A DNA stretch of 64,000 nucleotides, taken from a virus. This document shows positions 1-64,000 of this stretch, piece after piece. Below the pieces are notes generated by a model. The model searched no databases. It saw only the letters and a list, made by a program, of their open reading frames with translations, and was not told the DNA's origin. Numbering within the stretch: position 1 is the stretch's first letter; each line of letters begins with the position of its first letter. Both the position numbers and the translations under genes were made by a program. The stretch spans positions 1 to 64,000 of the IMG/VR virus record IMGVR_UViG_3300023242_000004; one strand, 5' to 3'.

Positions 1-84
1 TAAACGATTAGTGGTTTTTAGTTTTACAAACCCATTGGTAAGATGGTGTACCTCAAAATTAGGGTCTTTGCGATTAACGTCCAG

Positions 85-443
85 TGGAGTAGTTGGGGCT
101 CGAACCCAAGTCTTACTAACTCTTCAATGCTTTCTAGGATTATAGGTCATAGTTTTTTTAAACTATCCTAAAATTTACTACCTCTTTTTACCGTGTAATT
201 TAAGTTTCACACCATGGACTACCATTATTTAGTAGATTACTACAATCAAGTGGATTACCACTATGTGTGATATTAGGCTACCGCAAGCTCTCCGTTGAAG
301 CTACATGTAGCTTCGTCAAGGAAATTTTCTGATACGATGAAATCGTTGTCAATTCAATTTTTAATAGGTTATTTAAGTGTTTCCATATAACACTAACCCC
401 TTACTATTTACGACTGTTAGCAATCAAATCCAAAGTCTACCCC
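85..443 (-). ncRNA. ssrA: tmRNA; putative tag peptide (A)DNDFIVSENFLDEATCSFNGELAVA* at 350..273
   Basis: 5' GGGGUAG pairs with 3' CUACUCC-A, including the G3.U70 alanine determinant. T-arm UUGGG-UUCGAGC-CCCAA, 359 nt long, internal ORF ending LAVA-stop. CCA end is not fully encoded. Confidence 0.92.
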
Positions 444-462
444 ATATTTTATTATTTGTTAA

Positions 463-508
463 TCGCTTACAGTTTACGACTATATTCAGTCAATACCGTG
501 GTATCCCC
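463..508 (-). pseudogene. truncated second tmRNA 5' end
   Basis: GGGGATACCACGGTATTGACTGAATATAGTCGTAAACTGTAAG aligns with the intact tmRNA start GGGGTAGACTTTGGATTTGATTGCTAACAGTCGTAAATAGTAAG, then similarity stops. Confidence 0.65.
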
Positions 509-530
509 ATAAAATTAAAGAACTTTTGAT

Positions 531-614
531 TTATAAATATGTGAGTTCAGATTAAAAAACTCACATATTCTAAATCTTTTTACAAAGGTACTAACATTTT
601 TAGTAAAATGCAAG
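531..614 (-). promoter_or_regulatory. tmRNA upstream region: host-type promoter (TTGC...TACCTTTG, 583-590) plus TATTTATA box within a hairpin
   Basis: Motif matches; inverted repeat AATATGTGAGTT...AACTCACATATT. Confidence 0.55.
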
Positions 615-623
615 TATTTTGTA

Positions 624-1358
624 TTATTTTTTTGTTTTTGCTTTTGTTTTTGTTGTAATAACACCATCAACTATACCATAAGCTAACGCTTCTTCAGCAT
701 CTAACCATAAATCACGACTAGCGTCTTTCATAACTTGTTTTGGGTCTTTATTAGTATATTGACCCAACAAAGCGAATAACTTATCATTATATTTTTCACC
801 CTCAGCGATTGATACCCTAATATCTTGAATGTTACCAGAAGCGCCAGTTGATACTTGGTGTAACATAACTCTGGAGTTAGGTAACATATAACGCTTACCT
901 TTGGTCCCAGCACCTAAAAGAATACTACCCATACTTGCAGCCATACCTGTGTTAATTGTAATAATATCAGAGGATATATAATTCATAACATCAACGATTG
1001 ATAAACCAGATTTTACTGAACCACCTGGACTGTCTACGTGAAGTGTAATGTCTCTAACTTCCAAGTTATCCATAAACATCAATTGTGCTTGTACCACCGT
1101 ACTCATTCTATCGTTTACTGGACCAGCTAACCAAATTATTCTATCCATCATTAATCGAGAGAAAATATCCATTTGTGTTACACGCATTTCTCTTTCTTCC
1201 AAAATGTATGGTGTCAAAGAAGCGTTCGCCCCTTGAAATGTCGACATAACCGTTGGATTATATATTGAGTTTTGTAATCGTTCCCAATTAGCAAACTCAT
1301 ATTCAGTAACACCAATATGTTTGGTAGCGTAATCTTTAAATTCGTTTGTATAATTCAT
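624..1358 (-). CDS. clpP: ATP-dependent Clp protease proteolytic subunit
   Basis: DIFSRLMMDRII, DSPGG, GMAASMG (catalytic Ser), MLHQ (His), RDLWL. Confidence 0.96.
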   Translation of the reverse strand: MNYTNEFKDYATKHIGVTEYEFANWERLQNSIYNPTVMSTFQGANASLTPYILEEREMRVTQMDIFSRLMMDRIIWLAGPVNDRMSTVVQAQLMFMDNLEVRDITLHVDSPGGSVKSGLSIVDVMNYISSDIITINTGMAASMGSILLGAGTKGKRYMLPNSRVMLHQVSTGASGNIQDIRVSIAEGEKYNDKLFALLGQYTNKDPKQVMKDASRDLWLDAEEALAYGIVDGVITTKTKAKTKK

Positions 1359-1372
1359 ATTTTTATTTTAAA

Positions 1373-1798
1373 TTAGTTTAATTCTTCTGGTAATTCAAAC
1401 ATTAAATGAATTGGTGTCATTGGCCCGACAAACCCACCAGCAATATTGTAATCGAAATACTCCAACGCCACCATGTATTTTTCGCTATCAATTGTTTCAC
1501 CTTCAAATAATTCAGTTTCATCAACTTGCATGTTTTTCATCAACAATTCAATTATCTTGGTTGTATTATAAACTACCACACCTTCAAATGTTGGTCTATC
1601 CCAAGAATCATATTTATCCTCATCTTCCTCAAACGATTCATAAAATTCTTCGTTTAATTTAATAGGTATTTCACCGTTTATATCGTAAACAACTAGGGGG
1701 CCGAAATCAGTTCTTTCGGCTAACCCTACAATTGCTTTGTCTAAGTCGTCCAATAAAATTGCGTTAGGACTTAAACTTGCTACTTCATCTCTAGTCAT
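1373..1798 (-). CDS. hypothetical phage protein
   Basis: ORF coupled to neighbours; C-terminal ALEYFDYNIAGGFVG-x-x-TPI motif. Confidence 0.7.
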   Translation of the reverse strand: MTRDEVASLSPNAILLDDLDKAIVGLAERTDFGPLVVYDINGEIPIKLNEEFYESFEEDEDKYDSWDRPTFEGVVVYNTTKIIELLMKNMQVDETELFEGETIDSEKYMVALEYFDYNIAGGFVGPMTPIHLMFELPEELN

Positions 1799-2232
1799 TA
1801 TCTGGTAATAGCAGCCACTTCATCATCTTCTTGCTTTTCAGCGTTATAAAGAGTTGTAATCGATTCTCTCAATATATTCCATTTATCGAAAGAGTGTTTT
1901 GCCAATATCCCACTAAACGTAACGACATCTGGTTTACTAATAATGACTCTACCTTTTTCCCCATCGAAATGAATACTTGATAGTGATTCTTCAGCAACGA
2001 TTGTTCTTTGCTCATCAGTCAATTGGTCGAAAATTTTCTCATTCAAAACGATGATAATATCATCACCAGTTCTGTATTTTAATAATTCGGTAGCTTTGTT
2101 AACTTTAAAAATCTCTTTAGCTTTGTTGTTAGTTAAGATTGTAATATTAACGTAATTAGATAACCCAGCTTCTTCAACTAACTGGTTATACAAATCTTGA
2201 GTTTCCTCAAACGGTTCTTCGTACTTTGCCAT
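1798..2232 (-). CDS. putative phage metallopeptidase-fold protein lacking HExxH
   Basis: DIIIVLNEKIFDQLTDEQRTIVAEESLSSI...PDV..FSGIL pattern; upstream TAnnTTTG at 2267-2274. Confidence 0.5.
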   Translation of the reverse strand: MAKYEEPFEETQDLYNQLVEEAGLSNYVNITILTNNKAKEIFKVNKATELLKYRTGDDIIIVLNEKIFDQLTDEQRTIVAEESLSSIHFDGEKGRVIISKPDVVTFSGILAKHSFDKWNILRESITTLYNAEKQEDDEVAAITR

Positions 2233-2363
2233 TTTTTTTGTTTATTTATATTTCTTATTATTTATACAAAGGTACTATTTTATTTATCTATTTGCAACCT
2301 TTAATTAAAAAAATCTATAAAACCTTTATTGTTTTCAAGTGTTTACTTAGTAAAACATGTAAA

Positions 2364-3398
2364 TCATGATTCAAGCTTATACTCATTTATCTTGTCTTTT
2401 AAGTTAATTACAGCCTCTTTAACGTCATCATTTAATTCTTTTGGCATATCTAGAGCTAAAGTAATTATAACATCTCCACGACCTTCTTTTCCATAAATAG
2501 TAATCCCTTTGTATGGGATTCTTAAATTATTACCGACATCACTGTATTCTGGTATGCTAATTCTAATCTTACTACCATCGATAGTCTCTATTTCAACTTT
2601 ATCGCCTAACACTAATTGTGGGTATTGTAGTTTTAAATTAAGCTTTAAATCAGCACCACTTCTAACATATGTTTTATGTTTTTGTTCCATAATTTTAATA
2701 TGTAAGTTGCCTTCGATACCAGATTTAACACCATGACCTTTTTTATCCATTACAAAAATCATACCTTCTTGAACACCAGATGGTACTTCAACATCAACAG
2801 TTTCTTCGACATTTTTTAACCCCTTACCACCACACGACCTACAAATGGTTGTGTATTTTTTACCAGTGGAATCACATGAGGTACAAGCAGATTGTTGTTG
2901 GATATAACCCGTAGATGTTTGGTATACTTGTGTTCTCACACCAGTACCATTACAATCCGAACAATCATGAGTATCAGTACCACCATGACCACCACAATCA
3001 GTACACCCAACATTTCTAGAATATTTGTATGTTTTTTTAACACCACTAAAAATTTCCTCTAGTGTTAATTTAAGAAGTAAGCTCATATTGTCACCCACTC
3101 TAACCCTTGGTTGTTTTCTGAACCTATGACCGAATTGTTCAAACATATCTTCCATATTTCTACCACCATAACCACCACCTTGATTGTGACCAAACCTATC
3201 GTATTTTTCTCGCTTATCAGCGTCTGATAGATATTCATAAGCTTCTGATATTTCTTTGAACTTGTTTTCAGACTCTTTATCGCCTTGGTTTTTATCTGGA
3301 TGGAACTCTTTGGCTAATTTTCGATAAGCTTTTTTTATTTCGTCTGGTTGCGCACCTTTTTTTAACCCTAAAACTTCGTAATAATCTCTTTTGCTCAT
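2364..3398 (-). CDS. dnaJ: DnaJ chaperone
   Basis: J-domain DYYEVLG...HPD, four CxxCxGxG-type repeats, C-terminal substrate-binding domain. Confidence 0.96.
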
Positions 3399-3456
3399 AG
3401 TAAGTCTTTATTTTTATACAAAAGTACGTAAATTTATTAAACAAAACAAATTTTTA

Positions 3457-4131
3457 ATGGAATATAGAGTGATTTTATCATCTAATGGTGTTTTTAAAAA
3501 GACTTTACACATCTCTAAAACACCACAAACAGCTTTTCTTAACTACCACAAGCTTAAAGAAGGGAATAATGTCTTGTACCCTAAAAAATTTATAAATAGC
3601 TTAGGCATAAAACCAGTTAGGTACCAAATTTGTGTTACAAAAACAACAGAGGAAGGTGACACGTTTAGATTACTTAGAGATGATTATGGTAAATTATACA
3701 CAGAAAAACCAATAGGTGATTGGACGATAATAGATTCGGACAGTTATCAATTAGAAGAAACATTTTATATTTACGGGTATAAACCAAATAATAATAATAA
3801 TAATAATAATAAAAGACCAAACATCACTGAAATAGTTAAAAGACTCATGGTAAACGCTCACGCAAAAAGAACGGTAAAACAAATTATTGTTGTTTATAAC
3901 AAGTTGATAATTTATAACGAAGACCAGTTTGATATGGTTTTATGTAAAAACTTAGTAGACGCACAAAGATTACACCATACATTAGCTAAGATAGCCAAGA
4001 AACAAAAAATTAAAAGTCTTATGTTTATGGGTACAGCATCAGCAGCAACCATAAGTAGAATATATGATATGATACATTACGAAACTGGTTGGCCTTATAT
4101 TAAGATAAGAAGGACTAGTACACGTCCGTAG
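3457..4131 (+). CDS. hypothetical protein (start reassigned to ATG 3457)
   Basis: Long ORF divergent from dnaJ; contains an (AAT)8 poly-Asn run. Confidence 0.7.
   Translation: MEYRVILSSNGVFKKTLHISKTPQTAFLNYHKLKEGNNVLYPKKFINSLGIKPVRYQICVTKTTEEGDTFRLLRDDYGKLYTEKPIGDWTIIDSDSYQLEETFYIYGYKPNNNNNNNNKRPNITEIVKRLMVNAHAKRTVKQIIVVYNKLIIYNEDQFDMVLCKNLVDAQRLHHTLAKIAKKQKIKSLMFMGTASAATISRIYDMIHYETGWPYIKIRRTSTRP
3787..3810 (+). repeat. (AAT)8 microsatellite encoding poly-Asn
   Basis: Read directly from sequence. Confidence 0.9.
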
Positions 4132-4146
4132 TACCAGTCCTTATTT

Positions 4147-4338
4147 TTATTTAAAAAGTCCTTCTAATTTTACAACCAGAACAGCAATTTTAGCATCATT
4201 TCGATTAATCACCTCTTGAAGGTTCTGAGGAATATTAGTCACATATTCCGATTTAATTTTAGAGTTTTCTCTTTGTAATCTATCACTTTCTCTAATACAT
4301 TCGTCATAGATAAGTGCTTTTTGGTGATTGTTCATCAT
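4147..4338 (-). CDS. hypothetical protein
   Basis: Short ORF in a coupled series. Confidence 0.6.
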   Translation of the reverse strand: MMNNHQKALIYDECIRESDRLQRENSKIKSEYVTNIPQNLQEVINRNDAKIAVLVVKLEGLFK

Positions 4339-4702
4339 TTAAAAAGTTTTGTATTTTTATTAAACCATAAAACCCAGTTTGATTTTTACTGGATAAAATG
4401 ATTTCATTATTGTTTAGGTTTTCATCAAATACTATTTTGTAATGTGATAGATATTTATTTTCACCTTTTGTTCTATAAAATAACATATGTTTAATCATTG
4501 AATCGTGAACAATCGGATGAGTTGTTATGATATCATATTCAATAACTGTTTCGTTAAAAGCCATCGCAATTTTATTTCTTAACCTATTGACCATAGTCAA
4601 TAAAGTAGAATTCCAATCAAATTGTACGGTATATGAATCTATTGTAAGTCAAGATTCTTTCCAACCTAAATAATCCCACGTTAATTCAATTTTTGTTTTC
4701 AT
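4304..4702 (-). pseudogene. ORF with one in-frame TGA (4649-4651); resembles part of a T4-type major capsid protein
   Basis: ATG at 4702 overlaps the upstream stop and is in frame with 4304..4600: MKTKIELTWDYLGWKES*LTIDSYTVQFDWNSTLLTMVN... Confidence 0.55.
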
Positions 4703-5055
4703 TAATCGCAACTACATTTACCATTTGGGTTATCACCACAATTACATGGGTTTACTTCTTCGTCTATTTCAATATCTTCATCTGCGACATCGATGTCTAA
4801 CCCCACAGCAAAACTTTCTTTGATTTCTTCAACCATCTTATTTATTTTTTTCATGTCTGCTTCTGCTACAACAAGTGGATTAATACACTCAATTTTTTCC
4901 TCACCTTTGGTTGGTAAGAAGAATGCTAAAGCGTTAGCGTTTTTATGCGCTAACAAGTTGTTTACCGATTCAGCGAATGGCTGAATAATTTCTGGCATTT
5001 TCATCATATCTGCATCCAAGTAGAATACTATGATTAGCGGATAACCTTCTTTCAT
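4702..5055 (-). CDS. hypothetical protein with Cys-rich tail
   Basis: Ends CNCGDNPNGKCSCD. Confidence 0.7.
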   Translation of the reverse strand: MKEGYPLIIVFYLDADMMKMPEIIQPFAESVNNLLAHKNANALAFFLPTKGEEKIECINPLVVAEADMKKINKMVEEIKESFAVGLDIDVADEDIEIDEEVNPCNCGDNPNGKCSCD

Positions 5056-5060
5056 TTGTT

Positions 5061-5300
5061 TTATTTATTATATGTTGTTATTTCTTCAATCATTTCTTTT
5101 AAGACTGATTTATTCAATGGTTCAGCCATCTCTAAAAGAAGCATGTTAACTCTTTCTTCTTTTGCAACATAACCAATTTCGTTAAAACATTGGGTATTAA
5201 CCCCATCAATAGTTACATATATTAAATACTCACTAATGTAATTTTTTACACTTTTTCGACTATAAAATCGGTCAATTTCTTTTATTATTATTTTTTTCAT
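5061..5300 (-). CDS. hypothetical protein (start reassigned to ATG 5300)
   Basis: TAnnTTTG box at 5315-5322 just upstream of this ATG. Confidence 0.6.
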   Translation of the reverse strand: MKKIIIKEIDRFYSRKSVKNYISEYLIYVTIDGVNTQCFNEIGYVAKEERVNMLLLEMAEPLNKSVLKEMIEEITTYNK

Positions 5301-5424
5301 TGTTTTAATTTTCACAAAAGTAACCAAAAAATTTAAACATGTAAAGTCTAAAATAAAAAAAACCAATAAAGAGTTTTTTTTATACTAATTCACAAGATGC
5401 GGGGGTGTTTACTTCAAACCCTTA

Positions 5425-6876
5425 TTAAACCGTTACTACCGAGTAACGTTCAGAGTCGATAACTGACATCATCATTGAGATTGGTGTCATGTCTTTACCA
5501 CCTAACAAGTTAGTAAGTAAAGATGGGCTAAAACCAGACACCAAAGCAGTGCCATTCGTATCGAACTGAACTGGTTTGTTGTTATCACCTCTAGATTGGA
5601 TATTCCAATATACAATACTAGGCATTTTGTACCCAGCATCTTCGTACATTGTATGAATCATCTCTTGAGCAGTTGGGTTCCATTTGTTAGTACTACGGTA
5701 ACTATTAACTGCCGAATTGAACTCCATATCTGACAAGATAAGAATCATAGTTGGCATCTCATCCCCAGAAACATTTAAAGCTTTTGCTTTTGACAACACA
5801 AGGTTAAATACAGCTTCTAAGTTTGTAGACATCGCCCAATCAGCTCTAGCTAATTGATTGTATCTGTCATTCAACGAACCCTTAAGGATTTGAAGAGTTG
5901 GATATTCGGAAAACGTTACGAAAGCGTCTTGGAATGGACCAACATTTCTTTCAGAGATATATAATCCCAAAGAGATTGCTACATCCATACAAGTTACATT
6001 AGCGTTTCCACCAACTGGACTTTCCATTGACCCCGAAACGTCAACAACTGGAAGTACTCTTTCCGCACTACCTTCCATAAAGTTAGGTAAAGCATCCCAT
6101 TGTACATTAGCACCTTTGGAGTTACCTTGCTTTAGGTTTTTAACTATGTCGTATGGGTACACAGCACCAGCGTTAATTTTTGCTTCACCTTTCTCAACCG
6201 AAGTTAAGTAAGTTTGAAAACGCTCCAAGTCATTTTTTGAGAACGCTTTCATCAAGTCACTCATCGCTTTTGAAGGCAATTTAGAATACTCAATTTTAGA
6301 CCACTCTTTAGCGCACATCAATTGCTCAACTGTGTTAGAGTTTTCTACCAACAATTTACGGTACTCTTTTGGAGTTAACCCTAAATGTTTTCTTAAAGCG
6401 TTTGCCCATCTTTTCTTTTCACGGTTATCTACATTTGGACGTGGCATCCATTTACCCACCAATTTATTATTATTCGCTAACCCATCAGCGATTAATGATA
6501 GAGCATCAGACTCCAAAGGTGTACCCACTAGTACTAATAAGTCATCCCAACGACCAAACTCACTAATCAAGTTCAAGTTTTTACGTAACGTTTCCGTTCT
6601 GTTTTCAGCTAAATATTCGATGATGTCTCTAAAAACTTTACGTTCTCCAGCACCACCTCTTATATCACGTGCCCAGAATAAAAGCCGCATTGCAGTCAAT
6701 GTATCTTCACTAAATGCTTTGGTGAACACGTTGATTAGACGTTGTTTATCTTGACCTCTCATAGCACCAATCTGGAAGAATAAATCAACACAGTGGTTCA
6801 ACGAAGAAGAATTAGTAGACATCCCGTTTTCAGTTAACGAATTTTTTGTTTGCATAGCATTTAATAATGTACTCAT
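5425..6876 (-). CDS. DUF2828 / TROVE-like protein with vWA domain
   Basis: TENG start, RDIRGGAGER, GRWDDL, KWMPR, MIDAS VVDVSGSM, LSDMEF, SGFS. Confidence 0.88.
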   Translation of the reverse strand: MSTLLNAMQTKNSLTENGMSTNSSSLNHCVDLFFQIGAMRGQDKQRLINVFTKAFSEDTLTAMRLLFWARDIRGGAGERKVFRDIIEYLAENRTETLRKNLNLISEFGRWDDLLVLVGTPLESDALSLIADGLANNNKLVGKWMPRPNVDNREKKRWANALRKHLGLTPKEYRKLLVENSNTVEQLMCAKEWSKIEYSKLPSKAMSDLMKAFSKNDLERFQTYLTSVEKGEAKINAGAVYPYDIVKNLKQGNSKGANVQWDALPNFMEGSAERVLPVVDVSGSMESPVGGNANVTCMDVAISLGLYISERNVGPFQDAFVTFSEYPTLQILKGSLNDRYNQLARADWAMSTNLEAVFNLVLSKAKALNVSGDEMPTMILILSDMEFNSAVNSYRSTNKWNPTAQEMIHTMYEDAGYKMPSIVYWNIQSRGDNNKPVQFDTNGTALVSGFSPSLLTNLLGGKDMTPISMMMSVIDSERYSVVTV

Positions 6877-6909
6877 GATTAATAATTTTAGTTAGTTATT
6901 TAAGTGACA

Positions 6910-6940
6910 CAAAGGTACGAACTTAATTCTCTTTTTGCAA
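6910..6940 (-). promoter_or_regulatory. Bacteroidota-type promoter TTGC-N~-TAnnTTTG (representative; also at 583, 2267, 3419, 5315, 10255, 21877, 22467, 31010, 32407, 54746, and + strand 8475, 12312)
   Basis: Recurring CAAAnnTA on + strand just upstream of minus-strand ATGs, often with GCAA further upstream. Confidence 0.75.
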
Positions 6941-7139
6941 GTTTTTTTAACTTTTCTTTTTAAAATATATTTAAAATATTTTTAAATTCTTGTAAACTAA
7001 ACTATTACATTGTTTTTTACTTTTGAAGGTTATTTAAGACAAAATAATAACCTACTTTTCCACCGTAAGGTAATCATAATTTTTACATCTACCAAACTAT
7101 TTCACGAAATTTCTAATATAGATGTATCTGACCAAGTCG

Positions 7140-7565
7140 TTAAATAGTATAAACAAAGGCTTTTATTGTTTTTTGGTCAAATAGGATTTTTGTTGCGATT
7201 CTATGATGTCCATCAATTACGTAATATAACCCATTATAATTTACTAAATACGCACCAGTATTTGGTTCGTGTAGTGTTCCTTTAACATCTTCTAAGTTTT
7301 GTTTACTAATAAATTTTTGGGTTGGTATAATCTTAGAAATATCTACATCTTCTATAGGGTTACGCTCAAATGATTCATCGTCCTTATATATGTTAGTTAT
7401 TTTATTTAATTCTGAGTTATGTCCATCACCATGAGCATTCGGATTAAGAAATATATCTTCAACCCTAATTTTATTGCTATATTTATTACCCATTAAAATC
7501 GTATCACCAACTTCAACTGGAATATCAATTACTTCTCTTAACTTTCTTTTTATGAATTTTTTCAT
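7140..7565 (-). CDS. ParB/Srx-like domain protein with MKKFI..LRE leader
   Basis: IIPTQ and YYVIDGHHR motifs; TATTTATA immediately upstream. Confidence 0.7.
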   Translation of the reverse strand: MKKFIKRKLREVIDIPVEVGDTILMGNKYSNKIRVEDIFLNPNAHGDGHNSELNKITNIYKDDESFERNPIEDVDISKIIPTQKFISKQNLEDVKGTLHEPNTGAYLVNYNGLYYVIDGHHRIATKILFDQKTIKAFVYTI

Positions 7566-7727
7566 GTTTATAAATATCACAAAAAGGGTTTAGTATAATT
7601 ATATTTCACAAACGATATCTTCATTTTCCTTTCACCATCTTTTAAATCTATACCAAAATCGTTCGCTATTGTTTTGAGAAAAATATAATAATTCACTACC
7701 ATTTTAAATTGATATTTAGTAATTCGG

Positions 7728-7955
7728 TTAAACAATTTTATTGATTAATTTGACAATAATACCACCAATAGCTATTTCAAATTCATCGTTAGGTATAAAC
7801 TCTACACTCATGGGGTTAAACATGTAAAAAATTTCTTCGTTTAAGTTAGTGTGGTCATTTTCGGACAATTCATAGGTTAAGATTAACCCATTTTTATGTA
7901 TGGTTTCATCGTTCACTATTGACGTAACCGTTGTTATTAAGTCGTCGTATTTCAT
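7728..7955 (-). CDS. hypothetical protein
   Basis: ORF, stop/start coupled. Confidence 0.6.
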   Translation of the reverse strand: MKYDDLITTVTSIVNDETIHKNGLILTYELSENDHTNLNEEIFYMFNPMSVEFIPNDEFEIAIGGIIVKLINKIV

Positions 7956-8173
7956 TAGAATTTAGTAAATATTTTTTTTAAACTTAACATGAAACACTCA
8001 CCAAAAGTTTTTTTTATTATTTTTACTTTACTTGGATTTTTTTTTATTTCTTGACCCAAGCCAGTTTTTAATTCATTAATGAATTGATTTTTTTTAAGCG
8101 CTGTTTTGTATTTTTCAACAAGCATATCTTTTTCTGCTTGACTAGATTCTCTACCTATCATTTTGTCATTCAT
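7955..8173 (-). CDS. hypothetical protein
   Basis: ORF, stop/start coupled. Confidence 0.6.
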   Translation of the reverse strand: MNDKMIGRESSQAEKDMLVEKYKTALKKNQFINELKTGLGQEIKKNPSKVKIIKKTFGECFMLSLKKIFTKF

Positions 8174-8237
8174 AATATAAGTTTTTTTTAATATAGTTGT
8201 TTTTAATCGATATGTAAATACTTTTATCTGTATAGAT

Positions 8238-8429
8238 TTATTTGATAATATTTTTTGGATTAGAGTTTTTAAAGAAATCTACTTCATCAGTAAACGACCA
8301 AAATTTATCACCTTTTTTTCTTTTGTAGTAAACATCAGAGCCACCAATATCTCTTAATTGATATTGTAATTCTTTGGTTTTACTTTCGGATAATAAATAA
8401 ACTAACCTTTCCCTTATAAATTTTTTCAT
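8238..8429 (-). CDS. small protein with MKKFI..L.E leader
   Basis: ORF preceded by TATTTATA. Confidence 0.6.
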   Translation of the reverse strand: MKKFIRERLVYLLSESKTKELQYQLRDIGGSDVYYKRKKGDKFWSFTDEVDFFKNSNPKNIIK

Positions 8430-8494
8430 TGATTATATTTTATTATAAATATTGACTATCATTATAATTATCACTATATTTGAAACAAAAACAT

Positions 8495-8836
8495 ATGACA
8501 ACACTTATTTTTATATTAATTTGCTATGGTGCCTGTAATAATTTGATTTACGGGTCCATCTTTGAAGGTTGGAGGAAATTTCTAACAAAATTTGGAACTG
8601 GAGGTTACAGTTTATTTAAATTATTTACATGTTTTATGTGTTTAGGTACTTGGATGGGGTTTGCTCTATCGGCAATCATGTCCTATTTTGGGTATTCAAA
8701 TTCAACACCAATTGGTTCAATTGGTGTTGAAAATGTTTATTTGATAGTTTTATTAAACGGGTTATTAGCATCTGGTGGTGTGTGGTTAATTCACACTACA
8801 CAAGAAGCGTTTGAACGAGCTTTTACTAAAAAGTAA
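8495..8836 (+). CDS. DUF1360-like membrane protein
   Basis: Three hydrophobic helices, LFTCFMCLGTW motif; promoter TTGAC...TATATTTG (8475-8482). Confidence 0.6.
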   Translation: MTTLIFILICYGACNNLIYGSIFEGWRKFLTKFGTGGYSLFKLFTCFMCLGTWMGFALSAIMSYFGYSNSTPIGSIGVENVYLIVLLNGLLASGGVWLIHTTQEAFERAFTKK

Positions 8837-8856
8837 TACAAACACCCACAAAAAAT

Positions 8857-8882
8857 AAAAAACCCCTATATGGGGCTTTTTT
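8857..8882. terminator. bidirectional intrinsic terminator
   Basis: AAAAAA-CCCC-TATAT-GGGG-CTTTTTT between convergent genes. Confidence 0.6.
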
Positions 8883-8890
8883 ATTTAAAA

Positions 8891-9622
8891 TCATTTTGAA
8901 TCCATGCATCTATTACACGCTTCATCTGGTCCGCATTCACAGTCGGTATCGTTATCATAGGATTCATTCAACACCATTTCTGATTTCCTTTTAGGTGGTA
9001 ACTCAACTTTATTCGGTACTTTGGTTTGAATGGTTGGTTTTTGTTTATTTCGAATTGCTTTAATGTTTCGTTCAGCTCTGGCTTCTTCTTCTAAAATTTC
9101 ACGTTCATCCTCAGTGAGTTCAATAGTATTACCTTGTTCATCTAAGTAGTGAGCTGGTTTGGTTTCTATAGTTTGTTCTATTATCTCCTCCTCAAAAGTT
9201 TCTACTGATTGTTGTGAATCTATGTCGATATCTATGTCGAAGTTGTTTAACTCACCAATCAACTCTTCTTCAGAAAAAATAAATTTAAGACTAGTTAACT
9301 TTACTAAAGTGTTCTTTTTAAACACCTCTTTTAATTCATTTACTTTTATACGTAAAAGCTCATGTTTTTTTTCTCGTTCTAAATTTAATTTAATCACTTT
9401 ATCAACATAAGCCAATAAACCATCTAAACCAATATTTGTTAAATCACTGAATAACATATAGTAGTTCATCGATTCATCGCCTTTGACTAGTTTTATACTG
9501 TTATCGGGTGGGACCGACCAACCTTCTTTAAATACAGCATCAACTACTGGAGTACCCTCTACATATCGTATACCGATTACATATGGTTGAAGTAAGTCTA
9601 ATGTTCTTTGTATATTTGACAT
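8891..9622 (-). CDS. hypothetical protein, acidic, with Cys-rich tail
   Basis: 243-aa ORF ending CECGPDEACNRCMDSK. Confidence 0.75.
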   Translation of the reverse strand: MSNIQRTLDLLQPYVIGIRYVEGTPVVDAVFKEGWSVPPDNSIKLVKGDESMNYYMLFSDLTNIGLDGLLAYVDKVIKLNLEREKKHELLRIKVNELKEVFKKNTLVKLTSLKFIFSEEELIGELNNFDIDIDIDSQQSVETFEEEIIEQTIETKPAHYLDEQGNTIELTEDEREILEEEARAERNIKAIRNKQKPTIQTKVPNKVELPPKRKSEMVLNESYDNDTDCECGPDEACNRCMDSK

Positions 9623-9625
9623 AGT

Positions 9626-9838
9626 TTATAATTTAATACCAGTGAAAGTTACTGTTAAAATATACGCAATAGACACACCCAATAAAACCAACGATGTTTT
9701 TGGTAACCTATATTTAGCTGGTTCTTGTTCTACCGATGGGAATAGTGATTGAATAAAAAAATATAAATGTCTAATAACATTAAGACACGCCATAAACAAA
9801 AACATCATTAAAATTTTATTAATTATAAGTATTAGCAT
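9626..9838 (-). CDS. small 2-TM membrane protein
   Basis: Two hydrophobic segments. Confidence 0.6.
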   Translation of the reverse strand: MLILIINKILMMFLFMACLNVIRHLYFFIQSLFPSVEQEPAKYRLPKTSLVLLGVSIAYILTVTFTGIKL

Positions 9839-9849
9839 ATTTTTAATAG

Positions 9850-10026
9850 TTAAGCTTCTTTATTTTTACTAGAAACCTCTAATCTCATAATTTGAGCTAA
9901 AGTTCTAACCTCTTGTAACATTTTTCTAACTCTTACCCCAGCAGCTTTATTGCCTATTCCGTAAAATTTTGTCACATCTTCTTCCATCGAAGAAATAAGT
10001 GTTTTTAATTCATTAAAAGTTTCCAT
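9850..10026 (-). CDS. histone H1-like Hc1 family protein (58 aa, not in the ORF track)
   Basis: METFNELKTLISSMEEDVTKFYGIGNKAAGVRVRKMLQEVRTLAQIMRLEVSSKNKEA; GNKAAGxRxRK signature. Confidence 0.8.
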   Translation of the reverse strand: METFNELKTLISSMEEDVTKFYGIGNKAAGVRVRKMLQEVRTLAQIMRLEVSSKNKEA

Positions 10027-10037
10027 TTAAGTTTTTT

Positions 10038-10250
10038 TTATTTTTCGTTATTATTTACCGAAACCATTGTATTGAATTTTTCAATACTTGCTTCAACAGC
10101 GACTAAGTTAGCCACTAATTGTTTAATTCTGAATGATTTATTATCAATGTTGTCATCAGAAGCTATTACTCTTTCTAAATCATCCTCTATTTTTAATTTT
10201 TCGACTGACAATTCTAAAAGTACTACGTTAAAAAGTCTTTGTGTATTCAT
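10038..10250 (-). CDS. hypothetical coiled-coil protein
   Basis: ORF after TAnnTTTG at 10255-10262. Confidence 0.6.
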   Translation of the reverse strand: MNTQRLFNVVLLELSVEKLKIEDDLERVIASDDNIDNKSFRIKQLVANLVAVEASIEKFNTMVSVNNNEK

Positions 10251-10301
10251 AAGACAAAACTACACGATTATTTTTGAAAATAAATAGTTAAAACTAAAAT
10301 T

Positions 10302-10775
10302 TTATCTTATTTTCAATGATTTTTCAAAAATTGTGTAAATTTCGATAAGAGTATCAATATCTGAGTTTGTTTTTGTTTTAGTAAAATTGAATATGTCTGA
10401 CCATATCCTAAGTATCCCTTTATCAGTATAATCGAATGGTTTTTTTTCTTTATAAGAATAAAAAACCTCAAGTGTAAACTCTAAAAAGTAGTTATACAAC
10501 TTGGGGTTTTTTATATTGATACTTTCTTTAGCGAAATCATCAACGGTTTTTTCCCAACACCACTTAAAGTGTTTGAGTTGGGAATCGTAACCCATAACTT
10601 CATCACCTAAATATGTGTCAAAAATACGCATCAGAAGTGATTGTACAAAATCACTATAAAGTTCGCTTTTTTCAAACTTTATATTATTTGCCGCAAGCAA
10701 TACTAACACACTCTCTTTACTCATAGGGTTCTGAATATACGCTAAGAAATTTATTCTATCATATTTTTTATTCAT
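10302..10775 (-). CDS. hypothetical protein
   Basis: 157-aa ORF. Confidence 0.7.
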   Translation of the reverse strand: MNKKYDRINFLAYIQNPMSKESVLVLLAANNIKFEKSELYSDFVQSLLMRIFDTYLGDEVMGYDSQLKHFKWCWEKTVDDFAKESINIKNPKLYNYFLEFTLEVFYSYKEKKPFDYTDKGILRIWSDIFNFTKTKTNSDIDTLIEIYTIFEKSLKIR

Positions 10776-10818
10776 ATTCTTTATTTTTAATATAATTATT
10801 ATATTAAAAAAATAAACA

Positions 10819-11406
10819 TTAACTTACATCAGATGATTCAATTAATGTGTAACTAAATGATTTTCCATGAATCGCAGCCGCTTTACGACAAATAACCATA
10901 AATTCTTCAAAGTCAGCAGCTTTTTTAAACACTTGACATCCTTCTGACCAGTTTTCTACAAATGTAGAATTAACACCAGCTTTATGTATGTTAATACCAA
11001 AAATACCTTCTTGTATTTTACTTTCATCATAAACCATATTTTTATTAGCGTCTCTATATACTTTAACTTTTTTAACCTGTCTAAGAGCCTCATATTTACC
11101 TTGATGTAACCCTAATGCGTATGAACCCCTATATTGGCCTTCAACTAATCTAGCAACACCAGAAGCGTTTTTGAATTCTCTAACACCTTTTGTACCTGGG
11201 TCCGTGGTACAACGCCAAGATTTGAATTTCCATTCACCACCTTCTTTGTAAGAAACGGTGATAAAATCGTCAAAAACATTTGTTACTTTATTACCAGTTT
11301 CTGATGTTCTAACACCAACTATGTTTACGTCAAAATCTTTGGTTCCTTCGAACCAAACATATCCTTTAGCTTTTACAGCTTTTTCTATTTTTTCTTTATT
11401 ATACAT
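10819..11406 (-). CDS. putative cell-wall enzyme, L,D-transpeptidase (YkuD)-like
   Basis: GINIH...NWSEGCQV (HxxxSxGC-type motif); adjacent to lysin. Confidence 0.6.
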   Translation of the reverse strand: MYNKEKIEKAVKAKGYVWFEGTKDFDVNIVGVRTSETGNKVTNVFDDFITVSYKEGGEWKFKSWRCTTDPGTKGVREFKNASGVARLVEGQYRGSYALGLHQGKYEALRQVKKVKVYRDANKNMVYDESKIQEGIFGINIHKAGVNSTFVENWSEGCQVFKKAADFEEFMVICRKAAAIHGKSFSYTLIESSDVS

Positions 11407-11419
11407 TACTTTAGTTATT

Positions 11420-11638
11420 TTATTTGTTATTATAATTGTTAACTTCTTTACCACCAAACCAATAGTTAATTATTTTACAATATGAAAAAATAAAAGAACC
11501 TAAAAACAATAAAAAAATTTCTTTACATTCAGCAGCAACTTCAGTTTTTGTATTTATTGAATCTAATACGCCTAACATAATTAAACAAAAAGTAATTATT
11601 ATCATAATAGTTACTACCAACATTCTGTATGTTTTCAT
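11420..11638 (-). CDS. small 2-TM protein, holin candidate
   Basis: Two TM helices ending NYWFG; lies between two cell-wall enzymes. Confidence 0.45.
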   Translation of the reverse strand: MKTYRMLVVTIMIIITFCLIMLGVLDSINTKTEVAAECKEIFLLFLGSFIFSYCKIINYWFGGKEVNNYNNK

Positions 11639-11643
11639 TTTTT

Positions 11644-12258
11644 TTATTTTTTTAACCAGCTATAGTATAAGTTAGTTTTTTTGACTCTATCTTCTAAACC
11701 ATTTGTACCACCATTTATTCTTCTACTAACTTTAGTTATTGTTTCTAAAGAAACACCTTCGTCACAAACACCCCAAATTTTATTTTTAGTAAAAAAGAAC
11801 ATAGCTGATTCGAAAGCATAATCAGTACCAACTAATTCTGGATTTGTCATTATTTCTGGTTTTTTAATCGAGTCGGAAAAAGATTTATAGTTGGATTTTC
11901 CAGTGGTTTGGATTGCTCCTCGACCACGAAAAGTCCAACCTTCCATTGATGATTCATCACCATTACCCATTCTATTGGCATATACTCTACTGGCAATTTT
12001 TTTTGGTTGTCTAGCATATGATTCCTCTAAATTACCTGGAAAATACTTTCCAAAGATACTTTGCAATCCTTTAGCCGAATAATTCAAATTTTCAACAAAT
12101 AATTTAAAACCGCCTGTTTCGTGCGAGGTTTGGGCGAAGAAATGTGCTGCTCTTTCTGGTGTTATTTTATAATAACCCATAGCTGCTTTAAGTGTTGCTG
12201 GTCCAAAGGTCCCATCTGCCGTTACGCCAATTTTTTCTTGTAGTTTTTTTAAACTCAT
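11644..12258 (-). CDS. glycoside hydrolase family 19 endolysin with N-terminal peptidoglycan-binding motif
   Basis: LQ.KIGVTADGTFGPAT; AHFFAQTSHETGG; ENLNYS; RGRGAIQTTGKSNY; RINGGTNGLEDR. Confidence 0.9.
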   Translation of the reverse strand: MSLKKLQEKIGVTADGTFGPATLKAAMGYYKITPERAAHFFAQTSHETGGFKLFVENLNYSAKGLQSIFGKYFPGNLEESYARQPKKIASRVYANRMGNGDESSMEGWTFRGRGAIQTTGKSNYKSFSDSIKKPEIMTNPELVGTDYAFESAMFFFTKNKIWGVCDEGVSLETITKVSRRINGGTNGLEDRVKKTNLYYSWLKK

Positions 12259-12446
12259 GATTTTATATTTATTCATAAATATCTCTATGTAAATAAAAAA
12301 CCTTAAAAAATTACCTTTGTAGAAAAATTAATTATATTGTTGTATTACTTAAAATCGAAAACATAGCTATCAACACAATTTTAGAAAAAGCGAACAAATA
12401 TGGGTTTTACTCGTTAACTGAACATGATTATGAAGCATTAAAATAA

Positions 12447-12472
12447 AAAACCCCATATTTCTATGGGGTTTT
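12447..12472. terminator. intrinsic terminator
   Basis: AAAACCCCATA-TTTC-TATGGGGTTTT. Confidence 0.75.
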
Positions 12473-12514
12473 AGTATTTTTTATTTTTGTTAAGATTTAT
12501 TCGACCATATCTTC

Positions 12515-14512
12515 TTAAAACGAGGAATCTTCATCACCCATAAGGCTTTCTAAATATTTTGCTGGGTTTCTTTTTGCTATTTCTTTATCTTCCAATGGAA
12601 CTGGAACTGGTTTTGGACCAGCACCTACAATAAAGTATTCGCCTGTTGATTGACTAACCATAAGTCTAGGTCCCGCTTTAGCTACTGGTGCAGACGGAAC
12701 TTTAACCTCATCTTCTTCGTCTTCACCGTCAACACTAGGTATATTTAAATCAATTTCATCATCCGATGGCTCAGCATCAACATCAACATCAACTTCTTCA
12801 TCCTCAACTTCTTCATTATCAACTTCTTCATTATCAACTTCAGTAATTGGGTCTGGTTTTGGTAGTTTTTTACCAGTTACCATATTGGTACCGTAATCTT
12901 CTTCATCATCTTCTTCCATATAGTTTTCATTAATGAAATTAAAGATAGTACCGTTTAATTCAATACCTTCACCGATTGATTCTACTTTAGCGGCTGATTC
13001 TTTACCCATGTGAACGTGTTTTTTAGCTTCAGCAGCGTGAGGAACACTTATATCTTCCCAGTGACCATTAGCCTTTTTGGTTCCTTCAATATTGTTAGAA
13101 CTAGAAACTTCTTTAACCACTCCTTCTTCTTCACCTTCTTCAGATTCCTCTTCATCACCTTCGTACATAGATTCTTTCATTGTAACATGTTTAGTAGCTT
13201 CTGGGGCTTTTTTCTCGATATCTTCTAAATCACCTTCTTTAACAGATGGTGTTTTTGTTTTTTTATCTGTAGGTACTGAACCTTCAACATGTTTAGTAGC
13301 TTCTGGTGCTTTTTTCTTTACGTCATCAAAATTACCAGTTTTAACTTTAGCGCTTTCTATGTCTTCACCCTCTAAAAGGATTTTTGTTTTATTCCAAATA
13401 TCACCAAACACAACATTTTCATTAAGTCTAGCCATACCTTTTACGGTACCTAAAGTTTCTTGAGATTTGTAATTCATAAGGTGTTTCATCTTTTGCATAT
13501 CTTCATTAACCATAGATTTATCTGAAGCTAAAAGAACTACGGCTTTACCTTCGTTCAATGTACCTTCCCAACGAACTTTACATGAAACTGAACCATCAGT
13601 CATTTCAAATTCTTTACTGTCTACTTTATAACTTTCTGGGATTAACGTTAAAGCGTGACCCAATTTTTGTGTTATATTAACACCTTCAAATGGTTTGTCA
13701 CCATTCTTATTAAACTTTAATCTTTTCATTGTTTCTTTTATTTGTAGTTTATTATTATAATTGTTTTCAAACATACCTGTTTGGCTTAATTTATTAACTA
13801 ACTTAACCGCTGTTTCGTTTGCACCAAGTTTATTAACTAAGTTAGTCAAGTTTTCTTTTAATTTGTTTGATATGTTCTCATTAGAAACCTCATTTATATT
13901 AGTCGTGTTCGCTAAATTACCTTTTTCAAAAGTTAAACCCATAAGGTTTTCACTAAGTGCTGAGTGTTTTGACATTGGTGCATAATTTTTAGGTACAGTT
14001 TCAATATCATCACCGAAACTGACAATACCTTTTACAGCATCTTGTCTTTTCTTTGTTGAAGCTACAGCATTTTTAATTCTTTCTTTACCGAAATCATCAG
14101 AAGAAACACCGTCCATCGCTTCAGCGTTACCCATATCTTTACCACCTTTGTTACCCATTCTAGAGCTACCTTCAATAGCTTCTTTAGCTCTATCCTTAAA
14201 CATTTTATTTGGTTCTCTGTCATACTCAATCATTTCTTGACCGTTCATGATTTCCATTTGGTTGTGGTATTCTAGTTCACCATCTTCGTAGTTAAATTTA
14301 TTCTGAACTATCTTAGACATATCTTTGTCTTTTTTAACATCTTTACTATAAGCCGTTAAATCTTTTGCGATAGCTTTAAGTCCAGCTTTGTTTTCTTCAC
14401 CAGATTTTTTTTGAATAGCGTTAGTCATCGTAATACCAGGCGTGTTACTCTGACTATTTACTTCAGACATAAATCTTTTAGTTAAGTGATTTTTAATTAT
14501 ATTTTTATCCAT
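12515..14512 (-). CDS. large acidic protein, probable internal head protein
   Basis: 665 aa, very acidic C-half, KKAPEATKHV repeats, many L/I-x-E sites, TATTTATA upstream. Confidence 0.55.
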   Translation of the reverse strand: MDKNIIKNHLTKRFMSEVNSQSNTPGITMTNAIQKKSGEENKAGLKAIAKDLTAYSKDVKKDKDMSKIVQNKFNYEDGELEYHNQMEIMNGQEMIEYDREPNKMFKDRAKEAIEGSSRMGNKGGKDMGNAEAMDGVSSDDFGKERIKNAVASTKKRQDAVKGIVSFGDDIETVPKNYAPMSKHSALSENLMGLTFEKGNLANTTNINEVSNENISNKLKENLTNLVNKLGANETAVKLVNKLSQTGMFENNYNNKLQIKETMKRLKFNKNGDKPFEGVNITQKLGHALTLIPESYKVDSKEFEMTDGSVSCKVRWEGTLNEGKAVVLLASDKSMVNEDMQKMKHLMNYKSQETLGTVKGMARLNENVVFGDIWNKTKILLEGEDIESAKVKTGNFDDVKKKAPEATKHVEGSVPTDKKTKTPSVKEGDLEDIEKKAPEATKHVTMKESMYEGDEEESEEGEEEGVVKEVSSSNNIEGTKKANGHWEDISVPHAAEAKKHVHMGKESAAKVESIGEGIELNGTIFNFINENYMEEDDEEDYGTNMVTGKKLPKPDPITEVDNEEVDNEEVEDEEVDVDVDAEPSDDEIDLNIPSVDGEDEEDEVKVPSAPVAKAGPRLMVSQSTGEYFIVGAGPKPVPVPLEDKEIAKRNPAKYLESLMGDEDSSF

Positions 14513-14526
14513 CTTTTATGATTTTA

Positions 14527-14537
14527 TTATAAATATC
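14527..14537 (-). promoter_or_regulatory. putative late promoter TATTTAT(A) (representative; also at ~533, 7569, 8445, 12275, 16773, 20825, 20958, 27077, 36755, 39698, 57009, and + strand 31042)
   Basis: Motif lies about 3-35 nt upstream of structural, lysis and endonuclease starts. Confidence 0.6.
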
Positions 14538-14556
14538 TTAGTTTTATGTAAAGTTA

Positions 14557-16503
14557 TTAACCTTTGGTGTTTTTTGAGGTAATGATAGCTTTTACCTCAT
14601 CAATCGTTTTACCTGTTTTTTTGGCAATAGCCTCATATATTTTGTTTTCACCCAAGGAAGGTGCATTTATATTACCTTTTGTTTTTTTAAGTTTAACAAC
14701 GTTATCAACGGCCCCAGCACTACAACCAGTACCAGCTGGTTTGTTATTCATTTTAACACAATCGTTAAAATCAACAAACGCACCACCAGCCCATTGTGTT
14801 TTCTTTTCAGCACTCGTTTTTGGGTTATTTTTACCTAAATCCATTGTCAACCCACCAGGTGTATCATACTGGAAATTACCAGCAGAAGCAACACTCATGG
14901 TTTCGTTCATAGTTGGTTTGTACCAATTATTCGTATCAGATGGGTCAATACCCATTCTATTTAAAACATTTATAGTTACAACTTTAAAATCAGATGGTCT
15001 ATTTTCTGGGAAATTATTGACTAAATCTTCTTTGGTATAATATTTTATGCTTTCATTATCAATATCTGCATAATCCCAACCATCAGCGATTTTACCATCA
15101 GATTTAAAGATAGCGAAATGTGTATAACCTAAACCTAAATCTTCTTTTACAACTGGAATATTTGGCATTTCTCTTTTCATAACAGAAGAATCACCCGTAC
15201 TTAATGATGGGGTAAATTGGCCACCCACAGACATAGTATTCGTACCACCCATAGCGCCACCGTCCATTTCATCAACACCACCAAACGCATTGTATTGTCC
15301 AACTGGTATTGAATCTGGTTCGGGCATATCTTTAATTTTCATCGCTTTTTTAGCGTTTTTAGAATCTAATTTGTTTTGTGCGTCTCTCCTTTTAAAAAAC
15401 TCATCTTCGTATCTTTGTGAATCGGCTCTTCTTTGTGCGATTACAGCTTTAATTCTAGTCATTTTATCGCCTTCTGTTTCGTTTTCATTAAGACCGCCTA
15501 ACCCTTTAGTAACCATAGGGTCTTTATCATACATTTCTAAAAAATCTTGCCTTAATTCATCATCAATTTTAACCAAGTCAAAATCACCACTTTCCCAAGC
15601 AACCAAACCTTCACCAACTTTAAACCTAGAAATATTATCATTAATATAATCATTTAATACGTCTTTATCGATATCCCAATCATCACTATACTCGTTATCG
15701 TAACCACCTTCACCATCTGGTTCTGAATCAATTATTTCTCTATCAACATAACCTAAAAAACTATCTCTATCAATATCGCCATAATAAAAAACATATAATC
15801 CATTATCATTGCTTTTAACAAAAGCAAATTCGCCAGTATAAGTTATTACCTGTAATTTGGGGTTTTTAATATGTGTACCTTTACTATATTTTGAATCTGG
15901 TTGGTTTGCTGGGTTGTTGGATAAACTATCGAACCAATCACCTTCTTCTAGTTCATCTTTAGGTGTTTTATCATTTCCAAGCATAGTTCTTAATTCTTCT
16001 TCAACAGCATTTATCGCTTTATCTGGAGAACCTAAAGTTTTAGATAACTCATAACCACCATCTTTTTTAATAACTAACCTACTAGCCTCCAAAGCATCGC
16101 AAATATCATCATAAGTTAAATCATTTTGACCCCAAAATTGGGAAAATTCATCTGATTTACGATAAAGATATTTGATTAACTCTAAAGTTTCTTTTTTTAG
16201 TTGGTCTTCATTTTCCATCATGGGTTTATCAAACTTTCCTTGTATAGAGCTACTTAAACCTTTTATAGGTGTTTTAATGTTAAAGTCTGAAGTTTTTATG
16301 TTTTCTTCATTAGCGACATTAATATTTGAAATATTTTCACCGTTGGTAGCTTGTTTAAATGCTTTATCAACTCTAGTTAAACCACCCTTAACTTTTGGAA
16401 ACTGCATCTCAATAATATTTTCTTTGATTAAACCAGAAGCAAAAATTCTGTTGTATTGTTCTTTGGTTATTTTCAATTTGTTTTTATTTGAATCGTTGTT
16501 CAT
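14557..16503 (-). CDS. large acidic protein, probable internal head protein
   Basis: 648 aa, KLKITKEQY...LIKE leader, modular segments bounded by xxE sites. Confidence 0.55.
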   Translation of the reverse strand: MNNDSNKNKLKITKEQYNRIFASGLIKENIIEMQFPKVKGGLTRVDKAFKQATNGENISNINVANEENIKTSDFNIKTPIKGLSSSIQGKFDKPMMENEDQLKKETLELIKYLYRKSDEFSQFWGQNDLTYDDICDALEASRLVIKKDGGYELSKTLGSPDKAINAVEEELRTMLGNDKTPKDELEEGDWFDSLSNNPANQPDSKYSKGTHIKNPKLQVITYTGEFAFVKSNDNGLYVFYYGDIDRDSFLGYVDREIIDSEPDGEGGYDNEYSDDWDIDKDVLNDYINDNISRFKVGEGLVAWESGDFDLVKIDDELRQDFLEMYDKDPMVTKGLGGLNENETEGDKMTRIKAVIAQRRADSQRYEDEFFKRRDAQNKLDSKNAKKAMKIKDMPEPDSIPVGQYNAFGGVDEMDGGAMGGTNTMSVGGQFTPSLSTGDSSVMKREMPNIPVVKEDLGLGYTHFAIFKSDGKIADGWDYADIDNESIKYYTKEDLVNNFPENRPSDFKVVTINVLNRMGIDPSDTNNWYKPTMNETMSVASAGNFQYDTPGGLTMDLGKNNPKTSAEKKTQWAGGAFVDFNDCVKMNNKPAGTGCSAGAVDNVVKLKKTKGNINAPSLGENKIYEAIAKKTGKTIDEVKAIITSKNTKG

Positions 16504-16506
16504 AGT

Positions 16507-16758
16507 TTAATTTGTTTTATTACTTAAATTATCTCTCCAAAAACTTTTTTTAACCCAAAGAGCTTTGAATAACTGTGTGAGAACGTTTTTAGTTATCTCC
16601 ACTACTTTATCTTCTAGTTCTTTTTCATTTTTAAGCCTATCTTTAACTATCTTTTCAACTTTTGATTTGAATGCCTCACTATCCATGTAAATTTTTATTT
16701 CTTTGGACATATCGGCTTTACTAAGATTTTCGTTAATTTTTTTATTGTTTTCGACCAT
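16507..16758 (-). CDS. hypothetical protein
   Basis: ORF after TATTTATA. Confidence 0.7.
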   Translation of the reverse strand: MVENNKKINENLSKADMSKEIKIYMDSEAFKSKVEKIVKDRLKNEKELEDKVVEITKNVLTQLFKALWVKKSFWRDNLSNKTN

Positions 16759-16794
16759 TATAATGTTTTTATTATAAATATTAAGAATAACAAA

Positions 16795-16816
16795 AAAAGC
16801 CTCACTAAAGGCTTTT
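16795..16816. terminator. intrinsic terminator
   Basis: AAAAGCCT-CACTAA-AGGCTTTT. Confidence 0.65.
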
Positions 16817-16914
16817 ATTTATTTTCTTATAATAGTTACTTGATGGTAATATCGTTTTGGGTGATTGTCACCCTATCTTTACCATCGCTTTTCTTTGTCT
16901 TACTTTTTCAATAC

Positions 16915-17373
16915 TTATAATAATAAAACTAATATTGGAAGAGCAATAACGCCAATAAAAGCTAATATTTTAAGTCTTTTCTGTTTTTTTATTTCTTTAT
17001 TTTGGTCTTCAATTGTATTATCTAAAATAGCAACTTCTTCATCTTTATTTGCTATAATTCTTTCTAAATTTATAACTTGCTGTACTTGGTTATCGCTTTT
17101 TTGTTGCATCGCTTTTATCTTTGATACTTGTAATTCAATAGTATTTTTTTGTAAACTATCTCTTAACATGTAAACATTTACAATACTATCAACAATTTTC
17201 TTATCCAACACGTCGACTAATATTTTTTTAGCGTCTTTTATATGGAATTGTATTAATGTATCGCCTTGTGTTGTCACTACAGTGGCAACTCTAGGGTTAT
17301 TCTTCGAGATAGGCTGAGAATGCGTTGGCAACACCATTAGCAGACAAACTATTAACATAAATAGGTATTTCAT
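16915..17373 (-). CDS. signal-peptide coiled-coil protein with C-terminal TM, spanin-like
   Basis: N-terminal hydrophobic signal, coiled coil, C-terminal TM; overlaps the upstream TM/coiled-coil gene. Confidence 0.45.
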   Translation of the reverse strand: MKYLFMLIVCLLMVLPTHSQPISKNNPRVATVVTTQGDTLIQFHIKDAKKILVDVLDKKIVDSIVNVYMLRDSLQKNTIELQVSKIKAMQQKSDNQVQQVINLERIIANKDEEVAILDNTIEDQNKEIKKQKRLKILAFIGVIALPILVLLL

Positions 17374-17656
17374 TTTTTTTATTTTTTAAATCGTTTAATT
17401 GTGATTGCGTTTTAGATAGTTTTACATCATTTTCTTTTATTTTATTTTCTATACTAACAATAAATGTGTCTAATTTATTAATTTCGCTTTTTAAACCATC
17501 AATTCTAGAAAATAACTTTTTGTTATCTTTATCTAACACACTAATTTGTTTTTGATAATCACTAGGGTTATTTTTTTGACCAACAAAAACAGCTATTAAC
17601 AATAACACACCTAAAACAATAATAAAAATTGATTTGATATCTAGTGATTTTTCCAT
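17297..17656 (-). CDS. N-terminal TM coiled-coil protein, i-spanin-like
   Basis: Single N-terminal TM followed by coiled coil. Confidence 0.45.
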   Translation of the reverse strand: MEKSLDIKSIFIIVLGVLLLIAVFVGQKNNPSDYQKQISVLDKDNKKLFSRIDGLKSEINKLDTFIVSIENKIKENDVKLSKTQSQLNDLKNKKNEIPIYVNSLSANGVANAFSAYLEE

Positions 17657-18138
17657 TAGTTTTGTTTTGGTCTATATTCGTTAGGTAATTTTTTTGACCA
17701 CTCAAGTCTAAAGTTTTCATAGTAACCTTTTAATTTTTGCAGTAAAACACTGATATTGTCGTTCAATTCAATATCATTCATAGTGGTTTCAACCTCACCA
17801 GCAGCCAAAGACATTTTAAATATGATACCAGTTCCTTCTGACTCTTTATACTCCATAGCACCATCAATAATCACATTTTCATCTGTTGGAAATATCTTAA
17901 AGCTAGTTATTTTAATTCTAGGGGTAACGGTGTCTCTTAATTTTTTTAGTTCGTCATTAAAAACGGCATCACCAGCCACTGGCGTAACCACATCTTCTAC
18001 TTTTTTAGGTTCTGAACCTTCATTACCTTCAACAGGTACCATAGATTGCTCCTCTTCTTTTAAAAGTGATTTAAACCCACCTCTAATGATACCCATCATT
18101 TTCTTGGTCATATCATGTTCGTTAATGTTTTCTTTCAT
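17656..18138 (-). CDS. hypothetical protein (LLKEE leader)
   Basis: ORF, coupled. Confidence 0.7.
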   Translation of the reverse strand: MKENINEHDMTKKMMGIIRGGFKSLLKEEEQSMVPVEGNEGSEPKKVEDVVTPVAGDAVFNDELKKLRDTVTPRIKITSFKIFPTDENVIIDGAMEYKESEGTGIIFKMSLAAGEVETTMNDIELNDNISVLLQKLKGYYENFRLEWSKKLPNEYRPKQN

Positions 18139-18743
18139 ATTTCTTCTAGTTTATTTTTAAACTCAACACAATTCCATGATGGGTTTAAATCTGTGTAATG
18201 TTTTTCAATATTGCTTTTATAAATCACCCCTTGAAAATCAGATAGGGAATCCACTTTTGTATTGTGACCAATAACCTCTAAAGGTATATAAAATTCAGCG
18301 CATAATTTTTTAACTAGCTTGACGGCCGAATCAAATTGTGTTTGCGTGTGTGGTGCCCAATAACGATAGTTTCGCCATTTTTTTTCAAAAACTTCATTTG
18401 GTTTATTATAAATATTACCAATCCAAGTAATAAATTCTTTTTTTTCTTCGTCTTTTATTAACCAACCATCATTTTCCAAAAGAATTACTATTGATTTGGA
18501 ATCTTGTTCCGTTTTACCAAAAAAATTAGAATAATGTTTTGGGTCAAAATGATTATAAATAACACCAGCCGAATTTATAGTAAACGCAGCTGTTTTTTTG
18601 TAATTTCCATTGTATCTATTTTGCCATCCAATAACATGTTTCATATCATGATTAAAGGTACTACCTAAAACTATTTGAGTTTTTATACTATCAATAGGTA
18701 CGTAATTGTTTTTACTTAAAATATAATCTTTATTAATATTCAT
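18135..18743 (-). CDS. N-acetylmuramoyl-L-alanine amidase-like protein, apparently degenerate
   Basis: Amidase_2-like layout (QIVL, FTI...G.IY, SIVILLEN, Q..SAVKLV..LC..F.IP, TDLNP); Zn-ligand His positions not evident. Confidence 0.55.
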   Translation of the reverse strand: MNINKDYILSKNNYVPIDSIKTQIVLGSTFNHDMKHVIGWQNRYNGNYKKTAAFTINSAGVIYNHFDPKHYSNFFGKTEQDSKSIVILLENDGWLIKDEEKKEFITWIGNIYNKPNEVFEKKWRNYRYWAPHTQTQFDSAVKLVKKLCAEFYIPLEVIGHNTKVDSLSDFQGVIYKSNIEKHYTDLNPSWNCVEFKNKLEEI

Positions 18744-19915
18744 TAATCACGTCTAAAAATAACTTTATTGTTATCACCATCTTTAACTATCTTATTAGAA
18801 CCAATTCTTTCCACCATATTAGTAGTTTTTGGTTCTGGAACTTTAACAGAAAAACCTCTGTTTCCTTCTTTTATCTCTTTGATATCTTCTAACTCTATTT
18901 TACCCTTGACAGCAATTGGTTCTTTTTTAACGGTTTTTATTTCAATTTCTTCATTTACTCCCTCATTTACTCCCTCACCTTTTAATTTTTCAACAAGGGT
19001 TTCTAGGATGTCTTTTGTCGAATCTTTTTTAGTCGCAGTTTTTTTTAAAATATTTTTAAGACAGTCTAACCATTTTTTTTCAGTAACTTTTTTATTTTTA
19101 ACTACTTTTGTTTCTTCTTCAATAACGTGACCTGTTTCCAATATGAACACTTTATTTGTTATAAGAATTAAAGCGACAGCCAATGGGTCAAACACAAATA
19201 TTAATAATAATATCATATAGTTAACCACATTAGACATAGGAACACCTGTAAGTTCAGATATATACTTCAATGGCCCAACTTCACCAGCAATAGCGTTATT
19301 GGCCTTCTTTTCAAGCCCTTTTACATTATATGAACTGATAGAATCAGACAACACAGAATTTTTAACGTTTAATTCGTCAATATCTAGTGTTAATTTTTGA
19401 ATCTCTGAATTAGCAGACGCAATATCACTTCTAACACTATTTCTAGCTCTATTTGAGGTTGAACCATCCAAACGTGATTCTTGGTTAGTTCTAAGATTTG
19501 ATAATTGGTCTAAACGTTTTGTTTTACCATCAATAATTTTTTGGTTATCAGCTAGACTTTTTTCAAACACTATTTTTTTACCGTTTAACACACCTAATTC
19601 ACCTTCATGTATTTCTAATTTATTAGCTGTTTTTTGGTAAGCGTTTGAAAGAAAACCATAAATACCAACAGATGTGATTATCATAAGAACCCCAACACTA
19701 ATAGTTAAATATATTCTAAGACCTTTGGCTAGCTTATCCCAGTATGTATGTAGCGCTGTCGTGGTAACAATCTTACCCAATTCTAGTATTGATGCCATTA
19801 TAATGACAGCAGTACTAGCACCCGCAAATAATTGACTAAGCCCAAAAATTGAAAACCCAGCACTAGTAATAGCTATTATAATAGCTGTAATTAACATAAT
19901 ATATTTAAAATTCAT
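18743..19915 (-). CDS. multi-TM coiled-coil membrane protein
   Basis: 3 N-terminal TMs, coiled coil, GEVGPLKY, TM with IFVFDPLAV. Confidence 0.8.
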   Translation of the reverse strand: MNFKYIMLITAIIIAITSAGFSIFGLSQLFAGASTAVIIMASILELGKIVTTTALHTYWDKLAKGLRIYLTISVGVLMIITSVGIYGFLSNAYQKTANKLEIHEGELGVLNGKKIVFEKSLADNQKIIDGKTKRLDQLSNLRTNQESRLDGSTSNRARNSVRSDIASANSEIQKLTLDIDELNVKNSVLSDSISSYNVKGLEKKANNAIAGEVGPLKYISELTGVPMSNVVNYMILLLIFVFDPLAVALILITNKVFILETGHVIEEETKVVKNKKVTEKKWLDCLKNILKKTATKKDSTKDILETLVEKLKGEGVNEGVNEEIEIKTVKKEPIAVKGKIELEDIKEIKEGNRGFSVKVPEPKTTNMVERIGSNKIVKDGDNNKVIFRRD

Positions 19916-20820
19916 TTTTTATATTTTTTTTTTAATTTATTAATAACGTTTTCGTCATACTTTATAATTAACAATTGTATTTTGTTATTTTCACAAAACT
20001 TTAATTTAATATTATCATTAATTAATTGTTGTTTAAATTTTTCACTACCACCAAAAAATTTAAAGCTTTTATAGTGTTGTTCACCATTAAATTCAATACA
20101 CATATTATAATCTGGTAAATAAAAATCAAATGGTAATGGGTATTTATTTATACAATTATTAAATCTATATTGTGGTGTAAAATTAATTTTATTATTTTCT
20201 AAAAAAACCCTTATCTGTTTTTCACCTTTTGATTCTTTACAAATAGGACAACCATTTTTTCGATTACAATGTTTAATAAATGATTGATTAAATACTCCGT
20301 GAAGTGAACAAATTATTTTTACTTTATTTTTATAATTAACATAATTAACTAATGAATAATCATATTTATCACCATGAACTAATTTAGCTTTATTTATAAA
20401 ATCTTGTGTCGACATCTTTTCAGTACCACCACATTTTAAACAACCATTACCTTGTAAATGATTATTTGGTGTTTGTTCAAATACCCCATGTATTGGGCAA
20501 ATTATTTTAATTTTAGTTTTATTATTTACATATTCAACTAATGAATAATCATAAAAATTATTATGTTTAACATTCATCCTATCAACAACTGTTCTTTTGT
20601 GATTATTAATATTTTTTGTATGGTAATTATCACATTTTAAACAACCACTTTTACCATACAAATGTTTATCTGGTGTTTTTTCAAATACCCCATGTATTGG
20701 GCAAATTATTTTAATTTTAGTTTTATTATTTACATATTCAACTAATGAATAATCGTATTTATCACCATAAATTATTTTAGAATCATTAATGAATTCTTCT
20801 TTAGTTTTTTTCTTTCCCAT
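19912..20820 (-). CDS. free-standing putative homing endonuclease (three DUF723-like Zn repeats plus Vsr/PD-(D/E)XK-like domain)
   Basis: YDYSLVEY...IICPIHG.F...H..G.GC..C x3; LPFDFYLPDYNMCIEFNGEQHY. Confidence 0.85.
   Translation of the reverse strand: MGKKKTKEEFINDSKIIYGDKYDYSLVEYVNNKTKIKIICPIHGVFEKTPDKHLYGKSGCLKCDNYHTKNINNHKRTVVDRMNVKHNNFYDYSLVEYVNNKTKIKIICPIHGVFEQTPNNHLQGNGCLKCGGTEKMSTQDFINKAKLVHGDKYDYSLVNYVNYKNKVKIICSLHGVFNQSFIKHCNRKNGCPICKESKGEKQIRVFLENNKINFTPQYRFNNCINKYPLPFDFYLPDYNMCIEFNGEQHYKSFKFFGGSEKFKQQLINDNIKLKFCENNKIQLLIIKYDENVINKLKKKYKK
20476..20754. repeat. 75-nt identical direct repeat (20476-20550 and 20680-20754) inside the endonuclease
   Basis: Read directly from sequence. 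Confidence 0.85.
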
Positions 20821-20863
20821 ATTAATAAATATATAGCAACCACAAAAAATTACTTAAATTATT

Positions 20864-20941
20864 TTAAACCGAAAAGTATGCGGCACACCCAGCAACAGAT
20901 AACGCTAAAAATAACATTATATATCTAAACTTAATTTTCAT
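20864..20941 (-). pseudogene. orphan 5' fragment paralogous to the N-terminus of the 18743..19915 membrane protein
   Basis: MKIKFRYIMLFLALSVAGCAAYFSV* versus MNFKYIMLITAIIIAITSAGFSIFG; own TATTTATA box upstream. Confidence 0.75.
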
Positions 20942-20976
20942 ACTTTTTTGTTTTATTATAAATATACTAATTGCAA

Positions 20977-20999
20977 AAAAAGGGTTCTAAAACCCTTTT
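20977..20999. terminator. intrinsic terminator after the sigma gene
   Basis: AAAAGGGTT-CTAA-AACCCTTTT. Confidence 0.65.
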
Positions 21000-21001
21000 C
21001 T

Positions 21002-21832
21002 TTATTCATTCATTAATATTCGTAAACCTTGTGCGTTATGTCTTAATTTTCGTATAGCCTTCTCCTTTATTTGACGAATTCTTTCTTTCGTCAACCCGTA
21101 ATTTTCACCGATTGCCTCCAAAGTCATTGACTCACAGTCTGTATTTATACCAAAATAACACTCGATTATCATTCGTTCTCTGTTATCTAAGACATCTAAA
21201 ATTTTAGCTAACCCATCTTTTATTTTTTCATTTATTTCTAACTCATCAACATCAATTGATTCAGATGGAATCAATTCTATTAACTCATCACCGTCTTCAT
21301 TTATTAATTGGTTTAGAGAAGTTGCTCTTGGAAAATTTAAAGTTGCAGCTATTTGACTATCACTTTTTAAAATCTCACCAAAAACTGGTTGTCTTTCATT
21401 ATCATTTTCAAATCTAGAAATTTCTTTATTCAATTTTGTTATCTTATTGATAATGTTAGCTGGTAATCTAACCACCCTAGCGTTATCATTAAGGCCTTGT
21501 ATAATAGATTGTTTAATCCACCAAACAGCATATGATATAAACCTAAAACCTCTATTATGGTCAAACCTACTCGCTGCTTTAATTAAACCGTAATTACCTT
21601 CACTAATCAAATCAGATAAAGCCAAGCCTTGATTTTGATATTCTTTTGCGATTGAAATGACAAACTTTAAATTTGCTTTTACTAATTCTTCGGTGGCTTT
21701 AGTGTCACCATCTTTAATTCTTTTCGCTAAATTAACTTCCTCTTCTGGTGTTAATAACACCGATTTTCTTACTTCCTTAAAATATTTTGCGATGCTATCA
21801 TCTGTTTCAAAATTTGTAAACCTTTTGTCCAT
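21002..21832 (-). CDS. RNA polymerase sigma-70 family factor (RpoD/RpoS-like)
   Basis: ANLKFVISIAKEY, DLISEGNYGLIKAA..FD...GFRFISYAVWWIKQ, TLEAIG...GLTKERIRQI. Confidence 0.95.
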   Translation of the reverse strand: MDKRFTNFETDDSIAKYFKEVRKSVLLTPEEEVNLAKRIKDGDTKATEELVKANLKFVISIAKEYQNQGLALSDLISEGNYGLIKAASRFDHNRGFRFISYAVWWIKQSIIQGLNDNARVVRLPANIINKITKLNKEISRFENDNERQPVFGEILKSDSQIAATLNFPRATSLNQLINEDGDELIELIPSESIDVDELEINEKIKDGLAKILDVLDNRERMIIECYFGINTDCESMTLEAIGENYGLTKERIRQIKEKAIRKLRHNAQGLRILMNE

Positions 21833-21919
21833 TAAACTGTTTCATTTTAATCTTATTTTGTTATGTTTTAACAATACAAATATACGAAAAAACCCAATAA
21901 AGTCAAGGGTTTTTGCACA

Positions 21920-22450
21920 TTATTTTGCTAATAATGGTAATATTTTTTTATCGTATTCGCTCATATTTTCTAAACCATTATCCATAATTTGATTTATCAA
22001 ATTTTCTCGTTCTTTTTTAGTCATATTTTTAATATCAACCTCATTAATAACTTTTTTTTCGTTTGTTTGGTTTTCAATTACAGCATCTTCAATTTCCTCT
22101 GTGTTGGTGGGGTTCGGTTTAGAGGCCATGACCTTTAAAAACTCAATCGTTTTTGTATCAAGTTCATTATTAGTTATTTTACCTATAAATCCAAATAAAC
22201 CGTCATGTACATCTTTTTTGGTTATTAAGTACCCAGAGTTTGTTGGGTCTAAATCAAAGACCATAAAACTTCTGTTATTTAAAGTAAACCAAGCCGATAT
22301 TTCTTTAACATCAACAAAAGAAGTGAACGTACCTATGATTATACCTCTGGCATCCAATATGTTGGGTTTAGAATCACTAATTTTTTCAATTTCTTTAAGA
22401 ACACCATCGGTATCACCCATGATAATCACACAATAATTTTTAAATTTCAT
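21920..22450 (-). CDS. hypothetical protein
   Basis: ORF after TAnnTTTG at 22467-22474. Confidence 0.7.
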   Translation of the reverse strand: MKFKNYCVIIMGDTDGVLKEIEKISDSKPNILDARGIIIGTFTSFVDVKEISAWFTLNNRSFMVFDLDPTNSGYLITKKDVHDGLFGFIGKITNNELDTKTIEFLKVMASKPNPTNTEEIEDAVIENQTNEKKVINEVDIKNMTKKERENLINQIMDNGLENMSEYDKKILPLLAK

Positions 22451-22497
22451 ATATCGTTATTTTAAACAAAGGTACTACAATTAACTAGCAATTGCAA

Positions 22498-25308
22498 CTA
22501 TTTTACGCTAATACTAGACAGATTATCTTTTTTAATAACTGTAATAATATTATTTGACCAATCCTTCACCAAATCATTGTGCGTAATAAAGAAAACAATT
22601 TCATACATATCTTTTATTTTATCAAAGAGATTTTTCAATTTTTCTAAATTTTCTGATGCCACTTTACCTAATACTTCATCAAAAGTAATAAAGTTAGGCA
22701 TAGGTAAAGTAGATAATTTACCTAACACTGCTCTAAGTGCTAAACTAGCCGCTGTTTTCTCTAACCCAGAACCAGATTTTAGTAATTTAGATATACCATC
22801 TTTAACCATTAAAAATTGGACATCGTTCTTATCATTCATAGATATCTCAATATCGAAATCTACAACATCTTCTAACAATCTTTGTGCTTCAGAATTAATA
22901 ATCGGTAAAACAGAACGCAAAACTAATTTACTAATACCTTTCTTACCAACCAACTCGATATAAATCTTGAAAATCTTATCAACTTCTTCTTCTTTTTTTA
23001 TCGTTTCTATTAATTTTGTTTTAGTGATAACACTAGTTTTATTGGTTTGTATATCTGCTTGAACCCTTTGTATGTTTATAATTGTTTGGTCTTTTGAATA
23101 TTCGCAAACCGCTAATTTTGTTTTAACGTCGATAACTTTAATCTCTATTTTTTTATTAAACTCAATAGCATGCAAATTAAGCTGATATTTTTTAAGGTCA
23201 TTTTTCTTTGCGATTACATCATTTCTCAACGAACCCATTTCAACTTCCATTCTATCAACATTTAACTCTAGTTTATTTTTGTTATCAATTAGCAATTTGT
23301 TTTCATTTAAAGTAGTTAATTTAGCAGATAACGAATTTAACGTTTCATCAACACCCAAAACTTCTTTTCTTAAATTTTCTATTTCCAATTCATGTTTAGT
23401 TATGTGTAGTGAGTTATCCACATCATCTAATTTTCTATTACACGATTGACAAACACCACCAGCAATCAAACCAGTCACAACTTTTTCAAGCCTTGTTATC
23501 TCAGCCTCTTTTAACGCTTTATTTGTAGTGTTTACATTAAAATCTTTAGAGAATTCTAAATGTTTATCTTCATCAAAATCAATTTCACCAATTGCGGTTA
23601 TCTTAACTTTTAACCCAGCAACCTTTTCTTTAAATTCAACACCTTTATCAATTAATTTATCAACTTCACTTTCTAATTTTTCTGGGTTAAGTTCTGAAAT
23701 GGTAACGTCGATTTTTTCTTTGCTATCGATTAAATCGTCTTTACTATCAGTAAGTGTTTGGATTTCAGATTTAGTGTTACCCAATTTTTGTTTTAACTCA
23801 ACATCTAATTCTTCACCCAAAATAATTTTATCATTATGGTCATCTATTTCTTCACCTAAAGTAATAACATCATATTCATTAGATTTTTTCTTCCTAGCAA
23901 ATTCATTATACATTTCTCTAGCCGCTTTTTCTTTAAGTTCTAGTATTTCTAAACCAATAAGCCTAGTTAAAATTTTTCCAGATTCAGTTGTAGTCAAACC
24001 AATAAGGTCGTCTAAGTTTTTTTCTGTTGCCAACACTAACATCTCAAAATCTTTTTCACTACCAATAGTTTCTTTAAGCCTTCTAGTTGTTTGAGTAGCG
24101 TCTTCTTCATTTAACGCTTCTTCTTCACCATCTGGAAGTATTCTGTAGTAGTTAACTCTATTTGTAACAGTCCAACCACCATCTTTTTTAGCCGTGCGTC
24201 TCATTTTACGCTCAATGATAGTCTCTTCACCCTCAATTTCAATCATACCTCTTACTACTAGTTCGTTCTTATTACTGTAGGTGTTGAAGATTTGTTCGTT
24301 TGTGTCTGTTTTTGTTGTGTTACCATGTAACAAAAATTTAATAGCGTCAATAGTTAAAGTTGTATTATGAGAAACTATACCATTGGAATAATATTGGTGG
24401 ACTTCATCTACTTGAATATCATATAGAGTATCTTTGAAATCCATCAACTTAATAGATTTAACATTAGATATTCCATTAACTGTTTGAATCCGCTCACCAA
24501 CTTCTACTTCTTTTAAAACGACAAATTCACCATCTTCTTTTTTAAGCCTGTGATAGTCAGCGCCCTCAACATATTTTCCATCTTCAAGCTCACAGCGATA
24601 TACATCCGCATTCTCTTCAGTGATACCACACCAAGTAATATCTTTATACCCGTAAGGTGTATTAACCTTAAAACCTAAATCACCATATTTTTCATATATC
24701 GAATTTAACTCACCGATTGTTATTTCGTCTGGTAAAACCCCTATTTTTTTACCTATTTCTTCCTTATCAAATTGTATATTTATCCGAGTGTCAGACCTAA
24801 CACATTTACCACCTTGATTAGCTGGAATTGAATTTACTATAGTTAAACCTTTTAATTTGCTAAAAGGAACGTAATTACTTTCACCAAAGGATAAGAAATT
24901 ATCTATCATAAGCCATTTAATTGACCAACTTCTATGTGTTGTTTGCGTTAAATCAACATTTAATTCACCGTTTACCTTGTCATCTAAAGCAACAATACGG
25001 TTGAAATCAACATTCTTACCATCTCTAGTAATTAACTCTTTCATAAGCGCTCTTTGATAGTTAACATCCATGATGTTCTCCATACCAGCACCAGTGATTT
25101 CAATGGCATCACCATCGGTATTGAACCTAACTGGTCTATAAACAACCGTTATATTATTTTTTTGAACACCGTACTTGTTAGCTATATAGTTTCTAATCTT
25201 ATTTTTGGCCTCTTTGCTGTAGTTGTGTGGTTGGTCATCCCAATATACTTTAATCTTGGAATACGGTGATATTAATGTGTTATCTAATGTATCTGTTTTA
25301 TTCGCCAT
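22498..25308 (-). CDS. sbcC: SbcC/Rad50 (gp46-like) ATPase with mini-intein
   Basis: IDNFLSFG, Walker A NQGGK|TT, coiled coil with CQSC Zn-hook, signature SGLEK, Walker B FITFDE, ITHN. Confidence 0.92.
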   Translation of the reverse strand: MANKTDTLDNTLISPYSKIKVYWDDQPHNYSKEAKNKIRNYIANKYGVQKNNITVVYRPVRFNTDGDAIEITGAGMENIMDVNYQRALMKELITRDGKNVDFNRIVALDDKVNGELNVDLTQTTHRSWSIKWLMIDNFLSFGESNYVPFSKLKGLTIVNSIPANQGGKCVRSDTRINIQFDKEEIGKKIGVLPDEITIGELNSIYEKYGDLGFKVNTPYGYKDITWCGITEENADVYRCELEDGKYVEGADYHRLKKEDGEFVVLKEVEVGERIQTVNGISNVKSIKLMDFKDTLYDIQVDEVHQYYSNGIVSHNTTLTIDAIKFLLHGNTTKTDTNEQIFNTYSNKNELVVRGMIEIEGEETIIERKMRRTAKKDGGWTVTNRVNYYRILPDGEEEALNEEDATQTTRRLKETIGSEKDFEMLVLATEKNLDDLIGLTTTESGKILTRLIGLEILELKEKAAREMYNEFARKKKSNEYDVITLGEEIDDHNDKIILGEELDVELKQKLGNTKSEIQTLTDSKDDLIDSKEKIDVTISELNPEKLESEVDKLIDKGVEFKEKVAGLKVKITAIGEIDFDEDKHLEFSKDFNVNTTNKALKEAEITRLEKVVTGLIAGGVCQSCNRKLDDVDNSLHITKHELEIENLRKEVLGVDETLNSLSAKLTTLNENKLLIDNKNKLELNVDRMEVEMGSLRNDVIAKKNDLKKYQLNLHAIEFNKKIEIKVIDVKTKLAVCEYSKDQTIINIQRVQADIQTNKTSVITKTKLIETIKKEEEVDKIFKIYIELVGKKGISKLVLRSVLPIINSEAQRLLEDVVDFDIEISMNDKNDVQFLMVKDGISKLLKSGSGLEKTAASLALRAVLGKLSTLPMPNFITFDEVLGKVASENLEKLKNLFDKIKDMYEIVFFITHNDLVKDWSNNIITVIKKDNLSSISVK
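24364..24804 (-). mobile_element. cis mini-intein (147 aa, no endonuclease) in the SbcC Walker A
   Basis: GGK|CVRSDT...GADYHRL...LYDIQVDEVHQYYSNGIVSHN|T. Confidence 0.92.
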
Positions 25309-25699
25309 AAATGTCGGTTTTATTTTTATTTTTTTCTTTTTCTAATTCTTTATTAACTGTTTTTAACTGTTCAGTTAGTTTTGATATTTGTTCTTTTAAT
25401 TTGCTTTGTACACCATTATTAGTTGTTGACTCTTTTTGTAATTTATTAATTTCATCAACCATTTTTTTCGTTTCTAAATCATCAGTAATATAAACCTCTT
25501 TTTCAACTATTACCTCAACTACTTTTTCAACTTCCACTATTTTTTCAACTATTTTTTCAGCAACGGCTGGTGAGGCTCCAAATTTCTCAACGGTAAAACC
25601 TTGCTTAACTAATTTCATAGTAAACTCATCAATGTTTGTCACATTGTTAAGTCTACAGTAATCCCATATTTCATTTTTAATTTGTTGCGGTAGCTCCAT
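25298..25699 (-). CDS. hypothetical protein with VEK repeats and coiled coil
   Basis: ORF, coupled to sbcC. Confidence 0.7.
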   Translation of the reverse strand: MELPQQIKNEIWDYCRLNNVTNIDEFTMKLVKQGFTVEKFGASPAVAEKIVEKIVEVEKVVEVIVEKEVYITDDLETKKMVDEINKLQKESTTNNGVQSKLKEQISKLTEQLKTVNKELEKEKNKNKTDIYGE

Positions 25700-25916
25700 C
25701 TAATTTATTATTTACGTCTTCTTGTGTTTGGTGGAAGAAACAGACTTCTCTACCATGCTCATCCACATATAATGCAATTATTGGTTTATCTAAACGATAA
25801 ACTAAACTGTTCTCATCTTCTGGGTCTAAAAGACCTACTTCACCATTTACAATACTATAACCATCCATAGATTCTGGAATAGCCGCAATAAACTCTTTTA
25901 ATTCCCCTAACGTCAT
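25677..25916 (-). CDS. hypothetical protein
   Basis: Short ORF, coupled. Confidence 0.6.
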   Translation of the reverse strand: MTLGELKEFIAAIPESMDGYSIVNGEVGLLDPEDENSLVYRLDKPIIALYVDEHGREVCFFHQTQEDVNNKLDGATATN

Positions 25917-25932
25917 ATTTTTTGTTTTTGTT

Positions 25933-26151
25933 TTATAAATTTGTTATTTTTTCTGTTCCGTTTTCAATATCCTCAATTGATTTAATTTTAAATTGATAAT
26001 AAGGGAACTTATTTTCAACATCGTGTTCAGTATATGTTTTAGTTGGGATGTCCCACAATAAAAACCCATGTTTTGTTAAGTTTTCACCAAAGTTTTGTTG
26101 TATCAATGATGAACTCATCATTATAGGAATCACTTTTTTCATTTTAATCAT
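25933..26151 (-). CDS. sbcD: SbcD/Mre11 nuclease, C-terminal fragment
   Basis: IPIMMSSSLIQQNFGE...HGFLLWD matches the YxGS...FGE...KG segment that follows motif V in SbcD. Confidence 0.8.
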   Translation of the reverse strand: MIKMKKVIPIMMSSSLIQQNFGENLTKHGFLLWDIPTKTYTEHDVENKFPYYQFKIKSIEDIENGTEKITNL

Positions 26152-27043
26152 ATTTTTTATATTTTTTTATCACATTAGCTAATAAGAATTTAAAATTTTT
26201 CTTTTTTATTTCCATTTCCCAAAATCTTTCTAAATTATAACCTTTTTCTAAGGCTAATTTATTCTTAAATTCATCATTTTCTTTATTTTTAATTTGAATT
26301 TCGGTTAAAATACTTAATTCATTATATTTAATAGGGTTTACATGCCAATAATCACCATCAGCTTCAATTAATAAATTTAACTCTATTAGGTAAAAATCAT
26401 AAGTTTTAAATTTATTACCATAATAAACATCATATTGGGTTTGAAACTTAATTTTATTTTCTATTAAAATATTACTAATTTTAATTTCAATATTTGTACC
26501 TTTAGTTTTCTTTAACCCTTCCCTCATTAACTGAAATGATGTTTTACCATATTTTAATAAACATGTATTATTAGCGATTTCTCTAAATTCTTTAACGCTT
26601 AATATACACTCAGCACCATATTTATCTAAATTAGTTTCATTTTTCTTTAAACAAGATTCCTCATCTGTACCCATCCAAAATCCATTATCATTAAAAAATT
26701 TTTCATGTCCAATTTTAACTTTTTCTTTATGTTCATCATTCCGCCATATTTTTTTCATTCTAATAGAATGATGTTCTTTCCATTCATCACTATGCTTAAT
26801 GTTAAATACTGGGTTACCCTCTTTTAAATAAAGTTCTTTTTGATGAGAATCTTTACATATCCTAGAACAATATTTTTTCCCGTTCTCAAGTTTATTAGGT
26901 AACGTTTCAAATTCATTTTTACAATATAAACAATTTTCTTTAACTCTATTAACTTTTATTTCTTTATAACCAATATGTTGACATTTAATTGAACAATATA
27001 CTTTATTTTTAGTTTCTTTTTGACAGATTTTACATTTATTCAT
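26144..27043 (-). CDS. free-standing putative homing endonuclease (Zn ribbons plus Vsr/DUF559-like domain)
   Basis: CxxC...YCSxxC x2; YDFYL...LLIEADGDYWH...GYNLERFWE. Confidence 0.85.
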   Translation of the reverse strand: MNKCKICQKETKNKVYCSIKCQHIGYKEIKVNRVKENCLYCKNEFETLPNKLENGKKYCSRICKDSHQKELYLKEGNPVFNIKHSDEWKEHHSIRMKKIWRNDEHKEKVKIGHEKFFNDNGFWMGTDEESCLKKNETNLDKYGAECILSVKEFREIANNTCLLKYGKTSFQLMREGLKKTKGTNIEIKISNILIENKIKFQTQYDVYYGNKFKTYDFYLIELNLLIEADGDYWHVNPIKYNELSILTEIQIKNKENDEFKNKLALEKGYNLERFWEMEIKKKNFKFLLANVIKKYKKYD

Positions 27044-27054
27044 TTCTCTAAAAT

Positions 27055-27093
27055 TTTGTTGTATTATTATTTATTAATAAATATAACGACAAA
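27055..27093 (-). promoter_or_regulatory. hairpin containing a TATTTAT box upstream of the endonuclease
   Basis: 16-bp palindrome TATTTATTAATAAATA (27068-27083) with flanking TTTGTTGT/ACGACAAA pairing. Confidence 0.5.
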
Positions 27094-27107
27094 GCTTAAA
27101 AGATAAA

Positions 27108-27797
27108 TCAATTATCAATCTCCCAACCCATTTTTATATAAGTTTCTAAATCTTCTTCATTAATTTCTATATTTTGGATGTGATTAAACCCACTTCTAAT
27201 ATGGATATCACCACACATAACTATATCACACCCATCAAATATATTTATATTATAACCATGGTCAATCTCGTAACCAATATCTGTTTTTAAACCTATTAAT
27301 GGACCATGAAATAAACCAATATATGTTTTATCATCACCAAACTGTAATCTGGCCGATTCAATATCTGGTCTTTTATTTTCTTCAAAAATTGAATACACAC
27401 ACCAAACAACGTCACCATCTAAATAACATTTAGATTCTTTAAAATAGTTTATATCTTGGTCTGGTAAAAATTGAACCATCGGGCTAATACTATCCATTCG
27501 GTCTTTATTGTTCTCCAATAAATCGTGGTTACCAGCAATAATAACAACTGGACCTATTTTTTCTAATTCTCTCAAAAACCAAGTACCTAGCATCAATTGT
27601 TCGTTAGAAATAATAATTTTTTGGTGAACAAGGTCACCAGCGATTACTATTCTAATTTCTTCTTTTTTATACCCTTCTAATAATTCACCTAACTGATTTA
27701 AAAGAGTGTCAAAAGAATCTTTATATTCATCATGTAACCTAAAAGTCCTAATGTGAATATCCGCAAGATGAACACATTTTTTTATTTTATTACCCAT
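27108..27797 (-). CDS. sbcD: SbcD/Mre11 (gp47-like) nuclease, N-terminal fragment
   Basis: HLADIH, AGDL, GNHD, FHG, GDIH motifs I-V; ends soon after motif V. Confidence 0.9.
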   Translation of the reverse strand: MGNKIKKCVHLADIHIRTFRLHDEYKDSFDTLLNQLGELLEGYKKEEIRIVIAGDLVHQKIIISNEQLMLGTWFLRELEKIGPVVIIAGNHDLLENNKDRMDSISPMVQFLPDQDINYFKESKCYLDGDVVWCVYSIFEENKRPDIESARLQFGDDKTYIGLFHGPLIGLKTDIGYEIDHGYNINIFDGCDIVMCGDIHIRSGFNHIQNIEINEEDLETYIKMGWEIDN

Positions 27798-27823
27798 ATA
27801 CTTTTTTTTTTATTTTTAATGTG

Positions 27824-29206
27824 TTAAATAACAAATAATCTATTCTTAGCTCTAGTTATAGCTGTATATAACAATTTATTTCGTTCAATTTGGTTTAAAA
27901 CCCTATTTATATCTACATTAATAACTATAACATTATCAAACGTACTACCTTGTGATTTATGAACGGTTAAAGCGTAGTTATATTTAACATCAGCATATCT
28001 TTCTAAAAATTTATAGTATTTTGTCCAAGCGCTTCTTCTATCCATAACTTTGGCGTTTTCAGCGGCTTTTTTTAAAACATTAACTTGTTTAGAAAAAGCG
28101 GTTTCAGATTTTTCGGCCAATAATTTAATCTTGAGGATATTCCCATCACAATTAATAGTCACTTCATAATATGAAAAATCATAACTTCTAGTTTCTTTTT
28201 TCATAACAAAAGATATGACCTCAAATTCATCGTTATTATTTAATATTACTTGGTTTTTACTGTTGGTGATAGGTTTATTACAAACCATTTTTTCCCCAAC
28301 ACATAATTTACCGCAATTTTCACCATAAATTAATGTTCTGATTTTAGAATTATAATAATTAACAGCACTATTTGTCCAAGCTAATACTTTAACAAAATTA
28401 GCGTTTTCTCTAAAATGTTCAGAATTAAAATACATATCTAATAATGGTTCTTCAGTGTTTATTTTCAAATAAGCAACCCCATTGTTGTTTTCATCCATTA
28501 TAGTTTCTTTTTCAAACTTTTCATTTTGTCTAATAGTTTCAGCCAACTTAATTATTGGGTTTCCATTAGATTGACGAATAATTTCAGTTAGATTGTAATT
28601 GTTATCCAACAAACTACTGAACAAAATTGATTCACCACCATTAACTGGCGGTATTTGAGCTCTATCTCCAATAAACAAAACCATTATTTTATTTATTTCC
28701 GCTTGAGATTTTAAAACCCAGTAAAGTTCATTATCTAACATAGAAACTTCATCAACTAAAACAACACTATATTCATCCAAGTTGCCGCCATTAAATAATT
28801 GCTTGTATTCTTCCTTACCCTCATGTGTTATATTACGTTTAAGACCTAATAATGAATGTAACGTAATAAAATCAACCCTAGCATTATCATCACTAATCAT
28901 CGATAGATTTTTTAACACTCTAACCGCTTTATTTGTAGGTGCAGTTATTGCTATCCTAATCGATTTTTTCGTAAATAACAGTTCTTCAATTATTTTAGAC
29001 ACCAAAAAAGATTTACCAGTACCAGAATAACCCGTCAATAAAGATTGGGAAAACACATTAGTCGAAATTTTAGTTATCTCTTGAAATATTTCTAATTGTT
29101 CTTTAGTTAACGTTTCAATATTAGGTTTTTGTATAATTGTAGTTTTTTTAACCGTCAATCTGTCAACGATTTTTGGTAATTTCAAAAAATTTTCATCTAA
29201 TATCAT
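27824..29206 (-). CDS. Dda/RecD-like SF1 helicase
   Basis: GYSGTGKS, APTNKA, LVDEVSM, GDRAQIPPV, YALTVHKSQGST, YTAITRA. Confidence 0.92.
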   Translation of the reverse strand: MILDENFLKLPKIVDRLTVKKTTIIQKPNIETLTKEQLEIFQEITKISTNVFSQSLLTGYSGTGKSFLVSKIIEELLFTKKSIRIAITAPTNKAVRVLKNLSMISDDNARVDFITLHSLLGLKRNITHEGKEEYKQLFNGGNLDEYSVVLVDEVSMLDNELYWVLKSQAEINKIMVLFIGDRAQIPPVNGGESILFSSLLDNNYNLTEIIRQSNGNPIIKLAETIRQNEKFEKETIMDENNNGVAYLKINTEEPLLDMYFNSEHFRENANFVKVLAWTNSAVNYYNSKIRTLIYGENCGKLCVGEKMVCNKPITNSKNQVILNNNDEFEVISFVMKKETRSYDFSYYEVTINCDGNILKIKLLAEKSETAFSKQVNVLKKAAENAKVMDRRSAWTKYYKFLERYADVKYNYALTVHKSQGSTFDNVIVINVDINRVLNQIERNKLLYTAITRAKNRLFVI

Positions 29207-29207
29207 A

Positions 29208-30995
29208 TTATAAGTTTTTCATTAAATTATAGTGATGCATTTCAATAAGTTTTTTTGCTTCATGTTTAAGATACATAATTTGAATTTTTTCAAAACTTTT
29301 TTTCTCTTTATCCCAATACCCAATACATATTTGTCTACATTTACGCCCAGGAAACTCTAATTCATACATATATGTGTAAACACTTAACTGAAGAGTATAA
29401 ATCGACCATTGACACGATTGTAAATGGTCAAAAGGTTTAAATAATGTTTCATAACCATATTGGTTGAAGAAGTTAAACTCTCTGTTTGTGTTATGTGTTA
29501 CTGAAAATGTATCACCATACAAAAATGTTTTAGTTTCACTTTCAACCTCAATACACCTAGTTGGTACTGACTCAACTAAATTAACTGATACTATGTTTTT
29601 AAAACTTCCATTATCAGTTAATCCATATTCTACACCTATTTGGTTTCGACACAAAAATGGGTTAAATGATTTAGTACTAAATAAAACATCAATAACGTCA
29701 ATAATTTTACCATTTGCTTTTTTCTTATAATAAATGACTGTTGGTTTTACACCTAGACTACTAATCAATTGTGTGAATGCTTTAGATTGCCATTCTCTTG
29801 TGGTAGACATCACAAACCTTTTACGAGTTTTATTATAGTATCCATCACTATCCATGAAACCACGTAAAATAAGTAATCGTTGTTCATACGAGCCATGTAA
29901 ATATATTTCTGGTAAATGTTTATTATTTAACAACCCCAATTCACGTAATTTAGTTTGTAAACCAAAAATTGTCCTAGTACTAGCTTTCCCACAACCACCT
30001 TGACTAACATCCTCACCAACTTCATGACCTCTACGTCTTATCTCAGACCATATCTCTTCATTCATATTATTTATCTTCCCATCAGCTGAATGACCATCAC
30101 CAAGCCAAACACCAAAAAGATACGGGTCAATTGGTAAATTAACAATATCATTATTTAGTGGTTTAGCTATTTTAATTTTAGGAATTTTATGTGACCATCT
30201 TTTACCACTATCATTTAATTCTTTTACATAATGATATAATTCTTCGGTTGTCATTACCTTATCTTTAAAAACCTTATCCCTATAAAAAGAAACTAACCAT
30301 CTATGTTCAAAATCTGAAACTATTTTCTCATTGTTATCAAAATTTATTTCATAACAAGTCTTATTTTTAACTTCTGATGTGTGTAGTATTTTACTTAATT
30401 TACCATTAATATCATAAACATTATCCGCTTTTGATAACGTACCCATAGTTTTCCAACCATTACTTGTGAATATTGGTGTGTCAATAGGTAGACCTTTCCA
30501 ATCCCACACATCAAAGTATTTATCATTAATATCTATGATAAGGTCAGACATACCAGCTAACTCGTATTGTTCAGAAAATAATATACGCTCTGGCCACATT
30601 GCTATACCCTCATCAATTTTTAACCCATTAAAACCATCTATAACACATTGTTCAAACTCACCTTCTTCATCATCTGTTGGAAAATACCATTTATTGGCTA
30701 ATAAATAACGCTCAACAATATCATGAACCTTATTGCCATATACATTAGCTTCATCATTAAGCATTTGCCAAAAATCAAGTATTTGTTGTTGAGTTAAACC
30801 GAGATAACGTTCTTGTTTAACGTTATCTAATTGGTTTACGATAGCCGCTGACACCCCCTCTGAATCAAAGTGCGGTTCAATCGATGAAAGGGTTGTCGTA
30901 ACCGACTTATAAGTCTTACCAGTTACCCTGTGATGGTATTTATGTTCTATTGGCTCTAGAAATACTGGCCCTTCCCATAATTTAGCTTTACTCAT
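29208..30995 (-). CDS. PD-(D/E)XK family exonuclease with intein
   Basis: SVTT, G..VH, PE, AGMSDL, VWDWK|T, YTLQLSVY. Confidence 0.85.
   Translation of the reverse strand: MSKAKLWEGPVFLEPIEHKYHHRVTGKTYKSVTTTLSSIEPHFDSEGVSAAIVNQLDNVKQERYLGLTQQQILDFWQMLNDEANVYGNKVHDIVERYLLANKWYFPTDDEEGEFEQCVIDGFNGLKIDEGIAMWPERILFSEQYELAGMSDLIIDINDKYFDVWDWKGLPIDTPIFTSNGWKTMGTLSKADNVYDINGKLSKILHTSEVKNKTCYEINFDNNEKIVSDFEHRWLVSFYRDKVFKDKVMTTEELYHYVKELNDSGKRWSHKIPKIKIAKPLNNDIVNLPIDPYLFGVWLGDGHSADGKINNMNEEIWSEIRRRGHEVGEDVSQGGCGKASTRTIFGLQTKLRELGLLNNKHLPEIYLHGSYEQRLLILRGFMDSDGYYNKTRKRFVMSTTREWQSKAFTQLISSLGVKPTVIYYKKKANGKIIDVIDVLFSTKSFNPFLCRNQIGVEYGLTDNGSFKNIVSVNLVESVPTRCIEVESETKTFLYGDTFSVTHNTNREFNFFNQYGYETLFKPFDHLQSCQWSIYTLQLSVYTYMYELEFPGRKCRQICIGYWDKEKKSFEKIQIMYLKHEAKKLIEMHHYNLMKNL
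29490..30494 (-). mobile_element. class 3 intein (335 aa) with LAGLIDADG endonuclease
   Basis: Starts GLPIDT; WCT triplet (HRW, TRCIEV, VTHN); PYLFGVWLGDG and LRGFMDSDG; +1 Thr. Confidence 0.9.
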
Positions 30996-31062
30996 ATTTA
31001 CTTTTATTACAAAGATACGAAATTTTATTCTACATTGCAAGTATTTATATTAAAAGAATACC

Positions 31063-31449
31063 ATGAAAGATTTTATTAAAGAACAATTTAGAAAAGCAAT
31101 ATTGGAATCTGAAAACGAAAAAATTGATACTTCTAAGATAAAAATAAAAAGACAAATAGTGAATAATTTGTTAGTTTTTATACCTTTTTATGAAAACGAA
31201 AGAATGGGTGGTTTTAGACTTAAACCCTTTGAAGATGGTTATAAAATATTTGGAGTGGTACTCTATGATAAATTTAGAAATAAAGGTTTGGGTAAAGGGA
31301 TATATAAATATATTATTAGAACACTCTCCAAAGAACATAAAAAATTATATTCTGACAATTATTTATCACCAGACGCAAAAAATGTATGGGGTAGTTTAGT
31401 GTCTAATGGTTTTGCAACTAGTACGGACAATGGTTTCGTATCCATTTAA
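31063..31449 (+). CDS. GNAT-fold protein with MKDFI..ILE leader
   Basis: KFRNKGLGKGIY acetyl-CoA motif, SD..LSPDAKNVW; TATTTATA at 31042. Confidence 0.65.
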   Translation: MKDFIKEQFRKAILESENEKIDTSKIKIKRQIVNNLLVFIPFYENERMGGFRLKPFEDGYKIFGVVLYDKFRNKGLGKGIYKYIIRTLSKEHKKLYSDNYLSPDAKNVWGSLVSNGFATSTDNGFVSI

Positions 31450-32402
31450 TATACATCTTTATCCTCTGGTTTAAAAGCACCCATAAGGAGTTTAGTTATA
31501 CCCTTATTACCTAAATTTTCGTAAATCTTAGATGGGTCATAACCTTCTGGTGTGCTAACTAATTTTATTCTACCTCTTAAGTTACCAAAATTTAATTGTT
31601 GATACAAAATTTTAGCGTCTTCCCACGCATCACCATCTAAAACAATCACAACAAAACCAGATGATTTATCATGTAATAACTCTAAAAGTTTGTTTGAGAT
31701 AAATTTACCTAGTAATGGGATAGAATTTGGTGTTACTATATTATCAGTTGCGCCCTCAACCAAATAAATAGTTGCATCTAAGTTTAATCGCCCTTCGTTA
31801 AATATAATTTCTTGTTTTTCAGCATCTGGATTTAGATACTTTAATTTTGTATATTCTTTACCAAACCATCTAGCAATAAAATAATTTAATTCGCCTTCCG
31901 AATCGTAAGACGGAATGATTACCCTATTGAAGAATTTTCCACGATAAGTATAACCAATATCGTATTCATCTATGATATCATCTGTGATACCTCTGGTTTT
32001 TAAATAATTTAACGCTAAATTTGCTTTGTAGTCTTTTTCTGTGCAGTCAGATAATCGTTTATACCCTTCTGGTAATGTTAATAATACTCGTTCACGTTCT
32101 ATATTGGTAATAAATTCAGCATCTGGTTTTACCAATAAATAATCTCGAATATTTTTAGGTGTTGCGTATTTTTTTAAAAGTTTTAAAACTGGGCCACGCA
32201 TATGGTTAACTTCATGACATGACCAACATTTAAACTTGTTCATTTGGTAGTTAATCTCTAAATTACCTTTACCATCACCATCTATTAAACCTTTTTCAGC
32301 AGAACATGCTGGACAATCAAATGCGATTTGCCCAGTGTCTTCATTATGTTTTCTAGTTTCGCCTAAAAAACTTTCTAATATGTTAACCAATAACATTGCC
32401 AT
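31446..32402 (-). CDS. DNA primase (Zn finger plus TOPRIM)
   Basis: CPAC...KCWSC, YLKTRGI, RVIIP, KYLNP, YLVEGATD, LDGD. Confidence 0.9.
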   Translation of the reverse strand: MAMLLVNILESFLGETRKHNEDTGQIAFDCPACSAEKGLIDGDGKGNLEINYQMNKFKCWSCHEVNHMRGPVLKLLKKYATPKNIRDYLLVKPDAEFITNIERERVLLTLPEGYKRLSDCTEKDYKANLALNYLKTRGITDDIIDEYDIGYTYRGKFFNRVIIPSYDSEGELNYFIARWFGKEYTKLKYLNPDAEKQEIIFNEGRLNLDATIYLVEGATDNIVTPNSIPLLGKFISNKLLELLHDKSSGFVVIVLDGDAWEDAKILYQQLNFGNLRGRIKLVSTPEGYDPSKIYENLGNKGITKLLMGAFKPEDKDVY

Positions 32403-32459
32403 TCGACAAAGGTACGAAATTAAAATTGTTTTTCCAAATAATTTTAATTTTGATTTGGT

Positions 32460-33119
32460 TTACCTAGGCCAAACACTTATTTTATTCATATAACCTATAG
32501 CACAAGCATAGGCATCACTCATGTCGAAATTTTCTTTTTTTAGTTTATTTTTTTTATCTAAAATCCATTTTATTTGCGGTTCTAAATCACATACATTTTC
32601 GAAAATCACCATTTTCTTGTCAACATCAAATGGGTAACCCCCAAACAACACAGGAGCGTTTTTAGCTATTTGTTTATCAGCTAAAGGTGTTCCATCTTTT
32701 TTTGCTTTTCTAACGACCATAAGTTCTGGAAATGCGTATTTACGTGCATCGTAAGAAGATATGAACTCTGGTACAATACCTAAAGCATCGTAAACGGATT
32801 TTGAAATCATCCCGTTAAACCTTAATAAGGTCGCAATTGTGTAAACATTGTTAGACTGAAGTAGTGGTTCTTCGATAACAACCCTAGTAATACCAAAATC
32901 ACTATAGTGTGAAAGAAACTCATTTTCAAATATTTCAATTTTCCTAAACAATTCTTCCGTTTTTGTTTCTGGTTTTGGTTTAACTTTTGGAGATACATGG
33001 TGTAAGAGTTTTAATTTACCCTTGTTACCCATATCTTCAAATAATGAAATACCAATGGTTGAAGTTGATACATCCAGACTTAAAAGAAATTCTGGTTCTT
33101 TTTCTATTTTATTTTTCAT
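32460..33119 (-). CDS. RuvC-like Holliday junction resolvase (start reassigned to ATG 33119)
   Basis: LSLDVSTSTIG, VVIEEP, DMSDAYA. Confidence 0.8.
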   Translation of the reverse strand: MKNKIEKEPEFLLSLDVSTSTIGISLFEDMGNKGKLKLLHHVSPKVKPKPETKTEELFRKIEIFENEFLSHYSDFGITRVVIEEPLLQSNNVYTIATLLRFNGMISKSVYDALGIVPEFISSYDARKYAFPELMVVRKAKKDGTPLADKQIAKNAPVLFGGYPFDVDKKMVIFENVCDLEPQIKWILDKKNKLKKENFDMSDAYACAIGYMNKISVWPR

Positions 33120-33338
33120 AATTTTTATATTTCCATTTAAAACCATATGCTGTTTTTGCAAACCCACCACAACACATTCTTATACTTTTTGCTGGTATAT
33201 TTAATACTTCGCTAGCTGTAATTGAACAACTGAATTCGTTAATTAAATTATTATCCATATCAAATTGTTGTACTAATTTTGCTTTCGGGTGTTTTTCACC
33301 AGTATTAACGCCAATAAAAATTCTGGTTCTTTAATCAT
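33109..33338 (-). pseudogene. orphan resolvase 5' end fused out of frame to a NUMOD1-type endonuclease remnant
   Basis: ATG 33338 gives MIKEPEFLLAL; a second frame gives GEKHPKAKLVQQFDMDNNLINEFSCSITASEVLNIPAKSIRMCCGGFAKTAYGFKWKYKNYEK*, similar to the C-terminus of the 59075 endonuclease. Confidence 0.8.
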
Positions 33339-33383
33339 AACGCTTTTTACATTAATTTAACACACAAACAAAAAAAATAAACC

Positions 33384-34588
33384 TTAAAGAGTTATTTTTA
33401 TCCCCAAAGCCAAAAATTCGTTAACATTTTTTATTATATGACGGTCTGTTTTAGCTACAGCAATTAAATTACCTACATCATCAAATAAACCAACCTCACT
33501 AATTCTAGGTATATCTCCAATATCAAAAGTAGGGTTTGTTGTTGAACCAAACTCACCTCTGTCAGCTATACATGTTATGCTTTGATATACATTTGTTGAA
33601 ACACTATTAAACATTACTGTCGTCGCTGTTGAAGCAGATTGATTAAAATTATTTACTATTGTTTGGTCTGTAATTACCGCAAATCCTTTGTCTAAATAAA
33701 CTATCCCAACCAATGTGTCGGCTGTAACACCTAAATTAGAATTTGTTTGAAAATTGTATGTTTGTTTTTGGTTTAATGAGAAAGGTTTTTCCGTATTATA
33801 ACCTGTAGCCCAACTTTTAGATACATCACCACCGTTTGGTTTCATGATATCATCAGAAACCAAAGCAGCGACATTATTACCAAATTGGTTAGTTTGCAAT
33901 GCGTTATCTGAGATAAAATTATCTAATGTTATCAATGTATTATTACCACCTAAATAGGTAGAATAAATAGTATACGTCCCAGCAGATGTTGGTAGTTCAA
34001 GTTTAAATGTTTTACCATCAATACACTCACCGTAGTTATTGTTATTTATTGCAATTACAAGTATTTTTGTTGCACTAAAAGCACTTAAAGCAGTATTGGA
34101 GTAACCACCATTCGTGTAAGTAACTCCAGTATATTTTGTATCATCATTAGTATTTAAAGGTAAACCGAATGAATAAAATAAATTAACCAAGTTATCAGTA
34201 GCTATGTTATTTCTATTAACTAAAGATTGTGATAAATTACCAGCATCAACTGTAACCACACCATTAGGTATTATTTCGGACAAAACATTAATTGATTGAG
34301 AAGAAACAGGTTTGGTTAACATACCGCTAGAGTTTACTATAAGCATACTTTTCATACCAATAGATTGTGTTGTACTATTACTAATTGTAGCGTTAGTACC
34401 AATATCACCACCAATTCCAGGTATTTCACCCGTGCCTAGTGTTAAGTTAGTGTGGTAATTAGCATCTGAATCGCCAAAACTAAAAGTTTTGATTAATGCA
34501 TTATTGGTAGACACGATTTTTTGTCTACCAAGTGGAGTTAACTTAGCCGTTAGCGTAAGTGTTGTTGCAGTGTTATTAAATCCCATAT
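33384..34588 (-). CDS. virion structural protein (tail/baseplate)
   Basis: AKLTPLGRQ...FSFGDSD start and ISEVGLFD...LIAVAK end, paralogous to the next gene. Confidence 0.7.
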
Positions 34589-36723
34589 TAAAAGTCCATT
34601 GATAATTCAATCATTATTATATTACCACTAACTAAAGGAACTGGATTAGATAATTTACCAATACATACAAGATTTTTATCTGCATCGTAAATTCCTACCT
34701 CAGTAATTTTAATATTTGGTGGGTTTGTTAACAAATCTTTGCTTCTAGTTGGGTTAGTAGTCGTATTAAACAGGCTAGCGTCAACTCTAATATCGAAGAT
34801 TGTTTTGTATATTGTTGCACCGATGAATGTTGTTAAATTTCCATAAAAGAATCTTTCATCACCGAATTGTAATTCTTCTGGTTGTGTGTTTGCTGGTAAA
34901 TTTAACGCAGCGATAACACTAAATATATCTGCTGATATATCTTTTAATTTATCTATAATAAACCCAGTTGTTGTTGGTGTTTGACCTTCTAATAATTTAG
35001 GGTCAATTGTTTCACCAACAACACCAGTAATTGCAGTGGTTGTAAAATCAAAAGTTTTCCAAGCTCCTGGGTCTGGACGGTCAGTTTGGTCTTGAACCAT
35101 TTGATAAACTAATTTGAAGTTGTCAGCATAAAAACCATAACCATCATAACCAGTTTCTAATTTACGCATGTAAGGAAATAAATCCATTTGATTTATTCTA
35201 AAAGAAACATCTTTAGATGATTCTGTGTTATTTGTTATTTTAACATATTCTTGGCAAGCCATAGAAGTCGTTAAACCAGTAGCCCTAGTGTTTTCTAAAA
35301 TATATGTTAAGTACATTGTGTCGTTTACCGCTAATAAACCATTAGACGTACCACCAGTAGGTGCTTGTAAGGTTGCAGCTAATTCTGGGAGCGTCCAATT
35401 TCTATTTGATTTATAAGAAGTTGCAGCAACAATTTCATCATCATGAATAACACATGTTTTTAATTGTGGGTAAACCCTACCAACCACTTTAGGTATTGAT
35501 GTCGAGGCAATCGAAGTAGGATTTTCAATTAAATCAACGTATTCAATGTCGTTATTAGACATTAATTGTGTTGCACCTGTCGCAATAAACGTCATACCCA
35601 TAGATGTTCCACTACCAGTAGCACCAGAATGTCTATGATACATTAAATCTGGCATATACAAACTCAAATACTTACCAGATACTGAATCAGTGTAAAAGAA
35701 TTCACCATATAAATTAGATATAGTATTATTCGTGTAGTGAATAATAGAAATAGATTTAACCACATCGTCTGGATAACTTAAACCTGGACCGTTACAATTA
35801 AATGTTAGTGTTTGGCCAGTTGATTGACAAAGATATTCCATGTAAGGGTTTTTAGAACCTAAATATCTATACGAACCAAACTTAGTGTAGTTTTCGTATT
35901 CATTAGTAATAGACAAACCAGTAATCCCAGCAATATCTTCACACCAAACATTATTCATATTCCAAACTGGGACATCGTGACACGTAACGTTTACGTTTGA
36001 ATCAAAAGACAAAGTACCAGAATCCCAATAAGCTGTCGTTGTCCCAGTAGCGATAGTTTCATAAACCTCACCACCTCTATAAACAATAACTTGGCTTGAC
36101 GAAGTTTGAGCAGATAAATTTGGTAAGTTTCTATCTACAGTAACATACCCAATTCCAGTTGCTTTAACTTTGAACCAAAGATTCGGAAGCGCTCTAGTAT
36201 TTTCATTATTGATAATATCACCAATTGTATCGTTCGCCAATTTAATCAACACAATATCACCAACATTTATGTTGGTAGTTGTGATAGCAAAGCTAGTTCC
36301 ACCTGTAAAAACTGAATTAAATACGTTTGTAAAATATGGTGTGTAAGTTGACCCTGTAAGCGTTGTAAATGTTGAACCAGAACGTTGAAAAAACCCTCTT
36401 TCGTCAGCTTCATTGTTAACAATTGCTTTGACAACATTTAAAACTGAACCATTAACTGTTTGGAATGGGTCGCTCGCACCTTTTGGTGTGATAAATGTCT
36501 TTATATTTGGTTGTCTATCAAATGGTCTGAACACAGCACTAGTTGCTGATAATGTTGCGTCAGTAGGGTTTGCATCCACAATAGCTTCTCTATTGTAGTT
36601 AATTTCAGAATCCCCAATTGCCCAGTAATTAAAATTTAATTTACCTTGGGCCAATTGCTCACGTCCTTTTTGTGTTAACTTTATGCTAACAAACGGACTT
36701 GTGTTTTTAATTATGTAACTCAT
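34588..36723 (-). CDS. virion structural protein (tail/baseplate)
   Basis: IKLTQKGREQLA...AIGDSE start; ITEVGIYD...LVCIGKL end. Confidence 0.7.
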   Translation of the reverse strand: MSYIIKNTSPFVSIKLTQKGREQLAQGKLNFNYWAIGDSEINYNREAIVDANPTDATLSATSAVFRPFDRQPNIKTFITPKGASDPFQTVNGSVLNVVKAIVNNEADERGFFQRSGSTFTTLTGSTYTPYFTNVFNSVFTGGTSFAITTTNINVGDIVLIKLANDTIGDIINNENTRALPNLWFKVKATGIGYVTVDRNLPNLSAQTSSSQVIVYRGGEVYETIATGTTTAYWDSGTLSFDSNVNVTCHDVPVWNMNNVWCEDIAGITGLSITNEYENYTKFGSYRYLGSKNPYMEYLCQSTGQTLTFNCNGPGLSYPDDVVKSISIIHYTNNTISNLYGEFFYTDSVSGKYLSLYMPDLMYHRHSGATGSGTSMGMTFIATGATQLMSNNDIEYVDLIENPTSIASTSIPKVVGRVYPQLKTCVIHDDEIVAATSYKSNRNWTLPELAATLQAPTGGTSNGLLAVNDTMYLTYILENTRATGLTTSMACQEYVKITNNTESSKDVSFRINQMDLFPYMRKLETGYDGYGFYADNFKLVYQMVQDQTDRPDPGAWKTFDFTTTAITGVVGETIDPKLLEGQTPTTTGFIIDKLKDISADIFSVIAALNLPANTQPEELQFGDERFFYGNLTTFIGATIYKTIFDIRVDASLFNTTTNPTRSKDLLTNPPNIKITEVGIYDADKNLVCIGKLSNPVPLVSGNIIMIELSMDF

Positions 36724-36779
36724 GTTTTATAAATGTCTTTTTCTTTATTTTACTTATAAATATCCAATAGTAAATAATA

Positions 36780-38210
36780 TTAATACGAATTTATCGAATT
36801 ACTTTGAATTATTACTGGAATTATTTCACTATATGCTGTACTGTTGACGTTATCACCACAAATAGTTGTGTAATTTTTTTCATTTTTTACTCTATAGTAT
36901 AAAGTATCACCTACTGTTCCATTAGCAATGAAACCTTGACTATAATAACTAATACCAACTTGATAATCTGTAATACCACTATAATATAATGAATTAAACG
37001 TATCACCAGTCGATACCTCTAGAATAAAATAACCATTTTGAATAGTTGGTGATTCTCTTATACCCCAAGATACAATTGGTGTGTTTGTGTTTAAACCCAT
37101 AGAAGAGGTGGCTCTAGGAAAATACACTATTGTAATAATATCGTTAACTATCACTGTGCCTTGAAGAATAATTCTTTTTGGGTTAGTGATTGATTGGAAG
37201 TGGTCTATATTATTAGCTAACGTAGCTCCATTCAACATTACTATAACACTACCACCATCCTGTGGTGTTATTGAAGTATAAATTTCATATTTATCAGTAT
37301 TTGTGTTAAAATAAACCTCACTAGAGCCTTGACTATCTGTTACACCACTCACAATAGGTGTCTTTATATTTATGTTATCACTTACCATATTGTAACCACC
37401 ACTAGTTGAATAAATAACTGTAATTATGTCGTTAGAAAAAGTTTCACCGCTCAAATATACTACATTACCAGAAAAAGAATAATCTTCACCTAGAGCTAAA
37501 ACCAAACCATTTAACGTAACAACAAAATCACCAATAACACCATTTTGAACATTAAAGGTTACTTGCCCATCACTAGGTATAATTACTTGTTGCGTTAATT
37601 GACCTATTTCAGCTGAGTTGCTACTATTTTGGGTTAAAATAGGTGTTTCGGCTTGTTTCATCGCCATAAAATAATAATCAAATTTTTTGTTGTAAATACC
37701 ATATTCTGTTCCGTAAATAAATGTTGATGTGTCGACATTTTTGTTTAATTTACCCAAAAAATCAGTACATACACCAAAAGAATAATATGGTTTAATTATA
37801 TATTCACCATCAAGTGTTAAACCACTAGATGGAACATATTGTGTAGTCATATTGGTAGCACTAAATGTTGAATAATTTAGTGTTTCTGATTTATATACAG
37901 GTGTTGAACTAAACCCACTAAAAATATCTGAATATTTATAGATTTCAAATCTAAACAACGCACTAGTGTCAATAAAAGAGCTAGTGTTTGCTGTAAAATC
38001 AAATGTTAGAGGAATATTTTGTGTAGCAGCGGTAATAATATAAGAAGTACCGCTAGTTGAACCAATACAATCTATTTTAGATGCACCACTAAGTGAATAT
38101 TGTGGGCTTTGAAAAACACAAATATCTGAACTCATGTTGACATTCAGAATATCTTTGTTTCTCACAGCACCATTTTCATTTTGAACATATATTGGTTCTT
38201 GATGTCTCAT
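36780..38210 (-). CDS. virion structural protein
   Basis: Repeated V.LNG..L...DY...DIITV.Y beta modules; FN3-like end. Confidence 0.65.
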   Translation of the reverse strand: MRHQEPIYVQNENGAVRNKDILNVNMSSDICVFQSPQYSLSGASKIDCIGSTSGTSYIITAATQNIPLTFDFTANTSSFIDTSALFRFEIYKYSDIFSGFSSTPVYKSETLNYSTFSATNMTTQYVPSSGLTLDGEYIIKPYYSFGVCTDFLGKLNKNVDTSTFIYGTEYGIYNKKFDYYFMAMKQAETPILTQNSSNSAEIGQLTQQVIIPSDGQVTFNVQNGVIGDFVVTLNGLVLALGEDYSFSGNVVYLSGETFSNDIITVIYSTSGGYNMVSDNINIKTPIVSGVTDSQGSSEVYFNTNTDKYEIYTSITPQDGGSVIVMLNGATLANNIDHFQSITNPKRIILQGTVIVNDIITIVYFPRATSSMGLNTNTPIVSWGIRESPTIQNGYFILEVSTGDTFNSLYYSGITDYQVGISYYSQGFIANGTVGDTLYYRVKNEKNYTTICGDNVNSTAYSEIIPVIIQSNSINSY

Positions 38211-38452
38211 TAGTAATTTATTTCTAGCGTAATCATTGTTTTATTATAACTATTCTGTAAACCAAAAGATTGTGGAATAGTCAAAGCAGTTGTTTCTTCT
38301 GCTTTTGTTAAATTCTGTAAATATCCGACAAAACCGTTCAAGTTAATGAAATCTTCTTGTTGTATCTCACCTGTAATATTAGAAATATAACGAATATTAT
38401 CTATAACATTCGTTAACACTTCACCTTGTATGTTTTTAATTAATTTAGGCAT
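38210..38452 (-). CDS. hypothetical protein
   Basis: ORF in structural block. Confidence 0.6.
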   Translation of the reverse strand: MPKLIKNIQGEVLTNVIDNIRYISNITGEIQQEDFINLNGFVGYLQNLTKAEETTALTIPQSFGLQNSYNKTMITLEINY

Positions 38453-38456
38453 AATA

Positions 38457-39680
38457 TTATGGTTTTAGATAAACTGCTCTAGAACCTCTTAACAAATAAA
38501 GACCACCAGAAGGCATCGATGTATCTACATCAGCTTGAGCGTCATCATCGTATGGTCCGTATGTTTTAATACTTAATCTATCAACATATGTCGAATTAGC
38601 CACACTACTCTTAATACTAGCACCTAAAACAATCGTATTAATTTGTCCCGCTGTTGAATTTAAACCATGAACAAATGAATAAGTACCAAGAGCAGTGCTG
38701 CCAGAACCACCAGCGTGTGATGATTTACCACTAGCTAGTGTGTTTTGACCTTCAGCGTGTGATGTAAAACCACTAGCTACCGTGCCTTGACCTTCAGCAT
38801 GTGAATAATCACCACTAGCTAGTGTGCTTTGACCTTCAGCGTGTGAAGAATCACCACTAGCTACCGTTGAATTACCTTCAGCATGTGAAAAATTCCCATT
38901 AGCTTGCGTGAATTCACCTTCAGCGTGTGAAGAATCACCACTAGCTACCGTTGAATTACCTTCAGCATGTGAAAAATTCCCATTAGCTTGCGTGAATTCA
39001 CCTTCAGCGTGTGATGCTTCACCACTAGCTTGTGTTGAATTACCTTCAGCATGTGAAGAATTCCCACTAGCTATTGTATCACTACCTTCAGCATGTGATG
39101 CTCCACCACTAGCTACCGTTGCACCACCTTCAGCGTGACTATTATCCCCAGACGCTGTTGTGCTTTGACCTTCAGCGTGTGATGCTCCACCACTAGCTAC
39201 CGTTGAATTACCTTCAGCATGTGACGCATAACTAATAGCTTGCGTTAATTCACCTTCAGCGTGTGATGCTCCACCACTAGCTTGTGTTGAATTACCTTCA
39301 GCATGTGAAGAATTCCCACTAGCTATTGTGCCTCGACCTTCAGCGACTGCATAGTCACCTGTTGCATCTAACCCAGTACCGTTAATAGCTTTGATTGAAC
39401 CAACACCCGCTGAACCAGTTACCCAAATAGTATCTCCAATTGAGAAACCAGTTACGCTAAACGTACCACCAGTATTGTTGGTAAAAGTAGTAACACCATT
39501 TGTGTAAGTACCACCTGTAACTGTTACATCAGTGGGCAAAGTTATATTATCCAAAAGTTGTTGAACTGTAGCTTTATAAGAACTACCGTTAGGGTCTTGT
39601 GATTGGTCATTTACCAAAACAATGTGGAGAACATCATCCAAACCAACTGAAGGGGCTGTATTTCTACTAGTTAATTTCAT
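38457..39680 (-). CDS. tail fibre / adhesin with YadA-head-like 14-aa repeats
   Basis: About 17 repeats of xASGxxSHAEGxxT. Confidence 0.8.
   Translation of the reverse strand: MKLTSRNTAPSVGLDDVLHIVLVNDQSQDPNGSSYKATVQQLLDNITLPTDVTVTGGTYTNGVTTFTNNTGGTFSVTGFSIGDTIWVTGSAGVGSIKAINGTGLDATGDYAVAEGRGTIASGNSSHAEGNSTQASGGASHAEGELTQAISYASHAEGNSTVASGGASHAEGQSTTASGDNSHAEGGATVASGGASHAEGSDTIASGNSSHAEGNSTQASGEASHAEGEFTQANGNFSHAEGNSTVASGDSSHAEGEFTQANGNFSHAEGNSTVASGDSSHAEGQSTLASGDYSHAEGQGTVASGFTSHAEGQNTLASGKSSHAGGSGSTALGTYSFVHGLNSTAGQINTIVLGASIKSSVANSTYVDRLSIKTYGPYDDDAQADVDTSMPSGGLYLLRGSRAVYLKP
38660..39365 (-). repeat. 42-nt tandem coding repeat with an exact 84-nt duplication (38832-38915 / 38916-38999)
   Basis: Read directly from sequence. 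Confidence 0.9.
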
Positions 39681-39778
39681 TTTTTATTTTCTTTTATATA
39701 TAAATATATTATTTTATTGAAATAAGGTCTTTATTTCGTTTAAATAAAAACGCACTTGTTTTTAAATTTATCTTTTTA

Positions 39779-42400
39779 TTAATCTCTACCCTTTATAATA
39801 ACCACGCTACCTATAAATTCAGAACCCCAATTCATCTGGGAAATACAAAGTTTGTTTAAACGAGTAGGTACTGGTTTTAGTGTTATTTCACCTTCTTTTG
39901 GTGTTGAAATAACTCTTATAACAACATCAATGTTTTGACACTGACCAGAAACTCCGTTTATCGGACTTAATACGTTTAAATATTCAAAAGGGTTACCACC
40001 AAATAATGAGGAATATTGTTTATACTTAAACTTCTGTTGGTCGAATATTGTGTTGGTATAAATTTTAACGCTACCCCAAATTGTTGTTGCTGGAATAACT
40101 TGTTCAATCACATCAACCCAATAATCACCTATAAGGTTAGCGAATTGGTCCATTGTATAATAGTCAAAAGCAGAACTTTCTGTGGGACAATATTTTAAAC
40201 TATTTAAGTATCTTTCATATAACGCTTTAAGTGTTGGATATCCAGATATTGTTTGTCTATTTTTAACGTTGATTAGTTCAGAAACTAATAATTTTTTAAA
40301 TTTATCAATTGTTTTAATTGTTGATAAATCAGTTGTAAACAAACTAGTAAAATCTATTTGGTTATCACCACAACAATATGGTTGTGTAGATAATTGGGCG
40401 TTATTTGATGTACCGTCCATAAAATCGTAAACATTAGAATCTTGAAAATTAAAACATTCACCATCTTGAAAATTGTAATTTCCACAAAAAACGCATGGGT
40501 CACAATATGTTACACCAGTTAATAAACATGGGTTATCTGATAAATAACACCAAACATCGTGTTCCACCGCAGAAGCGATATTCATATCTAAATCAATTTC
40601 TTTGGTGTTAATTACCAATCTTTCATCAAACACATCGTAATCTGTTTGTCTAATAGCATTAAAACCACTAACGTTTTTAATATCAAATTCTCTATTTACT
40701 AAATCAGTGTTATTTACCCAAGATTTTTTATTGTCGACAACTCTAGTTATATTAAAACCTGGTGATTGACTGATAAACAGGTTAGTACTATCAACATCAA
40801 CACATTGTTTTGTTAACGAAATCCTATCAATCATAACACAAAAATCACCACAACTACTATTAATATTAAGACTTAACTTAATTTTTTTGTTGGTAATCAT
40901 ATTAATTATGTCAACATCATTAATAAAACTGGTATGTTGTAACCACGAAGAAGATAATATTGTTGGCGATAACGAATTATTAAATACTGATTGACCATTT
41001 GTTTGACCGCCTAATTCAGATTGGTTAAATAACTCTTGTAGAATATAATCTCTAACCCTTAAACAGTTTGAAACATTTGTTTGACCATTAACCATATCAT
41101 TACCTTGAAATTGTGGTAATAATTCTGTGTAACTTAATGGTGTACACCCACTAGCCCAAGATTCGTTAGCGCTAGGTTCACCACAAACAAAGAAACCACT
41201 ATTTGTTGGGTTGGAAGATAAATAATTATATAAATTACCAGCACCTATAGATGGAAAAAAATTATCTTCGTAAGCTGTTGTTAGATTACCATTATCATCA
41301 ACAACATCTATACTCATAGAAACACTTAAATTTTCAATAACACCAATCGGTGTACCACAACTAACAGTTAAGTCTTGTCGCTGTGTTATTGAATTATCCA
41401 AATCTGTTTTTAATGTTAGTAATAAATCATTAAATTCAGTTTGTTTAATCACAAGCACATCTATTTTATTTTTAATTTCTGTTTTATCACCAAAAGGTGT
41501 TTTACATTCTAAAATAAGCGGATTAATGTTTCCAGTTATTGATAATAATGCTTGATTTTGATTGTATATATTAATAACGTTTTCACATGTGTAAGATGAT
41601 GGGTCACCATTTAAAAACTGTTGGTACTTATTAGGACCCAAAATATTTTGCCAAATAGTAAGACCATCAGTTGTTAAACAAAAAGTAACACTAGTGTATT
41701 TTACACTAGGAAAAGAAAAAGGTGCTAACCCTCCATTAAACCCAGTTCTAGTAAAAGGTTCTTTTTGTGTTTGTGTTGGGTTTATAGTTTCACTTGGCAA
41801 ATATTCGATTGCTTCCGAATCAATTATTGTCATAGATGGGAAGCTATCACATTTTATTGAATAACTTGTTTTATCGTATTGGTCTAGCAAATAAATTAAC
41901 TGCGTTTTTATTTCCTCACATTTAACTGTTTGTTCATCAATTTTTTGGTTTAAAGTAAAAATTCGGTTGTCTAAATCTGGGTCGCTAACACTAGTTTGTG
42001 TTAGCGTTTTACTAAGCATTTCGCAATCTAGTTTAAACAAATAATCAAAATCAACAACCAAAGAACATGTTTCATCATCTTGAAGATAGAAAATAGTCCC
42101 ATCATTACCCTTTGGGTTTAAGACTATTTTAAATGGTTGGTCATCCGAACAACCTATACTAGATTTATCAGACCATCTACATTTTTGAGCATCTAAATCA
42201 TAATAATATGGTTCGTTTGTTATTTCACCCAAAACACTACAACATTGTTGCGATACATATGTTGGTGATGGTAAACCGTTACTATTGGGTAAATATACAG
42301 AAATAGTACCGTCTGTGTTTTTAACCAAACCATTTTGTGCTATAACGTAACGCCAAAATTCATTACACCCTTTGATTATGTCTGCTAGGTTTATCCCCAT
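39779..42400 (-). CDS. Cys-rich virion structural protein
   Basis: 873 aa; C-terminal IEQVIPATTIW...NTIFDQQKFKY motif. Confidence 0.6.
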   Translation of the reverse strand: MGINLADIIKGCNEFWRYVIAQNGLVKNTDGTISVYLPNSNGLPSPTYVSQQCCSVLGEITNEPYYYDLDAQKCRWSDKSSIGCSDDQPFKIVLNPKGNDGTIFYLQDDETCSLVVDFDYLFKLDCEMLSKTLTQTSVSDPDLDNRIFTLNQKIDEQTVKCEEIKTQLIYLLDQYDKTSYSIKCDSFPSMTIIDSEAIEYLPSETINPTQTQKEPFTRTGFNGGLAPFSFPSVKYTSVTFCLTTDGLTIWQNILGPNKYQQFLNGDPSSYTCENVINIYNQNQALLSITGNINPLILECKTPFGDKTEIKNKIDVLVIKQTEFNDLLLTLKTDLDNSITQRQDLTVSCGTPIGVIENLSVSMSIDVVDDNGNLTTAYEDNFFPSIGAGNLYNYLSSNPTNSGFFVCGEPSANESWASGCTPLSYTELLPQFQGNDMVNGQTNVSNCLRVRDYILQELFNQSELGGQTNGQSVFNNSLSPTILSSSWLQHTSFINDVDIINMITNKKIKLSLNINSSCGDFCVMIDRISLTKQCVDVDSTNLFISQSPGFNITRVVDNKKSWVNNTDLVNREFDIKNVSGFNAIRQTDYDVFDERLVINTKEIDLDMNIASAVEHDVWCYLSDNPCLLTGVTYCDPCVFCGNYNFQDGECFNFQDSNVYDFMDGTSNNAQLSTQPYCCGDNQIDFTSLFTTDLSTIKTIDKFKKLLVSELINVKNRQTISGYPTLKALYERYLNSLKYCPTESSAFDYYTMDQFANLIGDYWVDVIEQVIPATTIWGSVKIYTNTIFDQQKFKYKQYSSLFGGNPFEYLNVLSPINGVSGQCQNIDVVIRVISTPKEGEITLKPVPTRLNKLCISQMNWGSEFIGSVVIIKGRD

Positions 42401-42436
42401 TTTATTTTTTTATTATAAGTATTCTTTATTTTATTT

Positions 42437-45400
42437 TTAACACGCTGGTAGCGTATTAAAATCAATAATTTTTGTAACTACACCGTTATTAATCTGAATA
42501 ACGTATTTTTGTTTTAATTGTAAACCAGTGTTTGTTGTGCTATTTAAATTAGTAACATCAATTGAGAAATTACCATTTAATGTATTATACGGTGCTGCAC
42601 CTAAAGCATTTGACACATATAATTGGGTACCTACAGTTATTGGACTAAAACTCCATGGTAATGTTGTTGGACCACTTAACCCAACCGTTCTTGATAGTGG
42701 GTAATAACTAAGTGGGTTAAGGGTTTTACATTTAACAGTTAGGTTATCGTCTGATGTAAACGGATAAATATTTGTACCGCTTTTAAATGTAACTATTAGA
42801 CTATCATATAATTTATAAATTATTGTTGGTGCCGATAATGTTGGCCAATTAAAATTACAACAATCACCCTTATCAGCCCTATTTGCAAATAAAGTTACTA
42901 ATGTTTGGTAATTTTGTAAACCATATGTTGTTAATTTACAACCAACACCTGTTTCATTTGTAAATGGGTCTACTATATTTGGCACAGGTGTTGTCCACCC
43001 AACTGGACAAACTGATGCGTCTGGTAAAGTCACTTTGTTTACTCCAACACCGTAAAGAGTTATAAACGATAAAAAAGCATCGTCATTTAAATATACTGGT
43101 TCGTTATTTAATACCCAATTACACGATGCACTGCACCCACAGTTTTCACTAAAACAACAAATATAACCGCTTTCTAAATTACTAGTTATTGGGTTGACAA
43201 CTTCAGTATATACTGATTTTCCGTTTAGTGCTTTACAACATTCTCTGTCAGTAAAAATAGATGTTCTAATTATGGGTTGACCATTTGATTCGAACACTGA
43301 ACCATCTTGGTTATATTGGTAATAGTTGAAAACATAATAACCAGTATTAACATTTTTTTTTGGTTTTAAAGAAAACTCACTACATGGTTTTAATTGTGGT
43401 TTTTCTATTTTCTTAATACAAACGCTTAAAGCATCATCACTTAAATCAGATGGGCAACCACAAGCTGTTAAAACATCTTCTGGTATTGGGTCTTTTACTA
43501 TTTCGGCTGTATATACAATACAATCACTTAAGTCTGTACCATCAATGTTAATAACGTCCACATAAGTGTCACCAACATAATCAGTAATTTGACCTAAATC
43601 ATAATTAATAAACAAATTAGTCGACCCACTAGATATTGTTTCAGCAGTAATAGTTACTGCCGAAAAATTAGGTATAAGTTTTCTTAATTGGTTGATGTAT
43701 TTACTACCACCATCGTATGGCCCAACGTGTGGGTTATTACCATTTAGATTATCCATTGTTGAACCACTTCCACCAGTTTCCCTATACCAAAGACCATCAG
43801 ATTGGAAATACATGTTTGGGTTGTCTTCGAAAAATTTAGGGTAACCATCATTATCTATTGGATAATTACTCAAATCACTATCTAAATTGTTTAACCGTAA
43901 TATTTTTTGGAAAAGTTCAGTATCTATAGGTGCATCCGCTAAATAAACATACTCATTAAACTCTATTAAACCTTTTGGTGTGCCGATAAATTTAAGTAAA
44001 AACTCAACAGATTTACGTGCACCTTTGGATTTCCATATCCAAGGAGAGTTTAATATGATTCTTCTCCATAATTCGACATCGGCTTCAATGTCGGTTAAAC
44101 CAACTTCTTCACCAGAATATGTTGATTTTGAAGTTTTAACGTAATTCTTCAATAAATTATTTTCTAAAATAGAAGAAATTAAATCCCAACCCAAGACTCT
44201 AGCCAAATCTTTTAAGTATTTGTCTGGCATGTTATCTTGTTTATTATAAGTAACAACATTCGCAAATGAAACACTATAAATAAATGTGTTTATATCGTCA
44301 AAAGACCTACCATAAATGTTAAGTGTTTTATTAATTTTTTGACCAGAAGTATCCAAATGTTCTTCAGCTAAATGGACTGGGGTTGTGTCAAAATCAGAAA
44401 TAGAGTCAGATACTAAGAATCTATTCATTAAATTACTATTACTTAAGTCATTATCTTCCGAAATTTTTAGTAATTTTGAAGCATAATCAATATATTCACC
44501 ACTATTGAAATCGATATTATATCCATCAGATACTGGCCAAATTATGTCTTTATCTACGTAAAGTACTATACCTTGTTCTGAAATAATAGGTGAATTAAAA
44601 GTTGCTTTATATTTTGGAGATGATTTTCTATTTAATAAATAACCCTCAAAATTACTTAAACCATTGAAAAATAAATCTTCATTTATCTTACTAGGTTTTA
44701 TGTGGTAACTAATTGTTGTTTGTTGACCAGAAAAAACATCACCTTTAACTTTAAAATAAACGTAATCATTAGTTAATTCGGTAGAACCAGTAAAACCTAT
44801 TACATCATATTCTAAATTATCTCTTAATATAACATACGAACCATAGTTAACGGTTAAATTTCTAATATCGTTTGTTTCATTAAATGTGTTAACAATAGTT
44901 CCATTTTTTAAATAATTAATATTGAATTTGTTGGTGATTAACGATGTGTTTATTTTAAAACTTGCAGAATTAGAAATTAAATCATAAGAATAGTCAGAAT
45001 ATGTGTTATCAACTATTGATTGACCTATATTATTAATAATGAAAGGAGATAAAAATAAAGATGCTGGCCATTTAGTTATTATTTCTTCTAGACTAACACG
45101 CACAAATTCAACTAAAGAACCAAACATAGCATAATATTTTAATTTAGTTTTATCTAAATTTAATATAACACCAGCGTTATTATTTAAAAGGGTTTGTGTT
45201 TGTTGAACCGTTAAATTTAAGTTTTCTAAAGAATAATAATCAGAAAATTTACCAGTATTATAAGACTTATCTTTTTTAGGGTCCATATTTGTAGTGATAG
45301 AAAAATTACCCATAGTAAACAACGCCTCATCACTAGTTAGTTGAAGACCAACTAGGTCTGGGCTAAAATTTCTATACTCTATATTACCGTTGTAAGTTTC

Positions 45401-45439
45401 TTTTTTTACATATCCAGCTACTTTAATGTTATCACTCAT
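42437..45439 (-). CDS. baseplate wedge-like structural protein
   Basis: YLKDLARVLGW...WRRIILN...KSKGARKSVEFLL (P2 gpI / T4 gp7-like pattern). Confidence 0.6.
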   Translation of the reverse strand: MSDNIKVAGYVKKETYNGNIEYRNFSPDLVGLQLTSDEALFTMGNFSITTNMDPKKDKSYNTGKFSDYYSLENLNLTVQQTQTLLNNNAGVILNLDKTKLKYYAMFGSLVEFVRVSLEEIITKWPASLFLSPFIINNIGQSIVDNTYSDYSYDLISNSASFKINTSLITNKFNINYLKNGTIVNTFNETNDIRNLTVNYGSYVILRDNLEYDVIGFTGSTELTNDYVYFKVKGDVFSGQQTTISYHIKPSKINEDLFFNGLSNFEGYLLNRKSSPKYKATFNSPIISEQGIVLYVDKDIIWPVSDGYNIDFNSGEYIDYASKLLKISEDNDLSNSNLMNRFLVSDSISDFDTTPVHLAEEHLDTSGQKINKTLNIYGRSFDDINTFIYSVSFANVVTYNKQDNMPDKYLKDLARVLGWDLISSILENNLLKNYVKTSKSTYSGEEVGLTDIEADVELWRRIILNSPWIWKSKGARKSVEFLLKFIGTPKGLIEFNEYVYLADAPIDTELFQKILRLNNLDSDLSNYPIDNDGYPKFFEDNPNMYFQSDGLWYRETGGSGSTMDNLNGNNPHVGPYDGGSKYINQLRKLIPNFSAVTITAETISSGSTNLFINYDLGQITDYVGDTYVDVINIDGTDLSDCIVYTAEIVKDPIPEDVLTACGCPSDLSDDALSVCIKKIEKPQLKPCSEFSLKPKKNVNTGYYVFNYYQYNQDGSVFESNGQPIIRTSIFTDRECCKALNGKSVYTEVVNPITSNLESGYICCFSENCGCSASCNWVLNNEPVYLNDDAFLSFITLYGVGVNKVTLPDASVCPVGWTTPVPNIVDPFTNETGVGCKLTTYGLQNYQTLVTLFANRADKGDCCNFNWPTLSAPTIIYKLYDSLIVTFKSGTNIYPFTSDDNLTVKCKTLNPLSYYPLSRTVGLSGPTTLPWSFSPITVGTQLYVSNALGAAPYNTLNGNFSIDVTNLNSTTNTGLQLKQKYVIQINNGVVTKIIDFNTLPAC

Positions 45440-45447
45440 TTTTTATA

Positions 45448-46386
45448 TTAGATTGTTGTTATATTATTAAATGTTTTGTTAAAATCTATACTAGCACGTT
45501 CCTCTCTAACTTCAAATAATGGTTTACCAGTAAACTTATCTTTTATTTCATATAAGTTGTATTGTTTGTAAATATCGTTATTGAAATTGTATATAGTATA
45601 AATCCCATCATCAAGACTTTTGCTTTGATTACCAAATAACGCAAATGCGATTGTTTCTATATCATGTTGTACCATCTCAACTTCAAGCATAACTGGGTTA
45701 AAGTAAGTATTGGTTATAATAACTTTTTGGTTTGGTTGCCCGATAAAAGGTAACGCATTTGGTTTTACACTAGGAGCTGAAGCTGGCGATACAGTACAAA
45801 AAGTAAGTGTTGAATTATCATTAAATCTATATCTAATAGCTTTTTGATTAGAATTAGTAAGGTTTTGGTTAACTGGTTCAGCTCTATTATTTGTGGTGAT
45901 AACCCTAAAAAAATTATTTATCTTAACGTCACTAACCGAATTAGCTGAACTATCAGTATTTAAATATTCAACCCTATAACCAACCAAACCGTTATTTTCG
46001 AATCTATTTAAAAAATTTGCTGGGATGTTTGACATATCAAACACCAAACCTTTGATATCTGGATAAGCCGATAAAACACCAACATCAACTATTGATGTTC
46101 TAATTTCAATGGGTTTTATAATTATAGTATAAAACCCTTTAACACCAAAAGTGGCTACGGGTAATTTAAGTGTATACATACCACCAAAAACCTCAAAACC
46201 AGTTACATTTGATTGCGCTTTGTTTGGGTTGTCTATTTTTATTAATACTTCTAATGGGTCTAATCTATTTAATTTTTCATCACCGATTGTATCTCTAGAT
46301 GGTGTAAAATGATAAAATATCTCTACGTCTTCTGGTGATATATCTGCTGGTCTAACTATTCCATATGTTCCTGTTGCAAAATACAT
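45448..46386 (-). CDS. virion structural protein
   Basis: ORF in structural block. Confidence 0.6.
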   Translation of the reverse strand: MYFATGTYGIVRPADISPEDVEIFYHFTPSRDTIGDEKLNRLDPLEVLIKIDNPNKAQSNVTGFEVFGGMYTLKLPVATFGVKGFYTIIIKPIEIRTSIVDVGVLSAYPDIKGLVFDMSNIPANFLNRFENNGLVGYRVEYLNTDSSANSVSDVKINNFFRVITTNNRAEPVNQNLTNSNQKAIRYRFNDNSTLTFCTVSPASAPSVKPNALPFIGQPNQKVIITNTYFNPVMLEVEMVQHDIETIAFALFGNQSKSLDDGIYTIYNFNNDIYKQYNLYEIKDKFTGKPLFEVREERASIDFNKTFNNITTI

Positions 46387-46494
46387 TTATATTTGTTTAT
46401 TAATAATTTTGTTATTTTTATCTACCACTAAAATTTTAATTGGTTTATGTTTTGTTTTTACTTAATATAACATTTTTTTTTAAAAAGTATATTT

Positions 46495-47367
46495 TTATTG
46501 TTTATTTAATTTGTAATAACCATTTCCGTATCTAGTTAACGCTGAAATATTACCTATTTCAGATAATTTTAAATGCATATCCAACACACTAGTTGAACCT
46601 CTATCTATAAATACATCACTTTGTACTTCTGGTTGAGAAATAACACCAAATAAATATTCTTCTTTGGTTAATGCAGATAAAGAAATGTTTGTTTTATTCC
46701 AACCTTCACCTATAAACCTAAAAGTATTTAAAGGTATTAAACCTAAAACACCATTAATATTTATTTCAGTATCACCACTATAGTCCATGTATTGAATACC
46801 TGTTGTTTGATTCATAGTACCTAAATTAGCATCGTTTTCAGTATCAAAAACATAAATCTTGGGCTCACCCATTGATTTTATCCTATCAACACCCATAACT
46901 GTTAAATCATTGTAGTTTTCATAAGTTTCTGTTGCTGTGTTAAAATTAATCCTAAATTGGTCGTTACTTTTGTAAGATTTTACGTCTTCAATTTTACTAT
47001 CAGTTTTACCAGTAATTGGTAAATTACCAAAAACATAATAATCCGATTCACTTGAATTTGGTAACCTAACCGTTACTTTATCGGTACCATACAAATTTGT
47101 TAATGTTTGAGGCACAGCCCCAAGCATAAAAGGAAAAGAATAACCTAAAGTATTTAATTTAGAAATTAAAACACTATAATCAACTGATGTGTTTTCCTCG
47201 TCTTGTGAGATAAATTCTGAATTAACAAATAACCCCATATCATCAATATTTTGAGTTAATAAAACATTCAAATAAAAAGTAGATGCCGTAATGGTACCCC
47301 ATTTATTGCTACCCTTACCTCTATCAATACTATCTTCTAGCAATATTTTTCTTTTAATTATTTCCAT
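46495..47367 (-). CDS. virion structural protein
   Basis: ORF in structural block. Confidence 0.6.
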   Translation of the reverse strand: MEIIKRKILLEDSIDRGKGSNKWGTITASTFYLNVLLTQNIDDMGLFVNSEFISQDEENTSVDYSVLISKLNTLGYSFPFMLGAVPQTLTNLYGTDKVTVRLPNSSESDYYVFGNLPITGKTDSKIEDVKSYKSNDQFRINFNTATETYENYNDLTVMGVDRIKSMGEPKIYVFDTENDANLGTMNQTTGIQYMDYSGDTEININGVLGLIPLNTFRFIGEGWNKTNISLSALTKEEYLFGVISQPEVQSDVFIDRGSTSVLDMHLKLSEIGNISALTRYGNGYYKLNKQ

Positions 47368-48221
47368 TATGTTGCTTTTATTTCATACAATGTAACTTTA
47401 CATGTATTACCATTATAAGTTACGTTATTAGACCCACTAGTACCTGTATTACCATGGTATACATTATCTATTTCATAATAATAACCACTAGACGTTCTAG
47501 TCATTTTATATCTTGTATATAATTCATGAACTAATTTGTCGATTGGTTGTGCAATATTTTTAACCATAAGGTTTACCGATTTACCAGTCTTTGCGTTTTT
47601 AAAACTAGCTCTCATATAAACATATTTTGATTCACCGATATCTAAGCTATCTTTGTAATCATATAAATGAAAACCTTCAGCAAAACCTCTAGGGTTAAGT
47701 AATGGGTTTTCTACCACAAAATTAATTGGTATTTGTGAAACATCAACTGGTTGTCCAGGTATACCATTTGTTGTAGAAATAGGTAAATAATCAGTTTTAT
47801 TCAAATTAGCATAAAGAGTCAAAAAAGTTACTAGTTTTTGTGTTAATGGGTTATCATTATCATAAAAAGATAGATTTAAAAATGTTTCTTTAAAACTATT
47901 TTTCCTAAATTTTATATCATTATTATCAAAACCAATAAAACCATAATAATCAACATAGTTATTTGCTGTGTCGAACAACTTAACATCATAAATTATTTTA
48001 TTTATTTGATTATTTCCTAAATCTAAAGGTAAAAACCTAATTCTATCATAGTCTAATATTGGGTTAATTGAATTTTCTATTTCAGTTTTAACAAAAACTT
48101 CTTCAATAAGTTCGGCATTATCAACAATTTGATATTCCATATTAATAGGGAAACTAATAGTAGTAGCTGTTGAGCCACTAGCTAGTGTTGATAGGTTTAT
48201 TTTAAATTTATTAACAAACAT
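47367..48221 (-). CDS. virion structural protein
   Basis: ORF in structural block. Confidence 0.6.
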   Translation of the reverse strand: MFVNKFKINLSTLASGSTATTISFPINMEYQIVDNAELIEEVFVKTEIENSINPILDYDRIRFLPLDLGNNQINKIIYDVKLFDTANNYVDYYGFIGFDNNDIKFRKNSFKETFLNLSFYDNDNPLTQKLVTFLTLYANLNKTDYLPISTTNGIPGQPVDVSQIPINFVVENPLLNPRGFAEGFHLYDYKDSLDIGESKYVYMRASFKNAKTGKSVNLMVKNIAQPIDKLVHELYTRYKMTRTSSGYYYEIDNVYHGNTGTSGSNNVTYNGNTCKVTLYEIKAT

Positions 48222-50022
48222 CTGGATTAGCTGTATTTACTGTAAATTTATCTGTTATTCTTTCACCAACTGGGTCAGCTGGAAACCTACCGTAGTAAAG
48301 ATTCCATAAAGAAAATTGGTCTTGTCTTCTTAAATAAAAACAATGATTTTGGTACATATAATGGCTACCATTTAAAAATGGGTAGTTCAATGGTCTTTCA
48401 TCTGTTTGGTTGAAACCAATATCTAATAAGTCCCTCCATAAATATCTACCATCACCCATATTTACAACGTAATCTGGCATACCTTCAGTAAATTCATCAC
48501 CTTCTTCAACATAGTTAGAAAAATCTCTAATTTTAATTTGGTGATGTGCTTGATAATGGTACCCTTCTTGCCTAGGCCCCAAATTGGTCTGAGCATATGT
48601 CGGTTGACCATTAACGTCTGTTGGTGTTGATAAAACATAACTAATCGTTGCTGGTGTTTCTCTACTTATTGTGTTAAATCTATGAGAAACAGTTGCTAAA
48701 ATTATTTCATTTAATATTTCAATATTGTATTCAACTAAATCACCATAATAATCAATATTACTTGGTAACCCATTGTTGTCAGTAATTTTAACATTATTTT
48801 CTAATGGTGTATGTGATTGGAAAGGCAACGCACCACCGTTGTGTATTTTATTAATTGCTGGGATATCTAACAAATAAGGGTTTATATTACTAGTGTTTAA
48901 ACGATTAATAAAAGGTGTTTCAATACCAGAAGACACATTACTAAATAAATTATTACTATCAGTTTTAATTATTGTCAAATAAATTTCACTAAGCGGTCTA
49001 CCTAAATTATCAGTTAAATCACTAACATCAATATCTTCATTAAAAACATATTGAGTTATTTGGTCGTTAAACAAGTTTTCGCTGAACCCAACTTGGTATG
49101 TTTCATAATCATCAGTTTCAATAACAGCAGTAGCTCTAGTTTTAATTTTTCTAAATTTTCTAAAATAATATTCTGACTCAACACCATTTACTAGTTTTTT
49201 AATTCTAGATAGATTATTTATTGTCCCAGTATTTGGAACATCAATCACAAAATAATAATCTTTGTAATCACCGTTACTTAAACCTAAAGTAAATACTTCG
49301 TGGTCACCATTATACCCATTAGTTCCACTTATTCTTACTATATCACCAATCGATAGGTTGTGCAAACAAGGCATACCAATAGCTGTCATTGGTCTAGTTG
49401 AAACTATTGTTGTTTGGGTTTCAACTATCAATAAACCACCATTAACTAATTTATGTGTTTTATCACTTGAGTTTGGGTAGGTTACCACCAACTCCCAATT
49501 TTTAACTGGTTGACTAGTTGGAGAATGGTATGGTGAGATATCTGGTAAAAAAGAAAAACGTTCTCTTTTTGGTTCCATATCATAATAACTACATAACATT
49601 GGTTTTGTAATGTCTGGGTCAAAATAACCAAACCAACCATCTTTTTCTTTTAAATAATACTTAATTGATTTAGCGTATGTAAAATCACCATCATCATTCA
49701 CATCACCGTCTTTTGGGTATGACCAATCTAGAAAATCTAAATTATTAAACCCAGCTAATGTGTTTCTATCTGCTAATAATGAGTCATTCAAATTAAATAA
49801 AGGATTGCTGATTAAAGGGTTTATCGTACCGATTAATCGATAATATTTACTTCGTTGTCTTTCAACATTAAACCTATCGGCAACATTGACTATCCTATCA
49901 ATTTCATTGGTGGGTAATAACCTTTCATCGCCTTCAATACTAATTTTTAAAAAAGCGTCAGTATTTGTAGCTAATTTAGATTTTTCAACACCAAATCTTT
50001 TTATTATTCTATCAGTACTCAT
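48211..50022 (-). CDS. virion structural protein
   Basis: ORF in structural block; WRDLLDIG...YPFLNG.HY. Confidence 0.6.
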   Translation of the reverse strand: MSTDRIIKRFGVEKSKLATNTDAFLKISIEGDERLLPTNEIDRIVNVADRFNVERQRSKYYRLIGTINPLISNPLFNLNDSLLADRNTLAGFNNLDFLDWSYPKDGDVNDDGDFTYAKSIKYYLKEKDGWFGYFDPDITKPMLCSYYDMEPKRERFSFLPDISPYHSPTSQPVKNWELVVTYPNSSDKTHKLVNGGLLIVETQTTIVSTRPMTAIGMPCLHNLSIGDIVRISGTNGYNGDHEVFTLGLSNGDYKDYYFVIDVPNTGTINNLSRIKKLVNGVESEYYFRKFRKIKTRATAVIETDDYETYQVGFSENLFNDQITQYVFNEDIDVSDLTDNLGRPLSEIYLTIIKTDSNNLFSNVSSGIETPFINRLNTSNINPYLLDIPAINKIHNGGALPFQSHTPLENNVKITDNNGLPSNIDYYGDLVEYNIEILNEIILATVSHRFNTISRETPATISYVLSTPTDVNGQPTYAQTNLGPRQEGYHYQAHHQIKIRDFSNYVEEGDEFTEGMPDYVVNMGDGRYLWRDLLDIGFNQTDERPLNYPFLNGSHYMYQNHCFYLRRQDQFSLWNLYYGRFPADPVGERITDKFTVNTANPDVC

Positions 50023-50047
50023 TATTTATTTATATTTTTTATATTCA

Positions 50048-53000
50048 TTATGTAGAAATATTAATAGTGTTTGAAATACAACCTACATTATCTGTTATGG
50101 TTATTGTAACAATAACCGTTGTTGCTGGTAGACTATTTGGTTGTGGCACATTTCCAATTATTTCTTGTTGATTTGTAATTATTACTGGTAATGTTGATGG
50201 ATTTATAATCAACGCACCTTCTGAATTAATCCCTTCAACTGAATAACTTACAGTATAAGGTACTCTTAATGTTTGCCCTAACAATAAATGACTAACATTA
50301 AACTTAAACTTAACTAAATTTGGACCTATTAATTGTATAGGTGCGTTAACACCTGTAGTGTTAATACTTAACAAGTTTGGTGGTAATTTAATATCGTAAA
50401 CACTTATATAAACTTCTTGACTAAAACATGTTTTAGCCGCATTAGTCATCCTAAAAATAATTTCATCTTGTAAAACTGATGCTGGTATTATTATACTTAA
50501 CGGTGTTGTCGAATTAACATAAATATTACTCGGTGTTGGTTGCCATAATGGTGAACCGTCAGGCATTTGTTGCCCATCAATAACATAATCTAAATAAACT
50601 ATTGAACCAACAGAATAAGGGCTTGTAACAAATAAATCAATATGGTAATTATTTGGGTCACACTGTTTTTCCAAATCTTGTAGTGAGGCTGATTCAATTT
50701 CCATGAATGGGTTCATATAACTCAAAACACTAGTTGAAAAAGCTTGCGTACCCATAATGTCAACTACTTCTGTAGTGTATGTGTCAGCAGATAAACTCAG
50801 CAAATTAAAACCAGAACCAACGTAACCGTTAGGTGATGTTGTATTTGCTGAATATGGTGGTGTACCCCCACTAACATTTATATTTATAATACCCGTATTT
50901 TGACCATAACATAAAATTTGTGTAACTGTAGGTGTTAATGTAATTGGTGTCGCACCATTTAAAACTAAATTAACTAAATACACTGTTTCAATACCATCGG
51001 TTACTGTCATTGTATAACCGTTTCCAGTGAATGCAGTAAAAGTTGTATTTACACCAACATCAACCGCCAGACCTTGTATAATATGTGGTACAGAAGTAAT
51101 ATTAAGCGGACCGCTAGCAACAGCACCATTACTATTATAAAGAGTATAACTATAAATACTACCAACACCACCAATAATTGACATGATTGTTATTTCACCA
51201 TTAGAAGCAGCAGCTGTTGTGCAATCTTGACTAACGAAAGCATCAACCGATAATGGTGGTGGGCCAGAAATTATAAATGTTTGTGTTACTGGCGAACCAA
51301 AGTTATCGTTACCTGTTATCGTATAAATACCAATTGGTAGATTATTTAAAGTTCCAGTTGGTTGTGTGTTATTTTGACCAACAATTGTTATATTAGTATA
51401 ACCATTAACACCACTAGTTGTAGCAGTAAATGGTGCGTCACCGCCAATAAATGTGAATGTTGCCGTACCATTTGTTGTTTCATTAGTTGTAGTTGGTGTT
51501 GTAGATATTTGAATCACAAATTCCAAATCATTTTTTGCTGTGCAAGCGGTAAAAAATCTTTGATTCATAACCTCTAACCCACTTTTACCAGGAAGTATTC
51601 CAAAGTAAAAATAATACGAATGTTTTGGTTGACCAAAATTATATTGACCTACTTGACTATTACCCATCGAATAATTCCTAAAATTAACGTAATCCTGTCC
51701 ATTTTCAACTGGACTGGTAAAATCGTATACACTCTCATCAAATAAATTAAAATTACTGGTATAAGGTAATTGTAAATTCCATGAATTAACTGTTGAATTT
51801 AACCCTAAGAAAACATCTCTAAACCATTTTGGTCTATCAACGTCATCAGCATCTAAATCTCTTAAACCAATTACACCATCAGTTTCATTATTAACACCTC
51901 TATATTCATCAATTTCAACACCAAACTCACATAAATGTCTAATGTTCATACATTGCCTAGTATTTACATGTAAACCTAAACAATTTATACTAAAAAATAA
52001 ACCAAGTGTGTTTCCATCAACATCACATTGTCCAGTAGTTAACACTGTTGTGTTATCCGCTGCAAGTTCTTGAATAACTGGTGGTATTTTATATGTTGTA
52101 GGTATTAAATGCTCTTGTAGTTTTGGTACACCTTGCCAGTCGCAATTAAATACCGCACCTAAATTAATAATATCCGTAGCGAATAACTTAAAACTAGCGT
52201 TATGTGTTGACGCAGCATAGAAGAACTCATTGTTTTTCTTTTTAATTAAACCTTCTCTAAGTAAAACATTTCTATTTTCAAATTGTTGGTCCCCGCTATC
52301 ACCTCTAAAACATGTATCTAATAGGTGACTACTCCTACAATTATTATCTGGTACACCATTTTTGTTTCCATCAACAGTCGTACTATCCGTATAGTTTTTA
52401 AAATCACTGCAATCATATTCGCAGAATCTTTCTGAATTTCTACGTCTAATTTTGTATTTTAATAAAAAAGTATATAATGAGCCATTTATCCAATCATTAT
52501 AAAAATCAAACTCAAAAAGATTTAATTTTTGCGCCATTTGAAAAGCCACACAATCATCCAAACCACATAAGTCACCGAAACCACCATGACCAAAACTATC
52601 ACCATCATAATATTTTGGTGTGTTACCTTGGTCAACCGAAGAATCAAAAGCCGCACCACCATCTAAACCACCTTTGCTACACCCAGGAGCAAAAATAGAT
52701 GGGTTATCATCTGCTGGGCATTGAATATAAATACAAGGTATGTAATTAATTGGGTTAATTATTAATTTACACAAAAAACTAAGAAAACCAAAAATTTTAA
52801 CCCCCAATATTTTTCTTTTACTAGCATCACATAAAGCACCCACCAAAAAATTCCATCCTTCAATTAAAAGATTTATAACTTTTAACACCACATTAATTAA
52901 AGGTATAATAAGCGAATTAATTATATAAATTAAAAAACCTACAATTTTAATAACCAAACAAATAATAAAAAAAATAGGTGATGTTTGGGTTCCTACTCTA

Positions 53001-54361
53001 TTAAAAGGAAACGGTGTTTTATCACCAGCACAGGCATCAACATCTTTAATACCCATCATATTTCTAGTGCGTGAACCACCAGAATTAAACGGTGTAATCT
53101 GTTGGAACCTAGAAATAAAATTACTAACAGAATATATTTTATTCCAATATAAATCTCTAAAACTACTTTCTTTAGTTTTTTCACCAAACTCATAGTCAAT
53201 TTCATTTTCGTTGTTTGGGTTGTTTGGTACCAAATATTTAGCCCTAGTTCTAAGTCTACCTTCACCACCTGTTTGGTCCATACCAATTTTAAATCGAACA
53301 CTAGCTCTAGTTGGTATACCTTTGTTTGGTTCATCAGACAATACCAAAACACCAAATTCATCGGTAACCATATAATCTAAATTCATTGGGATTTGATAAG
53401 CCCAAGCACCGTTTTCATCAATAACTCTTCCACCCTCAACATCAAATCTTTCGATAGTGCCGTCAAGTGTTTCTCTAATCATTTCAATAGTACCTTCATT
53501 TGCAACTTGTTCGCAAAGGTTACCTAAATCTTTTCTAGGTCGACAATTTTTATTAACACTATTTTTATCTTGGTCACCAAATATACTACCCATAAATATT
53601 GCAGATGGGGTTATGGAGTAGTTTAAATCAATATCTACCCTAGTTATACCAATCTCACACGTATCGATATCCCCCCAAAAAGGCTGTACGTTTACACCAA
53701 TATTAGATGATTTTACTTGAATTAATTTATCTAAATTAGTATCACCTTTAAATTTTGTTGGTGAATCGAAAAATTTCAATGGAGTCCCTTGGCTAATGCT
53801 ATCATAAGGTCTTTGAGACGCAATACCTATATCGGAAATATCCGCATCAACATGTAGAGTATATGTACCAACTGGTACCCCAAAAACCATAAAATCACCA
53901 GCATAATTTGTTGTTGTAGTAAATTTATAGTATTTACAATAAACACCTAACATTTCTGGGTTATCTAATACTTCTCTTTTATTTGGAAAAGTACCAATTG
54001 GTGTAAAACAGTTATTATCTGTTTCAGAAGTTCTAGGTAGCAAATTATACCTAATACCATCACTATCTCTATCCGTGATAATCTCATAAGGATATAACCC
54101 TTTAATATTTGGGTCATTTATATCAATATCATCAATAGGTATGAAAACACTAACTCTAGCATTTGGAACACCAAAACCACTGTTAATTATTACTCTACCA
54201 GTAATCACACCGTAATCAGAACAAAAATTTCTATACGCTTCTTCTTGCGAAATCTTTAGTGAAAGAACTTCAATAAAGTCAAACTCTTGTTCTAGTTTTA
54301 CTTTTAAATATTTATCGGTACCATTAGGTGTAGTCCTAATTCTAACAGTGTTGTTAGGCAT
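50048..54361 (-). CDS. large tail/baseplate protein with internal hydrophobic helices and SprB-like repeats
   Basis: 1437 aa; CarboxypepD-reg-like start (GRVI..GFGVPNARVSVF); C..G.I.I.VSGGTPPY repeats. Confidence 0.65.
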   Translation of the reverse strand: MPNNTVRIRTTPNGTDKYLKVKLEQEFDFIEVLSLKISQEEAYRNFCSDYGVITGRVIINSGFGVPNARVSVFIPIDDIDINDPNIKGLYPYEIITDRDSDGIRYNLLPRTSETDNNCFTPIGTFPNKREVLDNPEMLGVYCKYYKFTTTTNYAGDFMVFGVPVGTYTLHVDADISDIGIASQRPYDSISQGTPLKFFDSPTKFKGDTNLDKLIQVKSSNIGVNVQPFWGDIDTCEIGITRVDIDLNYSITPSAIFMGSIFGDQDKNSVNKNCRPRKDLGNLCEQVANEGTIEMIRETLDGTIERFDVEGGRVIDENGAWAYQIPMNLDYMVTDEFGVLVLSDEPNKGIPTRASVRFKIGMDQTGGEGRLRTRAKYLVPNNPNNENEIDYEFGEKTKESSFRDLYWNKIYSVSNFISRFQQITPFNSGGSRTRNMMGIKDVDACAGDKTPFPFNRVGTQTSPIFFIICLVIKIVGFLIYIINSLIIPLINVVLKVINLLIEGWNFLVGALCDASKRKILGVKIFGFLSFLCKLIINPINYIPCIYIQCPADDNPSIFAPGCSKGGLDGGAAFDSSVDQGNTPKYYDGDSFGHGGFGDLCGLDDCVAFQMAQKLNLFEFDFYNDWINGSLYTFLLKYKIRRRNSERFCEYDCSDFKNYTDSTTVDGNKNGVPDNNCRSSHLLDTCFRGDSGDQQFENRNVLLREGLIKKKNNEFFYAASTHNASFKLFATDIINLGAVFNCDWQGVPKLQEHLIPTTYKIPPVIQELAADNTTVLTTGQCDVDGNTLGLFFSINCLGLHVNTRQCMNIRHLCEFGVEIDEYRGVNNETDGVIGLRDLDADDVDRPKWFRDVFLGLNSTVNSWNLQLPYTSNFNLFDESVYDFTSPVENGQDYVNFRNYSMGNSQVGQYNFGQPKHSYYFYFGILPGKSGLEVMNQRFFTACTAKNDLEFVIQISTTPTTTNETTNGTATFTFIGGDAPFTATTSGVNGYTNITIVGQNNTQPTGTLNNLPIGIYTITGNDNFGSPVTQTFIISGPPPLSVDAFVSQDCTTAAASNGEITIMSIIGGVGSIYSYTLYNSNGAVASGPLNITSVPHIIQGLAVDVGVNTTFTAFTGNGYTMTVTDGIETVYLVNLVLNGATPITLTPTVTQILCYGQNTGIININVSGGTPPYSANTTSPNGYVGSGFNLLSLSADTYTTEVVDIMGTQAFSTSVLSYMNPFMEIESASLQDLEKQCDPNNYHIDLFVTSPYSVGSIVYLDYVIDGQQMPDGSPLWQPTPSNIYVNSTTPLSIIIPASVLQDEIIFRMTNAAKTCFSQEVYISVYDIKLPPNLLSINTTGVNAPIQLIGPNLVKFKFNVSHLLLGQTLRVPYTVSYSVEGINSEGALIINPSTLPVIITNQQEIIGNVPQPNSLPATTVIVTITITDNVGCISNTINIST

Positions 54362-54368
54362 ATTTTAA

Positions 54369-54719
54369 TTATTTGCTTTTATTTGTTATATCTTCTACGT
54401 TAACCATGATTACATCTTCTTCAGTTAATTCATCATCATCATCATCATCATCATAATCATCATCGTCGTCTTTCATAAAAAATTTATTTGCTTTCACAAA
54501 TTTATTAATTACAAGTCTTAAATCAATATCTTTATTCAATACTATTGTATCAAACATAAACCACACTATGGCTAACATTATAATTGGTAATAATAACATA
54601 CCAACTAAAAAACCTAGGGTTTTTGCTAGGTATTTTACTATCGTTGCGGTTACACCTTCGTTTTGTGTTAGTACATTATACTCTTTAACCCCATCGGTGT
54701 TTTTACAATTACATCCCAT
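54369..54719 (-). CDS. small membrane protein (MGCNCK start, poly-Asp tail)
   Basis: TM helix, (GAT)n run; TAnnTTTG at 54746-54753. Confidence 0.65.
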   Translation of the reverse strand: MGCNCKNTDGVKEYNVLTQNEGVTATIVKYLAKTLGFLVGMLLLPIIMLAIVWFMFDTIVLNKDIDLRLVINKFVKANKFFMKDDDDDYDDDDDDDELTEEDVIMVNVEDITNKSK

Positions 54720-54781
54720 TTTATTTGTTTTTATTTTGTTATTAACAAATATAGTTATAACATACAAATAAGGAAACCCTA

Positions 54782-56599
54782 TTATTTAACTCTAACAACA
54801 ATATCGAACGTTGGGGTTTTAACTTCAAACATACTATTTGATTCTCCGAATAAAGTATAGTTTTCACCTAAATCAATTTGTCTAGTTGTTACGTCAAAAT
54901 ATTCTTGTGATATTTCATTTAAACTATAGTTACCATTAACTTTATTAAAAACTCTAACATCTAAAACATTTATAACACCTCCAACATTGTTAATAACCTC
55001 TATTAATGGTGACATGTAAATACTATCACCCATTTGGTATTTACTAATATCCGTATAGTTTTTAACCTCGGTAATTACTTGACTGATGATTTGCGATTGT
55101 GGCATTTTTTTATCAATAAGCAAATCCACCTCAAAAGACAAATTAATTATTCTACCATTACCTACTTGGACATAGTCATTTAACATTCTATAATCGGCCA
55201 AATAAGTTGTTATGTTTTCTCTTAAGGCACTAGTTGAATTATTTGATAATTTACCAGTTGAATCTAAACCTAAAATATAAATTTTAACCTTATTTTGTTC
55301 CTCAGTTACACCGCATCTAAAAGGTATTCCAAAACTTCCAGGCATTTGAGCAATTCTAGTTTGATAATCTTTAATGGTTACAGCTCTGTTTTGAGACGAA
55401 AAATTATATTTAACCATATTCCTAATCTCCTCAACACTAGGAACGTCTTTACCACCTAACGCTGGAAATAAATTATTTACTTTTAATGAACTCCTAACCG
55501 CTTGATTTATTGATTCGTTTGGACCATTGATTGTTAAATTTAAAAGACCAACAGAATTTAAAGTATTTGGACCTATATTACTATCAGCGCCACCACCTAA
55601 TCTATATCTTATGAACATAGTAGTGTTTGCGTTTGGTACAATACCTAAAGATAAATTATTTATAAAATCACCAATTTGATTTACTAATTCTTTATTAGTA
55701 TCAAAATCACATAAACTACTAGTGTCTTGGGTACCAGCACCAAATGTAATTTTAGTAAAACCTAAATCAGTATATTCACTAATAAATTTTTTATTGGTTG
55801 TTATCCATTTTCCTGGTGTTACACCAGAATTATCTGTTATTCTTGAATAATCAGAAATAAACACTTTGTCTTCAGCTAAAGCGCTCATCTCAAACCATTT
55901 ATTTTCTATGTTTGCAAAATCAGAAATATTAGGCGTGCCAACAAAATTAGTACCAGGAAGCATTATAATAGATTCAATACTAATCACATTATCTTCTGGT
56001 AATATAACTTCTAAAAATGGTCTAACATCAGATTGTGTGATAACTCTTTTATAAATTTTTGAATACCCATTTGTAACTATTTCCCTTTTTATTAAAGTAT
56101 AGTTAACCAACGTACCATTAGAATTAAAATTTGGTAAAATTAATCTATTTGGTACTCCACCTATAGTAAATGGATTTGAGAAATCTATATCATTTGTTGT
56201 TTCAAAAATTTTACCACCACCAGAAACTTGGGAACCAGTTGTGATAATTGGTGCATAAGAAAAGTTAAAGGTGTCACCTAATACAGGTACTATTATACTA
56301 AAATCAACAATAGTAATACTAGGTCTTTTTCCTGGGATTTTTAAACCAAAAGTTCTAGCCATAGATAAAACTGATTTTCTTTCTTTTGCATAATCTATTT
56401 GTGTTTCTTGAAACATTCTATCAGTATTAACTGACAGCATATCACCTACAGCTGCATTTAACTCTAGAAGCATCATACCAACACTAGCGTCATTAAAATC
56501 ATTAAATATGTCTGGGTAATATTGTCTTACCATATCGACTAATTCTGCACGTATATCAGCAAAATTTCTTGCTGTATAATTTATTCCTTGATTTGCCAT
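54782..56599 (-). CDS. baseplate wedge protein, T4 gp6-like
   Basis: NYTARNFADIR..L, ITFG.G, YRLGGG..SN, GG.D...VEEIR, QNRAVTIKDY. Confidence 0.88.
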   Translation of the reverse strand: MANQGINYTARNFADIRAELVDMVRQYYPDIFNDFNDASVGMMLLELNAAVGDMLSVNTDRMFQETQIDYAKERKSVLSMARTFGLKIPGKRPSITIVDFSIIVPVLGDTFNFSYAPIITTGSQVSGGGKIFETTNDIDFSNPFTIGGVPNRLILPNFNSNGTLVNYTLIKREIVTNGYSKIYKRVITQSDVRPFLEVILPEDNVISIESIIMLPGTNFVGTPNISDFANIENKWFEMSALAEDKVFISDYSRITDNSGVTPGKWITTNKKFISEYTDLGFTKITFGAGTQDTSSLCDFDTNKELVNQIGDFINNLSLGIVPNANTTMFIRYRLGGGADSNIGPNTLNSVGLLNLTINGPNESINQAVRSSLKVNNLFPALGGKDVPSVEEIRNMVKYNFSSQNRAVTIKDYQTRIAQMPGSFGIPFRCGVTEEQNKVKIYILGLDSTGKLSNNSTSALRENITTYLADYRMLNDYVQVGNGRIINLSFEVDLLIDKKMPQSQIISQVITEVKNYTDISKYQMGDSIYMSPLIEVINNVGGVINVLDVRVFNKVNGNYSLNEISQEYFDVTTRQIDLGENYTLFGESNSMFEVKTPTFDIVVRVK

Positions 56600-56606
56600 A
56601 ATTTAT

Positions 56607-56993
56607 TTATAGTTTTACTACTACTATGTCTGATGTTGTAAAAACAGCATCTGTTATTGTATATTTTAAAGTGAACACAGCAGCGTATTCGCTTTCAGTT
56701 GATTCTTCAACCAAAATTTCATCCAATTGTAATTTTGGTAAATAAAGTTTTACTACTGATTTAATTTCTTCTTTAACACCATTTAATGTCATCCCATCTT
56801 GTGGTTCAAAGATAAATTTTAATAAATCAGTACCAAAGTTTGGTTTATAAAGTCTTTGACCTTTTCTAGTCAATATTATATGTAGAAGGTCGGCTTTTAT
56901 CGCTTGACTATCTTCATCATTTAAATCTAAGAAAAAACCTTTGTTACTATTCTTAAAAGGATAATTTATATTTATGTATTTACCGTTTGCCAT
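56607..56993 (-). CDS. baseplate protein, gp25-like
   Basis: IKADLLHIILTRKGQRLYKPNFGTDL..FIFEP. Confidence 0.9.
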   Translation of the reverse strand: MANGKYININYPFKNSNKGFFLDLNDEDSQAIKADLLHIILTRKGQRLYKPNFGTDLLKFIFEPQDGMTLNGVKEEIKSVVKLYLPKLQLDEILVEESTESEYAAVFTLKYTITDAVFTTSDIVVVKL

Positions 56994-57056
56994 AATTGTG
57001 TTTATTTGATAAATATCATACTAAACAATTTTTATAAGTAAATATGGGAAATAAAA

Positions 57057-57079
57057 AAAGGGTCCCTATTGGACCCTTT
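57057..57079. terminator. intrinsic terminator after nrdA
   Basis: AAAGGGTCC-CTATT-GGACCCTTT. Confidence 0.8.
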
Positions 57080-57096
57080 AATTTGTTTATCTTTTA

Positions 57097-57714
57097 TTAA
57101 CTTGAACAACCCACGCACTCAAATTGACTCTCGGTAGGTTTTTCTACTTGTTTTTGTTTTGTCATATCAATAGCTAAATGTTTAGCTTTCATATCAACGG
57201 ACTCACTCCTTAAATAATACTGACCAGTTTTAAGTCCTAATTTCCAAGACAAATTATGTGATGTAGTTAATTTACCAACAGTAGGTGTACTAAAGAAAAT
57301 ATTAAGACTTTGCGATTGGTCAATGAATGGTGCTCTATCAGCAGACATTTCGATTAACGCTTTTTGGGAAATTTCCCAAACTGTTTTATACCTTTCTTTC
57401 ATCTCTGAACTAATAACTGGTATGTTTTGAACACTACCATTATTTTTTATCAATTCACTAAGAATTTCTCTATTCCATAAACCTTCTGATTCTAAATCTC
57501 TAACTAGGTGTTTGTTTACCATAGCGAATTCACCACCAGTCACTCTTCGAACATAAAGATTTGAAGTGAACGGTTCGAAAGCTTCGTTTGAACCAATTAC
57601 ACGAGCAGAATTATGACTAACACAACCATTTTCCATTATATAATGATTCACGTTTGGTACTTCAATATCCCACGTAGGTTTTATATCACCCTTAGTTATT
57701 TTTTTTATTTTCAT
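57097..57714 (-). CDS. nrdA: NrdA part 3: split-intein IntC2 (35 aa) plus C-terminal extein (170 aa)
   Basis: TWDIEV...NGCVSHN|SARVIG.NEAFEP, FIDQSQSLN, GLKTGQYYLR, terminal CVGCSS. Confidence 0.93.
   Translation of the reverse strand: MKIKKITKGDIKPTWDIEVPNVNHYIMENGCVSHNSARVIGSNEAFEPFTSNLYVRRVTGGEFAMVNKHLVRDLESEGLWNREILSELIKNNGSVQNIPVISSEMKERYKTVWEISQKALIEMSADRAPFIDQSQSLNIFFSTPTVGKLTTSHNLSWKLGLKTGQYYLRSESVDMKAKHLAIDMTKQKQVEKPTESQFECVGCSS
57610..57714 (-). mobile_element. split intein 2, C-fragment
   Basis: Blocks F and G, HN|S. Confidence 0.9.
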
Positions 57715-57983
57715 AATTTATTCTTTAAAATTTTATTTATTTTTTCTTTATTTATTTTTTCAGAATCCGAAGACCATAATTCTATATAGTTACCCCATTT
57801 TAAATTACCATCGTGTTCACCCCATTTAATTATAAACATTTCTAAGGTGTGTTTACTTTTATCACAAAATTCTTGGTATTTTAATGGACCATAAATTTCG
57901 CCATGATTAAAAATAAAACTCTCTAAAGTCCTACCACACTTTAATTTATGTAACCTTACTTTTTCAATAGATTCATTATTCAT
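57711..57983 (-). pseudogene. degenerate homing endonuclease remnant
   Basis: TLE.FI..(H/W)GE..G..K(Y/W) repeats and INKEK end like ORF 62943, but no nuclease domain. Confidence 0.7.
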
Positions 57984-58082
57984 TAAACCTTTTTTTAACC
58001 AATACTCAATTTTGAATGGTGATGGTTTGTTAGATATTTTTATATGTTTTATTAACTACGTACACAACACTTAAACGACCTA

Positions 58083-59069
58083 CTACTTTTCAAATATATT
58101 TAATATATCGTCCGTGGCTACCAAATCAATTACTTCAACCCATATTCCATCATTACCTCTTTTTACTTTGAATTTATGATTTTCAGTTGCTTCAAAAATT
58201 GACCCATCTTCCATTTCTATTTTATAGACAACAGAATGTGCGTTATACTTTATTTTATTAACTTCTTCATACCCATTAATTGTTTTAACATTAAAAGCTT
58301 TTAAATCTAACCATTGTTGTAGATTCATACTTTCTAATTGTTCCCAATCAATATTGTTTTCTTCTAATATATCTTTAAATGATTTAACACCACTTTCAGT
58401 ATGAATCCTAGTATCAATAACTTGACAACTAGCTGTTGGTGGGCATGTTGTAACTAAAGAGTTTCTAACACCATATTTTTTAATGTCTTTTCTTAACCCT
58501 TTCCAATCATGCATACCAGATAAATTATCTTCAGTCAACCCCCACATTTGCCATTGGAAAATACCTTCAGAAATTGGTGAACCCTCGTAACCATCATACG
58601 TTAACCCAGTTTTTTTAGCTAAAGCACAAGATTCACTTAAAGCATTAAAATAAATCGTTTCAAATATGTCTTTATTTAATTGTCTAGCTATTTCACCAGT
58701 GAACGGTAATTTTAATATAGCAAACACATCTGCTAAACCTTGTATACCAATACCTAATGCTCTTTGTTCTAAACCACCTTTTCTACCTTCTGGTGTTGAA
58801 TATTCGTTAACCTCTAAAGCTATGTTTAATGATTTTGTTATTGAACGTGCTACTTTACCCAATCCTATGAAGTCGTAAACTCCATCTATAATATATTTTT
58901 GAACTGGGATGCTAGTAAGCGTACAAATAGCTGTTGTTTCAGCGTTGGTCGTCTCCATAATTTCCGAACAATTATGTACTAATATATCATTACCAAAAAA
59001 ATTATGGTTATCCTCAACAGTAATATCGTATACTGGTATTTTTTCGTTTAATTTTTCTATTTTTATCAT
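58083..59069 (-). CDS. nrdA: NrdA part 2: IntC1 (33 aa) plus middle extein (181 aa) plus IntN2 (114 aa)
   Basis: VYDITV...ILVHN|CSEI...AICTLTS...RALGIGIQGLAD...GVRNS...PPTAS|CQVIDT...ATENHKF. Confidence 0.93.
   Translation of the reverse strand: MIKIEKLNEKIPVYDITVEDNHNFFGNDILVHNCSEIMETTNAETTAICTLTSIPVQKYIIDGVYDFIGLGKVARSITKSLNIALEVNEYSTPEGRKGGLEQRALGIGIQGLADVFAILKLPFTGEIARQLNKDIFETIYFNALSESCALAKKTGLTYDGYEGSPISEGIFQWQMWGLTEDNLSGMHDWKGLRKDIKKYGVRNSLVTTCPPTASCQVIDTRIHTESGVKSFKDILEENNIDWEQLESMNLQQWLDLKAFNVKTINGYEEVNKIKYNAHSVVYKIEMEDGSIFEATENHKFKVKRGNDGIWVEVIDLVATDDILNIFEK
58086..58427 (-). mobile_element. split intein 2, N-fragment
   Basis: Block A CQVIDTRI, block B ATENHKF, ends DLVATDDIL. Confidence 0.9.
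58971..59069 (-). mobile_element. split intein 1, C-fragment
   Basis: Blocks F and G, HN|C. Confidence 0.9.
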
Positions 59070-59074
59070 TTATT

Positions 59075-59821
59075 TTAATTTTTAAATTTCCATTTAAAAC
59101 CACCAGCAGTGGTTCCTTGTTTACAAGCTCTACTAATTCCAGACTTATGTTTAATATTATTCTTTTCAGCTGCTTCAACAGTAGTTAAGTAAGTGTCAAT
59201 TTCTTCACCATTTACACTCATTTTAACAACAGTTTTAGCGTTTGGGTTATTTTCTCTAGTATTATTAATAGACATCTTTTTTAAAGTTTCATCATTAGCT
59301 TTTCTACCTAAGTTCCAATGATTACCATTTATTTTAGCTTTATGTGATGGTCGTTCTTTTAAAGATAACCCATACATATTGTTATTAACACCAGTAGCGT
59401 TTAACCTATGTTTTTCACGTATTTCTTCTTTATTTGGGTTATTAGTAAACGTATCACCACCTAACCCACCTTTAGTTAAATTGGTTAGAATACCACTTTT
59501 ATTATGTCTAAAACCCATTATATCTATTAATAAACTTTCAATATCATAAGCGGTTTGTTCTTCTAACCCTTCAACTATTTTTATTATTATGGGTTCTAAC
59601 CCATTTTTTAATATTTGATTAATAACATTTAACTTATAAATATTATTTGTTAAATCTTTATTTTGTTCTTTTATTAACTTTAAATGTTTTTCTAACCTAT
59701 TAGAACTATCTTTACCCTTTCCAATATAAAAAGGTTTATTTTTAAAAATATAATTTCCAAAATTATACTCACCAATTTCTCTAGGGTCCAAGTAAGCGTA
59801 CACATAATATTTTTTTTCCAT
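59075..59821 (-). CDS. GIY-YIG-type homing endonuclease with C-terminal NUMOD1-like domain
   Basis: YYVYAYLDPR...PFYIGKG...R..H...E..LI...G.LTN...GG; C-terminal TAGGFKW. Confidence 0.85.
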   Translation of the reverse strand: MEKKYYVYAYLDPREIGEYNFGNYIFKNKPFYIGKGKDSSNRLEKHLKLIKEQNKDLTNNIYKLNVINQILKNGLEPIIIKIVEGLEEQTAYDIESLLIDIMGFRHNKSGILTNLTKGGLGGDTFTNNPNKEEIREKHRLNATGVNNNMYGLSLKERPSHKAKINGNHWNLGRKANDETLKKMSINNTRENNPNAKTVVKMSVNGEEIDTYLTTVEAAEKNNIKHKSGISRACKQGTTAGGFKWKFKN

Positions 59822-59862
59822 TGTGATTTCCATTATGTATATATACATAATGGAAATCACAA
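59821..59862. promoter_or_regulatory. perfect 42-bp palindrome over the endonuclease translation start region
   Basis: TTGTGATTTCCATTATGTATA|TATACATAATGGAAATCACAA. Confidence 0.75.
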
Positions 59863-59867
59863 AAAGA

Positions 59868-61442
59868 TTAAAATATTTCTAATACATCAGTCTCAACTAA
59901 ATCTTTAGCTAACACATATCCTCTATTTTTTGTGAATATTTGGTGTTCTGGTGTGCAAATAATATGTTTACCAGTTTCCTCATCAGTTATCTTTAAAACA
60001 TCAGCTGACTCATTCATTAAGGCAGCATTTGTTATCTTTTTATATTCTGGTTTATTTGTTTCAATATTATAACTTAATACTTCTATACCGTGTTCTACAT
60101 TAAAATCGTTAACAACATCGGAAATATTAAAATCAACTTCCTTACCATGATATTTTGTTTTAATAATTGTTTTACCATCAACACACAAATTACTAGAGTG
60201 AATCATACCAATATTTTTTTGGTTGGATTTCTCATTAACGTGGTCTTTAAAGCACATATATGGCATACCAGTTTCAATTTGTGATTCCAAAATTTTAAGC
60301 CATAAATCATGTGCTTTAATTTTAGTACCAATACCCATCTCTACGGCCTTATTATATTCTTCCTCATACTCTTTACCATAAATCTCATAAAATGGCTTTA
60401 AACCAGCTTCTTTTATGTCGTTTGGGCAGAATAAATACCAAGCATCATTTGTTTCAACAGCTCTCATAAAATTATTTGGAATCCATAGTGCTGAAAATAA
60501 GTCACGAGCCCTTAAAGTATCATCACCTGTCTTTTTTCTTATATCTAAAACGTCGAAAACATCTTTATGCCATGGTTCAATATAAACAGCACAAGAGCCA
60601 GGTCTTTTACCTCTTTGGTTCCAGAATCTAAGTGTTTCATTAACAACTTTAAGGTATTTTAAAATACCACCAGCTTTTCCGTTTGAATTACCCACATTAC
60701 TTTCTTTTGAACGAATATTTGAAATAGCTAAACCTATACCTTCTGCTTTTGATGATGATATAGCAATTCTACCTAGGATATCTAATAACCCTTCTGTTGA
60801 ATCATCTGGAACAATCGATAAATTACATGAGGCAATTTGACCAATTGTTGTTCCTATGTTCATTTTTATAGGCGTTGCTGGGCTTTCTTTTTGATTACTT
60901 ATGTAATTGTATTTTTCAATAAAATCTTCAGCGTTTTCTGTCACCATAAGAGCGACCCTAACATACATTTGTTGTGGTCTTTCTACTATCACGCCATCTT
61001 TTGTTTTTAAAAGATATATGTCTTTAAGAGAACACCAACCAAAATAATCAAAATTAAAATCTCTAGAATAATCGATTGTTGATTCGATTAACTCTATATT
61101 TTCTTTAACTTTATTAAAATACACATCATTCAATAAACCTAAATTATACATTTTTTTTATTGCCTTCATGAACGAGTCATCGGTTTCTTTATGTAATTTA
61201 GTTATGGATATATTTGCAGCCAATTTTGAATAGTCTGGATGATTCATAGCTAATGATTCAGATACGACTGAAATCAAATCATCTAACTCATTTGTTGTCA
61301 TATCATCAGCAATACCTTGCGTAACCTTTATAAACACCTCGTCAGCGTTAACTTTTAACCCTTCGGATTGTTTTTTTATTCTGGTAAGAATTTTATTTGG
61401 GTTAAAATCTATTTTATTACCGTTTCTTTTTATTACTTGCAT
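59868..61442 (-). CDS. nrdA: NrdA part 1: ATP-cone plus N-terminal extein (419 aa) plus IntN1 (105 aa)
   Basis: VIKRNG ATP-cone, ERPQ, SPATP, ASC, QRGKRPG, ETGMPY, SSNL|CVDGKT...CTPEHQIFT. Confidence 0.95.
   Translation of the reverse strand: MQVIKRNGNKIDFNPNKILTRIKKQSEGLKVNADEVFIKVTQGIADDMTTNELDDLISVVSESLAMNHPDYSKLAANISITKLHKETDDSFMKAIKKMYNLGLLNDVYFNKVKENIELIESTIDYSRDFNFDYFGWCSLKDIYLLKTKDGVIVERPQQMYVRVALMVTENAEDFIEKYNYISNQKESPATPIKMNIGTTIGQIASCNLSIVPDDSTEGLLDILGRIAISSSKAEGIGLAISNIRSKESNVGNSNGKAGGILKYLKVVNETLRFWNQRGKRPGSCAVYIEPWHKDVFDVLDIRKKTGDDTLRARDLFSALWIPNNFMRAVETNDAWYLFCPNDIKEAGLKPFYEIYGKEYEEEYNKAVEMGIGTKIKAHDLWLKILESQIETGMPYMCFKDHVNEKSNQKNIGMIHSSNLCVDGKTIIKTKYHGKEVDFNISDVVNDFNVEHGIEVLSYNIETNKPEYKKITNAALMNESADVLKITDEETGKHIICTPEHQIFTKNRGYVLAKDLVETDVLEIF
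59871..60185 (-). mobile_element. split intein 1, N-fragment
   Basis: Block A CVDGKT, block B CTPEH, ends RGYVLAKDLVETDVL. Confidence 0.9.
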
Positions 61443-61459
61443 ACTTTTATTTATTAATG

Positions 61460-62413
61460 TTAAATTTCTTCATCAAATGAGATTGGCCCACTTAAATCAG
61501 CTGATTTATATTCCGTTGAACGACCCTCGAAAAAATTTGCCTTTGTTTTTAAAGCAATTTGATTCATAAACTCAAAAGGGTTTTTACTATTAAATTCTTT
61601 ATCGCACTCTAATTGTTGTAATAAACCATCAACAACAAACTCTAAATATTGTTTCATAACATTAGAGTTCATACCAATAAGCGAAACTGGTAATGATTCA
61701 GTAATAAATTCTTTCTCAATCTCTAAAGCAGATAAGAAAATTTCTTTGATTCTTTCTTTAGATGGTTTATCAACTATATGATTATTTAATAAATGAATAG
61801 CAAAATCAGCATGCATAGCTTCATCTCTAGAAATGAACGTATTTGAATCACATAAACCTGGCATTAAACCTCTAGATTTTAAATAAAAAATACTACAGAA
61901 AGAACCAGAAAAGAAAATACCCTCCACAGCAACAAACGCTATTAATCTCTCAACAAAAGATTCAGATTCAATCCATTTTAACGCCCATTCAGCTTTTTTC
62001 TTAACTGGTGGCATGTATTCAATAGCGTTAAAACATTCTTGTCTTTCTTTAGTATCTTTAATGTATGTATCGATAAGTAAAGAATACATTTGACTATGGA
62101 TATTTTCCATCATAATTTGAAAACCGTAAAAAAACTTTGCTTCGGTGTATTGAACCTCATTTAAGAAATTTATAGCTAGATTTTCGTTCACTATACCGTC
62201 ACTGGCAGCAAAGAAGGCTAACACGTTTTTAACGAAAAATCTTTCTTTTTCAGTTAGTTTATTGTTCCAGTGGTCAATGTCTTTAGATAAATCAACTTCT
62301 TGAGTTGTCCACATAGCACTTAATTGTGTTTCATACAAATCCCAAATATCTTGGTGTTCAATAGGAAAAAGCACAAATCTGTTTGGGTTGTTAATTAATA
62401 TTGGTTCGTTCAT
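61460..62413 (-). CDS. nrdB: ribonucleotide reductase class Ia beta subunit
   Basis: [42 protein letters not shown]. Confidence 0.96.
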
Positions 62414-62448
62414 TTTTTTATTAAATTATTATTTTATTTTATTTTGTA

Positions 62449-62937
62449 TTATTGTTGAGTTGGGCTATTTAATATAGTGTTTCTGTTTTGAGCGGCCGCT
62501 AATACTGTATTAACTCTGTTTTGGTTTACTTCGTCTTTATCCATCTTATGTTCCGTTTGACTTCTAGCGCCTTTACTTTTACCCATATCTATTTGAATTT
62601 TTGCGTTATCAAATCTTATATCTTGAAAGATAATACCATCTTTACCAAATCTAGATTTAAGTATCGCCATTGTCGCAGTACCAGCTTCTTTTTGGTCTAA
62701 GTTTTTCGCTATAGACACAATAAAGTGACCAATTTGACCTTTTTTAATTGAACCACCTATTTGGTTAGCTTCAACCACATCAGCCGAAATAGAGCTGTTG
62801 TGTGTGTAAATATCGTTACCATAAAACATATGTGTGTCTTCTACGGTGATATCAATAGTGTCTTCCTCACCAATTAACTCAATTGATTCGATTTCATCCA
62901 AATCAAAATTACTTAAATCTAAATTGTGTTTTACCAT
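62449..62937 (-). CDS. replicative helicase (gp41/DnaB-like) C-terminal part with split-intein C-fragment
   Basis: TIDITVEDTHMFYGNDIYTHN|SS...GSIKK.QI..F.VSI...ILKSRFG. Confidence 0.85.
   Translation of the reverse strand: MVKHNLDLSNFDLDEIESIELIGEEDTIDITVEDTHMFYGNDIYTHNSSISADVVEANQIGGSIKKGQIGHFIVSIAKNLDQKEAGTATMAILKSRFGKDGIIFQDIRFDNAKIQIDMGKSKGARSQTEHKMDKDEVNQNRVNTVLAAAQNRNTILNSPTQQ
62797..62937 (-). mobile_element. split intein 3, C-fragment (47 aa)
   Basis: Blocks F and G resembling gp41-1 IntC; HN|S. Confidence 0.85.
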
Positions 62938-62942
62938 TTTTT

Positions 62943-63998
62943 TTATTTTAAAAAGTTTAAACATTTCTCTAATGTTTTTTCTTTATTTATTTTGTATTCA
63001 CTTTCTTTAATCCTTAATATTTTATAACCCTTACCAATTAAAAACTCATCTCTTACCATATCTTTAGATTTTTGTTCTGGTTTAGAATGCCAATAATCAC
63101 CATCAAACTCAATTATTTTATCACCACATTTGAAATCGACAAGTATAGTAAAAATATTTTTTATGTTAACGTAGAAATACTCTTCACCATTTAATTCCGC
63201 AAATTTAACATTAATTTTATCAATATCTGTTAATTTATTAAATAATAACCAAAATAATTCCTGTGATATCTTACTATAATAGACACCACTTCTAAATTGT
63301 TTATCTAAAAACTCAATAAATTTTATTTTACCAACTTTACAACCATATCTATCGATAAATGATTGTAATGACGTTTTTGACATAGTGGTACAATATTCTA
63401 ACCATTTAACTTTACCATGTTTATCACCATATAAATCAATAAAATATTTTTCACTAAATCGATATTTTTGTTGGTTGTTACGTTTTATCCATTTTTGATA
63501 ACCAACTTTAACCCCATCTCTATCTTGATATTCAACTAAAGTTCTACCATTTCTATATGGTTTAATTTTCCTACGTTCTTTTTGGGTCTCAATTTTCTTA
63601 GTTAAACGTTCTTGCCATTTTTTAGTACCTTCAGTCTCACCATATCTTTCAATGCAAGCTTCAAATCCCCAAGGTGTTTTTGAATTAACTAAATATTCAG
63701 TATATTTATTAACCCCATCTTCTTTACCATATTTTTTAATATAACCATCTAACGTATGTGCAAATTTAACATATAATTCTGATTTAACCAATTCAACATT
63801 TTCTTTACCATACCTAATTTCTAAAGCATATTCAGAAGCGATATCATTTTTTAAAACGTTGATGATGATATTAAGTCTTTCTAACCAATCACCATCAACA
63901 TTAAATTTAATAAAATCATGTATATTTTTCATTCTATTCTTAATTCTTACATTATCGTAAACTTCTAATATTTTACTTATTTCAGTCTTTTGACATTC
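62943..63998 (-). CDS. putative homing endonuclease, Vsr/DUF559-like with KYG repeats (frame open to window edge)
   Basis: YSKISQELF, VDF...KIIEFDGDYWH, RDEFL..KGYKILRIKE; no stop upstream of 63932 within the window. Confidence 0.82.
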   Translation of the reverse strand, partial: ECQKTEISKILEVYDNVRIKNRMKNIHDFIKFNVDGDWLERLNIIINVLKNDIASEYALEIRYGKENVELVKSELYVKFAHTLDGYIKKYGKEDGVNKYTEYLVNSKTPWGFEACIERYGETEGTKKWQERLTKKIETQKERRKIKPYRNGRTLVEYQDRDGVKVGYQKWIKRNNQQKYRFSEKYFIDLYGDKHGKVKWLEYCTTMSKTSLQSFIDRYGCKVGKIKFIEFLDKQFRSGVYYSKISQELFWLLFNKLTDIDKINVKFAELNGEEYFYVNIKNIFTILVDFKCGDKIIEFDGDYWHSKPEQKSKDMVRDEFLIGKGYKILRIKESEYKINKEKTLEKCLNFLK

Positions 63999-64000
63999 TG

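Follow-up and report, generated by a model that had tools for sequence, protein, structure and literature searches.

A free-standing homing-endonuclease cassette that probably supplies a substitute 5′ start to the jumbo-phage membrane-protein gene it occupies

The window, a stretch of 64,000 nts of viral DNA (positions 1 to 64,000 of the IMG/VR record IMGVR_UViG_3300023242_000004), contains a locus in which an orphan ORF of 25 codons, an endonuclease ORF and a membrane-protein ORF follow one another on the minus strand. The membrane-protein ORF (19915-18743, minus strand) encodes 390 aa, and its ATG overlaps the TGA of the endonuclease as ATGA. From this ATG through the core of the gene, the reading frame is unbroken. 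The membrane protein matched no Pfam family and no PHROG family, and its neighbours in the protein atlas are viral hypothetical proteins and clusters only. Codons 24-390 (18743..19846, minus strand) form the resident body of the gene, with a GC content of 31.1% (30.2% for the window overall). Over residues 24-58, this body matches the protein P0004 but for one substitution, and in a tree of the protein body it nests with P0003-P0005 inside a type A clade (support 100). In about 60 related jumbo-phage loci, the gene order is sigma factor, membrane protein and amidase, and the insert is absent. The combination of orphan, endonuclease and replacement start is carried by the window and one sister contig only, against some 60 syntenic loci without it. 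Occupancy of a single site that is sporadic among close relatives, between conserved flanks, is the pattern of a homing endonuclease gene.

The orphan ORF (20864..20941, minus strand), noticed in the initial annotation of the sequence, holds codons 1-25 of the membrane gene in their native, or type A, form and is ended by a TAA. Its identity is given by homology to the starts of endonuclease-free genes: tblastn against the true N-terminus of these homologues yielded E-values of 1e-8 to 1e-12, and the orphan is 76-92% identical to about 60 of their starts with all 25 residues covered. P0004, which is among the closest relatives by protein body, matches the orphan at 24 of the 25 residues. The initial annotation had predicted that the orphan would resemble endonuclease-free N-termini more than the expressed copy does, and the comparison, set beforehand, bore this out. 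Against 58 distinct native N-termini, the mean identity of the orphan is 80% (maximum 96%), while that of the expressed N-terminus is 45% and that of shuffled orphans is 27% (maximum 50%). The resemblance is not a chance one, because the tblastn E-values and the identity are far above what shuffled orphans give. The displaced native copy is hence closer to the relatives than the inserted copy is, as in the replacement of gene ends known from fungal mitochondria. The GC content of the orphan is 30.8%.

A promoter-like motif, TATATTTAT, precedes the orphan (20958..20966, minus strand) and is probably the upstream signal native to the membrane gene. The TATTTATA box that had been noticed at the orphan is a real conserved element, since ATATTTAT is found 5-25 nts upstream of the membrane-gene ATG in nearly all endonuclease-free relatives. 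Across the window, the enrichment of the TATATTTAT 9-mer is not significant (13 found, 6.3 expected), and a generic sigma-70 scan of the window returned fewer sites than in shuffles. A second TATATTTAT is located at 20825-20833 (minus strand), 5 nts 5′ of the endonuclease ATG, within the spacer that holds the left junction of the cassette (20821..20863, minus strand). This spacer probably also includes decayed native codons 26 to ~36. With most relatives, it gives a collinear gapped local alignment to native codons 27-36 (p = 0.001-0.05 against shuffles), and its T-run plus motif resembles the intergenic region of the relatives. A decayed part of the native remnant may reach as far as codon ~29-36, the junction being placed approximately. 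The break itself follows native codon 25, just 5′ of the invariant GLSQLFAG motif, in agreement with the earlier proposal of an insertion about 25 codons into the gene.

The endonuclease ORF (19912..20820, minus strand) is intact, begins and ends with codons of its own and is not an in-frame fusion with the host gene. It encodes 302 aa, with three DUF723 zinc-ribbon repeats and a predicted C-terminal Vsr-like (EDxHD) nuclease domain, and would be a free-standing homing endonuclease gene. Its GC content is 21.0%, against 30.2% for the window. The protein matches Pfam DUF723 and PHROG 559/9084, whereas its C-terminal 112 residues gave no match in Pfam. The AlphaFold model (pLDDT 88) was compared by Foldseek with solved structures and matched chains A and B of 3r3p, the catalytic domain of I-Bth0305I, with a target-normalised TM of 0.68-0.69, a probability of 1.00 and 21-22% identity; against Vsr (1cw0/1vsr), the TM was 0.48. 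The Foldseek E-values are only about 0.01 because the query was the whole 302-aa model. The catalytic domain is thus modelled with the Vsr-like fold of the EDxHD family. E200, D232 and D269 are invariant and H249 is nearly so in 20 endonuclease homologues, and the spacing of 17 residues between D232 and H249 equals that between D196 and H213 of I-Bth0305I (PMC3239194), as compared by sequence. No PDB chain matched with phmmer (E <= 1) or with a 20-sequence profile (E <= 10). The EDxHD, Vsr-like assignment is hence a putative one made from fold and motif, sequence homology to the solved members being below HMMER detection. Around the two nearest IMG/VR homologues of the endonuclease (L050 and L051, 52-53% identity), no duplicated gene ends were found.

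The replacement N-terminus, termed type B, corresponds to codons 1-23 of the predicted expressed membrane protein (19847..19915, minus strand). The initial annotation had recognized that the full gene starts with a diverged version of the orphan peptide, coupled to the endonuclease by the ATGA overlap, and the two copies are indeed identical at about 10 of 23 residues. Compared with P0004, the protein is a chimera with a sharp boundary: residues 1-23 are identical at 10 of 23 positions (~43%), and residues 24-58 differ by a single W>F change. The replacement is of foreign origin. It shares 45% identity with native N-termini but 48-65% with the type B N-termini of other lineages, and its GC content of 21.7% is near that of the endonuclease, although it comprises few bases (69 nts). 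Type B N-termini are also found in other homologues, where they occur in four separate places on the protein-body tree, and a topology that unites them in one clade is rejected (delta lnL 349, AU p = 2e-53). Six type B proteins form one clade, in which type B may be inherited vertically. The replacement N-terminus had been proposed to be recoded and cleavage-resistant. The replacement start stands, while the term recoded is inexact, as the two copies differ at the protein level; judged by its sequence, type B is a foreign, laterally moving second allele and not a synonymous rewrite. A W residue is lost in both copies here and still kept by several type B N-termini, so resistance cannot come from this residue alone.

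The other type B proteins (P0112, P0106, P0241-P0246, P0251 and P0253-P0258) are known here as proteins alone; P0112, P0106 and the others were not found in the viral, metagenome and genome contig collections or in the phage collection. When IMG/VR was scanned with degenerate DNA patterns for type B starts, the sister contig alone was recovered, and the same held for type A starts in which codon 26 is a stop. The sole hint of a link between type B and an endonuclease elsewhere is a shared value, 30596, given as the length of the longest contig for both P0246 and P0143, a homologue of the endonuclease.

The sister genome (IMGVR_UViG_3300037294_000405) shares with the window a tract of 1076 nts (19806..20881, minus strand) with one mismatch. 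This tract spans the tail of the orphan, the endonuclease and the membrane gene up to codon 36, and thus includes the replacement N-terminus. Its only mismatch, at 20820, concerns the start codon of the endonuclease, which is ATG in the window and GTG in the sister. The background divergence between the two genomes is 6.1% over 7552 aligned columns, from which about 66 mismatches would be expected for the length of the tract. The cassette was therefore exchanged very recently between the two genomes. Recent conversion and lateral spread are visible both in this near-identical tract and in the discordance of type B with the body tree. An assembly artefact is ruled out, the same structure being present in two independently assembled contigs that differ by 6%. 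It was also observed that the resolvase gene of the same phage and of its sister has a second 5′ duplication, around a GIY-YIG endonuclease.

The best explanation of the locus, which we consider likely to be correct, is that a free-standing homing-endonuclease cassette sits at the 5′ end of this conserved membrane-protein gene of jumbo phages and brings a substitute start with it. The cassette would consist of a promoter-like ATATTTAT motif, the 302-aa Vsr-like endonuclease with three DUF723 DNA-binding repeats and a type B N-terminus of 23 foreign codons that runs in frame into the resident gene directly ahead of GLSQLFAG. Because the type B segment is in frame with the resident gene, a full-length membrane protein could be made without an intron, an intein or a bypass. 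The resident type A start would have been left upstream as the 25-codon orphan. We infer the nuclease activity, the target site, the immunity and the transcription and translation signals of the cassette from these features. The enzyme would cut uninterrupted type A alleles between native codons ~21 and 38, an interval predicted from the limits of the conversion tract. The cassette-bearing genome would then template the repair of the break, the left homology arm being formed by the orphan together with the DNA upstream of it, the right one by the gene body. The cassette-bearing genome itself would be immune, as its target is split and both junction-proximal flanks are unlike the native sequence.

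A different origin of the same structure is a serious contender, to which we give a little less than an even chance. The orphan could be an accidental by-product if the donor endonuclease were intergenic, lying between the promoter and a naturally type B gene, and a single repair with an illegitimate left junction had put promoter, endonuclease and type B start into a type A gene. The replacement N-terminus would then be merely co-converted flanking DNA. Free-standing phage endonucleases are usually intergenic and co-convert flanking markers (PMC2988022), and the uniformly type B clade of six proteins could be the donor lineage. The T-run, the ~9 nts, the TATATTTAT and the short leader that precede the endonuclease ATG also resemble the region of terminator tail and promoter that precedes the membrane gene in relatives. 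However, no orphan-free locus with the order promoter, endonuclease and type B gene was found in the collections scanned. Moreover, this scenario differs from the substitute-start cassette in origin only, and the structure now acts as a unit, the near-identical tract beginning inside the orphan tail. It is unlikely that the orphan is itself a selected small gene, encoding for instance a 25-aa hydrophobic or lipobox-like peptide, or a leader controlling the expression of the endonuclease. It does retain the native promoter-like motif and ATG, contains a lipobox-like VAGC and is intact in both genomes, between which it shows three synonymous and zero non-synonymous differences. Yet the same synonymous-only pattern would be expected if each genome had retained its own pre-insertion native codons 1-20, no free-standing copy of the peptide occurs in the ~60 endonuclease-free relatives, and the mature part past the Cys would be 6 residues only.

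The homology of the two N-termini (~10/23), which share the same register from YIML to GLSQ, would also be compatible with a 5′ duplication in place within the lineage, followed by divergence of the downstream copy, with the endonuclease between the copies by chance and no lateral transfer. This is very improbable: with up to 65% identity, the downstream copy resembles the type B of distant lineages more than it does the native type (45%), type B N-termini are polyphyletic in the body tree, and the copy shares the low GC content of the endonuclease. In addition, 11 of 16 residues would have changed in a segment that hardly varies across more than 100 homologues, with the next 35 unchanged, and the closest relatives, P0003-P0005, are without the duplication. 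Even less credible is the removal of the interruption by a group I intron, an intein or a ribosomal bypass, with the orphan as exon 1. Endonucleases of this family are known in group I introns and beside split inteins (PMC3239194, PMC2677866), and gene 60 of phage T4 uses a translational bypass beside MobA (bioRxiv 10.1101/2022.08.31.505936). Here, however, no Rfam family was matched at E <= 1 on either strand of positions 18500-21300, and neither intron RNA structure nor intein splicing blocks were found around the ORF. A TAA closes the orphan, the endonuclease is delimited by a start and a stop of its own, and the downstream gene opens with a separate ATG and encodes a hydrophobic N-terminal segment of full length, which would be doubled if orphan and downstream copy were joined. 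The gap of ~1 kb also far exceeds any bypass length that we know of. Intron, intein and bypass are thus rejected on the absent Rfam match and the anatomy of the ORFs, and the view of the initial annotation that no splicing is needed holds.

Mobile endonuclease ORFs of fungal mitochondria carry a replacement C-terminus of their host gene, as in atp6 of Allomyces macrogynus and in atp6, atp9, cox2 and nad3 of Glomus (PMC3630166, citing Paquin et al. 1994). Similar to these elements, the substitute-start cassette has a free-standing endonuclease ORF in a coding region, a duplicated gene end and a diverged inserted copy that keeps the frame; close relatives are better matched by the native copy that was displaced, and a lateral origin is deduced from the discordance between gene end and core. 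The analogy with the opposite gene end, drawn in the initial annotation, is thus apt, with the duplicated end and the closer displaced copy both present. In contrast to the fungal elements, it is the 5′ end and not the 3′ end that is replaced here, in a mirror image. A 5′ replacement implies that the cassette must also bring a start codon and translation signals, for which the ATGA overlap and the promoter-like motif are candidates. Furthermore, the host is a bacteriophage and the enzyme is Vsr-like (EDxHD) by its predicted fold, rather than LAGLIDADG or GIY-YIG.

MobA of phage T4, in the gene of the topoisomerase II large subunit (genes 39 and 60), is also a phage free-standing endonuclease located within a coding sequence in neither an intron nor an intein, and gives the downstream part a new N-terminal extension. 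This extension includes HomR, which is homologous to the host (67-81% DNA identity) and lies at the nick site of the enzyme (bioRxiv 10.1101/2022.08.31.505936; PMC2988022). In both cases, close genomes differ by multiple recent insertions. However, MobA splits its gene into two polypeptides that are both required, needs a 50-nt bypass and has the replaced host segment deleted, whereas here the upstream piece is a 25-codon relic beside the insert and the downstream gene is complete alone, without recoding. The nuclease families also differ, MobA being an HNH enzyme. With I-Bth0305I and the EDxHD family (PMC3239194; “fractured genes” endonucleases, PMC2677866), the members of which occur in phages and metagenomes, the enzyme shares the predicted C-terminal fold, and its conserved Glu, Asp, His and Asp may correspond to the catalytic residues of the family. 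I-Bth0305I is intron-encoded and has NUMOD2/HTH modules, while the present enzyme is free-standing with three DUF723 zinc-ribbon repeats. Similar to the intronless homing of T4 Seg and Mob genes (PMC2988022; PMC2790892), a free-standing gene is sporadic among close relatives and has co-converted flanks, and its stop overlaps the start of the neighbouring gene, suggesting translational coupling. However, Seg and Mob genes are normally intergenic and lack a duplicated gene fragment, which is present here.

The trick is known from fungal mitochondria and is mirrored here at the other gene end. To our knowledge, homing endonucleases have been thought safe in coding sequences only inside introns or inteins, or by splitting the gene. 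The locus would represent a third route in a phage, in which the element supplies the interrupted gene with a substitute 5′ end that has its own start. It is also a clean natural example, with empty-site alleles in dozens of relatives, a datable exchange tract shared with the sister and a replacement whose phylogeny disagrees with that of the gene body. The locus also provides a concrete target-site prediction for an uncharacterised endonuclease with DUF723 repeats and a Vsr-like domain, and cautions annotators that a short orphan ORF next to a phage endonuclease can be the displaced end of a gene.

A broader reading is offered tentatively, at slightly below even odds: “end-replacement” homing cassettes may form a general class, not described so far, that is hosted by the jumbo phages of this group. 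Endonucleases of unrelated families, a Vsr-like one here and GIY-YIG and HNH ones at the resolvase gene, may invade coding sequences near gene ends, each bringing a substitute terminus, which for 5′ ends would include its own start signals, and the displaced native fragment may act as a homology arm in later rounds of homing. In the membrane protein, the type B N-terminus may then be an endonuclease-driven allele spreading across lineages. More generally, the locus suggests that endonucleases can drive allele replacement in structural or membrane genes of phages.

The window is derived from a 94.8-kb IMG/VR virus record with an estimated completeness of 27%; since related contigs reach 360-380 kb, the virus is a jumbo phage. 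Its DNA is AT-rich (30% GC). The locus lies entirely on the minus strand. A 176-aa ORF comes first, then the gene of a sigma-70 family protein (21832-21002) and a hairpin followed by a T-run. After these, the 25-codon orphan ORF (20941-20864) is separated by a 43-nt spacer from the endonuclease gene (302 aa, 20820-19912). Next come the membrane protein (390 aa, 19915-18743), which starts with an ATG overlapping the endonuclease TGA, and an Amidase_2 protein (18743-18135). The orphan, the endonuclease, the membrane gene and the ATGA overlap are thus all present as described in the initial annotation. About 60 related loci, taken from IMG/VR and metagenomes, lack the endonuclease: sigma factor, membrane gene and amidase follow each other in this order, the first two being only about 60 nt apart. 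In one relative these two are separated by about 440 nt (L072:4544-4983). The window also contains a 936-aa SbcC/Rad50-like ORF (22498-25308, minus strand), in which a mini-intein of about 150 aa appears, from inspection of the translation by eye, to lie inside the Walker A motif (...NQGGK / C...VSHN / TT...).

The family of the membrane protein is very large (6087 matches, nearly all in phage-like contigs), and no Pfam or PHROG family was matched. In endonuclease-free loci, the native (type A) start of the protein is strongly conserved; it ends in ...VAGCAAYFSV and leads into WGLSQLFAGAS. The orphan is 76-92% identical to this native start across all 25 residues (tblastn), and differs at a single residue (24/25 identical) from P0004, a homologue whose protein body is among the closest to that of the window. 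Over 58 distinct native N-termini, the orphan has a mean identity of 80%, compared with only 45% for the expressed N-terminus, while shuffled orphans used as a control gave a mean of 27% and a maximum of 50%. Hence the orphan is closer to endonuclease-free N-termini than both the expressed copy and shuffled peptides, in agreement with the proposal that it represents the displaced native start. In the native N-terminus, a K-rich, hydrophobic leader is followed by a lipobox-like VAGC (window 20885-20896 in the orphan copy). Because the Cys is changed to T or S in some relatives, and the lipobox is missing in all N-termini of the second allele class (type B), it is probably dispensable.

The orphan stops exactly ahead of the invariant GLSQLFAG motif. 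When compared with P0004, the expressed protein is identical at 10 of its first 23 residues, then at all of residues 24-58 except for one W>F, which defines a sharp chimera boundary. Downstream of the orphan TAA, the spacer shows a gapped, collinear alignment to native codons 27-36 (p 0.001-0.05 against shuffles, with most relatives), suggesting that the native remnant probably continues past the orphan in a decayed form. With its T-run, followed after about 9 nt by TATATTTAT, this stretch is also similar to the DNA ahead of the membrane gene in relatives, where the terminator tail and promoter lie, and the left junction of the cassette can be located only to within 20866-20835.

In the endonuclease, Pfam detects three zinc-ribbon repeats (DUF723 and DUF4379), and PHROGs places the protein among endonuclease families. 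DUF723 is regarded as a module by which phage homing endonucleases bind DNA (PMC10448857). For the C-terminal 110 residues, Pfam gave no match and sequence searches of the PDB were likewise negative; in structure comparison, the AlphaFold model (pLDDT 88) matches I-Bth0305I (catalytic domain, 3r3p; target-normalised TM 0.68-0.69) as well as Vsr. Among 20 homologues, E200, D232 and D269 do not vary and H249 hardly does, and the Asp-to-His spacing is that of I-Bth0305I (PMC3239194). No Rfam model, group I introns included, matches the endonuclease region. The family is huge in metagenomes, with one copy in the genome of the window. The longest contig is 30596 nt for both P0143, a 55%-identical endonuclease homologue, and P0246, a type B membrane protein, so the two probably share one contig.

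The same arrangement is found in the sister contig IMGVR_UViG_3300037294_000405. The divergence between the two genomes is 6.1% (7552 aligned columns), whereas from 20881 to 19806 of the window a single difference remains, at 20820, where the endonuclease starts with ATG in the window and GTG in the sister. This near-identical tract begins at orphan codon 21, continues over the spacer and the endonuclease, includes the replacement N-terminus (expressed codons 1-23) and reaches codon 36 in the membrane gene. The part of the orphan that lies upstream of the tract has three differences, all synonymous, which fits the retention by each genome of its own native codons. Other homologues with type B N-termini of 22-23 residues were found in a search limited to residues 1-40, and are 48-65% identical to the replacement. 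In a maximum-likelihood tree of the protein body only, type B occurs four times (in a six-member clade, in P0112, in P0251, and in the window with its sister), the window and sister being nested with a support of 100 within the type A group P0003-P0005. A tree constrained to a single type B clade is worse by 349 log-likelihood units (AU p = 2e-53). The GC contents of the replacement codons (21.7%) and the endonuclease (21.0%) also differ from those of the orphan (30.8%) and the gene body (31.1%), an argument that is weak by itself because the replacement is only 69 nt long. It may reasonably be proposed instead that the original place of the endonuclease was downstream of the promoter and ahead of a gene that was type B by nature, and that one illegitimate left junction later made the orphan. 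Such a by-product origin, if true, would change the history of the unit, not its present behaviour.

The structural and evolutionary parts of the replacement reading made in the initial annotation are supported: the data show the anatomy of the locus, and that the replacement N-terminus is of foreign origin and was recently exchanged. How cleavage specificity, immunity and expression might operate is inferred. The enzyme would cut uninterrupted type A alleles within the bounds of the conversion tract, at about native codons 21-38, which take in the most conserved DNA of the 5′ region of the gene (nucleotides 79-111, mean column conservation 0.89-0.93). Repair would then copy the cassette from the donor, with the orphan and upstream DNA as left homology arm and the gene body as right arm. 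The donor would be immune because its site is split: after the orphan, the native TGGGGT is now TAAAATAAT, and before GLSQ the expressed copy has type B codons in place of native ones. Expression could plausibly arise from the native ATATTTAT element together with the copy that precedes the endonuclease, with translation of the membrane gene coupled to that of the endonuclease via the ATGA overlap; comparable coupling is discussed for T4 mobE (PMC2988022). In some type A alleles that lack the endonuclease, GLSQ is preceded by FSIF rather than FSVW (locus L005:3989-4110 and proteins P0261, P0262, P0264 and P0250), and the L005 codons almost match the replacement copy of the window (TCA ATT TTT GG. 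CTT AGT). These variants may be partial conversion scars or resistance polymorphisms.

The closest analogues in logic are fungal mitochondrial mobile ORFs, which insert with a foreign C-terminus of atp6, atp9, cox2 or nad3, the displaced native end resembling close relatives (PMC3630166). They replace the C-terminus, whereas the cassette of the window replaces the 5′ end and start signals are therefore needed too. The closest phage analogue is the T4 MobA element, which brings an N-terminal extension including a diverged homologue of the host segment that it deletes; in contrast, the gene is there split into two working polypeptides and a 50-nt bypass is needed (bioRxiv 10.1101/2022.08.31.505936). 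No phage case of complete 5′-end replacement with a kept orphan was found in the literature searched, which does not prove its absence.

A second 5′-end duplication lies at a resolvase gene (33109-33338, minus strand; counterpart L086:489-1511 in the sister). Here the orphan start reads MIKEPEFLLAL, which matches the N-terminus that the resolvase natively has in relatives (MEKEPEFLLAL...), and is followed by a 49-aa C-terminal endonuclease remnant ending at the working resolvase start (33119). At the same site, the sister has an intact 249-aa GIY-YIG endonuclease (L086:762-1511). In addition, L086:2160-3126 of the sister contains an opposite-strand 248-aa ORF, a probable HNH endonuclease as judged by eye only, between the resolvase 3′ end and a second, 69% identical copy of its last 52 codons, which looks like a 3′-end replacement. 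With the GIY-YIG and putative HNH cases at the resolvase gene, end replacement recurs in this lineage with unrelated nuclease families.

Follow-up and report, generated by a model that had tools for sequence, protein, structure and literature searches.

Dassa et al. 2009 (PMC2677866) described one SbcD-like locus in the Lake Gatun metagenome that is fractured by a Vsr-like ORF without an intein. Compared with other SbcD proteins, its two fragments have extra residues, 25 of them C-terminal and nine N-terminal, to which no role was given. The reading frames of the endonuclease (at its end) and of the downstream fragment (at its start) overlap. For the split-intein fractured genes, charged antiparallel strands were proposed to unite the halves (PMC2677866). 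In phage Aeh1, nrdA is interrupted by mobE, and Crona et al. 2011 (PMC3045599) showed by experiment that the oppositely charged tails of NrdA, which are inherited with mobE, are essential for activity. In particular, these tails are needed for dimerisation of the heterodimer and not for the association of the two fragments (PMC3045599). It was also predicted that such tails would occur elsewhere (PMC3045599). The Vsr-like (EDxHD) endonuclease family is described in PMC2677866 and PMC3239194, the latter of which defined the EDxHD motif.

The stretch of DNA analysed here (the window, 64,000 nucleotides of the IMG/VR virus record IMGVR_UViG_3300023242_000004) contains a further instance of the published arrangement and idea, since the SbcD locus of Dassa et al. 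2009 and the tails of Crona et al. 2011 precede it. The SbcD arrangement and the tail idea are essentially known (2009-2011), and they are mechanistically plausible. In the window, a selfish endonuclease gene has divided SbcD and brought with it short end-pieces of opposite charge, which probably help the halves to re-join without splicing. The locus resembles Lake Gatun SbcD in the type of host gene, the endonuclease family, the lack of a split intein, and the overlap between the endonuclease and the downstream fragment. By the published description, the extra residues number 25 + 9 at Lake Gatun, compared with 23 + approx. 7-9 in the window. Whereas Lake Gatun is one locus, the arrangement is found here in many lineages. 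What is added is this breadth, the travelling of the tails with the cassette (the co-conversion tract), the two nuclease versions, the series of decay and re-fusion, and the structural placement of the tails.

All genes of the split SbcD locus lie on the minus strand, and ORF analysis confirmed a layout that had been proposed in a reading of the sequence alone (the sequence-only reading), namely an sbcD/Mre11 gene split around a 299-aa endonuclease, with the ATG of a 72-aa ORF overlapping the endonuclease stop (Table 1). This ATG lies within the last endonuclease codons, and the overlap is 8 nt. The same reading had placed motifs I-V and an extension on the N-fragment and had noted only 64 nt of non-coding space; indeed, motif V (GDIH, residues 196-199) is followed by seven hairpin residues and a 23-aa acidic extension, and the spacer runs from 27107 to 27044. 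Two small ORFs separate the 72-aa ORF from the Rad50/SbcC-like ORF. The two small genes 3' of the 72-aa ORF are also kept in unbroken relatives, and the end of this ORF is therefore the normal SbcD end in the clade. The three ORFs should thus be annotated as one split SbcD and a mobile endonuclease.

Table 1. Features of the split SbcD locus and its neighbours (positions in the window)
Feature	Position	Strand	Basis or remark
SbcD N-fragment ORF	27797..27108	-	229 aa
N-fragment core, residues 1-199, motifs I-V to GDIH	27201..27797	-	Pfam Metallophos, phrog_100
Native motif V-VI hairpin strand 1 (IRSGFNH)	27180..27200	-	DNA and protein alignment with unbroken L006, L007
Cassette-borne acidic C-terminal tail, 23 aa, net charge -6, and stop codon	27108..27179	-	Absent from closest unbroken relatives
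Spacer, 64 nt, before endonuclease gene; promoter-like box 27072-27085	27044..27107	-	Sequence comparison
Endonuclease ORF, 299 aa	27043..26144	-	ORF call
Endonuclease N-half: two CxxC...CSxxC zinc-finger-like units and NUMOD3/DUF7487-like region, presumed DNA-binding	26540..27043	-	
Endonuclease C-half: Vsr-like (EDxHD-type) nuclease domain and stop codon	26144..26539	-	
SbcD C-fragment ORF	26151..25933	-	72 aa
Cassette-borne basic leader of C-fragment (MIKMKKV)	26131..26151	-	Start overlaps endonuclease stop
C-fragment body: second hairpin strand, motif VI, then beta domain, stop codon	25933..26130	-	Alignment to unbroken homologues
Dda/Pif1-like helicase gene	29206-27824	-	Before N-fragment ORF in gene order
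Rad50/SbcC partner gene, 936 aa	22498..25308	-	Context, outside cassette

Residues 8-200 of the N-fragment give a Pfam Metallophos match (E 2.5e-10), and the fragment also matches phrog_100, which is SbcD-like. The C-fragment picks up at motif VI (SSLIQQNFGE) and can be aligned with what follows there in unbroken homologues. Alignments thus place phosphoesterase motifs I-V in order on the first fragment and motif VI on the second, which is the pattern of Mre11/SbcD calcineurin-like phosphoesterases; moreover, the fold of the SbcD homologue agrees with solved Mre11 structures. A protein search against 1.84 billion representative proteins returned 2744 relatives, among which three forms are found: stand-alone SbcD of approx. 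270 aa, SbcD-Rad50 fusions of 1040-1100 aa, and tail-ended short proteins of 220-247 aa. The closest relatives in IMG/VR are unbroken SbcD proteins of 270-272 aa (L006, 81% identity; L007 and L009-L012, 75-78%), in which a 16-residue hairpin linker without a tail leads from motif V to motif VI. The host gene, contiguous in these close relatives, is broken at one point in the window. DNA alignment with unbroken relatives locates the insertion in the hairpin turn between motifs V and VI, with 30 identical bases directly 3' of it, and alignment with L006 and L007 indicates that the hairpin strand IRSGFNH is host-derived, yet diverged beside the cassette.

Both SbcD fragments are under purifying selection: when split lineages are compared, the N core has a dN/dS of 0.08-0.3 and the C body one of 0.05-0.4, which argues against a dead gene. 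That the gene is dead, or that splicing of RNA or protein removes the interruption, is extremely improbable. Splicing might be expected of a genome with inteins, as endonuclease genes are often carried by introns and inteins; however, a search of Rfam recognised no group I or group II intron within 25000-29000, even at E<=10, and in L001 and L005 the ORFs overlap or abut, so that there is no space for a ribozyme. Pfam gave no intein match in either SbcD fragment, no split-intein blocks were found at the break, and a tail of 23 aa and a leader of 7-13 aa are too short for an intein. Furthermore, the tail is translated in frame inside re-fused (unbroken) homologues (see below). The absence of an intein and an intron, as claimed from the sequence, is therefore upheld by both databases. 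Although the locus shares its gene layout and endonuclease family with the split-intein fractured genes (Dassa et al. 2009, PMC2677866), the SbcD halves cannot be ligated, because they lack intein blocks.

In the N-half of the endonuclease, the Cys columns of the two CxxC...CSxxC units are invariant in the alignment; this half matches DUF7487 (E 1e-5), and a weak NUMOD3 match was obtained in the L045 homologue. The C-half keeps D, E-x-D-G-x-Y-W-H, and D, i.e., the residues of Vsr-like EDxHD nucleases. In an alignment of seven C-half sequences, D48, E59, Y64-W65-H66, and D89 are invariant, and D61 is kept in all but one. The Pfam scores of the C-half for DUF559 (E 0.009) and Vsr (E 0.02) are both sub-threshold by the curated cut-offs, and PDB sequence searches with the endonuclease gave no match. 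The protein resembles I-Bth0305I, the EDxHD prototype (Taylor et al. 2011, PMC3239194), in having a C-terminal Vsr-like domain with E, D, H, and D and a separate N-terminal region, presumed to bind DNA in the window protein. I-Bth0305I is, however, intron-encoded and located in recA, whereas the endonuclease of the window is free-standing and has zinc-finger-like N-terminal units. In other phages, the same N-half is joined, at the same SbcD site, to a TnsA-like PD-(D/E)xK domain. The 64-nt spacer is nearly identical in L008, and the 14-mer of its promoter-like box recurs exactly at 20820-20833, in front of a different endonuclease gene of the window. An RNA hairpin predicted before the endonuclease start was no better than those of shuffled sequence (z -1.08).

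Together, these elements constitute a free-standing Vsr-like (EDxHD-type) homing endonuclease cassette at the motif V-VI beta-hairpin turn of phage SbcD/Mre11. The cassette comprises approx. 23 in-frame acidic-tail codons with a stop codon, a short spacer with a promoter-like box, the gene of the endonuclease, and, overlapping the stop of this gene, a start codon with the short basic leader. Tails included, the cassette is mobile as a unit and has invaded many lineages of SbcD. The break, the tail motif, and the leader are shared by L001 (LR756508, a huge phage), L005, L008/L085, L015, L020, L045/L097, L087, the high-GC L088, and at least 12 protein clusters. Since many metagenomic phage contigs, independent of one another, share both the break and the tails, the pattern is not due to chance. 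The sequence-only reading had regarded the tails as new at the break in the window; instead, tail, endonuclease, and leader form a widespread cassette that is present in many lineages.

In more than 20 scattered lineages, endonucleases of this family are bordered by tail and leader at this very site. In a tree built from 202 N-terminal regions, 174 of which have the short linker, the split and insert states are scattered and require at least 24 changes, 10-11 of them forced by well-supported branches alone. The nearest IMG/VR relatives of the endonuclease all occupy this SbcD site and have tail and leader beside them, and its more distant relatives are found in other locations without tail or leader. 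At a distance from the site, the DNA of the contigs L020, which carries the cassette, and L021, which lacks it, is 96-99% identical. Their identity drops stepwise to 0.64 over approx. 500 nt upstream of the cassette and is back to 0.97 within approx. 100 nt downstream. This gradient is a co-conversion tract, as would be expected for homing from a diverged donor, and it is this pattern that speaks for homing by the endonuclease. Because of the shared flanks in scattered lineages and the L020/L021 gradient, it is concluded that tail, endonuclease, and leader travel as a single unit.

The acidic tail has the motif E-I-x-E-x-D/E-L-x-x-Y-x-x-x-G-W-x-I, in which G and W do not vary, either among 19 aligned split N-fragments of 32-74% identity or in a dozen protein clusters with 32-62% identity to the window protein. 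Its net charge is -3 to -12 in 20 of 21 cases, the exception being P0043 (+3). The basic leader, with a net charge of approx. +3 to +6 (mean +4.7), is usually MEKKKIKIKK (nearly invariant MEKKKIKIKK-x-IP), and that of the window, MIKMKKV, is four residues shorter. A query with the C-fragment retrieved 58 clusters of approx. 74-aa proteins, a few of which are miscalled pieces of unbroken genes, and approx. 45 of the 58 possess the typical leader. The tails are thus conserved, oppositely charged, and lacking in the closest unbroken relatives, in line with the earlier suggestion that they may form a docking module. In one MAFFT alignment, the tails were placed on the motif VI region, which was judged an alignment artefact and not a duplication. 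The sequence-only reading had also proposed searching phage genomes for other split genes ending in the tail motif; a window-wide regular-expression scan of ORF ends recovered the SbcD N-fragment only. Distant endonuclease relatives in other contexts lack the tails, and there is therefore no sign of a module serving other genes.

Across the 23 codons of the tail, dN/dS ranges from 0.35 to 2.7, with only a few positions constrained. The dS of the tail lies below that of the core; however, this is unreliable as a sign of a younger shared cassette because of the AT-biased acidic codons and the mere 23 codons available. Values of dN/dS near 1 in many pairs would suit an alternative in which the tails are functionless by-products, the tail being read-through to the first stop and the leader supplying a start codon, with the native fold interface sufficient for assembly. 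The shortening of the window leader relative to the consensus points in the same direction, as does the finding that the Aeh1 fragments heterodimerise without tails. By-products would nevertheless hardly be expected to retain an invariant G-W and the E-I / L / Y pattern over split N-fragments that are 32-74% identical, or a leader that is nearly invariant in approx. 45 clusters. Moreover, both tails are retained after loss of the endonuclease (L005, L015) and in re-fused proteins, and the tail helix is predicted with confidence. The by-product explanation is therefore considered unlikely.

The cassette is also found in stages of decay. In L015, all that is left of the endonuclease gene between tail and leader is a 3' remnant of 280 nt. 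In L005, the endonuclease is gone and the tail, a stop codon, 4 nt, and an ATG with the leader follow one another, both tails being kept. The SbcD split thus outlasts the loss of the endonuclease gene. In addition, motifs V and VI are separated by an insert of 40-50 aa in seven unbroken proteins (P0124, P0150, P0126, P0110, P0031, P0088, and P0119). This insert is homologous to tail plus leader, and P0005 probably contains it in a more divergent form. A locus search with P0124 found no related locus.

Unsplit homologues carrying both tail sequences as an ordinary loop had been named in the sequence-only reading as evidence that would overturn it. A minority of approximately eight unbroken proteins do carry both, but their scattered placement on the tree favours healed scars over an ancestral loop. 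The competing view derives tail and leader from an ancient, ordinary surface insert of some SbcD proteins, which became divided when the endonuclease landed in its loop and which has since hitch-hiked by co-conversion. Eight unbroken proteins with a homologous 40-50-aa insert, modelled as a folded element, lend it some substance, and homing would copy any non-homologous flank along with the endonuclease gene. However, the insert-bearing proteins are each nested singly among short-linker relatives (seven changes for eight rows), the tree shows no clade made up of unbroken genes with the insert, and the intermediates (the remnant and the endonuclease-free split with its 4-nt gap) point from split to healed. 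An old insert is thus quite improbable. Because the insert-bearing proteins are scattered on the tree, they fit better as healed scars than as bearers of an ancestral loop, at least as judged from their sequences. After loss of the endonuclease, in-frame healing would have produced the 40-50-aa insert of some unbroken proteins.

The AF2 model of the unbroken, insert-bearing P0124 has a pLDDT of 88 (73-90 within the insert). After motif V, it shows a strand (193-196), a second strand (199-206) containing the E-I-x-E of the tail, a helix (207-215) containing D-L-x-x-Y, and a further strand (219-221). These are followed by a loop that includes the break site (222-229), a strand formed by the leader (230-237), another strand (239-242), and motif VI. 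In this model, tail and leader come out as consecutive strands by which the native hairpin between motifs V and VI appears to be extended, with the tail helix as a cap, the pairing of tail and leader being read only from the order of the secondary-structure elements. When the window N-fragment is modelled alone with AF2, the tail helix (214-222) is confident (pLDDT approx. 90), no strands form, and pLDDT is 63 at residues 201-210. The strandless model is as expected if the tail strands need the C-fragment.

In the proposed mechanism, the two SbcD fragments would be translated separately and would come together again non-covalently. The tail strand (E-I-x-E) would pair with the leader strand (K-I-K-I-K-K) in an antiparallel extension of the native hairpin, which the amphipathic tail helix (D-L-x-x-Y-x-x-x-G-W) may cap. 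By analogy with the mobE-derived tails of Aeh1 NrdA, tail and leader would provide a charge-complementary interface that makes the insertion tolerable. It is likely, on the whole, that a mobile Vsr-like cassette splits SbcD and that the tails it bears aid a splice-free, non-covalent reassembly. The fast evolution of the tail, the shortened window leader, and the presence of the insert in a few unbroken homologues would count against this explanation. The role of the tails could also differ here, as it does in Aeh1, and lie in dimerisation rather than in the association of the fragments. A bolder version, which is advanced tentatively and has somewhat less than an even chance of being right, regards tail and leader as a portable two-piece beta-zipper 'antidote' of this endonuclease lineage, by which an essential nuclease of any related phage could be broken at its active-site hairpin free of cost and which decay of the endonuclease and in-frame healing would turn into a permanent insert. 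If so, selfish elements would have a route to add structure to enzymes. A natural series for this version is at hand in the cassette-free, cassette-bearing, remnant, endonuclease-free split, and healed forms.

The precedent cited in the sequence-only reading, the non-covalent assembly of Aeh1 nrdA interrupted by mobE, agrees with PMC3045599. In both systems, the gene of an essential enzyme is interrupted by a free-standing endonuclease gene, at a point close to the active site and between two neighbouring beta-strands. The endonuclease gene and the downstream fragment overlap, and no splicing is involved; short, oppositely charged C- and N-terminal tails come from the element. Like other features of the Aeh1 kind, contiguity of the gene in relatives, the lack of an intron or intein, and tails that travel with the element are found in the SbcD locus. 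Aeh1 differs in its HNH-family endonuclease and its host enzyme, and it is a single known case. The polarity of charge is reversed: Aeh1 has a basic C-tail and an acidic N-tail, whereas SbcD has an acidic C-tail and a basic leader. Moreover, the Aeh1 tails were shown to be essential by experiment, whereas those of SbcD are known here from sequence and models. SbcD is thus a second enzyme family with an endonuclease-fractured gene that bears element-borne, oppositely charged tails. With dozens of natural variants, it can be asked directly whether tails of this kind act generally as an antidote to gene fracture, and whether protein inserts arise from healed scars.

The N-extension (24928-25308) of the neighbouring Rad50/SbcC gene shows homology to the Mre11 C-terminal portion of SbcD-Rad50 fusions, and this gene contains a 147-aa mini-intein at 24364-24804. 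The genome thus has inteins, and both arrangements, the split-intein and the intein-free fractured genes, occur in the same phage group.

Both types of cassette that split the SbcD/Mre11 gene encode an endonuclease with a common zinc-finger/NUMOD3-like N-half, which is joined to either a TnsA-like or a Vsr-like nuclease domain; these two domains are unrelated to each other, and both combinations occupy one and the same SbcD insertion site. The two kinds of endonuclease thus look like products of a nuclease-domain swap in which target specificity was retained (the genes of L001, L020, and L045 compared with that of the window; see the table). In the TnsA-type cassettes of L045 and L097, an additional small ORF (77 or 99 aa) separates the endonuclease gene from the C-fragment; that of locus L045 has no Pfam match. 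In a high-GC phage (L088/L089), the tail-like sequence (ending ..GHGW..) lies in its own 69-aa frame after the N-fragment and before the endonuclease gene, which reflects either a frameshift or further fragmentation.

In the window's clade, the nuclease part of Mre11 has a 270-aa gene of its own and the C-terminal part forms an N-terminal fusion with Rad50; two small conserved genes separate them. In more distant relatives, a single SbcD-Rad50 protein of 1050-1100 aa contains all parts. The P-loop of the window's Rad50-like gene carries a contiguous mini-intein of 147 aa. Related loci L012, L015, and L017 have a split version of this intein with an N-part of only ~28 aa; an ORF lies between the parts in L012 and L015 and none in L017. 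The Rad50-like gene of L006, L007, and L010 is intein-free. Upstream of the Dda/Pif1-like helicase, the gene for a 610-aa protein looks like another intein-containing gene (weak LAGLIDADG_3 match, residues 386-446).

Coordinates of the genes and elements compared
Feature	Locus	Position	Strand
Endonuclease gene	window	26144-27043	
Endonuclease gene	L001 (phage LR756508)	4677-5594	
Endonuclease gene	L020	5223-6077	
Endonuclease gene	L045	5204-6043	
Additional small ORF	L045	6040-6273	
Additional small ORF	L097	2325-2624	
Tail-like frame	L088/L089	1295-1504	
Rad50-like mini-intein	window	24364-24804	-
Mre11 C-terminal part	window	24928-25308	-
Two small conserved genes	window	25298-25916	-
610-aa protein gene	window	29208-31040	-
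14-mer	window	27072-27085, 20820-20833	-

Finally, the exact 14-mer TATATTTATTAATA is found directly upstream of two different endonuclease genes and may be a promoter element common to the mobile genes.

Follow-up and report, generated by a model that had tools for sequence, protein, structure and literature searches.

Organization of the nrdA locus

The window analysed here is the whole of a 64,000-nucleotide stretch of viral DNA (positions 1 to 64,000 of IMG/VR record IMGVR_UViG_3300023242_000004), from an uncultured and probably giant phage. Reading of the open reading frames (ORFs) and their junctions places the large subunit of ribonucleotide reductase (RNR), NrdA, at 57097-61442, split over three minus-strand ORFs whose exteins measure 419, 181 and 170 aa, or 770 aa in all (Table 1). 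Every piece is free of frameshifts and internal stops. An intact nrdB gene lies immediately upstream of part 1 on the same strand, and its product would be the partner of the assembled NrdA. Endonuclease-related ORFs fill both gaps, and no terminator-like site was found between the three pieces on their strand.

Table 1. Features of the split nrdA locus, with positions in the window
Feature	Position	Strand	Basis or remark
Part 1: 419-aa extein ending SSNL, 105-aa IntN1 starting CVDGKT	61442-59868	(-)	
Part 2: 33-aa IntC1, 181-aa extein, 114-aa IntN2	59069-58083	(-)	
Part 3: 35-aa IntC2, 170-aa extein	57714-57097	(-)	
nrdB, RNR small subunit, 317 aa	61460..62413	(-)	Pfam Ribonuc_red_sm, E 4.8e-104
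NrdA N-extein, 419 aa: ATP-cone, all-alpha domain, first half of barrel	60186..61442	(-)	Pfam, TIGR02506
IntN1, N-half of split intein 1, 105 aa	59871..60185	(-)	Cys1 and block B TPEH; stop codon 59868-59870
Perfect 19-bp RNA hairpin	59823..59860	(-)	Between part-1 stop and likely GIY-YIG ATG
Free-standing GIY-YIG homing endonuclease gene, gap 1	59075..59860	(-)	Pfam, TIGR01453
IntC1, C-half of split intein 1, 33 aa, ending VHN	58971..59069	(-)	TIGR01443, Pfam
NrdA middle extein, 181 aa, CSEI to PPTAS	58428..58970	(-)	RRM1/Rnr1 alignment
IntN2, N-half of split intein 2, 114 aa	58086..58427	(-)	Cys1 and block B TENH; TAG TAG at 58085-58080
90-aa ORF, relic of Vsr-like homing endonuclease, gap 2	57711..57983	(-)	L009 alignment
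IntC2, C-half of split intein 2, 35 aa, ending NGCVSHN	57610..57714	(-)	TIGR01443
NrdA C-extein, 170 aa, SARV to CVGCSS	57100..57609	(-)	Stop codon 57097-57099
Terminator-like hairpin and T-run	57057..57079	(-)	Just 3' of part 3

Coverage of the NrdA profiles in Pfam and TIGR02506 is contiguous across the three exteins and includes the ATP-cone, the N-terminal all-alpha domain and the full barrel domain. The N-extein matches Pfam ATP-cone, Ribonuc_red_lgN and positions 1-213 of Ribonuc_red_lgC, together with positions 1-295 of TIGR02506; the C-extein matches positions 393-523 of Ribonuc_red_lgC and 479-615 of the 616 positions of TIGR02506. The middle extein aligns over its full length with human RRM1 (429-606) and yeast Rnr1 (428-610; E 2e-44). 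The exteins are colinear with the uninterrupted NrdA genes of related phages, and in intein-free relatives such as L012 they follow one another directly in a single frame, with neither gap nor overlap.

Catalytic motifs are spread over all three pieces (SSNL joined to CSEI, ASCNL, AICTL, GQYYL and CVGC), and the C-extein carries the YY pair and the C-terminal CVGC. We take these motifs to comprise the N-x-C-x-E loop, the two redox cysteines, the YY pair and the C-terminal Cys pair. Residue 1 of the middle extein, the +1 Cys of intein 1, aligns with position 429 of human RRM1 and is the thiyl-radical Cys of NrdA. By these features the three exteins and the adjacent nrdB fit a class Ia RNR, with the exteins as its alpha subunit. 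A previous sequence-only reading had proposed three ORFs with two different split inteins, a full-length class Ia NrdA of 770 aa upon their removal, and the NxCxE cysteine as the +1 residue of intein 1. All of these proposals hold, and the junctions agree to the residue.

Two split inteins

Both interruptions carry the full set of splicing residues expected of class 1 split inteins of the HINT fold. IntN1 begins with CVDGKT and has its block B within ...CTPEH, which provides the position-1 nucleophile and the TxxH motif. It matches Pfam Intein_splicing (E 6.4e-8) and is related to the NrdJ-1 intein (PDB 8ubs, E 1.7e-12). IntC1 scores 39.6 bits against TIGR01443 (intein_Cterm; cut-off 15.6), matches Intein_splicing positions 124-155 (E 2.8e-9) and ends in ...ILVHN/CSEI, a terminal His-Asn followed by the +1 Cys. 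H32 and N33 of IntC1 are invariant in 56 homologous sequences.

In intein 2, IntN2 begins with CQVIDT, has block B within ...ATENH, and thus likewise provides the position-1 nucleophile and TxxH; it scores 30.5 bits against TIGR01445 (intein_Nterm; cut-off 24.5). Its Cys1 and block-B His are invariant in the 56 sequences, with T or S at the head of the block. Against solved structures, IntN2 finds only weak matches to DnaE and gp41-1 (E 0.08-0.8). IntC2 scores 22.9 bits against TIGR01443 (cut-off 15.6) and ends in ...NGCVSHN/SARV, again a terminal His-Asn, here followed by a +1 Ser. Across 61 sequences D16, H34 and N35 are invariant and the +1 residue is S or T. IntN2 and IntC2 together make one complete intein, because natural cis mini-inteins join such halves by linkers of 3-6 residues (P0044, P0052, P0053 and that of phage CPt10). 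A literature search found no characterised member of this family.

Contents of the gaps

The GIY-YIG ORF of gap 1 spans 261 aa from a GTG, although translation likely begins at the ATG at 59821-59819 to give 248 aa. It matches Pfam LEM-3_GIY-YIG (E 3.5e-12), NUMOD3 and TIGR01453 (E 2.4e-10). The protein has a catalytic domain and a DNA-binding module, and the gene looks intact. The homologous protein of contig L001 is longer (395 aa) and has an additional NUMOD1. The perfect hairpin ahead of the likely start has a minimum free energy of -27.6 kcal/mol (z -7.9; 0/200 shuffles fold as well) and probably limits translation of the endonuclease. The endonuclease stop lies 5 nt from the start of IntC1, without overlap.

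The 90-aa ORF of gap 2 has no Pfam or NCBIfam match. Its residues 3-64 correspond to residues 24-85 of an intact 359-aa endonuclease in contig L009 (66% identity, E 1e-33), and its residues 65-90 to residues 327-352 (81% identity, E 1e-10). Because only the two ends of the intact protein match, the ORF is a deletion relic: an in-frame deletion removed about 240 residues, including the nuclease core that a Vsr-like homing endonuclease must have, and the original start codon is gone. Its stop overlaps the start of part 3 (ATGA). The expectation of a GIY-YIG gene in the first gap and an endonuclease remnant in the second therefore holds. By sequence, the fractured-gene layout (N-part with IntN, endonuclease, IntC with C-part, all on one strand) occurs twice in one gene, although gap 2 has no more than a relic of the endonuclease. 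Of the further hallmarks of such genes, the hairpin precedes the GIY-YIG gene, and the overlap between endonuclease and IntC is found in gap 2.

Recurrence, alleles and selection

Eight viral contigs (L001-L007 and L011), no two of which share an IMG/VR dataset id, have the same three-ORF layout, and middle pieces of the IntC-extein-IntN type account for 63 of the best 120 protein clusters. Given this recurrence, the layout is neither chance nor an assembly error. The splicing residues of both inteins are invariant across 56 middle and 61 C-terminal pieces whose exteins are only ~47% identical. Between three-piece alleles, dN/dS is 0.05-0.35 for IntC1, IntN2 and IntC2 and 0.02-0.23 for the exteins.

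Related viral contigs carry all four states of the locus. An allele without inteins is known (for example, in L012), as is an intein-1-only allele in the sister contig L010, whose DNA is 94-97.5% identical and which has the exact empty site ...GCTAGT/TCAGCT... where 813 nt of IntN2, relic and IntC2 stand here. An intein-2-only allele retains an intact Vsr-like endonuclease, and alleles with both inteins occur with or without endonucleases. Three-piece alleles in L002-L004 and L006 lack both endonucleases, so the split state outlives them. In L006, intein 1 sits one residue later, after the Cys, with a +1 Ser. Together these alleles, from the empty site through one intein to two and with endonucleases present or absent, document the homing cycle compactly in nature and show how a gene can come to be fragmented for good.

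Relation to known systems

Among the closest known systems are the fractured genes NrdA-1 to NrdA-7 of the GOS metagenomes (Dassa et al., 2009; PMC2677866). As in those genes, the thiyl-radical Cys of NrdA is immediately preceded by a split intein, the halves of which are separated by a free-standing endonuclease gene (GIY-YIG or Vsr-like) on the same strand, a hairpin precedes the endonuclease gene, and the 3' end of an endonuclease gene overlaps the start of IntC (PMC2677866). In contrast to those genes, which comprise two pieces and one split intein, the present locus has a second, unrelated split intein at PTAS/S, and the endonuclease of this second intein is a deletion relic. IntN1 is homologous to its NrdJ-1 counterpart (PDB 8ubs), and IntC1 shares the tail ...NFF.N.ILVHN. 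[quoted passage not shown]

Cultured phages provide further relatives. Campylobacter phage CPt10 (L081) has inteins at the same two sites (IntC1 73% and IntN2 34% identical); in contrast to the present locus, the single split, in intein 1, gives two pieces, intein 2 being one contiguous mini-intein, and the locus is annotated as a pseudogene. The Campylobacter phages vB_CcoM-IBB_35 and CP220 also match the intein halves of this locus, and a published account describes two inteins interrupting nrdA of vB_CcoM-IBB_35 (PMC3322345). Klebsiella phage KP13-7 (OP617745, Alcyoneusvirus) shares both split inteins; its gap 1 holds a GIY-YIG gene and its gap 2 a 323-aa ORF, and its IntC2 is 69% identical. 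Unlike the locus described here, it has an extra, intein-less break with an HNH gene and hence four ORFs. Its pieces are annotated as nrdA_1, nrdA_2 and hypothetical, and the two-intein layout went unrecognised in this cultured phage; a literature search found no paper on the KP13-7 nrdA locus.

Phage Aeh1 represents a different outcome. Its nrdA is also broken by a homing endonuclease gene (nrdA-a, mobE and nrdA-b; PMC2677866), but its chains remain separate and functional without splicing, whereas both breaks here carry complete intein halves. Assembly of one chain from at least three fragments is otherwise known from engineered tandem trans-splicing with split inteins that do not cross-react, for example that of Pinto et al. 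(2020; PMC7090010), who combined the gp41-1 and NrdJ-1 families. Both families also occur in the present genome; in contrast to the designed constructs, the arrangement here is natural and its second intein belongs to the family for which no characterised member was found. The sequence-only reading had doubted that a natural three-piece example had been characterised, and a literature search, which missed most subscription journals, likewise found no natural protein of three pieces joined by two split inteins. In print the three-piece layout was found only for engineered proteins. Among phage metagenomes, however, it is common and widespread rather than rare, and at least one cultured phage has it.

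Proposed trans-splicing and its alternatives

We consider it likely, with a probability of roughly 0.8, that NrdA is assembled from the three polypeptides by natural three-way trans-splicing through the two split inteins. Two unrelated inteins would have invaded phage nrdA at two conserved active-site positions, after which a free-standing homing endonuclease gene would have split each of them; all that the gap 2 relic still retains is its coupling to the piece 3 start. Because each intein is split by an endonuclease gene and no terminator-like site separates the pieces, three polypeptides are expected from the locus. In the proposed order of events, IntN1 of piece 1 would bind IntC1 of piece 2, and class 1 splicing (a thioester at Cys1 is attacked by the +1 Cys, and the terminal Asn cyclises) would link ...SSNL to CSEI..., freeing the Cys destined to become the thiyl radical. 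IntN2 of piece 2 would then bind IntC2 of piece 3, and ...PPTAS would be joined to SARV... through the +1 Ser. The 770-aa class Ia product would act with the adjacent NrdB. This reading is well supported because the catalytic residues are invariant, selection is purifying, the empty-site alleles are exact and the split persists after endonuclease loss.

It is unlikely that the three chains instead assemble non-covalently into an active RNR, with the intein halves serving only as docking domains, like the relic tails of Aeh1 NrdA, and one joint or both spliced incompletely or not at all. Such assembly has a precedent in Aeh1, where nrdA-a and nrdA-b products associate without splicing (PMC2677866; PMC3045599), and NrdA of KP13-7 has an additional break that holds an HNH gene and lacks an intein. 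However, docking alone would not preserve Cys1, [T/S]xxH, the block-F Asp, the terminal HN and the +1 nucleophile across 56 and 61 diverse sequences, and an unspliced IntC1 would sit on the radical Cys, where it would likely block catalysis. Very unlikely, in turn, is a decaying, non-functional nrdA that merely propagates selfish elements. The relic state of the gap 2 endonuclease and the description of related Campylobacter phage loci as degenerating or pseudogenic, including CPt10, which Dwivedi et al. read as a pseudogene (PMC3653736), would suit decay. The record is moreover a fragment (CheckV completeness 27%), so a second RNR could exist elsewhere and relax selection. Against decay stand the low dN/dS of exteins and intein halves, the undamaged reading frames, the retention of all conserved catalytic motifs and of nrdB, and a layout kept while exteins diverged to ~45% identity.

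That sequencing or assembly errors created the stops, or that an intron, read-through or frameshift fuses the ORFs, is scarcely credible, and nothing was found in its favour. The same breaks recur in dozens of protein clusters and in at least eight contigs that were assembled independently, and the gaps are occupied by whole endonuclease genes. For RNA splicing, an Rfam search at a relaxed threshold detected no intron in 56900-64000; for read-through or frameshifting, IntN2 is followed by four in-frame stops and the frame of part 3 is different. If trans-splicing is the correct reading, related loci now filed as pseudogenes or hypothetical proteins would merit new annotation.

Presumed orthogonality of the intein pairs

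Three-way trans-splicing would require that the two pairs avoid cross-reaction. If IntN1 paired with IntC2, the middle piece would be left out, and if IntC1 paired with IntN2, that piece would be circularised or concatenated; any such cross-reaction would be lethal to the NrdA product. Mutual orthogonality is an inference from the 34% and 38% identity between the halves of the two inteins. Both IntN halves are acidic (net charge -7 and -9), which means that charge by itself offers no obvious way to keep the pairs apart. Chemists assemble proteins from three or more fragments with orthogonal split inteins, and the locus indicates that phages may already do so, and often. It would offer two inteins kept compatible by selection on one polypeptide with an IntC-extein-IntN middle piece.

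A broader proposal stands at about even odds. The two NrdA pairs and the gp41-1-like pair of the neighbouring helicase gene may form a naturally co-selected, mutually orthogonal trio in one infected cell, and intein 2 (IntN of ~114 aa, IntC of 35 aa, +1 Ser/Thr) may represent an uncharacterised, very widespread split-intein family. Intein-stitched multi-piece enzymes may, on the same proposal, be a stable end state and not a passing stage, since the split persists after endonuclease loss. If so, the intein 2 family could be used for one-pot three-fragment ligation. For the middle piece, AlphaFold2 modelling with a 56-sequence alignment, which speaks neither for nor against orthogonality, gives a confident extein (pLDDT 84-97) and values of ~70-87 for IntN2, and leaves IntC1 (residues 1-40) unstructured at 33-42.

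Architecture of the split nrdA locus

Five minus-strand ORFs lie directly downstream of nrdB at the nrdA locus of the window. The sequence-only reading had interpreted three of them as pieces of a 770-aa NrdA (419 + 181 + 170 aa) to be joined by two different split inteins, and the ORFs and junctions read in the window bear out both the total and the arrangement. No terminator-like sites were found between the nrdA pieces on the same strand, and a terminator-like hairpin follows the last piece.

Features of the nrdA locus and of other intein or endonuclease loci in the window (IntN and IntC, N- and C-terminal intein halves)
Feature	Positions	Strand	Description
nrdB	61460-62413	minus	immediately upstream of part 1
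Part 1	61442-59868	minus	524 aa; 419-aa extein to SSNL, then IntN1, 105 aa (CVDGKT...CTPEH...)
GIY-YIG ORF	59860-59075	minus	gap 1, between parts 1 and 2
Part 2	59069-58083	minus	328 aa; IntC1, 33 aa (...ILVHN), 181-aa extein CSEI to PPTAS, IntN2, 114 aa (CQVIDT...ATENH...)
Small ORF	57983-57711	minus	90 aa; gap 2, between parts 2 and 3
Part 3	57714-57097	minus	205 aa; IntC2, 35 aa (...NGCVSHN), 170-aa extein SARV to CVGCSS
Terminator-like hairpin	57079-57057		just 3' of part 3
Fractured helicase gene	62449-64000	minus	continues to 65452 in the source record (G000:C1)
Helicase N-part			gp41/DnaB-like, 352 aa, with 90-aa IntN
Helicase-locus endonuclease	64064-62943	minus	Vsr-like (DUF559), 373 aa
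Helicase C-part			preceded by 56-aa IntC; +1 Ser
SbcC/Rad50-like (gp46-like) ORF	22498-25308	minus	936 aa
Mini-intein in this ORF	about 24364-24804		contiguous; GGK/C...SHN/TT
ORF with Vsr-like motif	26144-27043	minus	299 aa

All four intein halves matched intein models in profile searches. IntC1 and IntC2 scored 39.6 and 22.9 bits against TIGR01443 (cut-off 15.6) and IntN2 scored 30.5 bits against TIGR01445 (cut-off 24.5), with IntN1 slightly below that cut-off at 22.7 bits. IntN1 has a homologue of solved structure in the NrdJ-1 intein (8ubs, E 1.7e-12); IntN2 shows weak similarity only to solved inteins. The two inteins are different from each other by sequence, with IntN1 and IntN2 34% identical and IntC1 and IntC2 38% identical. 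Natural cis forms, where 3-6 residues link an IntN2-like half to an IntC2-like half, occur among homologous proteins and in Campylobacter phage CPt10, indicating that IntN2 and IntC2 are together a complete mini-intein (about 150 aa) with its split in the usual position.

Together, the three exteins cover the Pfam and NCBIfam profiles of NrdA without a gap. Pieces 1, 2 and 3 match positions 1-213, about 214-392 and 393-523 of Ribonuc_red_lgC, and 1-295, from 294 on and 479-615 of TIGR02506; the ATP-cone and the all-alpha domain are both in part 1. In intein-free relatives, the three exteins lie back to back in one frame (in L012, for example, at 4744-6000, 6001-6585 and 6586-7095). Over its whole length the middle extein aligns with human RRM1 429-606 and yeast Rnr1 428-610 (E 2e-44), and its first residue is thus the cysteine of the N-x-C-x-E loop, as had been proposed for the +1 Cys of intein 1. 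Each piece carries motifs known as catalytic in RNR: piece 1 has ASCNL and SSNL, piece 2 has CSEI and AICTL, and piece 3 has GQYYL and CVGC. The nearest NrdA relatives in cultured phages belong to Cellulophaga and Tenacibaculum phages (41-46% identity).

Proposed trans-splicing and its alternatives

The sequence evidence makes it most likely that the three chains are made separately and that two independent class-1 trans-splicing reactions would join them into a 770-aa NrdA. The alternatives are non-covalent assembly of the chains, as in phage Aeh1, a decaying pseudogene, and an artefact. None of these explains invariant splicing residues together with low dN/dS. In an alignment of 56 middle and 61 C pieces, whose exteins are about 47% identical to those of the window, the HN of IntC1, Cys1 and [T/S]xxH of IntN2, and the block-F Asp and HN of IntC2 are invariant, and the +1 residue after IntC2 is Ser or Thr. 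Comparisons of three-piece alleles give dN/dS values of 0.08-0.26 (IntC1), 0.08-0.35 (IntN2) and 0.05-0.24 (IntC2), beside 0.02-0.23 for the exteins.

The middle piece is laid out as IntC-extein-IntN, and cross-reaction between the pairs would circularise or skip it, so that the two pairs would have to be orthogonal; we infer that they are from their divergence only. IntN is acidic in both NrdA pairs, whereas polarity is reversed in the gp41-1-like helicase pair (IntN +5, IntC -8), as described for gp41-1 (Dassa et al., 2009; PMC2677866). Published work has combined gp41-1 with NrdJ-1 as orthogonal pairs (PMC7090010).

The fractured genes of Dassa et al. (2009; PMC2677866) are each broken in two, with one split intein per gene, whereas the nrdA of the window has three pieces and two split inteins. 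Campylobacter phage nrdA loci have been published as "two inteins" (PMC3322345) or as a pseudogene (PMC3653736). In a full-text literature search, three-piece trans-splicing turned up solely as an engineered method, and no natural case was found.

Allelic states and distribution

Every allele state is present among 80 related viral loci: about 60 are without intein, intein 1 alone occurs in L010, L022-L025 and L043-L045, intein 2 alone in L008 and L009, and both inteins, split, in L001-L007 and L011, each from a separate IMG/VR dataset id. Sister contig L010, which shares 94-97.5% DNA identity with the window, carries intein 1 and its endonuclease but reads ...GCTAGT/TCAGCT... at the exact site of the 813-nt IntN2-relic-IntC2 segment; the helicase intein segment, a whole 1.6-kb insert, is also precisely absent. 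Between the two, the C-extein beside intein 2 diverges by about 4% and the middle extein by 1.3%, an excess consistent with co-conversion when intein 2 was acquired.

Among the best 120 protein clusters (90% identity) for each query, 63 have the IntC1-extein-IntN2 layout (middle-piece query, 41-80% identity) and 93 begin with IntC2 (part-3 query). Proteins P0091-P0119 (444-514 aa) begin near residue 280 of the N-extein and continue through the middle extein into a terminal IntN2; they resemble second pieces of a different three-piece layout, in which split intein 2 comes after a break that has no intein. Two cultured phages carry both inteins. In CPt10, intein 1 is split and intein 2 is a cis form. 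Klebsiella phage KP13-7 (OP617745, 30877-36407) has four nrdA ORFs with three breaks in this order: one that lacks an intein and holds an HNH gene, one at split intein 1 (GIY-YIG gene) and one at split intein 2 (323-aa ORF). The annotation lists its middle nrdA ORFs as hypothetical proteins.

Both NrdA sites have intein lineages whose insertion points differ by one residue (L006, 5680-6110; P0021, P0035, P0044): SSNL/C versus SSNLC/S or SSNLC/C at site 1, and PTAS/S or PTAS/T versus PVA/SS at site 2. In L006, intein 1 lies one residue later (SSNLC/C...HN/SEI), at the NrdJ integration point (Dassa et al., 2009; PMC2677866). L006-type IntN1 is only about 40% identical to that of the window, yet IntC1 is 73% identical.

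Endonucleases in the two gaps

Both gap genes proposed from sequence were recovered. The gap-1 ORF matches a GIY-YIG domain and a NUMOD3 motif. The stop of part 1 and the likely GIY-YIG start at 59821 are separated by a perfect 19-bp hairpin (z -7.9); similar hairpins lie upstream of endonuclease ORFs in fractured genes (Dassa et al., 2009; PMC2677866). Across about 400 nt (about 60207-59808), which take in IntN1, the hairpin and the beginning of the endonuclease gene, identity to L001 is 97-100% against a background of about 80%, pointing to recent exchange of this module. IntC1 is only 79% identical despite the near-identical IntN1, and one IntN1 thus apparently serves two IntC1 variants.

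In gap 2, residues 3-64 and 65-90 of the 90-aa ORF match residues 24-85 and 327-352 of the intact 359-aa endonuclease at the same site in L009. By this two-segment match, the ORF is a relic that has lost the nuclease core through an in-frame deletion. The ancestral ATG of the ORF is also gone, and its stop overlaps the part-3 start (ATGA). The N-terminal repeats of the L009 protein recur in the Vsr-like endonuclease encoded at the neighbouring helicase locus (E 5e-8). L002-L004, L006, L007 and L011 carry both split inteins with an endonuclease in neither gap; the split state therefore outlasts the endonucleases.

Other inteins and the source phage

The helicase is a third fractured gene, with intein halves that resemble gp41-1. 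The mini-intein in the P-loop of the SbcC/Rad50-like protein is the fourth intein of this 95-kb fragment. The 299-aa ORF, with an ...EADGDYWH... motif resembling Vsr-like endonucleases and DUF7487 (sub-threshold) as its sole Pfam match, may be a free-standing homing endonuclease. The source record is a linear viral contig of 94,787 nt with a CheckV completeness of 27%, hence a fragment, and the contig that carries L010, a close relative, measures 155 kb; the source is therefore probably a jumbo phage.

Follow-up and report, generated by a model that had tools for sequence, protein, structure and literature searches.

Doubly fractured nrdA in a phage genome and its relatives: a stand-alone middle chain flanked by halves of two different split inteins

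Organization of the nrdA locus

The stretch of DNA analysed here (hereafter the window) comprises 64,000 nucleotides, positions 1 to 64,000 of the IMG/VR virus record IMGVR_UViG_3300023242_000004. The source record is 94,787 bases long and its completeness was estimated by CheckV at 27%, which suggests a large phage. At approximately 57-64 kb of the window every gene lies on the minus strand, and nrdA, coding for the large subunit of ribonucleotide reductase (RNR), is represented by three separate co-oriented ORFs, with an ORF of 261 aa between parts 1 and 2 and an ORF of 90 aa between parts 2 and 3. The features of the locus are listed below in gene order; a slash in a motif marks a junction between extein and intein.

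61460..62413, minus strand: nrdB (RNR small subunit), directly upstream of nrdA; Pfam Ribonuc_red_sm, E 4.8e-104
59868-61442, minus strand: nrdA part 1, 524 aa, N-extein and IntN1
60186..61442, minus strand: N-extein, aa 1-419, with ATP-cone, all-alpha domain and first barrel half; Pfam ATP-cone, Ribonuc_red_lgN and Ribonuc_red_lgC
59868..60185, minus strand: IntN1, 105 aa and stop, with Cys1 and block B TPEH; Pfam Intein_splicing; NrdJ-1-like
59822..59861, minus strand: perfect palindrome (hairpin) ending at the endonuclease ATG; RNA fold -26.7 kcal/mol, z -8.5
59075..59821, minus strand: free-standing GIY-YIG homing endonuclease gene in the intein 1 break; Pfam LEM-3_GIY-YIG, E 3.5e-12, and NUMOD3
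58083-59069, minus strand: middle chain of nrdA, 328 aa, IntC1, extein and IntN2
58971..59069, minus strand: IntC1, aa 1-33 of the middle chain, with block F Asp and terminal HN (...VYDITVE...VHN/C)
58428..58970, minus strand: middle extein, 181 aa, aligned with RRM1; contiguous with both flanking exteins in loci L015-L023
57610..58427, minus strand: whole site-2 cassette (IntN2, spacer, endonuclease remnant and IntC2); absent in locus L013
58083..58427, minus strand: IntN2, 114 aa and stop, with Cys1 and block B TENH
57711..57983, minus strand: 90-aa ORF, remnant of a site-2 homing-endonuclease-like gene after an in-frame internal deletion
57097-57714, minus strand: nrdA part 3, 205 aa, IntC2 and C-extein
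57610..57714, minus strand: IntC2, aa 1-35 of part 3, ending in VSHN; 69-91% identical in phage KP13-7 and metagenome loci
57097..57609, minus strand: C-extein, 170 aa and stop, with +1 Ser, YY pair and C-terminal CxxC; Pfam Ribonuc_red_lgC 393-523

Part 1 consists of the N-extein (residues 1-419, ...HSSNL) followed by IntN1 (residues 420-524). The middle chain, which starts with an ATG immediately 3' of an in-frame TAA, is composed of IntC1 (residues 1-33, ...VHN), an extein of 181 aa (residues 34-214, CSEI...PPTAS) and IntN2 (residues 215-328, starting with Cys), and part 3 of IntC2 (residues 1-35, ...VSHN) and the C-extein (residues 36-205, SARVIG...). Pfam analysis of the middle chain revealed Ribonuc_red_lgC (E 7.7e-52) and, in two stretches, Intein_splicing (E 9.1e-11), which was thereby found at the end of part 1 and at both ends of the middle chain. 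The boundaries, the Pfam matches and the conserved residues confirm the original prediction that the 328-aa chain begins with a C-intein and ends with an N-intein. Joined together, the exteins (419 + 181 + 170 residues) would make up a class Ia NrdA of 770 aa, colinear with intein-free homologues, and the lengths predicted for the middle segment (181 aa), for a product that skips it (419+170 = 589 aa) and for the full product (770 aa) were likewise right.

All hallmarks of class Ia NrdA are present according to the Pfam matches and translations, namely the ATP-cone, all-alpha and ten-stranded barrel domains, N-L-C-x-E, the YY pair, the C-terminal Cys pair and an NrdB partner, and these motifs are distributed across all three chains. 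The Pfam barrel positions run from 1-213 in part 1 through 197-459 in the middle chain to 393-523 in part 3. Alignment of the middle extein with human RRM1 extends from the NLC-x-E thiyl motif to the PTAS/T loop. Accordingly placed within the enzyme, break 1 falls just before the thiyl-radical Cys of C-x-E, directly after the ...HSSNL end of the N-extein, and this catalytic Cys doubles as the +1 nucleophile; break 2 lies in a conserved loop (PTAS followed by S or T), the extein ending in PPTAS. In the intein-free homologues L015-L023 (78-97% identity) the exteins abut in frame, and the same is true at site 2 in L013.

Several other inteins and related features were observed in this genome. A third split intein breaks a gp41/DnaB-type helicase gene (...GNR/C... 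and ...THN/S; window 62449-62964, minus strand, and 62943-63932, minus strand; L084 124-1452, minus strand), the break being occupied by a Vsr/DUF559-type endonuclease gene; the gp41 IntC is 53% identical to IntC1 of NrdA, and no two C-halves of this genome are closer. A 936-aa ORF (22498-25308, minus strand) with a P-loop-like GK motif contains a contiguous mini-intein of 147 aa (GK/C...VSHN/T) and, judged by eye, is possibly Rad50/SbcC (gp46)-like. A 299-aa ORF with a DGDYWH motif of the Vsr-like endonuclease type (26144-27043, minus strand) lies directly downstream of a 229-aa ORF (27108-27797, minus strand) which resembles, by eye only, the N-terminal part of an SbcD/gp47-type nuclease; the two may represent an intein-less fractured sbcD as mentioned in PMC2677866.

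The two intein cassettes and predicted trans-splicing

Both inteins have the arrangement and the residues of class 1 HINT split inteins, with the N-half ending the upstream ORF and the C-half opening the downstream ORF. For intein 1 the complete motif set was found (Cys1, TPEH, block F Asp, terminal HN and +1 Cys). The best match of IntN1 among solved structures is NrdJ-1 (PDB 8UBS, E 1.7e-12), and IntC1 matches the C-terminus of the gp41-1 intein (E 3.4e-5). The GIY-YIG gene between these halves is intact, its likely start being the ATG at 59821.

IntN1 together with the hairpin leader (window 59821-60185) forms an island of approximately 365 nt that is 99-100% identical to L004 3487-3851, with flanks of ~75-83% identity. 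The upstream edge of this island coincides with the exact extein/intein junction and the downstream edge with the endonuclease ATG. IntC1 is excluded from it, with 79% aa identity (pS 0.64), and the halves of intein 1 therefore differ in their recent history. Site-1 inteins of this family occupy two neighbouring insertion points, before the catalytic Cys (HN/C-x-E-I, as in the window) or after it, the latter in the forms SNLC/...HN/SEI or HN/CEI (47-chain alignment; L010 3434-5987; L003 2553-5017), and both variants were found with the same site-2 split intein.

The motif set of intein 2 is complete as well (Cys1, TENH, block F Asp, terminal HN in VSHN/S, and +1 Ser). IntN2 is without a close solved relative, its best match being Npu DnaE (E 0.08). 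Contiguous mini-inteins resembling IntN2 and IntC2, with few residues between the two parts, occur in P0052, in P0044 and at site 2 of Campylobacter phages, and the existence of these homologues indicates that IntN2 and IntC2 are two halves of one mini-intein family. At site 2 only a decayed remnant of an endonuclease-like gene, the 90-aa ORF, lies between the halves; its TGA stop overlaps the ATG of part 3 (ATGA). This ORF aligns in two segments with a 359-aa ORF located at the corresponding position of L012, to residues 24-96 (E 1e-33) and to residues 327-352 (E 1e-10), and this pattern points to an in-frame internal deletion by which ~230-240 residues were lost. The 359-aa ORF shares only an N-terminal repeat module with the Vsr/DUF559-type endonuclease of the window (62943-63932). 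No Pfam family was matched by the 90-aa ORF or by the site-2 endonuclease-like ORFs (L012 5933-7012; KP13-7 4998-5969).

Conservation of the splicing residues suggests that both inteins are active. In 47 homologous middle chains with 44-79% identity to that of the window, Asp15, His32 and Asn33 of IntC1 and Cys215 and His298 of IntN2 are invariant. Pairwise comparison with three diverged relatives yielded rough dN/dS values, with synonymous sites near saturation, of 0.05-0.35 for the intein halves (0.09-0.35 for IntN2, with the same restriction) and 0.05-0.18 for the exteins, which indicates purifying selection on the intein halves close to that on the exteins. A pseudogene was rejected as an explanation of the locus on the grounds of purifying selection and of recurrence in independent assemblies.

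Taken together, nrdA of this phage has very probably been fractured twice, by two unrelated and independently mobile split-intein cassettes, and its chains would be trans-spliced to an ordinary NrdA. Cassette 1, just before the thiyl-radical Cys, would have brought an NrdJ-1-like intein with a live GIY-YIG homing endonuclease gene, and cassette 2, in the PTAS/S loop, an intein of another mini-intein family with a now decayed endonuclease-like gene. Three polypeptides would be produced from one co-oriented gene run, IntN1 would pair with IntC1 and IntN2 with IntC2, and two separate class-1 reactions (Cys1 to +1 Cys, and Cys1 to +1 Ser) would ligate 419 + 181 + 170 residues to the 770-aa enzyme. 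The IntC-extein-IntN middle chain would then be a by-product of the double invasion, and it would work since the two inteins are too divergent to pair with each other.

The same three chains might instead associate non-covalently through their intein halves and never be spliced, in the manner of the tails of the fragmented Aeh1 NrdA. There is a precedent for functional fragmented NrdA without splicing (PMC3045599), and nrdA of phage KP13-7 has one intein-less break containing an HNH gene. However, all splicing residues are intact and invariant in the 47 homologues, the intein halves are under purifying selection, and an unspliced HINT domain at intein 1, within N-L-C-x-E, would fill the finger loop of the active site, as suggested by the RRM1 alignment. 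Non-covalent assembly is thus considered very unlikely.

Recurrence, mobility and orthogonality of the two inteins

The doubly fractured nrdA is real and recurs in many phages. Stand-alone middle chains make up approximately 60 of the 120 best clusters at 90% identity (95-100% query cover, 313-375 aa), including contigs of up to 566 kb, and at 50% clustering at least 7 representatives are stand-alone middle chains. The names given to them at source do not go beyond 'ribonucleotide reductase alpha subunit' or 'hypothetical protein'. The same kind of chain is present in the cultured Klebsiella phage KP13-7 (Alcyoneusvirus, OP617745), in which nrdA is found in four pieces: an intein-less break occupied by an HNH gene is followed by IntN, a GIY-YIG gene, IntC-extein-IntN, a 323-aa ORF, and IntC with the C-extein. 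An assembly artefact was rejected, as independently assembled metagenomes and a cultured phage show the three-ORF layout again. The nearest cultured relatives of the NrdA extein are in Tenacibaculum (40-44% identity) and Cellulophaga (36%) phages.

The state of both sites was read for each of 83 loci searched by tblastn with nine sub-domains. Among relatives with NrdA exteins ~80-100% identical, all four states were seen:

Both sites split: L004-L010, L014
Only site 2 split: L011, L012
Only site 1 split: L013
Neither site split: L015-L023

The more distant loci L025-L028 and L046-L048 are split at site 1 only. Across the relatives, site 2 is represented at every stage of the homing cycle: it may be vacant, hold a contiguous intein, or hold a split intein whose endonuclease-like gene is present, decayed or missing.

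For cassette 2, the window was compared with L013. Identity is 99-100% throughout the N-extein, IntN1, the GIY-YIG gene, IntC1 and the other two exteins, and the L013 middle extein continues directly into the C-extein. In blastn and global alignment, the extra segment of the window is exactly 57610-58427, with an ambiguity of a few bases at the junctions. Divergence between the two is ~1% upstream of site 2 and 4.3% downstream, where mismatches per successive 150 nt number 9, 6, 5 and 2, and the next 3.6 kb downstream are ~95% identical. This step in divergence suggests that cassette 2 marks a recombination boundary, which is consistent with co-conversion upon gain or loss of the cassette. As judged by the near identity of L013, cassette 2 was gained or lost recently and the co-residence of the two inteins is young in this lineage. 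Two further differences were observed between these sequences: ~730 bases directly downstream of nrdA in L013 (6289-7018) are missing from the window (56962-56975), and similarity also stops at window position 62796, the boundary of the gp41 IntC.

The distribution of site states indicates that the two cassettes are independent mobile elements, which come and go separately. Three contigs from three datasets (L005-L007) carry a three-piece nrdA with an endonuclease gene at neither site, from which it appears that the fractured state persists on its own. In L009, L010 and L014 the same intein at site 2 is accompanied by a different one at site 1, which is inserted one residue later (SSNLC/C...HN/SEI), at the NrdJ-1-type point, and has an IntN1 38% identical to that of the window. 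The site-2 intein is therefore found with at least two different site-1 inteins, or with none. Independent gain and loss together with varied site-1 partners suggest that co-residence is modular and recent rather than co-adapted.

The middle chain carries halves of both inteins, and the original prediction had pointed to two conceivable products of mis-splicing, a cyclic 181-aa segment and a 589-aa product of skipping. The logic of this argument is sound, and both products lack essential parts of the enzyme, so in practice the inteins must not cross-react. IntN1 and IntN2 are 34% identical over 90 aligned positions, IntC1 and IntC2 38%, and IntN2 has an insertion of ~25 residues relative to IntN1; by these measures the two inteins belong to different families. 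Charge complementarity was rejected as a discriminator of the two NrdA pairs, since both IntN are acidic (-7 for IntN1 and -9 for IntN2) and both IntC near neutral (-3 for IntC1 and +1 for IntC2); charge does set the gp41 pair (IntN +5, IntC -12) apart from both. An AF2 model of the middle chain, run as a single chain without a cognate control (47-sequence alignment), gave pLDDT values of 85-98 for the extein, ~63-89 for IntN2 and ~33 for IntC1, a faint indication that IntC1 and IntN2 do not form a confident chimeric HINT domain.

In a 24 x 24 matrix, phylogenetically distant split inteins were mostly mutually orthogonal, and an inverse correlation between homology and orthogonality was assumed by its authors (PMC7090010). 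Two unrelated split inteins were strictly orthogonal in three-segment ligation (PMC12707363). Given the divergence of the families, this published default and the young, modular co-residence, the simplest reading is that orthogonality probably pre-existed, as divergent inteins would have it by default. Invasions by incompatible inteins would be eliminated, without any need for co-adaptation.

The strong selection for orthogonality claimed in the original prediction is not supported by these observations, the inteins being of different families and brought together recently and modularly, and distant split inteins being mostly orthogonal by default (PMC7090010). In its full form, this claim holds that selection actively shaped strict mutual orthogonality as the halves are tethered on one chain, so that the pairs would be unusually well insulated. 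The tethering argument itself is sound, with a high local concentration of the halves and both mis-products lacking essential residues, and the architecture persists in many lineages. Nevertheless, the inteins are already as divergent as 34-38% identity, L013 shows how young the co-residence is in this lineage, the site-2 intein occurs beside two or more different site-1 inteins as well as alone, and orthogonality is the usual state of distant split inteins in any case (PMC7090010), which makes such selection unlikely beside pre-existing orthogonality.

The topology alone might also suggest that leaky cross-reaction is functional, the cyclic 181-aa or 589-aa product constituting alternative protein splicing. 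Both products are without residues for catalysis or radical transfer, close relatives with one cassette or none show that the cassettes are dispensable, and AF2 leaves IntC1 undocked on IntN2; a function of this kind is unsupported and very unlikely. It is also extremely unlikely that, with non-cognate halves tethered on one chain, cyclisation of a minor share of the middle chain, or skip-splicing of parts 1 and 3, yields species that act on RNR, for instance as a dominant-negative or regulatory subunit. Should such species exist, they would represent alternative protein splicing in nature.

Comparison with known systems

Fractured genes containing split inteins have so far been described with one break per gene. 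Dassa et al. (2009) reported 26 loci with fractured genes plus a gp41 locus lacking an endonuclease gene, and NrdA-1 to NrdA-7 among them have a single break each, all at the thiyl-Cys point (PMC2677866). Site 1 of the window corresponds to the NrdA integration point of these loci, directly N-terminal to the thiyl Cys, and shares with them the GIY-YIG gene between the halves and a hairpin leader before the endonuclease start, the window's hairpin resembling the HEG-leader hairpins of PMC2677866. Its IntN1 is similar to NrdJ-1, which is among those loci together with gp41-1, and this phage, too, has a split intein of the gp41 type, accompanied by a Vsr-like endonuclease. Unlike the published loci, with one break per gene and one NrdA point, the window has a second, unrelated split intein in the same gene. 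The endonuclease-free relatives of its nrdA fit the later stages of the fractured-gene scheme (PMC2677866). Our literature search, covering open-access papers and preprints, found no report of a natural host protein with two split inteins, and for Alcyoneusvirus it found only an unrelated PolB split intein.

Among cultured phages, KP13-7 likewise encodes a separate IntC-extein-IntN chain, with its breaks in the same two NrdA regions. Break 1 houses a GIY-YIG gene and break 2 a further ORF, and the IntC2 of this phage is 69% identical to that of the window. It differs in having four pieces, with the extra intein-less break containing an HNH gene, in a site-1 intein inserted one residue later (SNLC/...HN/CEI), and in exteins only ~23-24% identical to those of the window; its chains are annotated as hypothetical proteins. 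The nrdA genes of Campylobacter phages CPt10, IBB_35 and CP20 also have inteins at both sites, with the site-1 intein interrupted by inserted ORFs, whereas their site-2 mini-intein is contiguous, so that the chain is IntC1-extein-[cis intein]-extein and the gene is not in three pieces.

SICLOPPS is an IntC-target-IntN arrangement for peptide cyclisation, which requires the cognate halves of one intein. The middle chain had originally been likened to it, and the order of parts on one polypeptide, IntC-extein-IntN, does agree. The likeness is topological only: the halves in the window come from different, non-cognate inteins, as reflected in their identities of 34% and 38%, different nearest relatives and the pLDDT of ~33 for IntC1, and the expected outcome is linear ligation.

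The closest engineered analogue of the middle chain is, instead of SICLOPPS, the middle fragment of tandem trans-splicing. In the engineered three-segment designs (PMC12707363, PMC7090010) an IntC(A)-segment-IntN(B) fragment likewise stands between IntN(A) and IntC(B) fragments, and both arrangements depend on orthogonality. The arrangement in the window differs in being natural and genome-encoded, in its probable origin from two mobile-element invasions, and in an orthogonality that is deduced from divergence and from the persistence of such gene layouts. A host protein predicted to need two simultaneous trans-splicing reactions would thus be a natural version of engineered three-segment ligation. 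Dozens of clusters with several intein combinations offer candidate co-resident pairs, presumably orthogonal, for use as tools, among them the uncharacterised site-2 family (Cys1, +1 Ser, 114+35 aa) beside its NrdJ-1-like partner.
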